A DNA stretch of 64,000 nt from Eledone cirrhosa (lineage: Eukaryota), in contig OZ024742.1 of the NCBI GenBank assembly GCA_964016885.1, positions 304,792,001-304,856,000 of the forward strand. Direction: 5' to 3'. The position numbers were made by a program, and so were the translations under genes. Positions 1 through 64,000 of this stretch are shown piece by piece. The notes beneath the pieces are model-generated. The model was not told the origin of the DNA and ran no database searches. It worked only from the letters and a program-made list of their open reading frames with translations. Position 1 is the stretch's first letter; each line of letters begins with the position of its first letter.

Positions 1-282
1 TAGGTTCGGTGTAGTGGAGAAGGAGATTTTAATATTGTTTTTATTAAAGAGCTTTTAATGTCTATGGTGAGGTGGGGGGGGGGGATATTTAGATAGGATG
101 GAGAAGAAGCATTTAGGGTTGCTGTTAGCTACATTAGATGAGAAAGGGGGGTTGATCGTGGAGATTTTTCTAGGCCTGTTGCGTCTATGGGGTCTAGCAG
201 AGTTGGCAGGGGCATTACTAGGGTTATTATTGCCAATGTGCTTGCTAATGGTCGGCCTATTATCATTTCTTAATCTAGGGTT
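1..282 (-). pseudogene. Penelope-like retroelement ORF remnant, RT-to-GIY-YIG linker (Naiad-like type, tentative); continues off the window edge
   Basis: Minus-strand frame reads ...RRNRPRKISTINPPFSSNVANSNPKCFFSILSKYPPPPPHHRH*KLFNKNNIKISFSTTPNL. This matches the PLE linker pattern R.R.I.WFNPP(F/Y)S.NV.TN.G..F..L..KHFP..H.L.K.FN.N..K.SYS...N; one in-frame stop. Confidence 0.75.
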
Positions 283-561
283 GATTCAAAATCTGCTGAA
301 TATGTATATATATATATATATATATGCACACACACATATATATATATATATTATTGATTTATTGATATTTTATTTGAGTGACCCGAATCTTCCTGGTCGT
401 TCTTTTTCGGCTGCATGGGTGATTTTAGGCATAATCTTTTAGTGTTGGTAATTTAACGATAGTTATAGCTCTGATTTACCCAAATAATTGAGCCCTCTGC
501 CACTCATATCGGATTTGTTTATCGTTAATTCGTGAGCTGATTTTCCGATACTCGATTATTC

Positions 562-596
<35 letters not shown>

Positions 597-928
597 TTTC
601 AGTATGTGTATATATATATATATATAGGCATGTATGTAAAAATTAAACAGAATTAACCAGACAAGCGACACAGTAAATTTAAGAAATATATTCTTCACTA
701 ACACTAAACATCCATGTGGTAGACGATTCAATGAATGTCGGTGTGCCTATAAATATCTTGACTTTTCTGTACTTATAAAGGTGTCACGTAAAAGAAAAAT
801 AGATGCGTCATCATTTTTTGTAAATCAGAAAGCAATGTACTAATATATATTGTGTATATTGTTGTGTACGAAGTTACATATATATGTATATTTATATGTG
901 TAAACATGCCTATCCATTGATGTATGGG

Positions 929-989
<61 letters not shown>

Positions 990-1899
990 TAAAAGACATT
1001 TATAAGTACCGTATAAAATTCCACCCCTTACTAATGTTGTGACCTTTTCCGAGTTTAGAAATCGTTAATGTAAAATATATTATCTAAATAGGAAATCCTT
1101 TGAATTCAGGATGAGGACTCCAATAATACTGAATGAAGTGATAATGAATACTGATTCATAACTGTAGCTGTGCAGCATAATCACGCGACTCCATGCCTCT
1201 ATTACTCACATTTCATCTTTGTAAAGTTCTGAAGAGTATTATATGCATAAGGTTAATTATCTATTTTGAATAAAAACAGAATCGTTTTTAGAATACACCT
1301 ACGGTTTCCATCCCGGAAGAATCTGCTTGATATCACTTCTTCAACAATGTAACTGAACCATCAAGGGTGTATACTGTGGATAACGAATTAGCTATGTATT
1401 CCTTCATTTAATCACTTCATCTTTATAGCTTTAAATTTTTACTCAGTAGTGTTTCCGTCTACCACTTCATTTGTTTTGGTTAGTAGGTTGCCATTTCATC
1501 TTCAAGAAATTTAAGTATTCATGTTTAGGTGAGATCTCCCACCATGATATGTTCTATGATTTATTTTTAATTCTTTATAACCCTCTATTTCTTGCTGTCC
1601 TAATTACATCTCTCCTGGCCAACCTCTATATTCTATTTTTGGTGATTCATTTTCATATAGTTTTGTTTTCTTTTTTAAATCCACTTCATTCGTCAGAACT
1701 AATTAAATATTTTTATTGATGCAAGGATTCATAGCTTTCTTTTATCAACAATTCTTTCAGCCGCTGTTGCTAGAATTTTCTCAAAGAATTACTGTTAATA
1801 CTTGAACATTTAAATTTGATAATAATATTTTTTCTCTAATTTTGTTTGTATGATTGATGCTATAAATTTTTCAGATATTTCACATTTGCATTTCAATTT

Positions 1900-2230
1900 T
1901 TCATGATTGATTTGAGCTTAATATCCATTGTTAATATTAAAAGCTAGTAATCGTTGTCTATATCTAAACCTAGAAGCACCCACGTTTTGTGTTCATCTAT
2001 TTTTGATTGGTATATTTTAGGGATGCGAATAAATATTTCTGGTGATGCTTTGTGTTTAGTATAATTAGTTTCTGATAATTTGTGAATTCTAATAATCTTT
2101 CTTTCGTGGTTTTTTTAATGATTTTTGAACAATATTTGTTGCATTTCAGTCACTTTTATTTAAAAATATGATAGCCTTTAGTTTAGATTGGCAATTGATT
2201 TTCAAAATCACGATGGAGATCCTTTCATTT
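1900..2230 (-). pseudogene. Degenerate LINE (RTE-like) APE endonuclease fragment; probably extends toward ~1100
   Basis: Minus strand gives KERLLEFTNYQKLIILNTKHHQ (2104-2039; cf. GERLLEF...NL.I.NT.F.H). Further on it gives VLLGLDIDNDY*LLILTMDIKL (cf. V.RGADI.SDH.LV...I.LKL). Confidence 0.5.
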
Positions 2231-2258
2231 TTGTGGCATATTAATTAATCGCAAGAGC

Positions 2259-2326
<68 letters not shown>

Positions 2327-3669
2327 ATAAAGTAAATAGAAATAAAAAAGCAAATGACACAGTACTATGAAGAAGATAAATTTCACTTTTTTTTAAATAT
2401 AGTTATGAATACTGTTTAATATATGATGTAAACTCTTCGTTTCCATTTCTGTTCATGTTGGATGTATAAATCAACTACTGAGGTTTTCAGTGCAACGAAA
2501 CTAATCGTGGAAACATCAAGTTGCTCCGTTTGTTAACTTGTATTAAATATTGCATGCTTTATGCGGTATATCTTTCATAGTGTCGTTTATGAAATTCAGA
2601 AAGTCAAAGAGTAAACTATCTGATGAGCGTTGTACATACTACGCGATGATAAATCCTGCTAAGTGTAACCAAACTTTTTTCTGCCGAAATTACATGCAAA
2701 TATATATACGCAAACGCACAATTACATTCACATAGACATGTATTCACACCCATACACACAGACAGACAGACACACACACATACACATACATACAGACACA
2801 CACACACACGCAGACACACACACATACATACACACATATATATATATATGTATATATATTCGCTTCTGAGCGTGCATGTTTTGTTTCTTTTACATCTAGT
2901 GAACTGAGGCAATAAAGAATATATTTTAGTGTCTAGAAATACAGCCAAACATCAGCAGAAGATACCAACCATGAATAAATTGTGCTGATCCTTATTCACT
3001 AACGTTCTTTTTTCTGTATACATACATACATACATACATACATACATACATACATACGTACATGCATACATTTGTGAGTGCAGAAAGAGAGACAGTGGAG
3101 GGTGAGGGAGAATGTGTGGACAATGATGTGTGGCATATGTGATTCTTCAGGATATATTTTTTTCCAAACGCGTTCATTTACAAATATTATATATGTGACA
3201 CTGAGTATGTATAGCACCGCTTTTTCTCTCAAGACAGATTCTTTCCCCCCCCCCCCCCTCTTTCGCTTACCTTCTCACTCTCTGTGGATTATGTATCAGT
3301 CTTTTTATCTGCTTAACACGATTCATAACCAACGCCAGGACTCTGAAATAATATTTAATACTTCCTTTCACTTTGAATATATGATCATTTCTAAAGCAAC
3401 TTTAAAGACACATACCATAATGTTTTGCACGTCGAAATGAAAGATCTATATATATATAGATCATCGTCATCATCATCATCGTTTAGCGTCTATCTTCCGC
3501 GCTCGCATGGGTAATATATATATGTATATATGTATATAGGTATATAATTATATATATAATATATATATATATAGATATATAGAAACATGTATATATATAT
3601 ACATACATATATATATATATGTATAAATATATATATATATATATTTATATATTTATATATATATCTATA

Positions 3670-3724
<55 letters not shown>

Positions 3725-3728
<4 letters not shown>

Positions 3729-3852
3729 AAGCCTGATGATTTCTCCCGAATGAAACAGTTCTAGTCCTGCAAAAGCCATTTCCTTATGTTCTGCTATGTA
3801 TTGAGTACCTTACTTACTGTGGTTGCTCCTGATTGAACTCCCGAAAAACTGA
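3725..3852 (+). mobile_element. (TA)n-flanked HHR cassette, family A (degenerate hammerhead)
   Basis: CTGATGA (3733-3739)...GAAA CAG-ttctagtc-CTG. Homologous to 20306-20435, 5756-5878 and 45843-45940; bounded by (TA)n on both sides. Confidence 0.6.
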
Positions 3853-3864
3853 TATATATATATA

Positions 3865-3932
<68 letters not shown>

Positions 3933-4357
3933 AATATAATTTAGCGAGAATCGCATTTCGGCGAGTAGAAATTAGCGAAAAGCAACTTCCGAGCGATAAA
4001 CATACGTAAAAAGGCCATACAAACTGAGACGATGGTTAAGCCATTAACCACCAAGCCCCAAAAAGCGAGCAAGCTAATCGGGTTAAACAAAATAAGATAT
4101 GATTGAAATATATATATTTGAGTGTGTGTATGTGCATATTAATTACGAACATGAGAGCTAATTGTATGCAAATTAATACGTACATTTCTAAGCTCCTCTA
4201 ATATATATTTCCTTGTTGTTGTTTGGCTGATGCTCTCGCCTTCTGAAGAAGGCTCAATTCGGTACAAAAATCGATTAAAATGTTTACTACTTGTCTTTTA
4301 ATTAACGGGGTAATTTGTATTTTCTGGCAAGTTTACATTCTTAAATATTAAATATGC

Positions 4358-4407
<50 letters not shown>

Positions 4408-4429
4408 TTAATATTTAAGAATATATATA

Positions 4430-4497
<68 letters not shown>

Positions 4498-4673
4498 ATT
4501 TGGTCAGTCTAGGTTACGCAAACTGATCCTTAATTTAACCCTTTACATCGGCGGCTAAAGCACCTTAGTTTTCCAAGAGATGTCAAAATTAATGGGCCTA
4601 TTATTTTTATCTAAAGACAATATTTCAAATTCCACCCCGCCTGTCCCTTCAATCTATTTTATTTGTCATTCTT

Positions 4674-4709
4674 TCTTCTGGTGAAGGACAAGCGCCCGAA
4701 ACGTTAAGA
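4674..4709 (+). ncRNA. Minimal PLE-type hammerhead ribozyme, family B (A6G core variant)
   Basis: TCTT-CTGGTGA-AGGACAAGCGCCC-GAAA-CG-TT-AAGA, with stem I TCTT/AAGA. Same family as 10955-10989 and 57340-57374. Confidence 0.55.
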
Positions 4710-4786
4710 CCCTCTTCCTACTATTTCAAGCGTTAACATAATTTATTCATTCCATATACTGTACTGATTATTTCTGTTTACCTTTA

Positions 4787-4820
<34 letters not shown>

Positions 4821-4821
<1 letters not shown>

Positions 4822-4985
4822 ATTGTTTCTACTTTTTGCAAAAGGCAAGCAATTAACCAGTGTATTACTGGTACTTTATTTTCTCGACACCGTAAGGATG
4901 AAAGGCAAAGTAAACCTCGGCGGGATTTGAACTATGCGTCAAAGCATGGCGTCCGACCCTCTACCGATACTGCCAATCCACCGCC
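4821..4985 (-). mobile_element. tRNA-derived SINE (Meta-domain-like), internally deleted copy
   Basis: Reverse complement of the family consensus, with A-box TGGCAGTATCGG, B-box GTTCAAATCC and core GCCTTTCATCCTTACGG.GTCGA.AAAATAAAGTACCAG. Confidence 0.9.
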
Positions 4986-5475
4986 AATCCACATACACAT
5001 ATATATAATGACTGTGGGTATGGTTGTGTGTGTGTGTATGTGTGTGTGATTGTGTCTGTCTGTGTATATACTGTGTGTATATATATATACTGTGTGTATA
5101 TATATATATATAAATGAAAGGTATAGAAAAATATTGTAGCAAAAAGCCAATATATATATATATTATATATATAATATATATATATATGATTGTATATATG
5201 CATGTATGTATTATTTTTTAGTCGATACATTTTTATTACCTGCAACTATGTTCTATATTTCTAAATTTATGGAATGTGGACACTGAAATAGACGAGAAAA
5301 TATTCCTCCCTTGGTAAGAGTTCTTAAAATCTTGCTAACAACCAATACCTCATTTATAGAGGCGACATACAGATATGTGTGCGCACATTTACATGATCTC
5401 TCATTTCACCTTGATCTCTCTCTCTCTCGCTCTCTCTCTCCCTCTCTCGCTCTCTTTTCTCTCGTTATATATATC

Positions 5476-5557
<82 letters not shown>

Positions 5558-5616
5558 GTATACATGTACATGTCATATACGCTATTTGTGTGTAGCATGT
5601 GACTGTGTGTATATAT

Positions 5617-5653
<37 letters not shown>

Positions 5654-5671
5654 GAGAGATAGAGAGAGAGA

Positions 5672-5753
<82 letters not shown>

Positions 5754-5755
5754 GC

Positions 5756-5982
<227 letters not shown>

Positions 5983-6500
5983 TGTGTCTGTATGCTCGCG
6001 CGTGTGTGTGTAGGCCTGTCTATATATATCGATATAGGTTATTTATTGATACTTATGTGTAGTCGTTTCTAGTTGCTTCAGGAAAAGGTAATATAAACGT
6101 GAATATATTTCTGTATGTATCTGAGCGTTTTTGTGTGTTCTGTGACCAAAAAAATTGAGAGACCATGAAACCGAATACATCTTTATGAATACTTCCTTTT
6201 ATTTTCTATTTCGTCTAAACATAAGTTCGTCCTTAATTTTTTTGTTTTATACTTGATGTTTAGTTATGGGATTACATTTGATATTCTTTCCCTCTCTCTC
6301 CCCACTCTCTCTCTCTCTCACTTGTCTTATCTCTCTCTTTCTTCCACCTCTCACTCTCCACCCTCTCTTATCAACATCTCTCTCTCTCTCTCACCCTCTC
6401 TATTTCTTCCACCTGTCGCTCTCCCCCTCTTTCTCGCCTCTTCTCTCCCTACAACCTCTCTCTCTCAACTCCCCCTCTCTCGCTCTCCACCTCTCTCTCC

Positions 6501-6538
<38 letters not shown>

Positions 6539-7013
6539 TCTCTCTATCACACACTCTCTTGCACGCTAGCTCTCTATATTGCTGCCATTTACTCTCTTTC
6601 TTACTACACAGTATCTTTTATTAACTTCTTTCTCAACACTTTCTTCACTCGCCACAATATCTTCATATCTCTCGCTTGAATCTCCCCCACACACCTTTCT
6701 CTATCATCCTCCTCCACTCTCTCTCTCTCTCTCTCTCTCTAAATTTCTCGAACACATACACACACACACGCTGACACACACACACAAAAACAAACACAGA
6801 GAAGCACACAGAAACACACACACATAGACACATACACACACTCACAAATACACACACACAAACACATACACACATATACTCACCAAACACACAAACACAC
6901 ACACACACTCACACATACTCACACACACATAGACAGACACATACACATACGCACAAACAGACACACACACACACACAAACATATACACACACAAAACCAT
7001 ACGCACACATATG

Positions 7014-7110
<97 letters not shown>

Positions 7111-7343
7111 ACAGTTCTGTCCGGCCTCTCAGAAAATGTTATGTACCTAACTTGTCAATTTATTTTATTTCATTTGCCTGTTATTTTACATTTCGCCACA
7201 CACTTATTTTGTCATCAGTTTTCGTCTTTACATTTCTCCCTTTTCTTTCCATGCACCCCTTACCCATCTACTTCCTATTCCATTGGCCTTTTCTACAACA
7301 TATAGTTCGATCTTCTTCCATACACACCATACTTTCTCACCAA

Positions 7344-7386
<43 letters not shown>

Positions 7387-7493
7387 CATACACACACATA
7401 TATATATACTTACATACATATATGTCCATATATATCCACACACATATATATATGTATGTGTGTGTGTATGTGTGTGTGTGTGTGTGTGTGTGC

Positions 7494-7559
<66 letters not shown>

Positions 7560-7572
7560 ATATATACTCAGT

Positions 7573-7623
<51 letters not shown>

Positions 7624-8055
7624 AGAGAGAGAGAGAGAAAGCCCGTTCTCTCTTCTTCATTTTCTTCTTCTACATTTTATTTCTTGTGCTCTTTCATTTT
7701 CACTTTTGTCTCACTTCTTATTTCTATTTTTCCCCAGTTTTCTGTTCCATTGTATGAAATCTTACACTTTTTATGTTCCCAGTCAGTCCATTAGGAAAAC
7801 TCACGTCTGTTTCGAATGGGCTTCTTCTTCTTGAAGTGTTATGTGTCTGATAAGAAAATAGGAGGCAAAGAACTGGATACATGTGTCCTAAGACAGTTCT
7901 AGCCATAAATTTATATTCTCTCACACCTCAGCACCATATTTTCCACGTTGCCTCTCGCAGTACTCTAGAGAAGATTCTGAGAAGTCTACCTAAAGCCCTG
8001 ACCTCACCATATGATATATGCCTGTGTCAATATGTGGAAACGGCTCTGGGTCATT

Positions 8056-8088
8056 TGACGTCACCAAATACGGCTGTAAATCACGTGA
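8056..8088. promoter_or_regulatory. Adjacent full CRE (TGACGTCA) and E-box (TCACGTGA) palindromes
   Basis: TGACGTCA at 8056-8063 and TCACGTGA at 8081-8088 in non-repetitive sequence; motif match only. Confidence 0.25.
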
Positions 8089-9259
8089 CATGCTGATGCA
8101 AAGATAGCGAGAAATCTCTTGAAAGGGGAAAGAAAGAGATTGTGAGAGAAGGAGGAGGATATCTTGTAGAGTGAGAGAGAAAAGAAATAATGATAGAAGC
8201 AGCAAATGCGGTCAGTTATGATGAAAAAAAAAAAAAAAATAATAATAATAACTACAAAAAATAAATAAAGAAATAAAGTAGCATTTTTGTTGGTTTCTCA
8301 TTTCGGTGTCTCTGGTTCTTGTCAAGGAGTGGTGGAGAGGAAGATGTGTTGATTTTAGTGTCATTTTGATCACTCATATGGGATTCTATATGTATGTAGG
8401 CACGTGTCTATCAACGCATCGACCGTCGATATATGTCAGAGGGCCTACATTGTTAATGGGATGGTTGCATTGCGCGTGCATATGTTGTGGTTCTGATTCA
8501 ATATTACTGCTGAGTATTTAATGTGTAAGCGTAATCTCTGCTTTAATGGCAGTAATAGATGAGCAATGTGTGGCTATATTGGTTAGGTATCACTGTGGAA
8601 TATATTTTGATGAAGTGCGTAGCAAGATCTGTGCAAAAGTTATGGTTTCGGTTTCAGTAATTATTTACGACCGAATGCAAATACCAAATTGAAAATATAA
8701 ACAAATAAATAAATTAAACAAGCAAACCATAGGTAGCGATGATTGCAATGGCTGCTGAGAGTGGTTGGTTAGCTGGTCGGTTGGTTGGTGGGTAGTAAAT
8801 ATGATGATGTTAGAGATATTGAAATGTTAGAATTGGGGAAAGATTTCAGTGAGAAGTTAGTAGAAATTGAATGTAATGGCTGTATAAATAGAAGACATAT
8901 GATTGGATAGTGTCTATTGATGGCAGCACTGTTAACAGTAATGATGATAATGATCGGAGTGGTGGTGGAGGTAGAAGGGCAACAGTAAATTGTAGAAGTT
9001 CTTTAGATTTGTAGATACTACTATCTGTTTTATCATATGTTGTCATATGCAGAGTGGATTCTGACTGATAAAAGCAAGGTTTTAGGAATGGGCATCAATG
9101 TTCATCTCATATCATAGTAGTAACGTGTGGCCCCTCGTTTGACCACTAAATACATAATCCCTATGAGTTAGATGAAATTGAAGATTTTCCCCCGGGCGGA
9201 TTTTAATTCATTCAAATATTTACTCTCAGCCCTAACCCGTGTCCTATGTTGCAAAGTTT

Positions 9260-9293
<34 letters not shown>

Positions 9294-9294
9294 C

Positions 9295-9387
<93 letters not shown>

Positions 9388-9881
9388 CCTCTCTCTCTCT
9401 CTCACTCTCTCTCTCTCTTTCACACAAATACACACACCGTCTCTCTCTCTCCGCACTATACACAACACCACCACCATTGAACGATGCTCTAACAATCGCA
9501 TTTAGATACCGGAAGATGCTTGAGAAACAAACGGGAAATATAGTTCCTTTTCTGCTTATAAGTGTATACGACCGCATGCTGAATATAAAATAATCTTTTA
9601 CACACAAGTCTGGATTAATCATTAACTGACGCATTAGCATGAGGCCAGAGACCCTTATATATAACTCTGACCAAGTCGTAATTAGGGATCCCCAAAGAAT
9701 TCATAAAATAATCATGACTCAAACTCTAAAAACCAAAGTAAACGTATGCAGCATTACCTTGAATAAATCCGAATGCATACCAAACACACACACACTGACA
9801 TATAATATGAGTGAGTGTGGATTTGAGATGGAGATATTTCTATATCTATTGCATACAGACATATAAACATATAATACACAC

Positions 9882-10002
<121 letters not shown>

Positions 10003-10291
10003 CGTACACATAAACTCAGAATGTGTCAGCGATACACCAAAAGAAGCATGTGCTTAAGCATTGAGAGAAAGGAATTGAGTTGTATTATCAATAAGTAAAG
10101 AGTTGTATCATGGAGAGTGTTCCATTAATCCGTGCTAATCTTTTTGGAATCATAAGCCTGCTAAGATGCTGTACATCTGTGCACATTCGAGTAACCTTTG
10201 CTGAGACTGAGAAAGAAAATAATTTAAAATCGGTTTCACTCGTACACATACAAAAACGTTTGCATACGCATACACATGCACATACATTTAT

Positions 10292-10347
<56 letters not shown>

Positions 10348-10415
10348 AGTGAGAGAGGGGGGGAGATTTATGTACGTTTTCACATGTACAATAACCTAGG
10401 CATATAAATATAAAT

Positions 10416-10506
<91 letters not shown>

Positions 10507-10564
10507 CGGGGGATGAATTCATAATTCTGACGCCAACAGATTCTGGTGTATCTCTTTCCTCTTT

Positions 10565-10669
<105 letters not shown>

Positions 10670-10954
10670 GAGTTACAGAGAGTGGGAAGGAAGTAGCTGG
10701 ATAGACATGCGTGCATGTTGCTGTACGTATGTATTAAAGTGAATGAATACTTAAAGAATTAAATTCCAAAAGGATTTTGCATATATACACGAATACACAT
10801 CTATGCATACACATTTGTTCTTTTGAGTATATATATTTATATATATACAAGTATTCAAAATGGCTGACAGAAAGCATACGTACTTTTTCTAGAAAATATG
10901 TTATTCACTCTTTCTCTTCTACTTTTCTATGAATTCTTATATTTGTCATTCTAT

Positions 10955-10989
10955 TATTTTGATGAAAGATTACGACAGAAACGTTAATA
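10955..10989 (+). ncRNA. Degenerate family B hammerhead (C3U, weakened stem II)
   Basis: TATT-TTGATGA-AAGATTACGACA-GAAA-CG-TT-AATA. Stem I TATT/AATA covaries with TCTT/AAGA of the 4674 copy; both are preceded by ATTTGTCATTCT. Confidence 0.45.
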
Positions 10990-11072
10990 TTATTTTACTA
11001 ATCTATCAAGTGGTTAACTAATATATATTTTAATTGTACTGTATCGTTTCTTGCCTTTTTTATCGTTCATTT

Positions 11073-11113
<41 letters not shown>

Positions 11114-11317
11114 CATATACACGTGAAAGCTTAGTAAAATCGAAGCTTTGGCTGTGGGCAATCAAAGTCAACCTACAATAGCAATGAGTTGGCAAAGCAC
11201 TCAATAAGGGTAGGTCCTTAGCGTAATAACATACGTTTAAATAGCTTGACAAATTGAACATTGCGGTAGGCAAAACCCCCAACAACACAATACCAAAGTA
11301 ACGAAAGATCTAACAGG

Positions 11318-11370
<53 letters not shown>

Positions 11371-11594
11371 TATATATATAATTGGTGTTGGATGCTTAAA
11401 GCGTCCGTATGCGGTAGGCCGTATGAGCATTCGATGCCCTCATAGAGCAGAGTATGATATTACAGAAAAAAGAGAATCAGTGTTGCGACGAAAGGAATTT
11501 ATTGGACATATTACAATTGTTTCTCGGGCGACCAGCTCGATCGATGTGGTGATCAAACCTGACTCTGAAATCCCGCGATCTCTTTTTTCTGTGA

Positions 11595-11650
<56 letters not shown>

Positions 11651-11695
11651 TGTGTATGTGTGTGCGTGTTATCGAATTATATTTCATCATTATGA

Positions 11696-11888
11696 GTGGA
11701 TTGGCAGAATCGGCAGAGGGTCGGGCAACATGCTTTGTAGCATAGAGTTACGGCCCTTCACGGTCTGAGTTCAAATCCCGCCGAGGTTAACTTTGCCTTT
11801 CATCCTTACGGGGTCGATAAAATAAAGTACCAGTAATGCACTGGGGAAATTGCTGGCCTTGTGCCCAAAGTAGAAACAATTATTATTA
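11696..11888 (+). mobile_element. tRNA-derived SINE (Meta-domain-like), near full length
   Basis: GTGGATTGGCAGAATCGG...GAGTTCAAATCCCGCCGAGGTTAACTTTGCCTTTCATCCTTACGGGGTCGATAA...AGTAGAAACAATTATTATT. Confidence 0.9.
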
Positions 11889-12606
11889 AAGTAGCTTCTC
11901 CTATATATATATATTATATTAAACAGATATTATGTAACTGAATTACCGAGAGAAAAGTAAATACGCATACACATCAAATGGCTTTACATCCTATTTTTAT
12001 CAAACCAGAGGTTGCCTGGAAATCTAACCACGCCCCTACTGAAAAACTCTCTAACGATTTCCTTTAGTTATTAACGTGGCATTGAGGATGTCTACTACGT
12101 TTTGACTCACGAGTAAAGTAAAATATCTCCAAGTATTCTTGGTGTCCAATAACAAGAATATTGGATTGAAAATGAAAATAATATATACATATATGTTATT
12201 GTTATTTTTTGCAGTGTACTTTAGATGCTATATTGCTTTAGCCATCTTGGCCATATGCCACACTGTAGGTGCAATTGTTTCAAAATGTAATTAGAACAAA
12301 GCAAGATATATACTTAATGATGCAATATTCATTTTTAGAATCCATATTTCTAAGAATTTTTAACAGGCTGGGTCAAAGCTGTAGAATGAACGGAAATGAC
12401 TTTCACGTTTCATCTTTTAATTGAATTACCACTAATATCCCATTTATTATCGATGTTAACACTACAGGGGAAAATGTTACTCTGTTTATTTAAATTAAAG
12501 ACATATTCAAAACAGTGACACCAAATACAAATACCCATGGAGGGTTCAGAGAAGTTGCTTCCTTACTGCGTGTATATTTCTTTGAAGGTAGTACATATTT
12601 TTTTAG

Positions 12607-12745
12607 CTGGGGGAATAGACAGGATCGTTAGAACGTCGGGTAGGATGGCATTATGAACATCTTTGCTTCAATTTCAAATACATTACAGGTCAACCTTGCT
12701 TTTAGCCTTTACGGTGTCGATGAAGTAGTCCAGTACTTGGCTTGA
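12607..12745 (+). mobile_element. Old diverged copy of the same SINE superfamily
   Basis: GGATCGTTAGAACGTCGGG...TTTCAAATAC...GGTCAACCTTGCTTTTAGCCTTTACGGTGTCGATGAAG aligns loosely to the SINE consensus. Confidence 0.5.
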
Positions 12746-12750
12746 ACCCC

Positions 12751-12875
12751 CTTCTTCTTCTTCTTCTTCTTCTTCTTCTTCTTCTTCTTCTTCTTCTTCT
12801 TCTTCTTCTTCTTCTTCTTCTTCTTCTTCTTCTTCTTCTTCTTCTTCTTCTTCTTCTTCTTCTTCTTCTTCTTCT
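12751..12875. repeat. (CTT)n/(GAA)n microsatellite, ~41 units
   Basis: Perfect trinucleotide run. Confidence 0.98.
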
Positions 12876-13607
12876 CATTATGATACTTTTAAGTACACCT
12901 TTTATTGTACTTGGCAGAATGAAGATGAGAACCAATCCTTAAAACAAAACAAGAACCTGTTTTAACTGGTCTTATCATTGATAATGATACCTTTCGATTG
13001 CAACACATGCATAAGTGCCTCAACTATTTTAGTGAAAGGAGGCATCATTAAAAACTTAAAATGCGTTTAGCAGGAAGAGATTCTGCAAAGCATACCATTC
13101 TGTTGTTCCTCAACCCTGGACTAGTGCAATTATTTCTGTCACTAGAAACACAGTAAAGCATCTGCTGCAAAAAGGAATCAGCAGATGTTAGCTGAAATGA
13201 AATTAAAGATTTTGGGGTCTGAAATTCCGAGAAGAATAAATCAAGTTATGAACACAGCCTCGTTTTGAGCTCAGAAACATAAGCCAATTCAGGAAACATT
13301 TTCTCCAGTCTTTACTGTGGAAATCATCTCCACGATTTTGCTCATAATATATGTCGTTAATGAAAGCACCGCCATAAATAAACTTTTTGTTCGCATATCA
13401 CTCGTCTGAAATATTATATCTGCTTATTAGTTATTCGAATATTCATAAAGCTATTGCATTCCTTATTTATTATTTCACTTTATATGCTAATTTGTTCTAA
13501 TTATTTTTATTTAATAAAATTAAAATGGTGAGTTTACTACACGATATCTTTGAGCAATTAAAAATACACCGAGGATTCTAAATACCAGCATATCGTTTTC
13601 TATAAAA

Positions 13608-13712
13608 ATAATTGTTTCTACTTTTGGCACAAGGCCAGCAATTATTCCAGTGTATTACTGGTACTTTATTTTATCGACCCTGTAAGGATGAAAGGCAAAG
13701 TGAACCTCGGTG
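13608..13712 (-). mobile_element. SINE 3' half
   Basis: AATTGTTTCTACTTTTGGCACAAGGCCAGC...GGATGAAAGGCAAAGTGAACCTCGG. Confidence 0.85.
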
Positions 13713-13813
13713 CGATAAATAATGTAATGTCATACGGAGCTCCACTGTTATATACTTTATTCTCCACCGTTTCTCTCCTCTTCTCTCTGTCCTCTGCATA
13801 TATTATTGTATAT

Positions 13814-13897
<84 letters not shown>

Positions 13898-13951
13898 ATG
13901 TACACTTAATAGTGCAAGTGTGATTACTATATGCATCCATGAAATGTTAAT

Positions 13952-14132
13952 TTGGCAGTATCGGTAGAGAGTCGGAGATGCTTTCCAGCATAGTTACGTC
14001 CCTTTATGATCTGAGTTCAAATCCGGCCGAGGTTAAATTTGCCTTTCATCCTTATGGGGTCGATAAAATAAAGTACCAGTAATGTACTGAGTTATTGCTG
14101 GCCTTGTGCCTAAAATAGAACAATTAATTATT
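13952..14132 (+). mobile_element. tRNA-derived SINE copy
   Basis: TTGGCAGTATCGGTAGAGAGTCGG...GAGTTCAAATCCGGCCGAGG...TAGAACAATTAATT. Confidence 0.9.
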
Positions 14133-14939
14133 AAATAGTGAGAACGACTTACCTACACACTGGCTCCCCGCATTTTCTAGGGAAATAGAAGCAAGAAATA
14201 CTTGGGTATTTGAAGTAATAGAAGTTGGATGAATGATTATATATATATATATATATCTTCACCCTACAGACCCACTCCCCACCACCATTCCTATCGCTCT
14301 CGTCCACCCTGCTTCTCACCCCACACATCCACCATTAACACCACTAACACACTCCTCCTTTTCACTGCCCCACCCCTTGGCCCACCCCACAACTAACAAT
14401 ACTAACACCCTCACCCATCCCCCTATCATGCACACACCCAGCTGTACATATATACACGCACTCACACTATCCACACACCCTACTACCACCACTAACCCTC
14501 ACCCAAACATCCACTCCAACCACCCCACAACTAATATCACTAACATCCCCCCGACCCCACGCGCACGAACACACACCATCACACACACACCTACATACAC
14601 CACCCACTCCACTCAACCAACCACCACTAACACTCACTTACACATCCGCATTTAACCCTTTCCACACCACCAGTAATATTAACATCCACTAACACCTCCT
14701 TTACCACTCACACACTCATCCAAACACGCACACACAGCAGTACACCACACTCCCTCCTCCGTCCCCATCACCTTTACTTTCCCTCTCCCTCTCCCCGCTT
14801 CACCTACACCCCTTTACACACCCACACATCCCACTAACACCTCTACTAGTACACACCCCATCCCCCCACATCACCACCTTCCCCCTCCACCTTTCACACT
14901 TACCTATATTCTCCCCTGTCCACCGAACCCTCGCACACA

Positions 14940-15815
14940 CGGACACACAGTCCTTACCACACACTGACCATTTCTCCACCTGTCATTCTCCTCTACTGCT
15001 ATCGCTTCACCCTGCCTTGACCCTCTGACCACTTCCTGTTGCGCGCGCACCCCACATTTCTCCCCTTCCGACCACCACAACCTATGGATTCCACACCATA
15101 GGTCATCATTCCAGCTTTCCACTCCATAACATGAAAAATATCCAGCAACTCATCGCACACTCCACGGAACTACCTTAGGAACTTACCCACGAACATACAC
15201 TCACATTTATTTTCGAACCACGTCACCCACATCCACACCACATATAAACACAAACACACACGTGCGTACCCCCACATATACACACTCAGCTTCCAGAATC
15301 CACCCCATCACCCCTCTGACCCCTCTCCATCCACGCACACACCGACTCACACCCCACCGCACGCACACACCTTTTCCTGAACATGGAACCTCGTTCTTTC
15401 CCCAACTCTCACGTTCACACACACACACACGTACACCTACACACATACACGAACGTCACCTTCAGCCCTCCCCGCTCGGACCACCCGCCTCCCTCTCCCA
15501 ACTTCACCCGCCACCACCCCTACACGCCTCACACCCTTTATTTTTATGTTTATTATTATGTTTATTTTTATGTTTATTTTTATTTATATTTGTACTCCTT
15601 ACATCGTTTTTCCTCCCTTTTCTCCCCCCCCCCTTTTCTAAATGTTTTTCCGCTACTCCCCCTCACACCCTCGGAACTCTCTTCCTACCCACTTTTCTCC
15701 TGATGAAGGGCTTATGCCCGAAACGTCCCCCCCACCCACACACACACTCTCAAAAGCGTGAACCTAATAAACTTCTATTTGTACTGCCTCTCTGTTTTTG
15801 TTCCCGTCCAAGTTT

Positions 15816-15820
<5 letters not shown>
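14940..15820 (+). mobile_element. Degenerate C-rich Penelope (Neptune-like) 3' end with HHR and polyA signal
   Basis: HHR core CTGATGA-A-GGGC-TTAT-GCCC-GAAA-CG-TC at 15700-15727 and AATAAA at 15766-15771. The upstream peptide ...EHGTSFFPQLSRSH...IHERHLQ weakly resembles the PLE GIY-YIG terminus (E...IF.LGTL.P.GINERFS). Ends at (TA)n. Confidence 0.5.
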
Positions 15821-15853
<33 letters not shown>

Positions 15854-15997
15854 AGTGTGTGTGTATTTGTGTGTGTGTGTGTGTGTGTCTTTATCACAGG
15901 TTCATCAGACAAGAACTCTGATGCCCCTGTGATAAATATGCGAAATTTCAGAGTAACTAGACTTACTATTTAGCCTTAATAAAATGAGTATAGATAT

Positions 15998-16091
<94 letters not shown>

Positions 16092-16649
16092 TGATATATA
16101 TATATATATATATGTGGGTGTGTGTGATTCGTATGAGTAGTTATTGTTTTGTGCCACGTTTGTCCCGGTTGAACAAAATTATAATCAAAGCCATTATCGA
16201 TTAGTTGACCCCACCCTTTTTTTCAACCACATTACTATCAGGACGTATTGCCCAATTTGTTTACTTCGTTTTCTAAGACCGTAGAATGCGATTTTGAGGA
16301 GATGCGGATGGAATTTTTAACAGATGGAACGATTGCGTAGAGACTTATTTTTTTATTCGGTGTACTCCATTGGGTCATTAATTCTTTACTAATTTAATTA
16401 TGGCGTTTAACTACTATAATCTATCCTGTGAGTGTTTATAATTATTTGAATTATGTTTAGATATTAAGCATCCCAGTTTGGGTTTTTTTCTACTAACAGG
16501 AATATTCATTTCAGTTCATCAAACGTTTTCAATTAATAAGGGAAATCATGAGAGACTTTACCGTATTTACTTTTCCAGAATTGGTCCACATGCGAATAAA
16601 TCACAGTCAACGGCCTTATATTGATTTCTCTACAATATATATATATATA

Positions 16650-17004
16650 CAATGATATTAAATAAATGGAAACTATATTTGTAAAACCATATATATTCTA
16701 TTATATATATTTCAAGGGTACCAACAATTTTGGTACGCTATCATCAGATAAAATACGAAGTGTTTTATAACTATTTGACATGACCAAGGATAACATATGT
16801 TAACGGTTCAAGTTATCCCTGGATAAGATTTCCAGGGATAACTTGAACCGTTAACGTATATTATCCTTGGTCATGTCAGATATTTATAAAACACTTCGTA
16901 TTTTATCTGATGATAGCGTACCAAAATTGTTGGTACCCTTGAAATATATATAATAGAATAAATATTTTTTTATAAATATAGTTTCCATTTATTTAATATC
17001 ATTG
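16650..17004. mobile_element. Foldback HHR element, family C (174-bp arms, 7-nt spacer), (TA)n-flanked
   Basis: Arms 16650-16823 and 16831-17004 are near-perfect reverse complements; TA repeats lie at both ends. Confidence 0.9.
16899..16960 (+). ncRNA. Type I hammerhead ribozyme, family C (mirror copy on the minus strand at 16694-16755)
   Basis: TATTTTAT-CTGATGA-TAGCGTACCAAAATTGTTGGTACCCTT-GAAA-TATATA-TA-ATAGAATA: 8-bp stem I, stem II GTACCAA/TTGGTAC, palindromic loop III. Confidence 0.85.
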
Positions 17005-17054
17005 TATATATATATATATATAGAGAGAGAGAGGGGGGGGGGGGGGGGGGGGGG

Positions 17055-17146
17055 TAAGAGTCAGGACCCCGACGGCTGAACTCCGGCTGTTTCGACAGCT
17101 AGATTCAAACTAACCCACCAGTATTAGAACGGTGGGAATCTAGCTG
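17055..17146 (-). mobile_element. Diverged family F cassette with a short internal inversion
   Basis: Minus strand TAGCTGTCGAAACAGCCGGAGTTCAGCCGTCGGGGTC resembles 19508-19543; contains a CAGCTAGATTC...GAATCTAGCTG inverted repeat. Confidence 0.45.
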
Positions 17147-17924
17147 AACTTATCAAGAGGTACAGTCCATATATGGGCATGCAGTCAACACAAAAAAAAA
17201 CCCAGAAATATCAAAGCAAATAATTCTAAAGATGTGTTGTTTTTTTTTGTCTATCACGGGGAGTGGTCAATAACTTGGGATGTCGTGTACATGGTTAGAT
17301 TCCTTCATAGCGGCGGGATGCTGAACTGGCCTGTAGAACAAATGGGCACCGAATGCAATCGTGAATACACATACAGCATGTTTCTACAAATATCCCATGT
17401 TATCCATCCACTCACGAGACAGACAGGGGAGTATCGCCAGATGTCGTCATTTTTCCAGTTTTCTTTTTTTTTACATTTTCTCCACTATCACCACACAACA
17501 TCTAATACATCATATCCCAGAATTCAATGCTTTATTTTATTTCCTTATATCTGCTCTTCTTGCTTTATTCATATTCATCGCTCTCATTAAACTTCCTCTC
17601 TCTTTGACTTTCTCTTTTTCACTTTACTTTCTCACTCTAGAGCTCATCCTTTACACTTTGGTTTTTTTCCCCTCCTCACCTTATTCATTTTAATATCTCT
17701 CCCTCTAGCACTACCGCTCCTCTCCACATTCTATCTACTTTATTTTTATCTAACTTCCACATATTATCGTTACACCTTTCTTATTACTATCCTCTATTTT
17801 ATTTACTCACACTCTCTTCATTCCCGATCTCTTCACCTAAGTTCCCTTCTCACAAGTAACAAAATTATTTTGCTACATTCTCTCTTCTTTTTTATCTCTT
17901 TCACTTACCTACTCCTTTTCTTTG

Positions 17925-17996
<72 letters not shown>

Positions 17997-18006
17997 CCTC
18001 TCTCTT

Positions 18007-18044
<38 letters not shown>

Positions 18045-18959
18045 GCTCATTCTATTTCCAAACCCCTCTTTCCCGCGTCCTCTTTCCTATGCTTTCTTTC
18101 GTTCTCAAAATACCTTTTTCTTCTCTTTCTTACTCACTCTCTCTGTTTCATACTCTTTTTCCTATTCTCTCTTTCTTTTTCATAAACCTTATCTTCTCTT
18201 TCCTTTTATCTCTTTATCTCATACTCTCTCTCGCTCTCACTTTCATTCTCTCTCTTTCTCCTTCTTTCATTCATTTTCTTACACCACCTACGCTATTACA
18301 TTCTTCCTCAACACCTTTATTTCCCGCGCCACTACACCTTCAATTCTTTCACACGTATCTCCCCTCTCACGCCACAATTCTCCTCCCCCCATACTCTTCC
18401 TACCACATCCCTCACTCCCCCTCCCACCTCTCAACATAACATAGCTAACCAATCTGGCTTCATCTGATAGTGATGTCAGTGTTTATTAGGTGGGCTGTTA
18501 AGACTAATCCGCCTTCATTAAGATATTGTCGTAGTCCAGAACGTGGGATTTACTTGATGACGATCTTGTCAAAATCTAAGAGCAGGGATTAGGATGCATG
18601 GCCAAACATTGTCATCGCTGTATTCACACATGGGTGTTGCTTAACACCCTCCTCCATACTATGCTACACCAAAAGCACATACATTACAAAACCTACATAC
18701 ACAACCTAAATACAAACTTAAATACACACCAACACTTCTTCATCCTTACCATACCACCAAATATTTCTCTACAGTTTTCTGTTGTTAGTTTTTATCATAC
18801 ATTTTTTTATAACCTTTCATTTAGTTGTTTTCATTCTCTGTATGTCATGTGATTGCTCTCAACCCTGACATCTTTTTATTTATCTAATCATCTATCTATA
18901 TCTCTAATGCTTACTGTCACTTCTTTCTAAATTCCTTTATTTAAGCTCTCTCGTTTATG

Positions 18960-19111
18960 AATACATACACACACAGCCACACACACAAACACACACACAC
19001 ACAGCCACACACAGCCACACACAGCCACACACACAAACACACACACACATAGCCACACACAGCCACACACAGCCACACAAACAGCCACACAAACAGTCAC
19101 ACAAACAGCCA

Positions 19112-19186
<75 letters not shown>

Positions 19187-19240
19187 CCACACACAGCCAC
19201 ACAAACAAACAGCCATACACACACACAGCCACACAAACAT
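18960..19240. repeat. Compound (CACACAGCCA)n/(CA)n minisatellite
   Basis: Repeated CAGCCACACA units. Confidence 0.9.
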
Positions 19241-19450
19241 ATATGAAGATATATTTCGAAGTTTCGCCAATACTTGTTTCTCAGAACATCGTTTTGATAA
19301 TCCAGCTTAGAGGAAGCTTCAACGAATATACCGAATATAGAAAATATATATTAGATTTACAATGCAATATGTAAAATGGCATTTAGTCAATTCATGTTTA
19401 GGAAACCTATGTGCGCTGACCTATAAAAAAGTGATCATATATATATATAT

Positions 19451-19627
19451 ATGGGAACATGTTTAACGCCGACGGCAGAGCTCAAGCCGTTTCGACGGCT
19501 ATTTCCTTCGAAACGGCTTGAGTTCTGCCGTCGGGTTAAACATTTTCTTGTTACCCACTCTACTACCCTAAGTATCGAGTACTCTGGTGCGTTATGGTCC
19601 ATCTGGTTTCTTACCACACCTCCTTCG

Positions 19628-19628
<1 letters not shown>
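19451..19628. mobile_element. Family F foldback cassette, (TA)n-flanked
   Basis: Arms ~19459-19495 and 19508-19543 plus a 3' tail ending ACCTCCTTCGTTA(TA)n. Homologous to 36527-36670 and 44637-44850. Confidence 0.85.
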
Positions 19629-19683
<55 letters not shown>

Positions 19684-19919
19684 AGGAAGGGTCACTTCAC
19701 TCAGGCAATACTAAATTGCGCGCGAGAGTTGTAATGGAGATAACTGCGAAAGTCCAAAAGTTTCTAGTTGAGTACCTAACTCGTCCCATGGATTGAGCGC
19801 TCTACCACTACGGATATTACCTTCCAGTGTTCTACCACTATATATATATATATATGCTCTATATATATATATATATGCATATGTATATATATGTGTGTGT
19901 GTATATATGTATATTCATA

Positions 19920-20095
19920 TTGTATCACCCGGCGTCGAAGACGCTATTATTTCCTAAGATAGGTCTCAAAAATCTACCATGCGCCCAGGAGGCCGAAGGA
20001 TGCATTTTTTCATAAAATCTTTTATTCGAATTTTTGGGTGTCAAAAATAGGGTGCCTCTTCGAGGATGAAGCGTCTTTTGTGCCGGGAAATACGG
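19920..20095. mobile_element. Tc2/pogo-like MITE
   Basis: Imperfect TIRs TTGTATCACCCGGCGTCGAAGACGC / GCGTCTTTTGTGCCGGGAAATACGG (CCGTATTT-type end), with TA on both flanks. Confidence 0.6.
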
Positions 20096-20140
<45 letters not shown>

Positions 20141-20143
<3 letters not shown>

Positions 20144-20434
20144 CAAAGGGATATTTAATTTGTCGGTAATTCAACAAATATATTTATAACAGATTCGAAG
20201 CACTCGACAAGTTTTCTGGAGTATAATATCAATGATATTAATAAATGGAAGCTATATTCATAACTGTATTCATAACTGTTTCATTCGTGAAAAGCATCAG
20301 GAATCCTGATGATTCTCACGAATGAAACAGTTCTAGTCCTGTAGAATCTCTTCTATATTAAAACTTTTATACTCTGCTATGTATTGAGCACCTTACTTAC
20401 TGTGGTTACCTCCGATTCAACCCGGAATAACTTA

Positions 20435-20435
<1 letters not shown>
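20141..20435. mobile_element. Chimeric cassette: family C 3' tail (minus strand) joined to a family A HHR palindrome and tail
   Basis: 20141-20260 matches the family C tail (33151-33237, 46036-46120). 20274-20332 is an inverted repeat containing CTGATGA-TTCTCACGAAT-GAAA-CAG...CTG-TA. Confidence 0.7.
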
Positions 20436-20514
<79 letters not shown>

Positions 20515-20516
<2 letters not shown>

Positions 20517-20704
20517 TTTGAAGGTTCACCACTGGACAATTCCGTATTGTCAATCTTGATGTAATAATATGGAGAGTACTCAACGTAAAGCAGCTAAACC
20601 GTCTTCGTTTGTGTAGTTGATGGTGTGAGTACGGAGTTAAATATTATAATAAAATAACAGGAGGCTGGACACAAGTCCAGCCTCCTGTTATTTTATTATA
20701 ATAT
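20515..20704. repeat. (TA)n-flanked cassette ending in a perfect 30-bp-arm hairpin
   Basis: ATATTATAATAAAATAACAGGAGGCTGGAC-acaa-GTCCAGCCTCCTGTTATTTTATTATAATAT (20641-20704). Confidence 0.8.
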
Positions 20705-20706
20705 AT

Positions 20707-20753
<47 letters not shown>

Positions 20754-21188
20754 GGTAAAAAATAATGACTAATTAGGGTTGCTTATGCAACACAGTCATC
20801 AGTGGACAAAGATGCAATTAAATTTGAGCAATCAACATCATGTGCTTTCTTCCAAATATAAGTTGCTAATCCGTGTCATATATATATACAATTAGGATAA
20901 TTGCGAACGTCCGATGTAGATGTTCAATTTCCCTTTATTCATAAAGCTGTGATACCTATTTCAATGGCATTCTTGGTTATATATGCTTCGATCACGCAAC
21001 AAGTAATGTTATATCATCAGACAGCTTCTTATGCAATAAGGTTTTGTTGTCAATAGCATATAAGCTAAAGTCAAGGGAAGCAACCCATATGTAGTTCCCT
21101 TGTGAACTTTAGTTAGACTGTACTGATGTGCGCAGGCGTCGAGGTAGGGAATGATTGACACATACTTACACAAACACGCACTCACACT

Positions 21189-21252
<64 letters not shown>

Positions 21253-21321
21253 TCTGAGTGTGTGTGTGATGACTGTATGTGTAATTGCTGGCGTAACACC
21301 ACATTTTAACTTGTGTTTGTA

Positions 21322-21371
<50 letters not shown>

Positions 21372-21386
21372 AACATACACACACAT

Positions 21387-21417
<31 letters not shown>

Positions 21418-22954
21418 AATATATCCATACATTTTTCGATGTAATTGTAAGGTTTCTGCACATAAAAATTGAGGGGTTTTTTTTCCATATATTATTGGAA
21501 ATTGATATATCTGAATAAGCATGCAATAAAATAACATTTCTAGACTCATGCAGCCACTGTGTCTGACAAATATTTAAAATTATATTGCTTTAATTTTCTT
21601 ATTGCACATTTCTCATAGTTTCTATAATGTTTCCTTTTTTTCCTTTTATACAAGTAACTTGTCCTAGTTATATCCTTTTACACATCAGCTCTCCCTTATT
21701 TAACACAACTTAGTTTTTCTGTTATTCCTCTAGCTCATGTACAAACATTTTATATTAATCCACGATGTGTGTTTAAAATTGTTTAATTTAATGTATAACT
21801 TTATTTTATTTGTCTAGACTATATTTTATAATTCTTAATTTAACACACACTTATATAAACATTCAAACTAATATGACCAATTCCCAAGCTATATCTTGAA
21901 AAGCTAAACTCAATTTATTATTTTATTCTGAGACTTATAATTTACCTCCAAATAATAAATCGTACATATTATGAAAATGTTTTTCGAATCAGTCTTATAC
22001 TAACTTGTTTTGGGTAATTGCAACCATTTTTACATATGAATTGTCTCATTTCATAAAATTTGCAACTTTTCATTATATTAATGTGAAAATAGAGCGCTCA
22101 AATGCATGAATGTATTTTTCACCAAACACTCCAAAATTAGTAATCGTTTGAATTTAACATTCGGGTTTCAAAATTTAGCACATACGCAAATTTAGAAATT
22201 CTGAATAGTTTAAACACCCATATGATTTACGTTACATACGTGTAAACATAAATATTCTCAGCACTTTTCAATTTGATACAATACCTAACATAACTGCATT
22301 TAAATTTAATCTCAATATGTAAAACTTATGTCAGCCTATTACTACCGTTCTTATACCTGACTTACTCATGAACGCATCATTGGAAACTTTCAACCATAAA
22401 ATTTATACAGATTGTATATGTATAGATTGTGTATATATATATATATATATGCAGAGAGAGAGTGAGAGAGAGAGAGAAAGGGATAGAGATAGAGAGGAGG
22501 TGTGAGAGAGAGAATTGAGAGGATGAAGCATGCATGGGATATGAGTCAAATTCTGATTTGTGTATCAAACTATCGATTGATCTATCCATTAACCGTTTAT
22601 GAATCGACACATCTCCCGAGTTAATCCAGAAACCTTGATATCATGAGTCTTCACAATTTACAGAAATAACACAAGTAACGTATTTGAACAGGGAAGCTAT
22701 CTGCTGGAAATCAAATCCTCTCTCTATTGAGCCATTAACCTACAGCCATACAGTCGTGTGTATGCATATCTACTCATTAGACCAATAATAAATATTGACG
22801 AAAGAAAATCCCTTCTCAATACTGACATTACAACACATATATTAACCGGTGACCCTTAGTGTATGTATGCCTGAGTGTTTAGAGGTCTGTTTGTCCGTAC
22901 GTATATACGTACATAGATACAAGAACATATATATCTGTACACACACACGCACAC

Positions 22955-23005
<51 letters not shown>

Positions 23006-23273
23006 TATACACACGCGCACACACTAACACACACACCCATATAAATAAATATATATAAAAAGATATATATATATATAGAAATATTAAAACTGAAATTAAA
23101 CAGAAAACTGTTAATTCATAGTAAAACACATTATTTTACGATCGTTTATGGAGGGGGGGGGGGTAGTTCTCTGTATGTCCATTCAATTATTGATCTATGT
23201 AAAACATATTACAAAATATCACAGTGAGAAAAAAATACATACGTCATCACTACCCGCCGTCTTCAGAAATAAT

Positions 23274-23455
23274 TGTTTCTACTTTAGGCACAAGGCCAGC
23301 AAATACCCAGTGCATTACGGGTACTTTATTTTATTGACTCCGTAAGGATGAAAGGCAAAGTCAACCTCGGCGGGATTTGAACTCAGACCGTAAAGGGACG
23401 TAACTATGCTGGAAAGCATGGCGTCTGACCCTCTACCGATACTGCCAATCCACCT
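23274..23455 (-). mobile_element. Full SINE copy with 18-bp TSD inserted into the PLE pLTR hammerhead
   Basis: TSD GCCGTCTTCAGAAATAAT at 23256-23273 and 23456-23473. The empty site is visible in the opposite arm (~24556-24573). Confidence 0.92.
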
Positions 23456-23999
23456 GCCGTCTTCAGAAATAATGAGTTGTGTTTATTGAAGAATACAAAA
23501 AAAACATACATATGAATAAGTAAGGTTTTATAACCAGGTTGAAATTGACCATTGTTAAGAATGGAAAGGGGCAGTATAAATACTTAAGGTTGGCGGTAGT
23601 AGATGAATAAATAGGCCATCAGTGGATAAGGTATCAAATGTCTTTTAAGAAAAGAAATGAGAGATGTTAGTGTAAATGAGTTTAGGCATATTGTATATAA
23701 AAGTATTGATGGTCAAAGAAGATTACGGTTGGAGGAGGGGAGATACTGAGATTAGTGTGTTACATCAAGTAGAATGGAATAGAACAATCTTAAAAAGTTA
23801 GCTATTTCTTTGTTGTGAGGAATAATTTGTTCTAAAAATATATAATATAAAAGAAATATATATACACATGTATAGTTACACATGTTTATATATAGGCATA
23901 CATTTATGCATATACATACATATACACACACAAATATACATATTCACACACAAACCTCTCCTCACACATTTATTCACCTATATCTTTTTCTATATTTGT

Positions 24000-24323
24000 T
24001 TAGTTGTATTTATAATATTTGAATGTCCTTCTAATTTTATGGTTACATACTAAAATTAATTCTTGTCTTTTATTTAATAGAGTGTCCTTCGATTTAGTAA
24101 TTTCAAAAATTTCTTGGGAACATAGTCCGCACTCCCTTCTATTGCCCTGATAAGAAATAGTTCTCTTAAGAATCTTCCAAGTCAGGTTATATTTAATATT
24201 CTTCTTTTTACAATTATTAACTGCTTCTGCTAAAGAAGTGGTATTTGCTAATTTTGTGTTTCGGAAACTGTGGGTGTGTGCATAAAATCTCGATTTAAAT
24301 GGATTAGAAGTGGATCATATATA
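24000..24323 (-). pseudogene. PLE GIY-YIG endonuclease C-terminal fragment (107 codons plus stop)
   Basis: YI*STSNPFKSRFYAHTHSFRNTKLANTTSLAEAVNNCKKKNIKYNLTWKILKRTISYQGNRRECGLCSQEIFEITKSKDTLLNKRQELILVCNHKIRRTFKYYKYN*. Shows YIG(->*), FK.R...H..SF, W.IL, CxLCxxE and LLNKR.EL...CxH. Missed by the ORF track because it has no start codon. Confidence 0.9.
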
Positions 24324-24554
24324 GGATTGATTATACAATATGCCTAAACTCATTTACACTAACAACTCTCATTTCTTTTCTTAAAAGACATTTGATACCT
24401 TATCCACTGATGGCCTATTTATTCATCTACTACCGCCAATCTTAAGTATTTATACTGCCCCTTTCCATTCTTAACAATGGTCAATTTCAAACTGGTTATA
24501 AAACCTTTCTTATTCATATGTATGTTTTCTTTGTATTCTTCAATAAACAAAACT

Positions 24555-24693
24555 CATTATTTCTGAAGACGGCGGGTAGTGAAGACGTATGTATTTTTTT
24601 TTCTCACTATGATATTTTGTAATATGTTTTACACAGATCAATAATTGAATGAACATACAGAGAACTAGCCCCAGAAACGATCGTAAAATAATG
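24555..24693 (+). ncRNA. Type I hammerhead ribozyme with ~104-nt extended stem II
   Basis: CATTATTT-CTGAAGA-CGGCGGGTAGT...ACTAGCCCCA-GAAA-CGATCG-TA-AAATAATG: perfect 8-bp stem I and palindromic loop III CGATCG. Confidence 0.75.
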
Positions 24694-25008
24694 TGTTTTA
24701 CTATGAATTAAAAGTTTTGTGTTTAATTTAATTGTTTTAATATTTCTATTTTGACTCTGTATCCAACTGAATTATATCGTTGATAAAAATGTTTGTATTT
24801 TAAACTTTGCTTCACGACATCTACATATGGATTACATTGAGTTCTTTATACAGTTTAGACCCTACCGTTGAGTGGTTGGTTCTGCGCGCGTTTGTATGTA
24901 CTGGCTTGTACAAATATCTGAGAATCATCCAGGTTTTAGAATTTTTTTTACACACATACACACATACACACACACACGCGCTCATAGAGAGAGAGAGGGA
25001 GGCACACA

Positions 25009-25151
<143 letters not shown>

Positions 25152-26043
25152 ATATATATATACATATATATTTTTTGTAAAGCTGGCAAACCTCGAACAT
25201 GGGCAGAGATAGATGAAGTAATTATTAAATACTCCTTCAGTAGTAGGCAATCCTTCCGATGAATACAAATGGAAAATATAAAAGGAAATACATAAAATAA
25301 GACAGAAACAATGTGAAAAAAAATGAAAGAATGGACAAAATATAACACTTAAGTAAGAGCTTCACTTTTATGTTTGTTGTTTCCTTCATATTGTGTCTTG
25401 GTTGTGTGTGTTGTGTGTAAACTGGAGACACACGATTAAAGTTTGGCCGCTGGGAAATAAAAATGGCGAAGGCCTTATTAAGCAAAGAACGTCACTGGTT
25501 AGGATTCTTTCAATAATTGCATCTGTTTGGCAAGCTTCTAAAGTTTTTCTGTGTCTTGCAGTCGTTCTCTGTCGGACAAGAAGCCGCGTCACGCTCTCTT
25601 GAAGCTTATTCGTTTGTCTGTGTGCGTGGTTCGCCTGTCTTGTTAATTTGTATGTCAGTCAGACTTTAGCACAGTAATTTGTACTGATGCGTACGTATGT
25701 GGGTGGGTGACACACATGAGGCTTATAAGAGAGGAAGAAATAGAACTGGAAGGAATAAAAATGTCTTTGAGAAAGAGAAAGAAAATTGTTTGAAAGGGAA
25801 TGAGAAAAAGAAAGATCGAGAGATATCAAGTGAGGAGAGAGGGAGAGTGAGTGAGGGAGAGAGAGAGAGGGAGAGAGAGGTTGGATTGACAACTAAAGAG
25901 TAGATGGAATAGTATAGAGCGTGTGTTGGCATTGAATGTATTTGTGTGTTTAAGAAATGGTAACTGACTGAGAATGAGATGAACATAGAATTGGAAAGAT
26001 GTTATAGAGAGAAAGTAGTCACAGGCACACACAAACCATATAA

Positions 26044-26132
<89 letters not shown>

Positions 26133-26194
26133 CGTGTGTGTGTGTGTATGTATATATATGTATATATACATATATATATATATTTATATATATA

Positions 26195-26245
<51 letters not shown>

Positions 26246-26819
26246 TTGTGTATGTTTATATATATATATGTAGAGAGAGAAAGAGATAGAGACAGAGAGA
26301 GAGGAGGAGAGAGTGGGGGGTAGACGAAGATAGAGAGGATGAGTCTGGCAAAGTGTCCTGTGAAATGTACTGACGAATGTTGAAATCAAACGATATAGAG
26401 AAGAAGAGAGAGGAGAATATCACCAGAAGTTGTAATTGACTGAAATAGTGAGAAAAAGGGAAAATGGTTGAAAGAAAAATACAATAAAATATAAAGATTC
26501 GAAAGGATAAAAAATGTAACATAGCATTGTGAGAGGGGAATAAAACGAGATAGATTAAATAAGAAGTTAGCAGTGTCCGAGCATACATTTTTTTTTTATT
26601 AATTCCTCTGAGGAACGACATGTCCCCTAATAAGTTTACATATCCCCAGGTGACGCATTTACTTCAAGACGATTGATAGTCTAAATTCTTGTTAGCAATT
26701 TCTTTCTTTCCTTTCAACTTGATTTCTACACTATTCTGTCTGTCTATATCTCTATCACACTCGGCTTTCCTCTAACTCTCTTGCCCCCCCCCCCCCCCCC
26801 ATTTATGTCTCTCTGTCTG

Positions 26820-26889
<70 letters not shown>

Positions 26890-27114
26890 ACACTCTCTCT
26901 CGCTTTTTTCTCGCTGCGAATCAATCTATCTTCTCTCTTACACTCATGCTGCTTGGACGTTATGTACTTTCTCTCTCGCTCTCTCAAACACATGCACGCT
27001 CACGCACACATACTTTCAGTATGTCGCTCTTTATGTCTGCATCTGTCTACTTGTGGGCATAAAGATAATGGTAGGGGTGATGGTCTGCGTTTGCGTGTGT
27101 GCACTTGCACAGGC

Positions 27115-27167
<53 letters not shown>

Positions 27168-27552
27168 CGTGTGCGTGTGTGTGTGTGTCTGTGTGTGTGT
27201 GTGTGTGTGTATTTCAGTCTCTAGATTGCGTCTCCGGACAAACTATTCTATAGCGTCCTTGTGGTTAGCTATATATTTAAATATATTCTATATATAAAAA
27301 TGACGTTGCCTCTATTAGAAAAAAGCGACTAAATCTTCCTCGAATTGTACCAACTGTCTGTCACCGTATTGGATAATATAGTCCCCGATATATATACTGG
27401 GTGGAAAAAAGACGGCATGGCCAACAGTATCTTTCATCACATGATACTTGGATCAGAGCTGCTTCAACAACCAGAAAAACAGCAACTACAACTACCACTA
27501 CACTCACAACGTAATATATATGCATATGTAATATATATAAATAAATAAATAA

Positions 27553-27673
<121 letters not shown>

Positions 27674-28225
27674 GTAGGAGCCATGTACTGGTATTGAAAG
27701 CAAGTGTTAAGTAAGAATAAATACACGCTAAATGACTTACTATATACCATGTAATTGCACATTGAACTTTTGTAGGTGACAATACAGGTAATTGTCTTTC
27801 AGTTCCAGTAACACATAGATGACGTATGTTCCGGTGTATAAGACACAAATTGTACATAAGCGCGCATATTGTCTTCATTTTATACATCAAATATGTGAAT
27901 ATGATAATTGTTTCCTATTCAAGCACACGGCAACATATCTTTTGGGAGCGGTTCTGGGGGCTTGATTATACAAACCCCATTACTATGGATTATCGACGCA
28001 GAACGTTAAATTTCACATAGCCAGGATTTGAATTCAGAACACAAATAGGTATGAATAAATATTACCCTTCTTAGTAAAACAATGAGTTTAAAGAAAGTCT
28101 CGTCTAAGTAAGACACAGGAGAGAAAGCATGAGGGACGTTTGTCAACTTGTTTTTGACGGTTCCTTAACTAAAATATCCAGATCATTTCGCATCTAAGTG
28201 TCTGCGATTTACAAAAATGAAACAT

Positions 28226-28416
28226 AATAATTGTTTCTACTTTTGGCACAAGGCCAGCAATTAACCATTGTATCACTGGTACTTTATTTTATCGACCCCG
28301 TAAGGATGAAAGGAAAAGTTAACCTCGGGGGGATTTGAACTCAGAATGGCAAGGGCCGTAACTCTATGCGTCAAAGCATGGCGTCCGACCCTCTACCGAT
28401 ACTGCCAATCCACCGC
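28226..28416 (-). mobile_element. Full-length SINE copy
   Basis: Complete reverse complement of the consensus, from GGCGGTGGATTGG to AGTAGAAACAATTATT. Confidence 0.92.
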
Positions 28417-28781
28417 CCATTGAAATGACATATAATAATAAAAATATAATATATTCCTTATGCTCAAGCCCTCTATGAGTATACTTGTATATTTCTATAG
28501 GCATGCATATTTTGATATTGATAGCTCTCTTTAAAAAAAAATATCAAGTAATGTTTTTCTGTTATAAATGAAAATATCAACTACATGATTTACTCTCTAT
28601 TCTGAAATGGAAAAAAAAATAGAAATCAAGAACAAAAGATGGATGAGTTATCGGTTATTAAAGAGGAGCAGCGTTCATAAAAATATTGTCATATATAATT
28701 TTTGAGGAGGGTGGGGTTTTACTTTTTTATTATACATGTTGTTAAAAATACTTTTAATCCATTATGTTCAGACCTAATATA

Positions 28782-29113
28782 CGAGGGCAATCCCAAAAGT
28801 AAGGTCTCCAAAGCGATAGGGACGCAGTGAAACTGTTCGTACGGCTGTTGGCAACACTGTTGTGATTGGTGGTTCCTTCACTCCCAAACAAGCATGCGCG
28901 CGCTTCGCTGGGATGCTCAATCTTGGCTGGGCAGCCGTCAACGGAAGCTCCATTCTCAACGGCTGCCAAGCCAAGATTGAGCCTCCCAGCGAAGCGCGCG
29001 TATGCTTGTTTTGGAGTGAAGGAAGCACCAATCACAACAGTGTTGTCAACAGCCGTGTAAACAGTTTCTCTGCGTCCCCATCGCTGTGGAGATGTTATTT
29101 GGGATTGCCCTCG
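28782..29113. mobile_element. Mariner-type MITE (332 bp, almost fully palindromic, TA TSD)
   Basis: TA|CGAGGGCAATCCCAAAA...TTTGGGATTGCCCTCG|TA. The CGAGGG end is typical of mariner TIRs; arms are ~155 bp. Confidence 0.85.
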
Positions 29114-29118
29114 TATAT

Positions 29119-29151
<33 letters not shown>

Positions 29152-30213
29152 TTACCTGACATTAGTTGAGTCGATGTTTAAAATATATCACCCATAATAA
29201 CTTGGTTATCTATTAGTTACCAAAGAGTTACTCTCTGATCAATAGAGAATATATGGGTCTCATTTCCATCAGAAAATGAAATCAGTAACCTGAAATATTT
29301 AGTAGACTGTGTAGTCAAACACACAACCAATCTACCAGCTCCTCCCTCGTGAGTAAACTTGGAATAAAAATATTACATAAGGGTATTTCGCTATAACTTA
29401 CATCAAAGATAAAGTACAGTAAAGTCTAAATTAACTTATTTACTATACAACATCTTATGTGACATATGGCTGTTGTAATAATCCTGAATTATAAAGGTAA
29501 GAATAAAATCTTTTATCTTTAAAGGCGATTGCAATTTAAAGTTAAGCTCCAGTGTTTTCAAGCTGAAAGAAGTGGTGAATCTATTCTCCACTGTCGGACG
29601 AGATTTACATCCTATATGAACACTACAACAATAATCGGATTAGAAATTCAGGAAATTATCTCCCTTTCATATACTCTCATGAGCTCATTCCCTTGTCGCT
29701 GATATCACTTCTAACCGCAAGATAGATGTTATGCTCAGATACCACATAGTCTCTAAACATGTGTAATACAGACGTTAGTTGGTGGTTTGCAAATATTGCC
29801 TGCAATGCCATCCATTCTGATGCCACAGATGAAAACAATAAATTGAATGTCAATAATAATTAGTGTGAGAGTTGAACGTGATATATATATATATATATAT
29901 CATTAGAAAGCAGTTGAAAATAAATCGGGGATATAACCAAAATTGAGGCGGAGATTAGGGATGGCAAAACTATATATCTGCCTCTATGCCGTCCTTACCC
30001 TCTCCCTCCTCTTTCTCGCTCGCTGTCATTCTCCTTCTTTCTGTGTATCTCTCTTTTTATGTATCTCTCTATATATCTATCTACCTATTTATATATATAT
30101 ATACCGAAGTTTTCGTATAAATGTTAAATGAATATTACATATAAAATAAATATTTTCTCTGCGCATATATGTGAATCCTTTATTTGAATTACCGCCTCAA
30201 CGAAAAATGTCTG

Positions 30214-30277
<64 letters not shown>

Positions 30278-30345
30278 CAAGGTTTAGCAAATAAGGAAAA
30301 AGTTTCAAAATAAATTTTAAAAAATTAACATTACTTACTATAGTT

Positions 30346-30429
30346 ACCTTTACCGAATCGGTTTCGAATCTCAAAAATAAACGGAGACCATACGGCCTTC
30401 GTTGCAAAGAAAGATTCTCGTCAGAAGGT
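30346..30429 (-). ncRNA. Type I hammerhead ribozyme (intact), copy 1
   Basis: Minus strand ACCUU-CUGACGA-GAAUC[uuucuuugcAACGaAGGCCguauGGUCUcCGUUuauuuuuga]GAUUC-GAAA-CCG auu CGG-UA-AAGGU. All core residues are present; GUA cleavage triplet, predicted cut between 30351 and 30350. Confidence 0.92.
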
Positions 30430-30829
30430 TCTTTACATTCGAAGAATATAAAATTCTCGAACTTAAATTACAAACTGGCGCTATTCAAAATTGTTCCCGA
30501 GATGAGAGTAAATGAAGTGGAATCAATTTTTTCAAAGGCCGAGTGAAAAGATAGAAGCAGAGACAGGGAGGTCAATCGGCTACCGCTATAACTAGCAGCA
30601 GTCAGAACGACCAAATTTTTTTCTCAACATAGAGGAGTATAGTAATAATAGAATATGTGTTCCTACACGCACAAGGCGCTAGGGGACACATGTATTGTCC
30701 TACCAAATGCCAATGTGGTTCTATGGCAGGTTAATAAATTAACGAGCCAGAACATATAAATCAAGGTTTAGCAAATAAGGAAAAAGTTTCAAAATAAATT
30801 TTAAAAAATTAACATTACTTACTATAGTT

Positions 30830-30913
30830 ACCTTTACCGAATCGGTTTCGAATCTCAAAACTAAACGGAGTCCATACGGCCTTCGTTGCAAAGAAAGATT
30901 CTCGTCAGAAGGT
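30830..30913 (-). ncRNA. Type I hammerhead ribozyme (intact), copy 2
   Basis: Identical core and stems I and III to copy 1; differences fall only inside the distal stem II region. Confidence 0.92.
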
Positions 30914-31062
30914 TCTTTACATTCGAAGAATATAAAATTCTCGAACTTAAATTATAAACTGGCGCTATTCAAAATTGTTCCCGAGATGAGAGTAAATGAA
31001 TATATATATATATATAAACAACATGAGAAGAAAGAAGAATACTGCGTGGTTGCACATGGGTT

Positions 31063-31230
31063 AAGGAATTCCAACTTTGTCTGATTTACCCGTTTTATTT
31101 ACAATCCTTTAAAATTATAATATCATTATAATTTTAAAGGATCGTAAATAAAACGAGTAAATCAGACAAAGTTGGAATTCCTTTTATTAATATAATCTTC
31201 TATATACAATCATACACACCCGTGTATATT
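31063..31230. mobile_element. Short family D foldback (59-bp arms) with 3' tail; HHR part not included
   Basis: Arms 31063-31121 and 31125-31183. The sequence matches the outer ends and tail of 36751-37160. Confidence 0.85.
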
Positions 31231-31586
31231 TATATATATATATGGTTATCTGTTGAGCTCTGCTGACGATTGAAATCCAACCGTGACCATCTCCACTGAA
31301 AGTTTTCATGAAATAGTCTTTAAGACTATACAGAGCATTTGATGTTTTTCCAAATTGAAGGATAAGTATTTTAAACTTTATTTTATCATGAGTTAAGGGT
31401 CTATTGATTTTTCCCTGGATTTCACTAAATTCTGTGGATGAATTTGTATCCTGATTCTCTTTTGAGATGAGTTTGAATTATTTTTCCTAAATCTTACGTT
31501 AAGTACGTTTCCCATCTTGACGACATAGTCGCATATATGTTATAGAATACTATTAGCTTCTCGCTAAAACAATTTCTATACTTTTC

Positions 31587-31644
<58 letters not shown>

Positions 31645-32795
31645 TAGCTAAGGTTACGTTAAGATAATATATATATATATATATTTATTTATCTTTACGT
31701 AACCCTAGCTAACATCAAAATATAAGAATTACAAGCATAAGCTATCCGTGATAATGTTTACCGAATAAATGGTCTTAGTTATAGAAATAACATCACTTAA
31801 CCCAAAATCTTATAGAGTCAAAATCCCTCCCCTATATAATGTATATCTAGTCAACTAAATTCTGAAACACCTAACAATAGACTATACTCTAAACGCAAAT
31901 GCGTAGCCAAACCACACTATAACATAATTAAATTAAAATCAAAACCAACATACTATGTTGGTTGTTCCAATTATCTGGTTTCTATCGTAGTTGCGGTGAC
32001 CATATTATTGTGCACCCTATCCTTTGTAGTGTATTAAATACTTAACCATTCTAACAGACAATAATTACACAACCATAATACACGATGACTGCCGACCATG
32101 CGACTCCGTATGAAATGAAATCAGGGAATATACTATCTATCAGGTAAATAATAAATAAAGCAAAATTAACCAAACTAACATTACTCGCTATATAAACTAG
32201 CAATGAATTCAAAATTGAGAATTAACAACTAACTTTACAAGTAACACTTGAATTAAGTATTTTAAACCAAAATAAAATTATGCCGATCTTGTTCATGTTC
32301 GTTTTAAACCCAAGAATTTAAAATTGAAACTTTATTAAAATAAAATTAGGAACTATATTCTTTAGAATATAAAGAATAAAACGTAGCTGATAAGATGAGT
32401 ATCAGCTGCAATAGAGTTAACCCAGCAATGAATTTGTGACACTTAATCTGCCAATATCTGCATAGGCCCCGTCATCTTTAGAGTCTAGGCTTGGGACAGA
32501 CCTTTAGTTTTATATAATAAATGCTCACTCAAGATTTTTCGAAACAAAGCTCTTTCACTTCACGTTAATCCACAATTATTAATCATTGCGTTATGCCAAT
32601 ACACATATAGATGTACCAATACACATATAGATTGTTACACACACGCGTACGCATATGTATGTGCATGAGGGCGTGTGTTTGGATGTGGAGATTAAATCGA
32701 TGGTTTATTTCAAAGCTACTCAGAATCTCACTAAATTTTCAACAGCTTCAATGAACAAGCAACACACCAAACATTTTTAGCAGAATATATATATA

Positions 32796-33237
32796 TACAA
32801 TATTAAATAAATGGAAACTATATTTATATTTATAAAACCATATTTATTTCATTATATATATTTCAGGGATATCATATTAACAATATGCTATGCCTTCCTC
32901 AGACAAAATACAATATAAACAGTTTTATAGATAAATAGAATCGACATACCGTAAAACATCTACTTGCATTCTCAAATGCAAGTAGATGTTGTTACGGTAT
33001 GTCGATTCTATTTATCTATAAAACTGTTTATATTGTATTTTGTCTGAGGAAGGCATAGCATATTGTTAATATGATATCCCTGAAATATATATAATGAAAT
33101 AAATATGGTTTTATAAATATAAATATAGTTTCCATTTATTTAATATTGTAAATATACTCCAAATATTTGTCGAGTGCTTTTATATCAGTTATAAATATTT
33201 ACTAGTTGTAACCCAACAATTTAAATATAACTTTCCA
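32796..33237. mobile_element. Foldback HHR element, family C variant (~175-bp arms, 4-nt spacer) with 3' tail
   Basis: Arms 32796-32970 and 32975-33150 differ by a 1-nt indel. Tail 33151-33237 is followed by microsatellite. Confidence 0.9.
33036..33101 (+). ncRNA. Type I hammerhead ribozyme, family C variant (mirror copy ~32845-32910 on the minus strand)
   Basis: TATTTTGT-CTGAGGA-AGGCATAGCATATTGTTAATATGATATCCCT-GAAA-TATATA-TA-ATGAAATA. Stem II sequence differs from the 16899 copy but pairing is kept. Confidence 0.85.
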
Positions 33238-33254
33238 TATATATATGTGTGTGT

Positions 33255-33368
<114 letters not shown>

Positions 33369-33947
33369 ATATGTGTATACTTGTATGTGTGTATGTATGC
33401 GTGTGAATGCTTATGTGTGTGTGTTTGTATGTATGTAAGTATGATTTATAGGCGCATATATTCAAATGTTTCTATATCTTTAAGTGCGTATGAGTATGTA
33501 GGCTCTTTATCTTAATTTTGAATTTATTTTTGACCGTCCAATTTCCCGTTGGCAAGGATCTAAAGGAAATTTTCTTCGCCCCTTGTGTAATCGTTCTTCC
33601 TTTATATGTATGCATGTACGAACATATGGATGTGAGGATGTATTTACATACGTATATATATACGTATGAAATGTTTAGAGAAGGAAAGAGAGTGTGTGAG
33701 TGAGAGAGACATAGATAAATATAAAGGGAGAAAAAATACTATTATGGCAATTGTATATTTTCACGACATTTCAACTTAAATCCTTCCAGTAATACTTATG
33801 AGATGATAGGAAGGAAAAAGGAAGTGGAAAGAGAAAGATGAAAAATGAAAATTGAAAAGAATCGTGATGCTAAACTGGGATTGAACATGGCATCTTTCTT
33901 CTCTCCAGAAAAAATACTTCTTTGTCAGTATTGTGATGACGTCATTA

Positions 33948-33999
<52 letters not shown>

Positions 34000-34086
34000 T
34001 GAAATAGTATTGGCGGTAGTAGTTGTAGTGGTAGAAGTATTCAAAGAAGAAGAAGAAGAAATAGTAGTAGTAGCAGGAGCAGCAGC

Positions 34087-34129
<43 letters not shown>

Positions 34130-34231
34130 AAATGGTTAGCGAAGCTTTCCTTTTGTTTGTGGAACATTGTACACTGAGTCGTCTTACATTTGCTGAGACT
34201 GGTGCGCAGCATCAGCAGAACTACAACAGCA

Positions 34232-34318
<87 letters not shown>

Positions 34319-34580
34319 ACTATGTCTTCTACAAATCGTGCTATTACAAATTCCTTTAATAGTAGTAGTATTAGTGGTCGTGGTGTTTAGTAATGGTGTT
34401 AGTAGTAGTAGTAGTAGTAGCAGTAGTAGTTGTTGTTTTGGTAGTGGTAGTAGTAGTAGTAGTATTAGTAGTAGTAGTAGTTGTAGTAGTGGTGGTGGTG
34501 GTGGTGGTGGTAGTATTAGTAGTAGTGGAAGTAGCAGTAGTAGTAGTAGTAGTAGTAATAGTATGAGTGGTAGTAGTAGT
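33948..34580. repeat. (TAG)n/(CTA)n/(CAG)n compound trinucleotide repeats
   Basis: Direct inspection. Confidence 0.95.
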
Positions 34581-34854
34581 ATCAGTGGCATCAATCCGAT
34601 CGATAATCGTTGACTGATTCCTAAAGAATACGAATTTTGGCGGGAAAATTGATTAAAGAAACATAATAGAATGAAATAAGTAAATCGATTGAAAAATTCT
34701 TTGGTTAAAGCGATTTTTTTTCTTTTTCCAATTAATCGATCAACATTAGTATAATAACAAAGGCTTAAAGATAAACATATATTGATTAGTATTAATTTCT
34801 CAACAAATTTTTTATATTTTATTTTAGTTTTATTCTGTTGATTTTTAATATGCG

Positions 34855-35255
34855 TGTGACTGTGTGAATGTATGAATGTGTGAGTGTGTGAATGTGAAAG
34901 TATGTGAGTGTGCGAATGTGTGTGTATGTGAGTGTGTGAATGTGTGAGTATGTGAGTGTGTGAATGTGTGACTGTGTGAGTATGTGATTGTGTGAATGTA
35001 TGAATGTGTGGGTATGTGAGTGTGTGAATGTATGAATGTGTGGGTATGTGAGTGTGTGAATGTGTGAATGTGTGAGTATATGAGTGTGTGAATGTGTGAA
35101 TGTGTGAGTGTGTGGGTATGTGAATGTTTGAGTGTGTGAGTGGGTGAATGTGTGAATGTGTGAGTGTGTGAATGTGTGAGTGTGTGAATGTGTGAGTGTG
35201 TGAATGTGTCTGTATGTGAGAGTGTGAATGTGTGAATGTGTGAGTGTGTGAGTGT
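34855..35255. repeat. (GTGTGAAT/GTGTGAGT)n minisatellite
   Basis: Repeated 8-bp units; source of the His/Thr-rich part of ORF 34184-35293. Confidence 0.95.
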
Positions 35256-35639
35256 GTTATCAGCATGAAAAGGATAATATAATGACAATACATAAATAAA
35301 TATATAAATCAACCATAGAAAATTATTAAAAATTATAAAAAGGAAAAGATTAAGAAAAAAAGAAGAAAATTATTTGTAAGAAAGAAAATGTTTTTTTCGT
35401 CACATTTACTCTTTTGTCTTTTTCTATCTCGGACTAAACTGTAGAAGCAAATATAATCGACATTGATGAAGCCATTATAATTCTTGCTAGTCTGTTTGTT
35501 GTTATAATAGAATATACCTTTTTATTATGAATTCCTTACCCTTTCTCCTTACCACAACCACCAACATCAACACATTCAACACTACTAAACTCCGTCACCT
35601 TCAACTTCATGCAAACACATATACGCATATAGACATTAC

Positions 35640-35905
35640 AAAGACGATGGATCTCCATCTTGGTCGACGACGAGTAATTCTATTATTTGAACAGACTGCT
35701 CATTAAAAGAATGCGTAAAGTGGTTGAGCATTCCGCAAACATATATTCCCATAACGTAAATTGAATTACACTCAACAGTATATCCGACAGCTTTTCAAAC
35801 AATTTCCACCTTCCAAATTTCAATTACAAGGTATGGGTCAACCCGTGATTAAGGTAATTGAAACTGGCCCTTCATATCACGCATCGGGATCAATCCCAGA
35901 ACCAA
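35640..35905 (-). mobile_element. Old cephalopod-type SINE remnant(s)
   Basis: Loose resemblance, from memory, to octopus CORE-type SINE sequence (CCAAATTTCAATTACAAGG...GGGATCAATCCCAGAACC); not verified. Confidence 0.3.
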
Positions 35906-36227
35906 ATGAATGTAAAGAGAAATATTTTAGCAACTCGTTCATGCTGCATCAACGTATATTACCATATTACAAAATTGAAACTATCACATATATATAAAGA
36001 CGCACACAATATATATAAAGACACACACAAACATGATATATTTGGCAGTCATTTTCGTTTCGTATTTATGTAGGTTTGTTGGCAGACATACAAGCATACA
36101 CAAATATAGGACACATTAATAAATATTTACATACTCGCACTAAAACACACTGCTCCATATACTCGCATTAATGAATATACAGAGGCTTAACACACAAACA
36201 CACACACACGCACACACACACACAGAC

Positions 36228-36285
<58 letters not shown>

Positions 36286-36329
36286 GATAGTCAGTAATAG
36301 GTATCCACTATGTTAGGAGCGTAAACTAA

Positions 36330-36474
<145 letters not shown>

Positions 36475-36479
36475 ATATA

Positions 36480-36526
<47 letters not shown>

Positions 36527-36528
<2 letters not shown>

Positions 36529-36670
36529 CAAAGGAATTGTGGTAAGGAACCAGATGGACCATAACGCACCAGAGTACTCAATACTTAGGGTAGTAGAGTG
36601 GGAAATAGGAAAAAGTATGACCCCGACGGCAGAAACAGCTTGAGCTCTGCCGTCGGGGTCATACTTTTTC
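36527..36670. mobile_element. Family F foldback cassette, (TA)n-flanked
   Basis: Arms 36609-36633 and 36646-36670 (GAAAAAGTATGACCCCGACGGCAGA). The tail is homologous to 19545-19628. Confidence 0.85.
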
Positions 36671-36701
36671 ATATATATATATATATGCGTATATCTATCT
36701 A

Positions 36702-36750
<49 letters not shown>

Positions 36751-36753
<3 letters not shown>

Positions 36754-37160
36754 TAAGAGGAATTCCAACTTTGACTGATTTACTCGTTTTATTTACAATC
36801 CTTTAAAATATATATAATGGTATTATAATGAAATAGTATGATAGAATATTAAATTTTAAGTCTTAATTGAACAAGTACTTTCATGCTTTCGCAATCTTCA
36901 GGTTCATAATATGTGGTGACAGTCGAGTTTGCAAACTCGACTGTCACCACATATCATAAACCTGAAGATTGCGAAAGCATGAAAGTACTTGTTCAATTAA
37001 GACTTAAAATTTAATATTCTATCATACTATTTCATTATAATACCATTATATATATTTTAAAGGATTGTAAATAAAACGAGTAAATCAGACAAAGTTGGAA
37101 TTCCTCTTATTAATATAATCTTCTATACACAATCATGCACACCCGTGTATATTTACCTAT
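36751..37160. mobile_element. Foldback HHR element, family D (181-bp arms, zero spacer) with 3' tail
   Basis: Centre GTCGAGTTTG|CAAACTCGAC at 36931/36932; arms 36751-36931 and 36932-37112; (TA)n on both sides. Confidence 0.92.
36958..36995 (+). ncRNA. Minimal type I hammerhead ribozyme, family D (mirror copy 36868-36905 on the minus strand)
   Basis: (G/A)AAC-CTGAAGA-T-TGC-GAAA-GCA-T-GAAA-GTAC-TT-GTTC: GNRA-capped stem II and palindromic GTAC loop III. The minus copy has a 5-bp stem I TGAAC/GTTCA. Confidence 0.8.
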
Positions 37161-37165
37161 CTATA

Positions 37166-37230
<65 letters not shown>

Positions 37231-37379
37231 TCATATATTTCTTTCAAAAGTTATAATAGGTCAGGAAGAACTGGGATTCTGTGATTCGTGAAACAATACA
37301 CATGGGGAAATGACATAAATACAATGATTGTAGCTTTGTCCACCATCTTGGACTGTTTATTGTGTGTTTTGTTGATCGT

Positions 37380-37900
37380 TGCTAAATATGTTGTCAATGA
37401 TTTGCACTATCTTTTGAGACATTGAAATAGTGATGAGGAGAGTAAAAGAGGTCGGCGAAGAATGAGGTAGACAATGAAATGTTTGGAAAAGATGTACGAG
37501 AGACATGGAGTGGAAAGCTGGAGGTAAAGTATGAGGAAAAAGAGACTTCATGAGTAATCTGGAAATAAGTGATGGGTGGGGGAGCAACTTGAGTTAATGC
37601 CCTCGTTTTAGTTCTCTGGGGTCTGTGGTGGGAGTGTTTCACTTCATTTATCTCACTAATGTTCTGGAAGAGGCATGGACCATGTAACTCTATTTGATGC
37701 CAAAGCCAATGATAGATAATACTAATTACGAGCAATGGGATAGCGATATTTAACTTAAATCAAACAATAGTCGATGTATGTTTTATATCTATAGAGAGAT
37801 AGATAGATTGAAAAGGGGTTAGAAGAAAAAAATACATAAAGTTTGAAGTGTTGGGGAGTAGATGAAGGATTACAGGAAGAAATGAGAGCGTAAGTTTGAG
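37380..37900 (-). pseudogene. Possible highly degenerate PLE RT remnant
   Basis: ORF 37394-37735 segment FQITHEVSFSSYFTSSFPLHVS...LSTSFFADLFYSPHHYF loosely resembles PLE FT..IS...L.FLDL.V.....LST.VY.KPTD.H.YL; weak. Confidence 0.25.
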
Positions 37901-38128
37901 TATGAGCAACTTGGGAGAGAAGACGGATGAGGGCGGAGTAGAAGAACAACAAGATTTGCAACAAGAACAACATGAATAAGAATGTTAGTAGAATAATGGA
38001 GACAGAGGACAATGGGGGAGTGAGGTATTGAAAAAATGGAAAAGAAAATTATTCGGAGATAAACATTGATAATTGAGAAAGAATAACATATTAGAGATAG
38101 CGGGAAGGAAAGTAGTAGTTTGATATAT

Positions 38129-38228
<100 letters not shown>

Positions 38229-39405
38229 GTGGTTCATGAAAAAGAGGAGAATGTGAATGACGAAATGTGAGGAAAGTAATGTAGGATATGTTGAATGATT
38301 GAGGTACATAATGGAACAGAAATGTGAAAATATGTTGCCTTGCGGAGGAGAAATAAGAATAGAGGAATTGTAACAGAAAAATCTAGAGGGACTAGCAAAG
38401 CATACACCTAGATGAGAGAATGGGGGGGGGGGGGATAAATAGAAGGATATATAGTTATATACACATGTAGTTATGGTAGATAGATACATTGATAAATAGA
38501 TAGACATACCGGGGAAGGGAAATGGAAAGTTGGGAATCATGGTTAGCAACAAGACACCTATATGAATTAAGAACATGTCTGTAATCTGGTGAAATCTACC
38601 TGAGGTCTCAGTAAACCTAGTGTAACGGCTGTTACATCAAATAAAATTAGAGTGCCTCAAATTTTCAAATAACACCTTTTTATGGACAGAAGTTAAGGTT
38701 TTCAAGGATTCCACCATCCTAAATTCATTGTTAAGGACTCTGCTAACTCATCTCATATTGCTTTAACTTAGTTCCTTTTTCCTCTTAAATAATGCGACCC
38801 TTTGTCTTTCAATCATTAGATTTCGATATTGTTTCCTATACTTAAACATTAAAACGTGCTCTCGCCGTATATATGATTGTATATAAGTATATGTGTATAT
38901 ATGGAAAAGAATGAAACGAAATTTAATTTGTCACTCTTAGTACGACTGATACTTAAATGTAAGTATGTATGTATACGTACATACATATATGTATACAGAC
39001 GTACAGTGGTATGTATATATATACATACATGCACACATACATATATGTACGTATGGGTTTACCGAACATTTATTATAATGTTCGGTTTGTTTGTAAACAA
39101 ACAGCCCGAATGAAGCCGTACAGTGTTCAGGGAACCACCGTCGCCTTTTTGTTCAACACTGACAAAGGAACGATGTACTAGTTTCAAGCTTATTAGCTAT
39201 CGTCAGCATCGTATACCTTCCTGTCAGATGATTGAACGTTTGAAAGTATATACTTTCCTTATGCATATTAAAGGCTGAGCAGCCTAATTTGCATATCGAG
39301 TGAGTTAGTCGGCCGGGCTCACCGAAAACGATAAATGGAAAAGATGGATAAGAATGAAACGAAATTTCACTTCTCACTCTTAGTACGGCTGATACTTAAA
39401 TGTAA

Positions 39406-39503
<98 letters not shown>

Positions 39504-39527
39504 AAAGATGGTTAAAAGAGTTCCAAG

Positions 39528-39598
39528 TATTTTATTATGCGCATTTCAAAAACAAATATCATCATGGGATGTTATCTGCGTTCTCATCAGATAAAATA
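39528..39598 (-). ncRNA. Type I hammerhead ribozyme (family C relative) in a ~155-bp (TA)n-flanked cassette (39501-39655)
   Basis: Minus strand TATTTTAT-CTGATGA-GAACGCAGATAACATCCCATGATGATATTTGTTTTT-GAAA-TGCGCA-TA-ATAAAATA: perfect 8-bp stem I and palindromic loop III TGCGCA. Confidence 0.85.
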
Positions 39599-39651
39599 GG
39601 GAGACATGATATGAAGCTTAAAAAACACTTGTGAGCAGTGAAGTTTTAAAT

Positions 39652-39704
<53 letters not shown>

Positions 39705-39904
39705 CAAGTATACTTATATACATTCATATATAAGGCGAGAAGAGGTTTTAATGTTTAAGTAAAGGAAACAATATCGAAAGAAAATGATTGAAAGAAAAAG
39801 GGTCGCATGATTTAAAAGGAAAAAGGAAGTGTTAAAGCAATATGAGATGAGTTAGCATATATATATATATATTTATATGTATACACTATGCATATATATA
39901 CATA

Positions 39905-39942
<38 letters not shown>

Positions 39943-40035
39943 TATATATTATATATATGCATATATTTATATGTTATATATACGAATGTTTGTGTGTTTA
40001 TGTCTATATTCAAACATACATACACGCACACACAT

Positions 40036-40067
<32 letters not shown>

Positions 40068-40072
40068 GCATG

Positions 40073-40105
<33 letters not shown>

Positions 40106-40114
40106 GTATATATA

Positions 40115-40162
<48 letters not shown>

Positions 40163-41130
40163 TTGCATTATATATTATGCACGTACGCGCACACACATAT
40201 TAAATCAATCAACAAATTACATATAATTCTATAAATTATATTGCTGTAATAATAACAAAAAATCGTTCTCTCTATAAAGTTAGGCAATTTCATTGATTTC
40301 TAGGAAACTGTCGTTCGATGTTTCTACTGGTAATAGGCAACCCAGTGAGAGGCTGTCGTGTTTCTTGTCAATGGCCTGTTAAGTATGGTTCTGTTGTGTC
40401 AGTTACAATGTTTAAATACGGTATACGTAGCTCTGAAGATGACTCATCGGCATTAGGTAAGCTTCTTGTATATTTCACAATGTGTAAAAATATATATTCA
40501 ATTATCCAGCATCCTAACGTGCATTCTCATTTCTTCAGTATCCATTCTGAATGTTTTTATCGTTATTTATCCAATATTATCGGTCTTGCAAAAGGTATGC
40601 ACACCACACACTCACATCTCCTTTTCCATGGAATATATGTTGTGGACATAAAGAATAGAGCCGGAAAATCTGAGATCAACTCTCGCTAGATTCACCTTCA
40701 CTGTCTGATGGTGTTAAAAATGTAATCCTTAAGAACATCGTTTCAAAATCATGCTGATATTCCAGGCTATCAGCGTTACCACAAGCAGCACAACCAAGCA
40801 AACGCTAACACACTCTCTCATCAGCTGGTAACAGGGACACCAACTCCGTGCTTATAAGATGGTTCAACAAAGAAATAATGGTCGCTGTGCACGAAGCCAT
40901 GGGTTTGGAGGAGAAAGGGGAGCTCTTTGCAACTAGCTCTTTCAAGGTGCCGCAGCCACATATGATGCTTGGAATGGCACCAAATACTTACATATACATT
41001 AGGGAGAGCTAGAACTTTGACGTGGGGACACCTAGTGTTAGAGCCACGAGCATGTCCTGGGGTCATCCTGAAAGCAAGGTCACTTGTACCTAAAGTAGAA
41101 ACAATTCTTCTTATTATTATTGCAGTAAAG

Positions 41131-42065
41131 GGCGGTGGATTGGCAGTATCGGTAGAGGGTCGGCGCCTGCTTTGCACCATAAAGTTACGCCTCTTTACGG
41201 TCTGAGTTCAAATCCCGCCGAGGTTAACTTTGCCTTTCATCCTTACGGGGTCGATAAAATAAAGCACCAGTAATACACTCAGTTTATTGCTGGCCTTGTT
41301 CCAAAAGTAGAAACAATTGTTATTGCAGTATCAGTAGAAGGTCGGATGTCATGCTTTGCAGCATAGAGTTACGGCCCTTTGTGATCTGCGTTCAAATCCC
41401 GCCGATGTTAACTTTCCCTTTCATCATTACTGGGTCGATAAAATAAAGTACCAGTTACGCACTGGGGACGATTTAATCGATTTTCCCTCCCCCAAAATTG
41501 CTGGCTTTTGCCTATATAAGAAACCATTATTATTATAGTTGGTGGATTGGCAGTATCAGTAGAGGGTCGGACGCCATGCTTTGACGCATAGAGTTACGGC
41601 CCTTGCCATTCTGAGTTCAAATCCCGCCAAGGTTAACTTTGCCTTTCATCCTTACGGGGTCGATAAAGTAAAGTACCAGTAATGAACTGGGTATTTGCTG
41701 GCCTTGTGCCAAATGTAGAAACAATTATTATAGTTGGTGGATTGGCAGTATCAGTAGAGAGTCGGGCGCCATGCTTTCCAGCATAGTTAAATCACTTTAC
41801 GGTTTGAGTTCAAATCCCGCCGAGGTTTACTTTGCCTTTCATCCTTACGGGGTCGATAAAATAAAGTACCAGTAATGCACTGTGTAATTGCTGGCCTTGT
41901 GCCTAAAGTAGAAACAATTATTATAGTTACGGCCCTTGCCATTCTGAGTTCAAATCCCGCCGAGGTTAACTTTGCCTTTCATCCTTACGGGGTCGATAAA
42001 ATAAAGTACCAGTAATACACTGGGTATTTGCTGGCCTTGTGCCAAAAGTAGAAACAATTATTATT
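41131..42065 (+). mobile_element. Head-to-tail cluster of five SINE copies
   Basis: Copies at ~41131-41323, 41325-41535, 41541-41730, 41735-41922 and 41925-42065 (5'-truncated), each ending in (ATT)n. Confidence 0.92.
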
Positions 42066-43247
42066 AGTAGTAGTAATAGTTGTAGTAGTTGTAGTAGTAA
42101 TAGCATATACATGCACACTGTGTGTTTGTATGTGCAAGTGTGTGTGTATGTGAGAGTGTGTATAAGAAGGAAAGGGGAGATTCTAGTTTAATCGTGGAAA
42201 AGATGTGATTTTTTCAGGGATCTGAAGCAGTTAAAACAGTTTCAGTTCATGTAAAAGGGAGTACACTAATGTGTGTATGCTTCTTTTCTTTTGTGCTGTT
42301 TTTCGCTGCATGACTGTATATGTTCAATAGCGAATGAATAAGGAAATAACCCTATCTCTGTCTCTTGTGATCGCAGATTAACAGGAAGGATTCTGAAAAT
42401 ATCTTAAACCTGAACGGTGTTTATATCCACAAAACTAGCAAACCTTTACGCATAGTAAAAACTCAACCAATTATGGTCGCTTATCAAAGATCGTTTCAAC
42501 TCTTTGAACCCATATTTCCCCTTGGCTATTAATCCCTTTGAACGTAGGCAGCAGCCAATGGTGTTGTGGATTTCAAAAGAATGAGATAGGGCTGGAAGTA
42601 GAAAGAAGCATATGAGAATATTCGATTGGTTGGAACAACGAAATATTGATCACTGATACTAGATGTATAGCACAGTGAAATAAAATGAAATAAATGAATA
42701 AATAGATAGATAAATAAATAAATAAATAACAACATGCAGATAAGGTGCTCCGGGAATATATAACATCAAACAGATATTTGGAAGGACGAGACACAACACA
42801 ATATTATCCATATCAAATAGCTGATATCAGAATTACAGTTAGATTATACTGTGTTTAAAAAAAAGTCGATAGGAGAGAATAAATAGCGAGAGAAAGAATG
42901 AGAGAGAGAGGGGGAGACAGAGAGAGGGAGAGAGAGAGAGAGAGTAGGTGTGAAAAAGAGACGGTTAATGAGTATGAGAAAAAGAAAGGAAGAGAGAAAG
43001 AGGGAGAGTGTGTGTGTGAGTGAGATAAGGAAAATATAAAGTATAGTTGTTAAAAGTAAAAATGTCAACAAAAAGTGTTACCTATATTCCTGTTATATCA
43101 GAGTGGGATTATATGATTATTCTACTATTGAAATAGTTGCATTATAGACCTATATACTGACTCTGTGAATCATTATAATTGTGTGCATAACAACAATAAA
43201 AGTAGGTGCATATGTACACACAGCCACATATATACACACACAGATAT

Positions 43248-43403
<156 letters not shown>

Positions 43404-44112
43404 GAGAGAGAGGTGCGGGTACAATGTTTTATAAAATAATGTACCTTGCTTACTCTATCTTATCGCTTATATGCTACATGTAGACGTTCCTTTTGTATTT
43501 TCTTTACCCATAATACTATAATTTACATATCAGTTTTATTACTGATTTATCTTTCGTTACTTTATCTTCTGATCCTTCACATGCTCATGACCATACATTT
43601 TTGATCTTCACCATCTGAAGTTCAGTAATCGCCTTAGAAACACTTTTTCTAATCTCTTATGAACTTTCGATGGCGTCAATAAGACACATCACCCCCATTA
43701 CGTATTCACATACACACGAACATTTCTGTTGATATTACGCTATTTCCATATATTTAAAATTGTTTTACGATGTTATTGTATATTAACGTTGAAAGGGTTT
43801 CGGTTTTGTTTTCTTTTTTTATTTCATACTTTTAATATTGAATAGATATAAAGGAATCATTTTGTTATTATATTTAAAGATCTTCATTCTATCTAAACTC
43901 ACCCCTATCTATGATTTAATATTACAACTTTATACCTTAATTTAAAATATATAAATATTTTAAATATTATACTATTTTAGAAAAATCCAATATTAAAACA
44001 TACGCGCGCACATACACACACACACAATATATGTATATATATATATATAACATACATATAAATATATAGACATATATACATATATACATATATATATACA
44101 TACATATATACA

Positions 44113-44158
<46 letters not shown>

Positions 44159-44590
44159 TACGATGTTAACGGGACTGGCATAAGGGAAACCTTATATTGT
44201 ATATATGAATACGCGCATTCATAACCACACATATTCAGGCACGCACACACACACTTGCATATCTATATATTGCGTTTACCGGTTTCAATCATTATAGGCG
44301 GACCAAACTGGCGCTCCTCTCTCAATAGGTTAGTTGTTCATATAAAATTAATACTTATTTATTCATTATTCATATGTACAGACACTCCCAAACACACACC
44401 ACTCCCTGAAAAAAACAGAGTCTTTCTTTAAATACATTTTTATGTACAGACTGATTGCCCAAATTTGGACTTAAACACCCCCACGCCCCTGCACCCAGAT
44501 AACGTCAGCTATATTCGTCGACAGAACACCGGTGATTCATTTGGGTTCAAGTTGTTGAAACGGCAGGGTCAGCCGCCAGGGTCCCGAAAT

Positions 44591-45397
<807 letters not shown>

Positions 45398-45842
45398 GGC
45401 GCGCGCACACGTGTGTGTGAAAAGTTTAATTCTAAGTGTCTTGCCTCGTGCTATCACGCTAAATCTTTGTCTTCGTTACAATAGTAGTCTCTTTGCAGCA
45501 ATAGTCTTTTTACCAGAAAGGCCAGTATCTTGCTAACATGTATCATAAAATCTAGCAAAAATGTGTGTTGCAACTAACATATTCTCACTTTCCAGCATCT
45601 GTGGATCAACTGATAATTGTTTGTGCTGGTGTTATCTCATTTCCGTACGCAATACATCGCTCTCTCCCACTTTCTCCTTTTCTTGCTCCCCCTCTCTCCC
45701 ATGTATGTGTGTGTTTGTATGTGTATGTGCATCTGGATATGTTTATAATGCTCTTGCACACACACACACACACATACCATATGTAGGTTCTACCAACTCA
45801 ATAAGTTGGTAGAATATAGGTATCTTTATACATAGGAATGAC

Positions 45843-45939
45843 TTCTACAGGACTATAACTGTTTCATTCATATGATTTCATCAGGAATAGAAATTCGAGA
45901 TGATTTCACACGAGGGAAACATATATATTCCTGTAGAAA

Positions 45940-45940
<1 letters not shown>
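45843..45940 (-). ncRNA. Family A hammerhead (minus strand, 45843-45887) with a degenerate inverted partner
   Basis: Minus strand TTC-CTGATGA-AATCATATGAAT-GAAA-CAG-ttatagtc-CTG-TA-GAA. Confidence 0.6.
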
Positions 45941-46014
<74 letters not shown>

Positions 46015-46035
46015 TATAGATAGATATATATATAT

Positions 46036-46286
46036 AAGCAGAAGGGATATTTAATTTTTTGGTAATTCAACAATTATAAATGTTTATAACTGATTTAGAC
46101 CACTCGACAGTTTTTCTAAGGAAAATTCAACTGATAAGGTATGTTCCTTGGCTATGTCAAAATTTATAAAACACACTCTATATTTTATCTGATGAAAGCG
46201 TACCAAAGCTTTTGATACCCTTGAAATATATATAATAGAATAAATATTGTTTTATAAATATAGTTTCTATTTATTTAATATGATTG
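46036..46286 (+). mobile_element. Family C cassette: inverted tail plus HHR arm (HHR at 46181-46242)
   Basis: TATTTTAT-CTGATGA-AAGCGTACCAAAGCTTTTGATACCCTT-GAAA-TATATA-TA-ATAGAATA; (TA)n on both sides. Confidence 0.85.
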
Positions 46287-46464
46287 TATATATATATATA
46301 GTATTAATTATACTATTGATGGTTATGTAAATACAAAAACCTTATGCAGTTATATGTATTTTTTATATAAACCCTAAATCGTGGTATGCAGTAATGTATT
46401 ACTACCTTATTACCAGTAAGTTAATTAGCTCAATCTAAAAACATCAGATGATTTACAGAGCAGT

Positions 46465-46936
<472 letters not shown>

Positions 46937-49390
46937 GTATATATATATATATCCTGTTATCAATCAGTGCAATAAATATGGTTGTGGGATTTTAGGTTGT
47001 GATGTTTATATATTTCACAAGGTGCATCAAGAGGCAGGAGCGAAGTGAACTAATAATATACATAGCCTGACATTTAATGATATTCGAAGTTATTTGGATA
47101 ACGGATTTAACAAAATCCACACTTTATTGAGAACGATTTATTGAAGTATATTGAACTATGATGAAATTATGAACACTTTTCTTGTGTAAGTTATTGGTAT
47201 ATCGGGCCCTATGCAATGTGTTGATAATGTTTGATTTCTACATGTGACACTACTGCTTTCAATCTTTATTAAATAACCCTCGTCGTTCATTTTTTGTTCT
47301 CTTGCTGCTGCTTCTCTCCCTTTATTTAATATCGGATCTTCTTGAAGCTTCATTAGAACTTCAGTTATATTTATTTGCTGATTTTTCACTTTTAAATATG
47401 ATTTTCCTTTCTCTATTTTTTTCTTTATTCTTGTGTTATTCTTTAGAATTGTTTTGCAACTAACATAATATTAAATGAATAAATGGATTTTGTGCAAGGC
47501 ACCCTATTTTATTGACTTATTTTATTAAATTTTTTTTTCGTGAATATTTCTTTTATTACTTTTTATTTTTTATTTTTCAAGTGCATTGTATTGGAGAGAG
47601 CTTTAATTTCGTATAAAATTGAACGATATTCAGTTTGGGCAACATTCGTACGTGCAAAATGGGGGAGGCAAGAAAGGGAAAAAACACTATAAATTACATT
47701 AAATTGTGTTATCAAAGCCTTAATGTTAGTATTATTCTAGTTGTCTTTTATGGGTAGATTTTTGAATATAGTTTGCGCGGAATCTAATTAGATATAATTC
47801 TCACTATGTTTTAATGCTATGTTGTCTGATAATTTTCTTGAGAAATGTTTCATTATTTCCATTCTCCCTTCTTCCCTCCAAACAATACCTCCGACACGAA
47901 AGATTCATTAATGAGCTTTTACTCCTACACTCCTTCATTTTCACCCTCTCACTATCCCTACCCTTCTTTCACAATTCCCCCTACTCATTACACCGTTTCA
48001 CTTTTATACACTATTTTTCTTCCACTCGTTATTTTCTGTTTATCGCTCTCATTCTATCTTATGGCGGTATTTAGGAATTCCAGCTAGCTATGCCCCCACT
48101 CCACTTCATACCATATTTAGTTCTTCTAAATATATAGGACCTTACATACATCAAGGAATATGTATACACCATTAACCCCTTTAAGACCGAAGGGTGGAGA
48201 ATATTTTTATAACAAAACTAAGCTTTTATATCCCCAATACTCTCAAGTTAATTCTCAGTTTAGACATGAAGTTAGTTAATCGATTGTGTACGAAGCTTAC
48301 ATGACGCCTCGTCATTTGTATGCATAATACAGACGCGTGCAAAATGCGAGAATCAAACGCTAACATTCAACTCACATACAGCACGTGCTTAACTGGTCCA
48401 ATTGGCCAGAATACGAACATATACGGCAAGGCTTAAAGGCAGATTGAGCTGATATCATTCACAGATGGAAGTAAGAATGGAAAGAGGCAATAGAGAAAGA
48501 AACAGAAAAAGTAAGAGAAAGAAATGATAGAACATAGCAACATGAGGAAGGTAGAAAAAGGTGCTAGGAGAGAAAATAAAGAATGAATTGCATCATAATT
48601 CTAAAACTGAAACACAATGTAAATGAATCGGTGAATCGTAGAAAATTCTTTCTTCGTTATTATATTCCATCCTGTCTTAAATGTAGAAACAATTATTATA
48701 TCCTATATTCTCATTCCATTCATATTCACTCCTTCAAAGTTTTGTATTTGCTACTATGCAAGTAAACGTTGGCCTACACAAATCACTCACACACACACGC
48801 ACGCACACACACACGCACATGCACATACACACACACACACATTAACACACTTATACACACATCAACATACATACAAATACACAAGCACACACTACTATAC
48901 TTGCGCACAATGACAATCATACACCAATTCATGTGCTTATAAGCATTCATTTATCGGTTTTCGTCATTAGACTGTGACCATGCTGGGGCACTTTCAGTGA
49001 GTTTAGTCAACCACATCGACTCAAGTGTTTATTACAGTCTAGCAATTTGGGATTCAACATATATCGATGAAATTTTTGCATAACATGAGATAACTGGAGA
49101 AACTGGTTGATATAGTCGCTCACTCACTCATTCCAAGAAATAAACCTATGGCTCTATGATTTAAAAATAAATAGAACTAAAAGTAAAACAACCATTCACA
49201 GCGGACAAGATTCGAAACAAAGAAAACATAAATTGTCGAGGCTCTTTACCAGTTGACCCTGGGTCGATCTGTGAGTTTTGGAAATGTAGAGTATCGCTTC
49301 CATACATGAGTGTCTCAGTAATTAACTACTTACAAAACGATTTAAATCCCTTCTGTTTAAATGGGTGATTCGACTGTACTACCCCTAATA

Positions 49391-49466
<76 letters not shown>

Positions 49467-52029
49467 AGAGAGCTAGATTTATGCTCATTTCTGTGCATAC
49501 AATAATACATTTATGCACATATTCATATAACGTGTGCGCTTATGTGTGTGATGGTAGTATTCTATACATTCGACAGATCTACACGTGTTCTATAAGCTAA
49601 ATCCAATTAGTCATTTATGATTTTCTGTGTATACATCTATATTTTTTACATATGTCTATGTGATTTAATTGGGTATTTTCCTATGTCTGTGAGTGTGAAT
49701 GTGTATTTGTATCCTATTGAAGTGTTTTGCTTTTCGAGTCAATATTTGTTTGACTGTAATGTTGCCTTTATACATATAAGACAATCTGGTTGTATATTTC
49801 GTTTCCATATATCTGAGTATGTATGAATCGTTGTTTCCTTTGTATATTTTTAATGAAATGTGTGTGTTTAAACGTGTAATTCTTTGTGAATGTGTCCGTG
49901 TACTATTATTATATAATAATAGAAATTATATATTTATATTATGCGTTGTCTAGAATTTTCTATAGATGTTTGGATGTGTATATCTATACATATGTATATG
50001 GGCGTATGATGAATCCGTGGGGGTGTATGTGCAAATATTAGTGTGTAAAGTTCTTCGTCTGTATACATATATTTAGAGAGGATCGTTTCTATGCATGTGT
50101 GTGTGTGTTTGTATAAGCTTACGAGTGTGCGTGTACATTTTCCGTAATGGTGAATGTATATGTTAGTTTTGAATGCAAAATTTATTTCAGCACATAGCTT
50201 GTCGCTTTAATCAAGCCGTGTTGTCGGCCTTACATTGTTCAAAACGTTTCTTACAAAGTAGTACAGCAAATTAGAAAAGCGAAAGAAAAAAAATGCAAAA
50301 GCAGTACCTCGTCATCTCTAATGAACTAGAAACTGTCACGCTATATCCGCCCTCTGTCGCTGAATGCTTTGGTGATGGTTGTCTACAAATTGGCTGGCTG
50401 GCTGATTGCCTTTACTATATGGGAAGCTGGCTGTCTGGCTGGTTGGTTAGATAGTTTATTAGCTGACTGGCAGATTGGTGGGCCGGTGAGTTGCATGGGC
50501 CGTTATATGCGCAGTTGTTTTGATATAGGTGTTATGATGACTGATTGACTTCGTATATGCTGGTTGTCTAGATAGCTTACACTTTGTTATTGTTGCTATT
50601 TAATCAATGTAAGCTCTGAATATACGGTCCTCTGATGAAAGTGATTGGCGTATTGGCATTTTCCTCTTTATATCATGCAGCGTAGCAAAGTCAATGTTTT
50701 TCAATGTATCTTTCCTTTTTTAAAATGGGCAGCTTCTTTCATTAGAAATATCATAGTATTGAAAGGGTTAATACGTTCTCTGGATCAGCATTTGGATATT
50801 CAGATAGATATATGCAAAAATAGTTTAAAACGCAGGAAGAAGGTACACGATTGCTAGATTAACTGTTTGATTAAGTCGTTTGCAGATTTGGATGGATAAA
50901 GAGGGTGTAGATAAAAAAAGGTTTGTTTACCTCTGTGGGTCCTGTTCTTCCTGGCTCAGTATTTAACCAGGAATTGTATGCTATTGTGATGTGTTGTGAG
51001 ATGATTGGGGAATCGTTTAGGTGATCGGGTTATCGATTTGTGGTTTAGTGATTTGATGGTTAAATTGTTAGCTACCTGTTTGCTTAGGAAGACAGAGGTG
51101 ATAATTTCGGATTCAATAACGTAACACTGTATTTGAGCATGTGCAATTCAATGCATATATGTACACATATCTGTGCCTACAGTAATTTGCGAGTGACAGT
51201 TAATATTTGTGTGAGTATGAATAAGCATGTGTGCACTCGCACATGTGTGACTTTAATAACACGACCAAATCTATCCAAACTTGACTTTCATTCGAATTAC
51301 TTTATTACACGGTTCTAAATTTAATATTTCCCCCTCCATCTTCAGCCTAGGCTCCCTTTCTTCATCACGGTTCACACTTATCAACATTTCATGTCCTCCT
51401 GTATTTAATTTTCAAATAATTATCCCATTACTTCAGGGACCAGACTTTGCCTATACACACATCCTTGCAACCTTTGCCTCGCTATATTCTATGTGTTTAA
51501 ACATTCATTCCCTTTCTTTGATTGATATGTTTCTGTCTTAGAGAACATGATACATCAATCAATTTACGCTTTCTTTTCTATAAGTCTTTAATAACACTGT
51601 GTTAGCTTGGTTAACCAATATCTTGCTGTCAGGGTGTCTCACTGCGTCCCACACCACAACCTGTCCAATACTAGACTAGTTTGTTTTTTACATTTTATAT
51701 TGCATTTTCTTATATTTTATATTGAGAACACTTCTTTTTTATCATATTCTAGATCTATATTTCGTGCCATTAGATTTTTCCAACTCTCCGCTCATGTATG
51801 TTTAATATAATCCATCTTGGCCGCTGATCGACGTACAAATAGTTGGAGTAATAAAACAATATTAACATTTCGTTACCTATTCATAACAATTTTACTTGAT
51901 GAGATATGACTGATAACTTCTTTGTTTTCATGAAATATGTCACGAAAATTGCATTCATTTATTCAAGTAAAGAGTTTAAGTCAGCACATTCAGTTCTCTA
52001 CAGTTGCAAACTCTGTAGCTAACTATGGT

Positions 52030-52130
52030 TCGGGTTCGATAAAATAAAGTACCAGTAAAGTAAAAGGGTTGATGTAATCGACTTTCCTTTCCCCTTAAAT
52101 ACTTGTTTTCTGCCTAAATTAGAAATCTTT
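52030..52130 (+). mobile_element. Diverged SINE 3' half
   Basis: TCGATAAAATAAAGTACCAGTAAAG...GATGTAATCGACTT...TGCCTAAATTAGAAA. Confidence 0.65.
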
Positions 52131-52709
52131 TTAGTACAGATACTTCATGATACATAAGGCGAAAGAATGATACCCATTGTAACTTTAGTCTTCAACTAAA
52201 TGTTGAATATCTCATCTTCAGTAGTGTTTAGAATATTTATTTGTCTGTCTGTAGGTTGTTTCCTGTCTTATAAATCATAATCTGCTCCTGTTTCTATATT
52301 CTTTTTTCTTTCATTACATTGTCCTTGTCTGGCGATCTACTCCCCTCTCTCGCTTAATTGTATTTTTCTCTTACACTCCTTCTCATTTCATATATTTTGT
52401 ATTATATTTTTCTCCTCTAAATTATTCATTTCCTCAATTCAATCTCTTTCGAATTCTCTCCATCATTGATCTTTGTTTTTCCTGTTAGTTATCCTCATGA
52501 TGTCTGCATTTTATTGCAACATCAATTCTGATTAAAGTAATACATCCTCTCGTTGTGCACAAATTCTATCTTGTTTTGAAATTCTAGCCTATCACACCGT
52601 CTTTGTCTTTCTATTATGTTATTGTCTTTTTACTCACATATTCATTTGACTTGCTTTGAATCTTTCTTCTAATTCCTAGAGTAGCCCATGTCTAGACTCT
52701 TATTAACAT

Positions 52710-52990
52710 ATGATTATTTCTCCGACTCTAACCTTGTCGTTAACGGGCACTGACACCCGCAAAGCGGAGAGCAGGAATATACCCAAATACTGGTATTTCA
52801 CCGAACGGTCGCCGTCGAGATCTTTGGTATCCTCAGTCCTCTGGCTGTAGAATTTTTCCGCAAAATTGGGAGGAGTTCGTTCCGCCAGAGGAAGGAGTCT
52901 TGTACGGTTGAGTGGCTGTTGTAGCGAGTGTCACCTGCAGCTTTTAGCGGCGATATTTTCATCATCTTGTACTCGGAGCGCAGCTGATAT
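52710..52990 (+). pseudogene. CRE-clade non-LTR retrotransposon 3' end (restriction-like endonuclease C-terminus)
   Basis: AESRNIPKY /frameshift/ VAVEIFGILSPLAVEFFRKIGRSSFRQRKESCTVEWLL*RVSPAAFSGDIFIIL matches CRE AE.RK..KY...PVAVET.G..G..A..FL..IG.R......E.RE..WL.QRLS.A..RGNA..IL. Confidence 0.75.
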
Positions 52991-54676
52991 ACACCACCTA
53001 GACTGCGATGTAAAGTTTGCAGCTCACTCTCACTGTCGCTTTCCCCCGCTACTAATGTTTTTTTTTTTTCTTTTTGTCATTCTGTATTATTTATTTAGTT
53101 TCAATTTAAATACGAATGATATATTTATAGTAAATCTATGGTGAATAATGTTGAATACCTGGTAAAATTTTACAAAAATATTTTGACATTAAATCCCGTT
53201 TGAAAAATTATTTCCGTTTAACGATGCTACTCAGTATTAGTGAGTTACGATAAAATACAACTAATCAACCACTAAATACATTTAATTATTTATAATGTCT
53301 AGCATAACAGGGAATGTAATGAGTGTCATATAATCTTTGTAGTCACTTCATAAAATGTTACAGATCGACAGAATATGTACCTTAAAACTGACAATACAAA
53401 CAAACACTCGAAATCAATGATGAGTCACGCCTATGCATATATATAAATAACAAGTTACTGTTGTGATCACTTCTGCCATTATGCACATTCATAAATACTA
53501 ATGATAAGATTAAGAAGAATAAATGACTCAAATTGAAAATTTCCCATCCATTCTTTACAAACATTCGCAACCAGGTATAATAATGTTATCTCTGGACATT
53601 GATAATATTATTTCATTCGCTTGTCGTGGGAAAAGAGCAAAATGCCCTAATTCTTGTGTTGATATATTTATATATCTATTTACCTCAGTGTGTTCACTGA
53701 ACATTTTATTTTGTTTTATATACTACGGCCACTGGCAGAGCTCAATTTCCTCCACAATAATCTCCTCGTACTAACCTAATCACACGCTAATATCTGCCGT
53801 TTATTTTTTATACTGATACTCAACCGATATCTTGTTCTCTTAAAGAAGCCATGGGTTGAACATACCCTTTATCTATGACTGTGAGGATCGGGTTCTTATC
53901 TGATACGACAAAATGCTGGGAGTAAATAATTAAAATCAACCAAATATACCGATGGAATTCAATTCTGGTGTTCCGTTATTTTCCCACACGAATAATTTGT
54001 AAAACTTGCAGTTTTTATATGCTCCCTTCCTTGTCTATTGCCATATTCCTTGCTTTCTGCTTTTTTTTCGTTTAGATATTTTTTATTTGATTTTCTTCCT
54101 CTTCATTTCATTATATATAAAGACGGTGTTACATAAGAACATTCTCATTTTAGGCACTTTGAACGAACAGCTAACTATTCAGGGAGCTAGTTTTGGTTTT
54201 GTAATATATTTTGCTACGGTTCTGTTGCTGTTTTTGCTATAACATCTGGACAGCCACAATTCGCAAACTTGTACTTCGGGCTTACCCTGACCTCTCATCT
54301 AAAACGTTTCACCCCTATGATATCTTTCTGACACAGCAAATTAGACAAAAATAGCACCTTTTCTACGAAGCTTTAACCAATATATCCTATATCTAGAACC
54401 CAAGAAACCTTTTAGGTAAACACACCGTTGTATTATTCCAGCCCTCATACATACATTCTCCAGCACTAAACAACTACTTCCTAATTTGAACAAGTATAGG
54501 GAAGAATTAACCCACTTTTATAACTTTCAAACGAACCCTCAATTCTCTCCTCTTCCTTAAGAACTCACTAGTAGAACATCTCAAAGATGTCGGAATGACG
54601 AGCTGTGGAAATAATCCCTCGTAATCAGCAGATGAAAATATTTTTTATTTAACCTAATGGATATATACATATACAC

Positions 54677-54754
<78 letters not shown>

Positions 54755-54799
54755 TTATGTTTGTATATATATAAATACATGTTCGTGTATATATATATG

Positions 54800-54963
<164 letters not shown>

Positions 54964-54980
54964 CATATATATACATATAC

Positions 54981-55130
<150 letters not shown>

Positions 55131-55149
55131 ATATATATATATATACACA

Positions 55150-55625
55150 CAATCAAAGGGCAAAGGGCAAAGGGCAAAGGGCAAAGGAGCTCTTAAGAGT
55201 CAATGGCCATCCAAAATCACCGGGAGAGATGACCCTTTAGCCTTTGTCAAGGCAGAATTCTAGGAGGAAAACTTTGATATAACACCTGCAACCCTGATGG
55301 TATCCAATGATGTTGACTTGTTCTTCTTTTTGGTAAATATCATCTTGGTTAAGAGAGTGGGACTGGCTTTGTGCAGTGCCTTTGCTCACTATAAAAGCTT
55401 CACGGCACAGGCATTGCTTTATATCTGGAGATCTCTCTGCACTTGTCGTTACATGGTACCATGGGCCTAGCACTATGTGTCAATATTTGTCACAAGTGTA
55501 GTGTTTGTACCAGAGTTTTCAAGTCGCTGGCTGGACTAAAAAGTCACACTCGTTCAGCGCATCGGTAGGGGTTCTCCTACATGGATGTAAAGTAGTGGCC
55601 GTACTCGAAAACGAGTTGGCAGCCA

Positions 55626-55628
<3 letters not shown>
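55150..55628 (+). pseudogene. RTE (BovB-like) LINE 3' end with C-terminal C2H2 zinc finger, (TA)n-flanked
   Basis: [23 protein letters not shown] at 55497-55568. A 3'UTR hairpin ACTCG-AAAA-CGAGT (55603-55616) precedes (TA)n. Confidence 0.75.
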
Positions 55629-55673
<45 letters not shown>

Positions 55674-55732
55674 GTATATATATATGTATATTTATATGTA
55701 TATATACATGTATATATGTATATATGTATATA

Positions 55733-55884
<152 letters not shown>

Positions 55885-56531
55885 TATAACAATTTTCATG
55901 TAACCGCAAGTTAGGAAATCATTCCAAGAATCTATCTAACTGCCTTGCATTTTCTCACCTCCACTTACAAAATACTAAGCTATCCTCATCAAAACACCTA
56001 GTTTTTCTTTCACTCGATTCATCGTCACACCATTCTCACTCTCTTTCTCTCACACTCTTTATTTCTTCCTCTTTTCCACTCTTTCTCTCTATTTCTTCCT
56101 TTCCCTTTCTCGGATTCATTTTCCTTCTTTCTCACTCTCTGTTTCGCTCTTCTTCTTTTTCCCTATCCTCTCATTTCCTATTTCTTATACGAAGTCTTAC
56201 TATTCTACACTCAATGTTTTCATTTAGTTTCACTCTCTATTCTCTCTCTTTCCTTTCCTTCTCTTTCAATTCTCCTTCCTTCTTCTCTATATTCCTTTTT
56301 TTTTTCTAATTCAACCTCCTACCACACTGTTATATCTACTCCATTGTCTAACCTCATCACATCTACACTTTACTCGGTAATCTAGATATTTCCTATAATC
56401 TCGTCATAAAAGTGTATGTATGTATGTATGTATGTATGTATGTATGTATGTATGTATGTATGTATGCAATGTATATATGCTTGCATGTATATATGTGTTA
56501 ATATATATATATATATATATATATATAATTG

Positions 56532-56563
<32 letters not shown>

Positions 56564-57143
56564 CATATATATAATTGTATATATATGTAAATATATACAT
56601 ATACACATATATATATACAGAGAGAGCGGGCAAGAGAGAGAGGGAATGAGAGAGAGGGAGAGAGAGAGAGAGATACATATATATACATATATTATTGTGT
56701 GTATATATGTGTATGCATATATCTATCTTTCTTTCCATCTGATTTTGCATCTTCTATTATCTATAACCATCACCATAGCTACACATTAGACTCCATCACA
56801 TTTGTTCAAGCTATCTTAAAAATCTTTCATTACATTTATTAAACTCTCCTCCATCTTCATTTATTCGCTTATTCTAAAGCCTTTCTTCATTTTTTTCTCT
56901 TCTCACTCATTTCAAGGATTTTCTTCATTTCTCTGCTATCCGATTTTCCAGCATCTTCTCATCCAGAGCCTAAGCGTCTGTATCCCAACCGCCTTACTAC
57001 GCAAAGAAATACGTACATACACACATACTCTCACACACATATTCACAATTACACACACATACATTCCCACACACACACACATATATATATATATTTATAT
57101 ATGCATATGTAAGATATATATAGATATATACGTATGTATGTAT

Positions 57144-57215
<72 letters not shown>

Positions 57216-57339
57216 CATGCATGTGTGTGTGTGTGTGTATGTGTGTGTGTGTGTAGAAAGTAAGCAGAAACAGCAAAGCAAAGAACACAGTACAACGGTG
57301 AAACAAATTAGTTTAATGCTTGTTATAGTAGGAAAAGTG

Positions 57340-57374
57340 TCTTTCCGTTTCGGACGCTAACCTTCATCTCAAGA
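57340..57374 (-). ncRNA. Degenerate family B hammerhead (core mutated)
   Basis: Minus strand TCTT-GAGATGA-AGGTTAGCGTCC-GAAA-CG-GA-AAGA; downstream sequence matches the 4710-4790 tail. Confidence 0.45.
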
Positions 57375-57465
57375 TAGAATGAGGAATAAGAGTTGAAATA
57401 GAAAGATAAATATATGAAAGAGAAAGGAACGTAAAAACACGAGAAAAAGTATGTGTTTGTACGTA

Positions 57466-57574
<109 letters not shown>

Positions 57575-57900
57575 TCTTTCTCACACCGCATTCACGGTGT
57601 ACAGTCTGCTTCTCTGACCGCTCATGAAATTCACCCAGCTTATGCTGATCGGATAACTATCATGTGGCTTGCAGTTTTCCCAACCTTCGGTTTGCTTTTC
57701 CTTCTGTTGTTTACTTGTCTCACTCGCTTTACGCGTTTCACTTGTCCCAATAGCTTATTTTAGTTATTGCTCGCACCAACCTGAGGTATCTGATTTTTAA
57801 TGCGATGAAATACCAATGATGGTTGGCAAATCACTGATAAGGGACTAATTTTATATTATGTAATCCATGTGCAACCATGCAGTATTCTTCTCCCCTTGTT

Positions 57901-57949
<49 letters not shown>

Positions 57950-57954
<5 letters not shown>

Positions 57955-58222
57955 ATATTAAATAAATGGAAACTATATTTATAAAACCATATTTATGTTA
58001 TTATATATATTTCAAGGGCAACCAAGACAACATTGGTACGCTTTCATCAGATAAAATACAAAGTTTGTTTTATAAATAGAGACGTATTCATGAAAATCAT
58101 ACCTTATCGGTTGGAAATCCCTATCCACTGAATTTCCAACCGATACTCCAGTTTTTTGTTGAGTGCTTTAAATCAGTTATAAACATTTATGTTTGTCGGA
58201 CTTCCAACAAATTAAATACAAC

Positions 58223-58225
<3 letters not shown>
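57950..58225 (-). mobile_element. Family C cassette: HHR arm (57994-58058, minus strand), 14-bp inversion junction and plus-strand tail
   Basis: Minus strand TATTTTAT-CTGATGA-AAGCGTACCAATGTTGTCTTGGTTGCCCTT-GAAA-TATATA-TA-ATAACATA. Junction is TATCGGTTGGAAAT...ATTTCCAACCGATA. Confidence 0.8.
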
Positions 58226-58303
<78 letters not shown>

Positions 58304-58578
58304 AGAGTGTGTGTGTGAAAGAACTGTTACTAATTTCGAAAACCCGATAGAATGCTCTTAAAAATACATAAATTTGGGACTGGGGCACATGATGACAGAA
58401 GAAATGAAACAAAATTTTAATTTTTACCCAATATATTCTATGATGATATTTCAGTTGTTGATACACTCACTCTATCTGTTCGCTATTGCATGATTACCTA
58501 AAGCCGTTCTCGAAATCATGATCATGTTATTTACAATCAAGCCATCTACACCGCCATCTCCAACGCAACTTTGCTACG

Positions 58579-58634
<56 letters not shown>

Positions 58635-59025
58635 ATGGATATTTCATTTCTAAATCAATGCAATGTTAAGAATATACACACCACACAACACTGCAGACGC
58701 TGTCCCAACATCACCTCCATTTATAGCACGAATTACCTTGCTGTAATTATTTTTTCGCCTATACCTCTCTCGTTCCACATTTACGCATACAAACACCCAC
58801 CGACACATACCTGCTGGCCCATACATATACCTGCAGATACGTACACATACCTGCAGATACATACAGATACCTGCAGAAACAGAGCCACTAAATTGTTTCT
58901 CACTTTTATATGGCTTCTTGTTTCCAATCTGAACGATTAGAAAAAAAACATCACCTTCGTCGTTCTATATTCATTCTTGTCGTAGAAGCCTAAAAATATA
59001 TAATGATAATAAAAAGGCGAAGAAT

Positions 59026-59326
<301 letters not shown>

Positions 59327-60843
59327 AATTGATTTTTTTTCTGTGGGAAAATGAAATGATTGCCCACAACGAAAAACATACCATATTGGCGTTTCTATCT
59401 CGTGTGTGAAATGACTACCAATTACTTTACGTTGTGAGAAATTGGGACAACATTGGGTATACTGTACTTACTACATCGTATTATACACAAAGGTTATATT
59501 CATCGGATTATGCACAAATATATTATTTATGCTGGAAATTCTACTCAAATGTCATTCAACTCTTAATTTCGTCTATAATCCTTACTTCGACCAAATTTCA
59601 ACCAAACTTGTTATGTGTGTAGTGATAGACACAATGAAGAAGAAAAGCATCGTTCCTGAATAGACCAGTAATGAATAAGTCTAACTAATTGAAATTGTTT
59701 CAGTTGTGGCATACTTCTCTGCACTATACTGCAAGGAAGATATCATGTACTTCGTGATATCATTTGCCCAAAAGAAATAAAAATAAAAATAACAAACCAC
59801 AACGACTGCTTTTGCTAAAAAATATGCCGACTGAAATCGAACTCACAATCCCACGATAGTGAGTCTAATTTCCTAAGTACTAAGCAATGCGCCGTCGTGC
59901 ATACTTACATACATAATATGTACATACATACATGATGGCTGCCCCCTAGTTATCATTTATGGCCATTGCATGATATAACTTTATTAATAATTATCAATTA
60001 ATACCATCGTGCAATGGCTGTGCATGAAGATTTTTTTTTAATGTGAGGAAAGGCTGTGCACTGAACCAATCCCACTCTCTGATCGACAGTAGCTATAACC
60101 CAAAAAGAAGAAAAGATCAACATCATCGGAATTATCCCAGTTTCCTGAGTTGCATTCTCCTAGAAGAATGCCCTGACAAACATACATACATACATACAAA
60201 CATACACACATACATAAATACATTCATACATACATACATAGATTTAAGGATGTATATGCAAATTAAAACGTCTCCGTAATGTATCATGATGTTGACTTGT
60301 GAATGTTTGACATAGTCTATTATGTGCCATTGTAACAAGCTAGAGGATGTAGTGGTTATGATACTGATGTTGGTCATCATGATGGTAATGTTATTAGTTG
60401 TAGGGTTAATAATAACTGTGTTGATAGGCGTGGGGAATATAAATATAGGCGTTATATCAATGATTTATCTGCCGTTACTCTATAGTAAATATCGTTAATT
60501 AGGTCTTCTTCCTACATATTTGATGAAGATGCAAAGTCTTCTTGCTTTTAAAATCACTCATGTAATGTCTTCGTGGCGTCAGAAGCCAGAATTCTATCGG
60601 CAGGTGTCGCGAAAGACATTATGGAAAATGTCAGCTGAGTGAGAAGGATTATTATTCATTGCCGACACCAAGAAATGTATTGTTGTATTTTACACTATTT
60701 CTTAGACCATTTGCATGTCCAAGACGACAATGTGTCTTCAAGTAGTCACACAGAAATACAGATACTGCAAGCACACAGGCTCAGTCATAAACACACATGA
60801 ACAAATCTAAACATTCACACACACGCACACGCATGCACGCACG

Positions 60844-60941
<98 letters not shown>

Positions 60942-60971
60942 AGTGTGTATCTGTATGTGAGGAGTGTGTAT

Positions 60972-61228
60972 TGATTGGCAGTATCGGTAGAGGGTCGGAC
61001 GCCATGCTTTCCAGTTACGTCCCTTTACGATCTGAGTTCAAATCCCGCCGAGGTTGACTTTGCCTTTCATCCTTACGGGGTCGATAAAATAAAGTACCAG
61101 TAATGCACTGGGTAATTGCTGCCCTTGTGCCTAAAGTAGAAACAATTATTATTGTTATTATTTACCAGTAATATACTGGGATAATTGCTGGCCTTGTGCC
61201 AAAAGTAGAAACAATTATCATTATTATT
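60972..61228 (+). mobile_element. SINE copy with duplicated 3' end
   Basis: Full copy to ~61150, then a second TACCAGTAAT...AGTAGAAACAATT at 61163-61228. Confidence 0.9.
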
Positions 61229-61474
61229 GATAACTTCATCAATAGATAGTCGAAATGAAATTTTCGTATAATATAATTAGGCGATCTTTAATTTCATTTC
61301 CTTTCTATCGTTAATTCTGTTTAGATATATATAATGACACATTTTAGAACTTTTTTACACTCTAGGTATAACCAACAACCTATAGTTCCAATTCAATCAA
61401 AAACACTTAAATCTATCTTAAAAAAAAAGAAAAATTACAATCATAGCTCAATTTATATGTGATCCCTTTGACTT

Positions 61475-61535
61475 ACTGCATTTCTTGGGGTTATAAGACG
61501 CACTACTGTGTAAGCCGTCCCCTTATTTTCTAGTA
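61475..61535 (+). mobile_element. Degenerate Tc2/pogo-like terminal fragment
   Basis: TACTGCATTTCTTGGGGTTATAAGACGCACTACTGTGTAAGCCG resembles CCGTATTT...TATAAGACGCAC...TAAGCCG ends. Confidence 0.35.
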
Positions 61536-61834
61536 AAAGAAGTTGATTTATTAAATAAAATGTCAACATGGTATTCAGAACAGCGTACTGTTCCTGCACA
61601 CAAAGCTCCAAATTGTTATTTTACGCTGTACTCAACAGCGGTTATTGTATGTTTACAATGGCTTTCACCCATGGGAACCTAGAGTTCATTCATTCTTTCA
61701 TTGGGAGCAATGTAAATATATGTTTCTTTTTATAACATCAATATCGGTATTTTACTAGGTATTAAAATAATAACAAAAACTACGCATTTTAAATACACAG
61801 TCATATATTTATTATCTTTATTATCAATATTAAG

Positions 61835-62050
61835 CCCGGTGGATTAGCAGTATCGGTAGAGCGTCATACAACCTGCTTTGTGACATAGAGTTACGGCCCT
61901 TTACGTTCTGAGTCCCACAGAGTTTAGCTTTGCCTTTCATCCTTACGGGGTCGATAATGTAAAGTAACAGTAATGCACTGAGGTAGACATAATCGTCTTT
62001 CCCCTTTCCACAAATTGCTGGTCTTGTGCCCAAATCAGGAGTTATTATTA
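61835..62050 (+). mobile_element. Diverged SINE copy
   Basis: CGGTGGATTAGCAGTATCGG...GCCTTTCATCCTTACGGGGTCGATAA...TTGCTGGTCTTGTGCCC. Confidence 0.85.
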
Positions 62051-62772
62051 TTCATAGATTCCAAGAAGAGGACACAAGCAGATTTTGGAATCAATTTTTT
62101 TTTCTAAAAATGTGCGTCATTCACGCCGGAAAGAACGGCATTCAACATTTCAGTATGCTCACAGAATTGAATCATCTGTTTATTTAGCTTTAATTGTTCT
62201 GGCGGTCTACACGAAATTTGTTTGCCATAAAATACTTACAAAAGCTCCATATCAAATTCTCACTGAACCGTCCATTCCTGGTTCCGACACACGGAAGTGT
62301 TGTCGGCGTGGTGTTATTAACCAATGACAAAAGTCAAAACACGTCCATTCTAAAAAGATTCGAATGGAAAGTTAGCAAAATATTTACTGCACCTAGGCTT
62401 CGCCATCCATCATCTTAAGCTTTCATTAAGCGACATTATTATATACATTACATGAAGCATACGCGTGAGCACGCGTGCAGACTTGTACCCAAATACACAC
62501 ATACACACAAATCCAGAAAAAATAGGCCCATGCATATGCAAATACAACTACACACACGCACACAGACACACACACACAAACATAGACACACGCCCGCATA
62601 CATGATTAACTTTACTAAGAGATAGGGTAGTTTTCAAATAAGAAATTAAAAATACCTAAAACTTATTCATGAGTAGAAAAAAAAAAGAAGCCTTGTTATT
62701 TCATTGGTACCGTAAAATAAATCTGTCACCAGAGCTAATGTAGCAACGAAGGATTCAGCAATAATTGTAGTC

Positions 62773-62860
<88 letters not shown>

Positions 62861-62884
62861 TACACACACAACAAACACAGATAT

Positions 62885-63538
62885 TTCGACAACGAAAGTT
62901 TTCTGCACCGCTCTCGTCCAGTATCCGTGAATTACTGATTTGTGGAGTTATGTCGAACAGCTGTTGTCGCGTGTAGAACGGATCCGGCTATCGGCCGAGT
63001 CCATAGTGATGATCGACCCGCCGCTATCTTTAGGCCAGGAAGGGCAGGCAATATTCCTCTGCCTGGTGGCAGTAGCGAAAGAGGTTGTTTGGTGGACCAG
63101 GTTGAAAGGACTGAAGACAGACACTTTTCTCTTCGGCTAATCCCTCATCAACTGTTTCGAATTCATTTGGAAAGGAAGGTGAGGGTGGAAAGAGAAGTGC
63201 TGTCCCCCCCCCCTCCCCCAGTACATTTGCTGAAAGGTCGGTGAATGTGGTGAGAATAGCCCGTGTGAGTGAGCAAAATCTGATCATGCGCCTGTAGGCT
63301 GGTGAATTTCAGGGGGAAAAGGGTACCCTTTCCGGGTGCCCTCGAAGCGTCGGGTGGTTTAGGATTGGTGGGGTACCTGAATCAACCCTGGGTGGTTATC
63401 CCCGCTATTGGGGAATTCTCGTTGTTGTATTTTTCTTGTTATTTATATTTTTACACGTTTTATATGTAAATTCCTACTGTCCCTGTCTAGTGTTTCGTTT
63501 CCTATATGTCGGCCGTTGTGGCCAATAAATGAAACCAT

Positions 63539-63540
<2 letters not shown>
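62885..63540 (+). pseudogene. L1/Tx1-clade LINE 3' end (ORF2 C-terminus after zf-RVT, 3'UTR, polyA signal)
   Basis: ALVQYP*ITDLWSYVEQLLSRV...FLCLVAVAKEVVWWTR matches H.L..CP....LW..V...L and L...AK..IW..R. AATAAA at 63524-63529 is followed by (ACT)n. Confidence 0.75.
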
Positions 63541-63770
<230 letters not shown>

Positions 63771-64000
63771 TGGCGGTGTTCGTCGTTGCGCCTAACATCA
63801 CCTTTATCATAATCATTATCGTTAGTGATATTACTGTTATTATCTTGATGGCGGCCATAGTTATAATCAGGAGTTTGGGAATGAGTGTGAAGTGAAGAGA
63901 AGGATGATTATATTATTGGTGTTATGTATACATAGAAAATTACACACACACACACCACACACACATACACACACATAAAATCATGCACACACCCACATAT

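Follow-up and report, generated by a model that had tools for sequence, protein, structure and literature searches.

An ORF-Less Insert between TA Repeats

In the window, by which we mean the whole analysed stretch of 64,000 nucleotides from Eledone cirrhosa (contig OZ024742.1, positions 304,792,001 to 304,856,000), an insert of 726 bases is seated between (TA)n tracts and consists of one and a half copies of a unit read from the minus strand (table 1). The initial annotation had described direct repeats of 246 bp with a 484-bp period and about three differences, (TA)n borders, the lack of any ORF, and a complete minus-strand type I hammerhead in each repeat with differences confined to positions outside the core, and all of this holds. 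Indeed, 243 of 250 positions match at period 484, the sole strong one among the periods tested (the next best gave 92 matches); the repeats (30270-30516 and 30754-31000) span 247 bp when the TA overlap is counted, and exactly three positions differ (30377/30861, 30387/30871, and 30471/30955), all outside the catalytic core. Both hammerheads are complete in their stem and core layout, with an ACCUU/AAGGU stem I, CUGACGA, a 7-bp stem II carrying a long extension, GAAA, a CCG-AUU-CGG stem III, and a GUA triplet. The longest ATG ORF of the insert amounts to 34 aa (76 aa in a 3.4-unit copy), and (TA)n lies on both flanks. When compared with shuffled sequences, the predicted cut-to-cut monomer reaches a folding z of -4.7 in linear form (0 of 100 shuffles as stable) and of -4.8 in circular form (25 shuffles). 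The Rfam hammerhead search that had been suggested as a check proved unproductive: the covariance models gave no meaningful match on the element, just two weak unrelated ones, and microsatellite-driven miRNA noise over the whole window, the long stem II probably defeating the hammerhead models.

About 8 changes are private to the window copy and absent from the 29 other loci of its subfamily, which argues that it is a recent descendant; a role as source element is unsupported, these changes having no sibling carrier. It is also one of about three loci in its subfamily with two tandem hammerheads and, having both, could release a monomer, as far as its sequence can tell. Positions within the unit are hereafter numbered from q1 (30275) to q484 (30758), the cut falling at q77/q76.

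Table 1. Features of the insert in the window and copies of two related families (window positions unless a locus is given).
Feature	Coordinates	Strand	Remarks
Whole insert, 1.5 units (484 + 242 nt), interpreted as a non-autonomous Penelope-type retrozyme	30275..31000	minus (RNA sense)	5'-truncated at 31000
(TA)n target microsatellite, RNA-3' side of insert	30216..30274	none	
(TA)n at the truncated 5' side	31001..31016	none	
Hammerhead 1, type I	30346..30429	minus	predicted cut 30351/30350
Hammerhead 1, stem I and core	30429-30425 with 30350-30346; core 30424-30418	minus	
Hammerhead 1, stem II, GAAA, and stem III	30417-30411 with 30372-30366; GAAA 30365-30362; stem III 30361-30353	minus	
Hammerhead 2, type I	30830..30913	minus	predicted cut 30835/30834
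Predicted cut-to-cut monomer	30351..30834	minus	484 nt, 36% GC
Predicted pseudoknot	30403..30437	minus	UGUAAAGA (30437-30430) with UCUUUGCA (30410-30403)
Predicted pseudoknot, second copy	30921-30914 with 30894-30887	minus	
First fixed start of copying, q1	30275	minus	76 nt 3' of ribozyme cut; 55/88 arms
Second fixed start, q371	30645	minus	26/88 arms begin at q360-380
114-nt segment, optional "tail" in other copies	30645..30758	minus	inverted copies
Motif UGUUCUG...CAUAGAACCACA	30714..30754	minus	just 3' of first start; common to three related families
459-nt family copy	L122:5510-6430		
560-nt family copy	L244:about 1120-2310		

A Dispersed Family and Its Relatives

The genome (3.0 Gb) yielded 3,114 first-look candidates, the best copies being 93-97% identical (40 scored), and a 25-26-nt motif near q1 gave 2,062 exact genome matches vs 0 for its reversed control; the other copies that the initial annotation had proposed to search for are thus found in number. 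Because of these matches, and of a hammerhead core that is intact in 103 of 115 loci, the element cannot be put down to chance (one odd motif match, at L243, was itself rejected as such). The subfamily of the window copy accounts for 33 motif matches at 30 loci, with no array among them and longest arms of about 726-785 nt. In the contigs of one sample (three runs of unknown kind), the unit is covered with many variants, which has no bearing on expression.

Three related ORF-less families, with units of 459, 560, and 486 nt, occur in the same genome. The 459-nt family (2,410 candidates) has two ends 115 nt apart and aligns locally to the 484-nt unit with a z of 9.2 (0 of 200 shuffles), and the kinship of the 560-nt family is suggested by shared motifs; both follow the same two-end rule and share the long stem II, the pseudoknot potential, and a UGUUCUG...CAUAGAACCAC motif. 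The 486-nt family is about 70% identical to the 484-nt unit and includes an array of about 19 units (L241-L242, G000:C1, about 176.444-176.453 Mb), arranged head-to-tail with TA on both sides, a fixed start at one end, and a truncation at the other. Its units lie 10-11% apart at every lag and are close to star-like, with one closer pair, as if the array had been written once and then aged, possibly as a single 9-kb rolling-circle product.

Insertion Anatomy

The anatomy of the insertions was read from 62 distinct loci on the largest contig, which were drawn from the first 100 motif matches by order of position rather than by score, the last seven or so loci in that list being left out. Their 88 arms start at q1 in 55 cases, at q360-380 in 26 (mostly q371), and elsewhere in 7, and 73 of the 81 fixed starts have TA repeats as their immediate outer neighbours; in a tandem, the RNA continues beyond q1 with UAUAU, which makes a short match with the TA of the target. 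The circularly permuted ends that the initial annotation had expected were not found in this sample, one end being fixed and 81 of the 88 arms beginning at the two fixed starts. The far arm end, by contrast with this fixed one, is scattered (median 327 nt past q1 over the 62 loci), so copies measure from 0.1 to about 3.4 units, and two whole hammerheads stand in tandem at 8 of the 62 loci. Moreover, 24 loci are inverted, their two starts pointing outward, and in 20 of them an arm from q1 is combined with an arm from q371.

The element ends are not LTR-like, and the features present (5' truncation, partial tandems, inverted arms, and microsatellite targets) form a Penelope-like set. Indeed, descriptions of Penelope-like elements (PLEs) mention copies truncated in 5', partial tandems, arms in inverted orientation, and a tail that may be present at one end (PMC8557442; PMC3846280), and this tail has been explained in vitro by two internal RT start sites together with the extension of both target strands (PMC11167929). 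Here, the optional tail between the two fixed 3' ends is 114 nt long in the 484-nt family and 115 nt in the 459-nt family, and the two fixed starts, together with the inversions that use one site per arm, are the Penelope-like "tail" signature.

Conservation of the Ribozyme and a Predicted Pseudoknot

The columns of the hammerhead core are less variable than the rest of the unit (P = 0.005, base composition not being controlled), and one stem II pair appears as A-U in 11, G-C in 10, U-A in 5, and G-U in 2 of 29 distinct haplotypes that were picked for diversity, the shuffle control for covariation ignoring relatedness. The core, the long stem II, and the pseudoknot are kept in the three related families, and these observations speak for selection on the ribozyme. 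The partners of this predicted pseudoknot are the segment just 5' of stem I and the internal loop of stem II, and their complementarity is found with different letters in all four families (5-8 bp in the 484-nt family; 7, 6, and 6 bp in the others), with shuffle P values for the commonest forms of 0.19 in the 484-nt family, which taken alone does not exceed chance, and of 0.002, 0.014, and 0.034 in the others. With one mismatch, it is present in 73 of 115 loci; at helix position 3, an older subfamily has A-U, most copies have A-G, and the subfamily of the window has U-G. On this comparative basis, the maintenance of the pseudoknot across the four families is probable, and hammerheads are known to be stabilized by pseudoknots that link stems I and II (PMC3088659).

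Hammerhead activity, for its part, is a prediction. The same pseudoknot pairing can instead form a predicted hairpin that hides the core, and the hammerhead fold lies about 4 kcal/mol above the ensemble (ViennaRNA, which models neither pseudoknots nor tertiary contacts). As a point of reference, 1 of 9 Xenopus retrozyme dimers is reported to have cleaved in vitro (bioRxiv 10.64898/2026.07.22.740005).

A Candidate Driver

Among 10,595 GIY-YIG candidates in the genome, about 7 PLE families were sampled. One of them (L121, L122, and L293-L296) combines an RT, a C-x4-C-x2-C linker, and, at the C-terminus, a GIY-YIG domain, and appears Neptune-like by the linker described in PMC8557442. It counts at least 113 copies at 98% or higher RT identity over 360 aa. 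Among its 3' ends, 32 distinct ones were compared, and these have (TA)n at 75-76 nt after a hammerhead-like cut in 7 cases and at 141-144 nt in 15, the others lying at different distances or in tandem, and the 76-nt distance from cut to end equals that of q1 in the retrozyme. Sequence similarity between this family and the 484-nt unit is not significant (z 1.2-1.6); more generally, comparison with 14 PLE 3' regions revealed no significant partner homology (BLAST, and local alignment with shuffles; best z 2.4 and 1.6), and a nucleotide profile run against the PLE loci returned low-complexity matches alone. This very young Neptune-like PLE is a lead on the driver, and a driver of this kind is plausible given the matching distance. 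The hammerhead-like motif of the family has a variant core, UUGAAAA replacing CUGANGA, that is common to two other PLE families, and CCAAT- and TATA-like motifs were seen by eye upstream of it. A hammerhead considered as the 3' end of the PLE locus L122 was rejected, as it belongs to a related non-autonomous element lodged in the TA tail of that PLE.

Circle, Multimer, or Jump

The distance from the cut to the first start on its 3' side being 76 nt, a linear monomer, once cut, could serve as template for no more than 76 nt. Of 90 passages over the cut, 83 (92%) continue past q84, and 7 stops fall at q70-84 vs 3.9 expected (P = 0.09, on BLAST-derived ends that are uncertain by a few bases). This read-through leaves three kinds of template: a circle, a multimer that had not been cut, or a monomer onto which the RT jumped back.

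Overlapping repeats of a same locus could be compared over at least 80 bases in 66 of 128 loci, at 61 subfamily-diagnostic sites. Within loci, 98 of 2,255 calls are discordant (4.3%), vs 35% between random locus pairs, and locus pairs have up to 15 minor alleles in common when these lie on both repeats but at most 2 when they lie on one. In the test of shared discordant alleles, which covered 63 loci once L044, L027, and L217 were excluded as compound or chimeric, 28 one-repeat alleles recur at two or more loci against 28 simulated under independent mutation, and pair-shares of discordant alleles number 51 vs 39 simulated, which is borderline high (P = 0.052). (The within-locus distance is smaller than that to the nearest other locus in 15 of 66 loci, an uninformative count, since taking the minimum over neighbours biases that distance downwards.) Any new variant is thus passed on to all the repeats of a descendant, and a monomer bottleneck is implied; read-through and allele sharing both favour a circular or re-read monomer over a linear multimer. 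The initial annotation had argued for a circular template from the 1.5-mer itself; that argument falls, partial tandems being ordinary for all PLEs (PMC8557442), but its conclusion gains indirect support from the read-through at the cut and from the homogeneity within loci.

If the template were instead a linear, multimeric transcript that is made from tandem donor loci and left uncut, with the hammerhead serving later or for another purpose and no circle being formed, the read-through would fit equally well; the one PLE tested in vitro is described as still inserting when its hammerhead was mutated and as using unprocessed, uncut RNA as its dominant template (PMC11167929). Competing folds could let multimers survive, and homogenized donor arrays could be absent from the assembly. 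However, the repeats within a locus have a common subfamily and private alleles, which requires a monomer bottleneck or else donors homogenized one by one in each of many sub-lineages, and the 30 loci of the youngest subfamily include no array. The array of roughly 19 units in the 486-nt family does offer a precedent, but its units are not homogenized, differing by 10-11% at every lag, and in the lack of long donors copies would be expected to shorten at each generation. We thus consider a multimeric template unlikely.

More doubtful still is the possibility that the hammerheads free a linear monomer and that the RT, on reaching its 5' end, jumps to the 3' end of that monomer or of a different one, tandems arising with no covalent circle involved. 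The slight excess of ends near the cut would agree with it, as would L027, a tandem chimera whose second repeat comes from another subfamily and whose switch, between q22 and q67, falls just before the cut and within 70 nt of it. That excess is not significant, however, and most passages go on beyond the cut; chimeras amount to about 3 of 66 loci and are thus rare, and most loci preserve the stretch spanning the cut, with the 3' strand of stem I and the GUA triplet. L217, for its part, has inverted arms from two subfamilies, and such mixed loci, L027 included, count against a circular template.

Finally, the view that the unit is a pLTR of an unsampled autonomous PLE, or a satellite spread by unequal crossing-over, is highly improbable and largely refuted: PLE pLTRs do carry hammerheads and tails, and 8 of 162 loci have fragments of PLE ORFs in their vicinity, one of which directly abuts the unit (L108), but every arm longer than one unit re-enters the 484-nt unit at period 484 and the eight neighbours come from different PLE families, in mixed orientation and mostly across TA, so the unit is not a pLTR, and the copies are dispersed with fixed starts and inversions. 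With seven PLE proteins as queries, none of the 162 loci has the unit continuous with an RT/GIY-YIG ORF or as the terminal repeat of a Penelope-like ORF, which supports the independent, retrozyme-like 484-nt unit of the initial annotation; the PLE ORFs lying 5' or 3' of the copies at L005, L278, L008, and L232 were set aside as unrelated neighbours.

Proposed Mechanism

The reading that we prefer, and hold to be reasonably probable, is that of an ORF-less 484-nt non-LTR retrozyme that a PLE enzyme probably copies into (TA)n, likely round a circularized monomer. A host transcript would read through a locus with two hammerheads; both would cut, with the help of the pseudoknot, and free a 484-nt monomer, which may then be closed into a circle, by analogy with the retrozymes of coral, mussel, and axolotl. 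A Neptune-like GIY-YIG endonuclease would cut TA repeats, and the RT would start inside the RNA at two fixed sites 114 nt apart, often one per target strand (the fixed starts, the TA targets, and the inverted pairs are observed, and the enzyme we infer). The RT would then proceed 5'-ward over the ligation point and halt variably, leaving copies of 0.1 to about 3.4 units (lengths and read-through are observed, and the circular template is presumed). The UGUUCUG motif next to the first start may act in this process as an RT-recognition hairpin. A wider formulation, to which we grant an even chance, holds that the four families are a record of rolling-circle target-primed reverse transcription by a PLE enzyme, from two starts on a ribozyme-made 484-nt circle, one per strand and on both strands of a cut TA repeat, this circle being an RNA whose structure is conserved and includes a recognition hairpin as well as a hammerhead with a long stem and a pseudoknot.

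Relation to Known Elements

Although the family was not known to be described when initially annotated, its class had been (Cervera and de la Pena 2020; Li et al. 2026, preprint): the element type is already known, that of the non-LTR retrozymes, and the added value lies in the insertion anatomy and the bottleneck test. Non-LTR retrozymes are known from coral, mussel, and axolotl, where circles have been shown (Cervera and de la Pena 2020, PMC7229834). As described there and in a review (PMC7761336), these metazoan elements are, like the Eledone unit, ORF-less, low in GC, and tandem; they too carry a canonical type I hammerhead with a stable stem III, and a circle and a PLE driver have been proposed for them (PMC7229834). 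In contrast, their units measure 150-450 nt rather than 484 and form arrays, whereas the Eledone copies are mostly dispersed, 5'-truncated partial tandems with two starts and inversions; the Eledone unit also has a long stem II and a predicted pseudoknot, and its cleavage and circles are predictions. Vertebrate retrozymes have been linked with PLEs through the homology of pLTRs (Li, Clavereau, Pollet, bioRxiv 10.64898/2026.07.22.740005). According to that preprint, they likewise co-occur with PLEs and span 51-972 bp, a range that includes 484 nt, and the Eledone unit would count as "active" in its terms, with two complete hammerheads; its link to PLEs, however, comes from insertion anatomy and not from pLTR homology.

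With regard to PLEs themselves, the mechanism of Poseidon_Ac (Frangieh et al. 2024, PMC11167929) and the structure of PLEs (PMC8557442; PMC3846280) are described with the same two internal RT starts and optional tail, and with the AT-rich targets, both-strand extension, inverted 5'-truncated arms, and partial tandems seen here. The Eledone element differs in having no ORF and a tail of 114 nt, against 30-40 nt, and its starts show a short TA match to the target, when that of Poseidon_Ac is described as non-homologous (PMC11167929). MRC1 and other non-autonomous PLEs of Chlamys are also head-to-tail, multicopy, and bounded by PLE ends (PMC8557442), but, as presented in that source, they generally resemble an autonomous partner in 3' and are devoid of canonical hammerheads, unlike the Eledone element. 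As for pseudoknotted hammerheads (Perreault et al. 2011, PMC3088659), the Eledone one stands apart from those described by its partner, the internal loop of a very long stem II, and by being a repeat-borne type I. Our literature search, with Repbase, Dfam, supplements, and subscription papers outside its scope, brought up no publication dealing with retrozymes of cephalopods or with the ends of retrozyme insertions, and the word "ribozyme" is absent from the main text of a repeat annotation of Octopus vulgaris (PMC13282606).

That PLE enzymes copy circular monomers is a proposal of the retrozyme literature that no direct test backs, and in the single in vitro study of a PLE, hammerhead cleavage came out as dispensable. 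The present family joins both lines, with a PLE two-start signature, a cut that is crossed, and a monomer bottleneck, and the presence of a young Neptune-like PLE in the same genome makes the choice between a circle and an uncut multimer testable with a 484-nt RNA. If the circle is genuine, the family would provide a minimal substrate for how PLEs make tandems and for what their hammerheads do.

Other Elements in the Window and at Family Loci

Beside the element, positions 31046-31240 of the window hold a short inverted pair corresponding to the 3' terminus of a further Neptune-like PLE family, the same sequence being found downstream of the ORFs in L124, L125, and L128. At least seven further type I hammerhead motifs from four other families are present in the window (32853-33093, 36901(-), 39206(-), 39590(-), 46189(+), and 58050(-)), most of which have a minimal, palindromic stem III and end in (TA)n at 35-150 nt past the cut, and those at 32902 and 33044 form an inverted pair. 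Positions 28754-29197, a short, GC-richer, and partly self-complementary segment with open frames on both strands, are possibly a DNA-transposon fragment, and at 41529-42064 a SINE-like sequence is repeated in tandem with periods of 140 and 193. Copies of the family at L023 and L025 adjoin an unrelated tandem hammerhead array of at least five nearly identical 310-nt units, which is another, very young retrozyme family.
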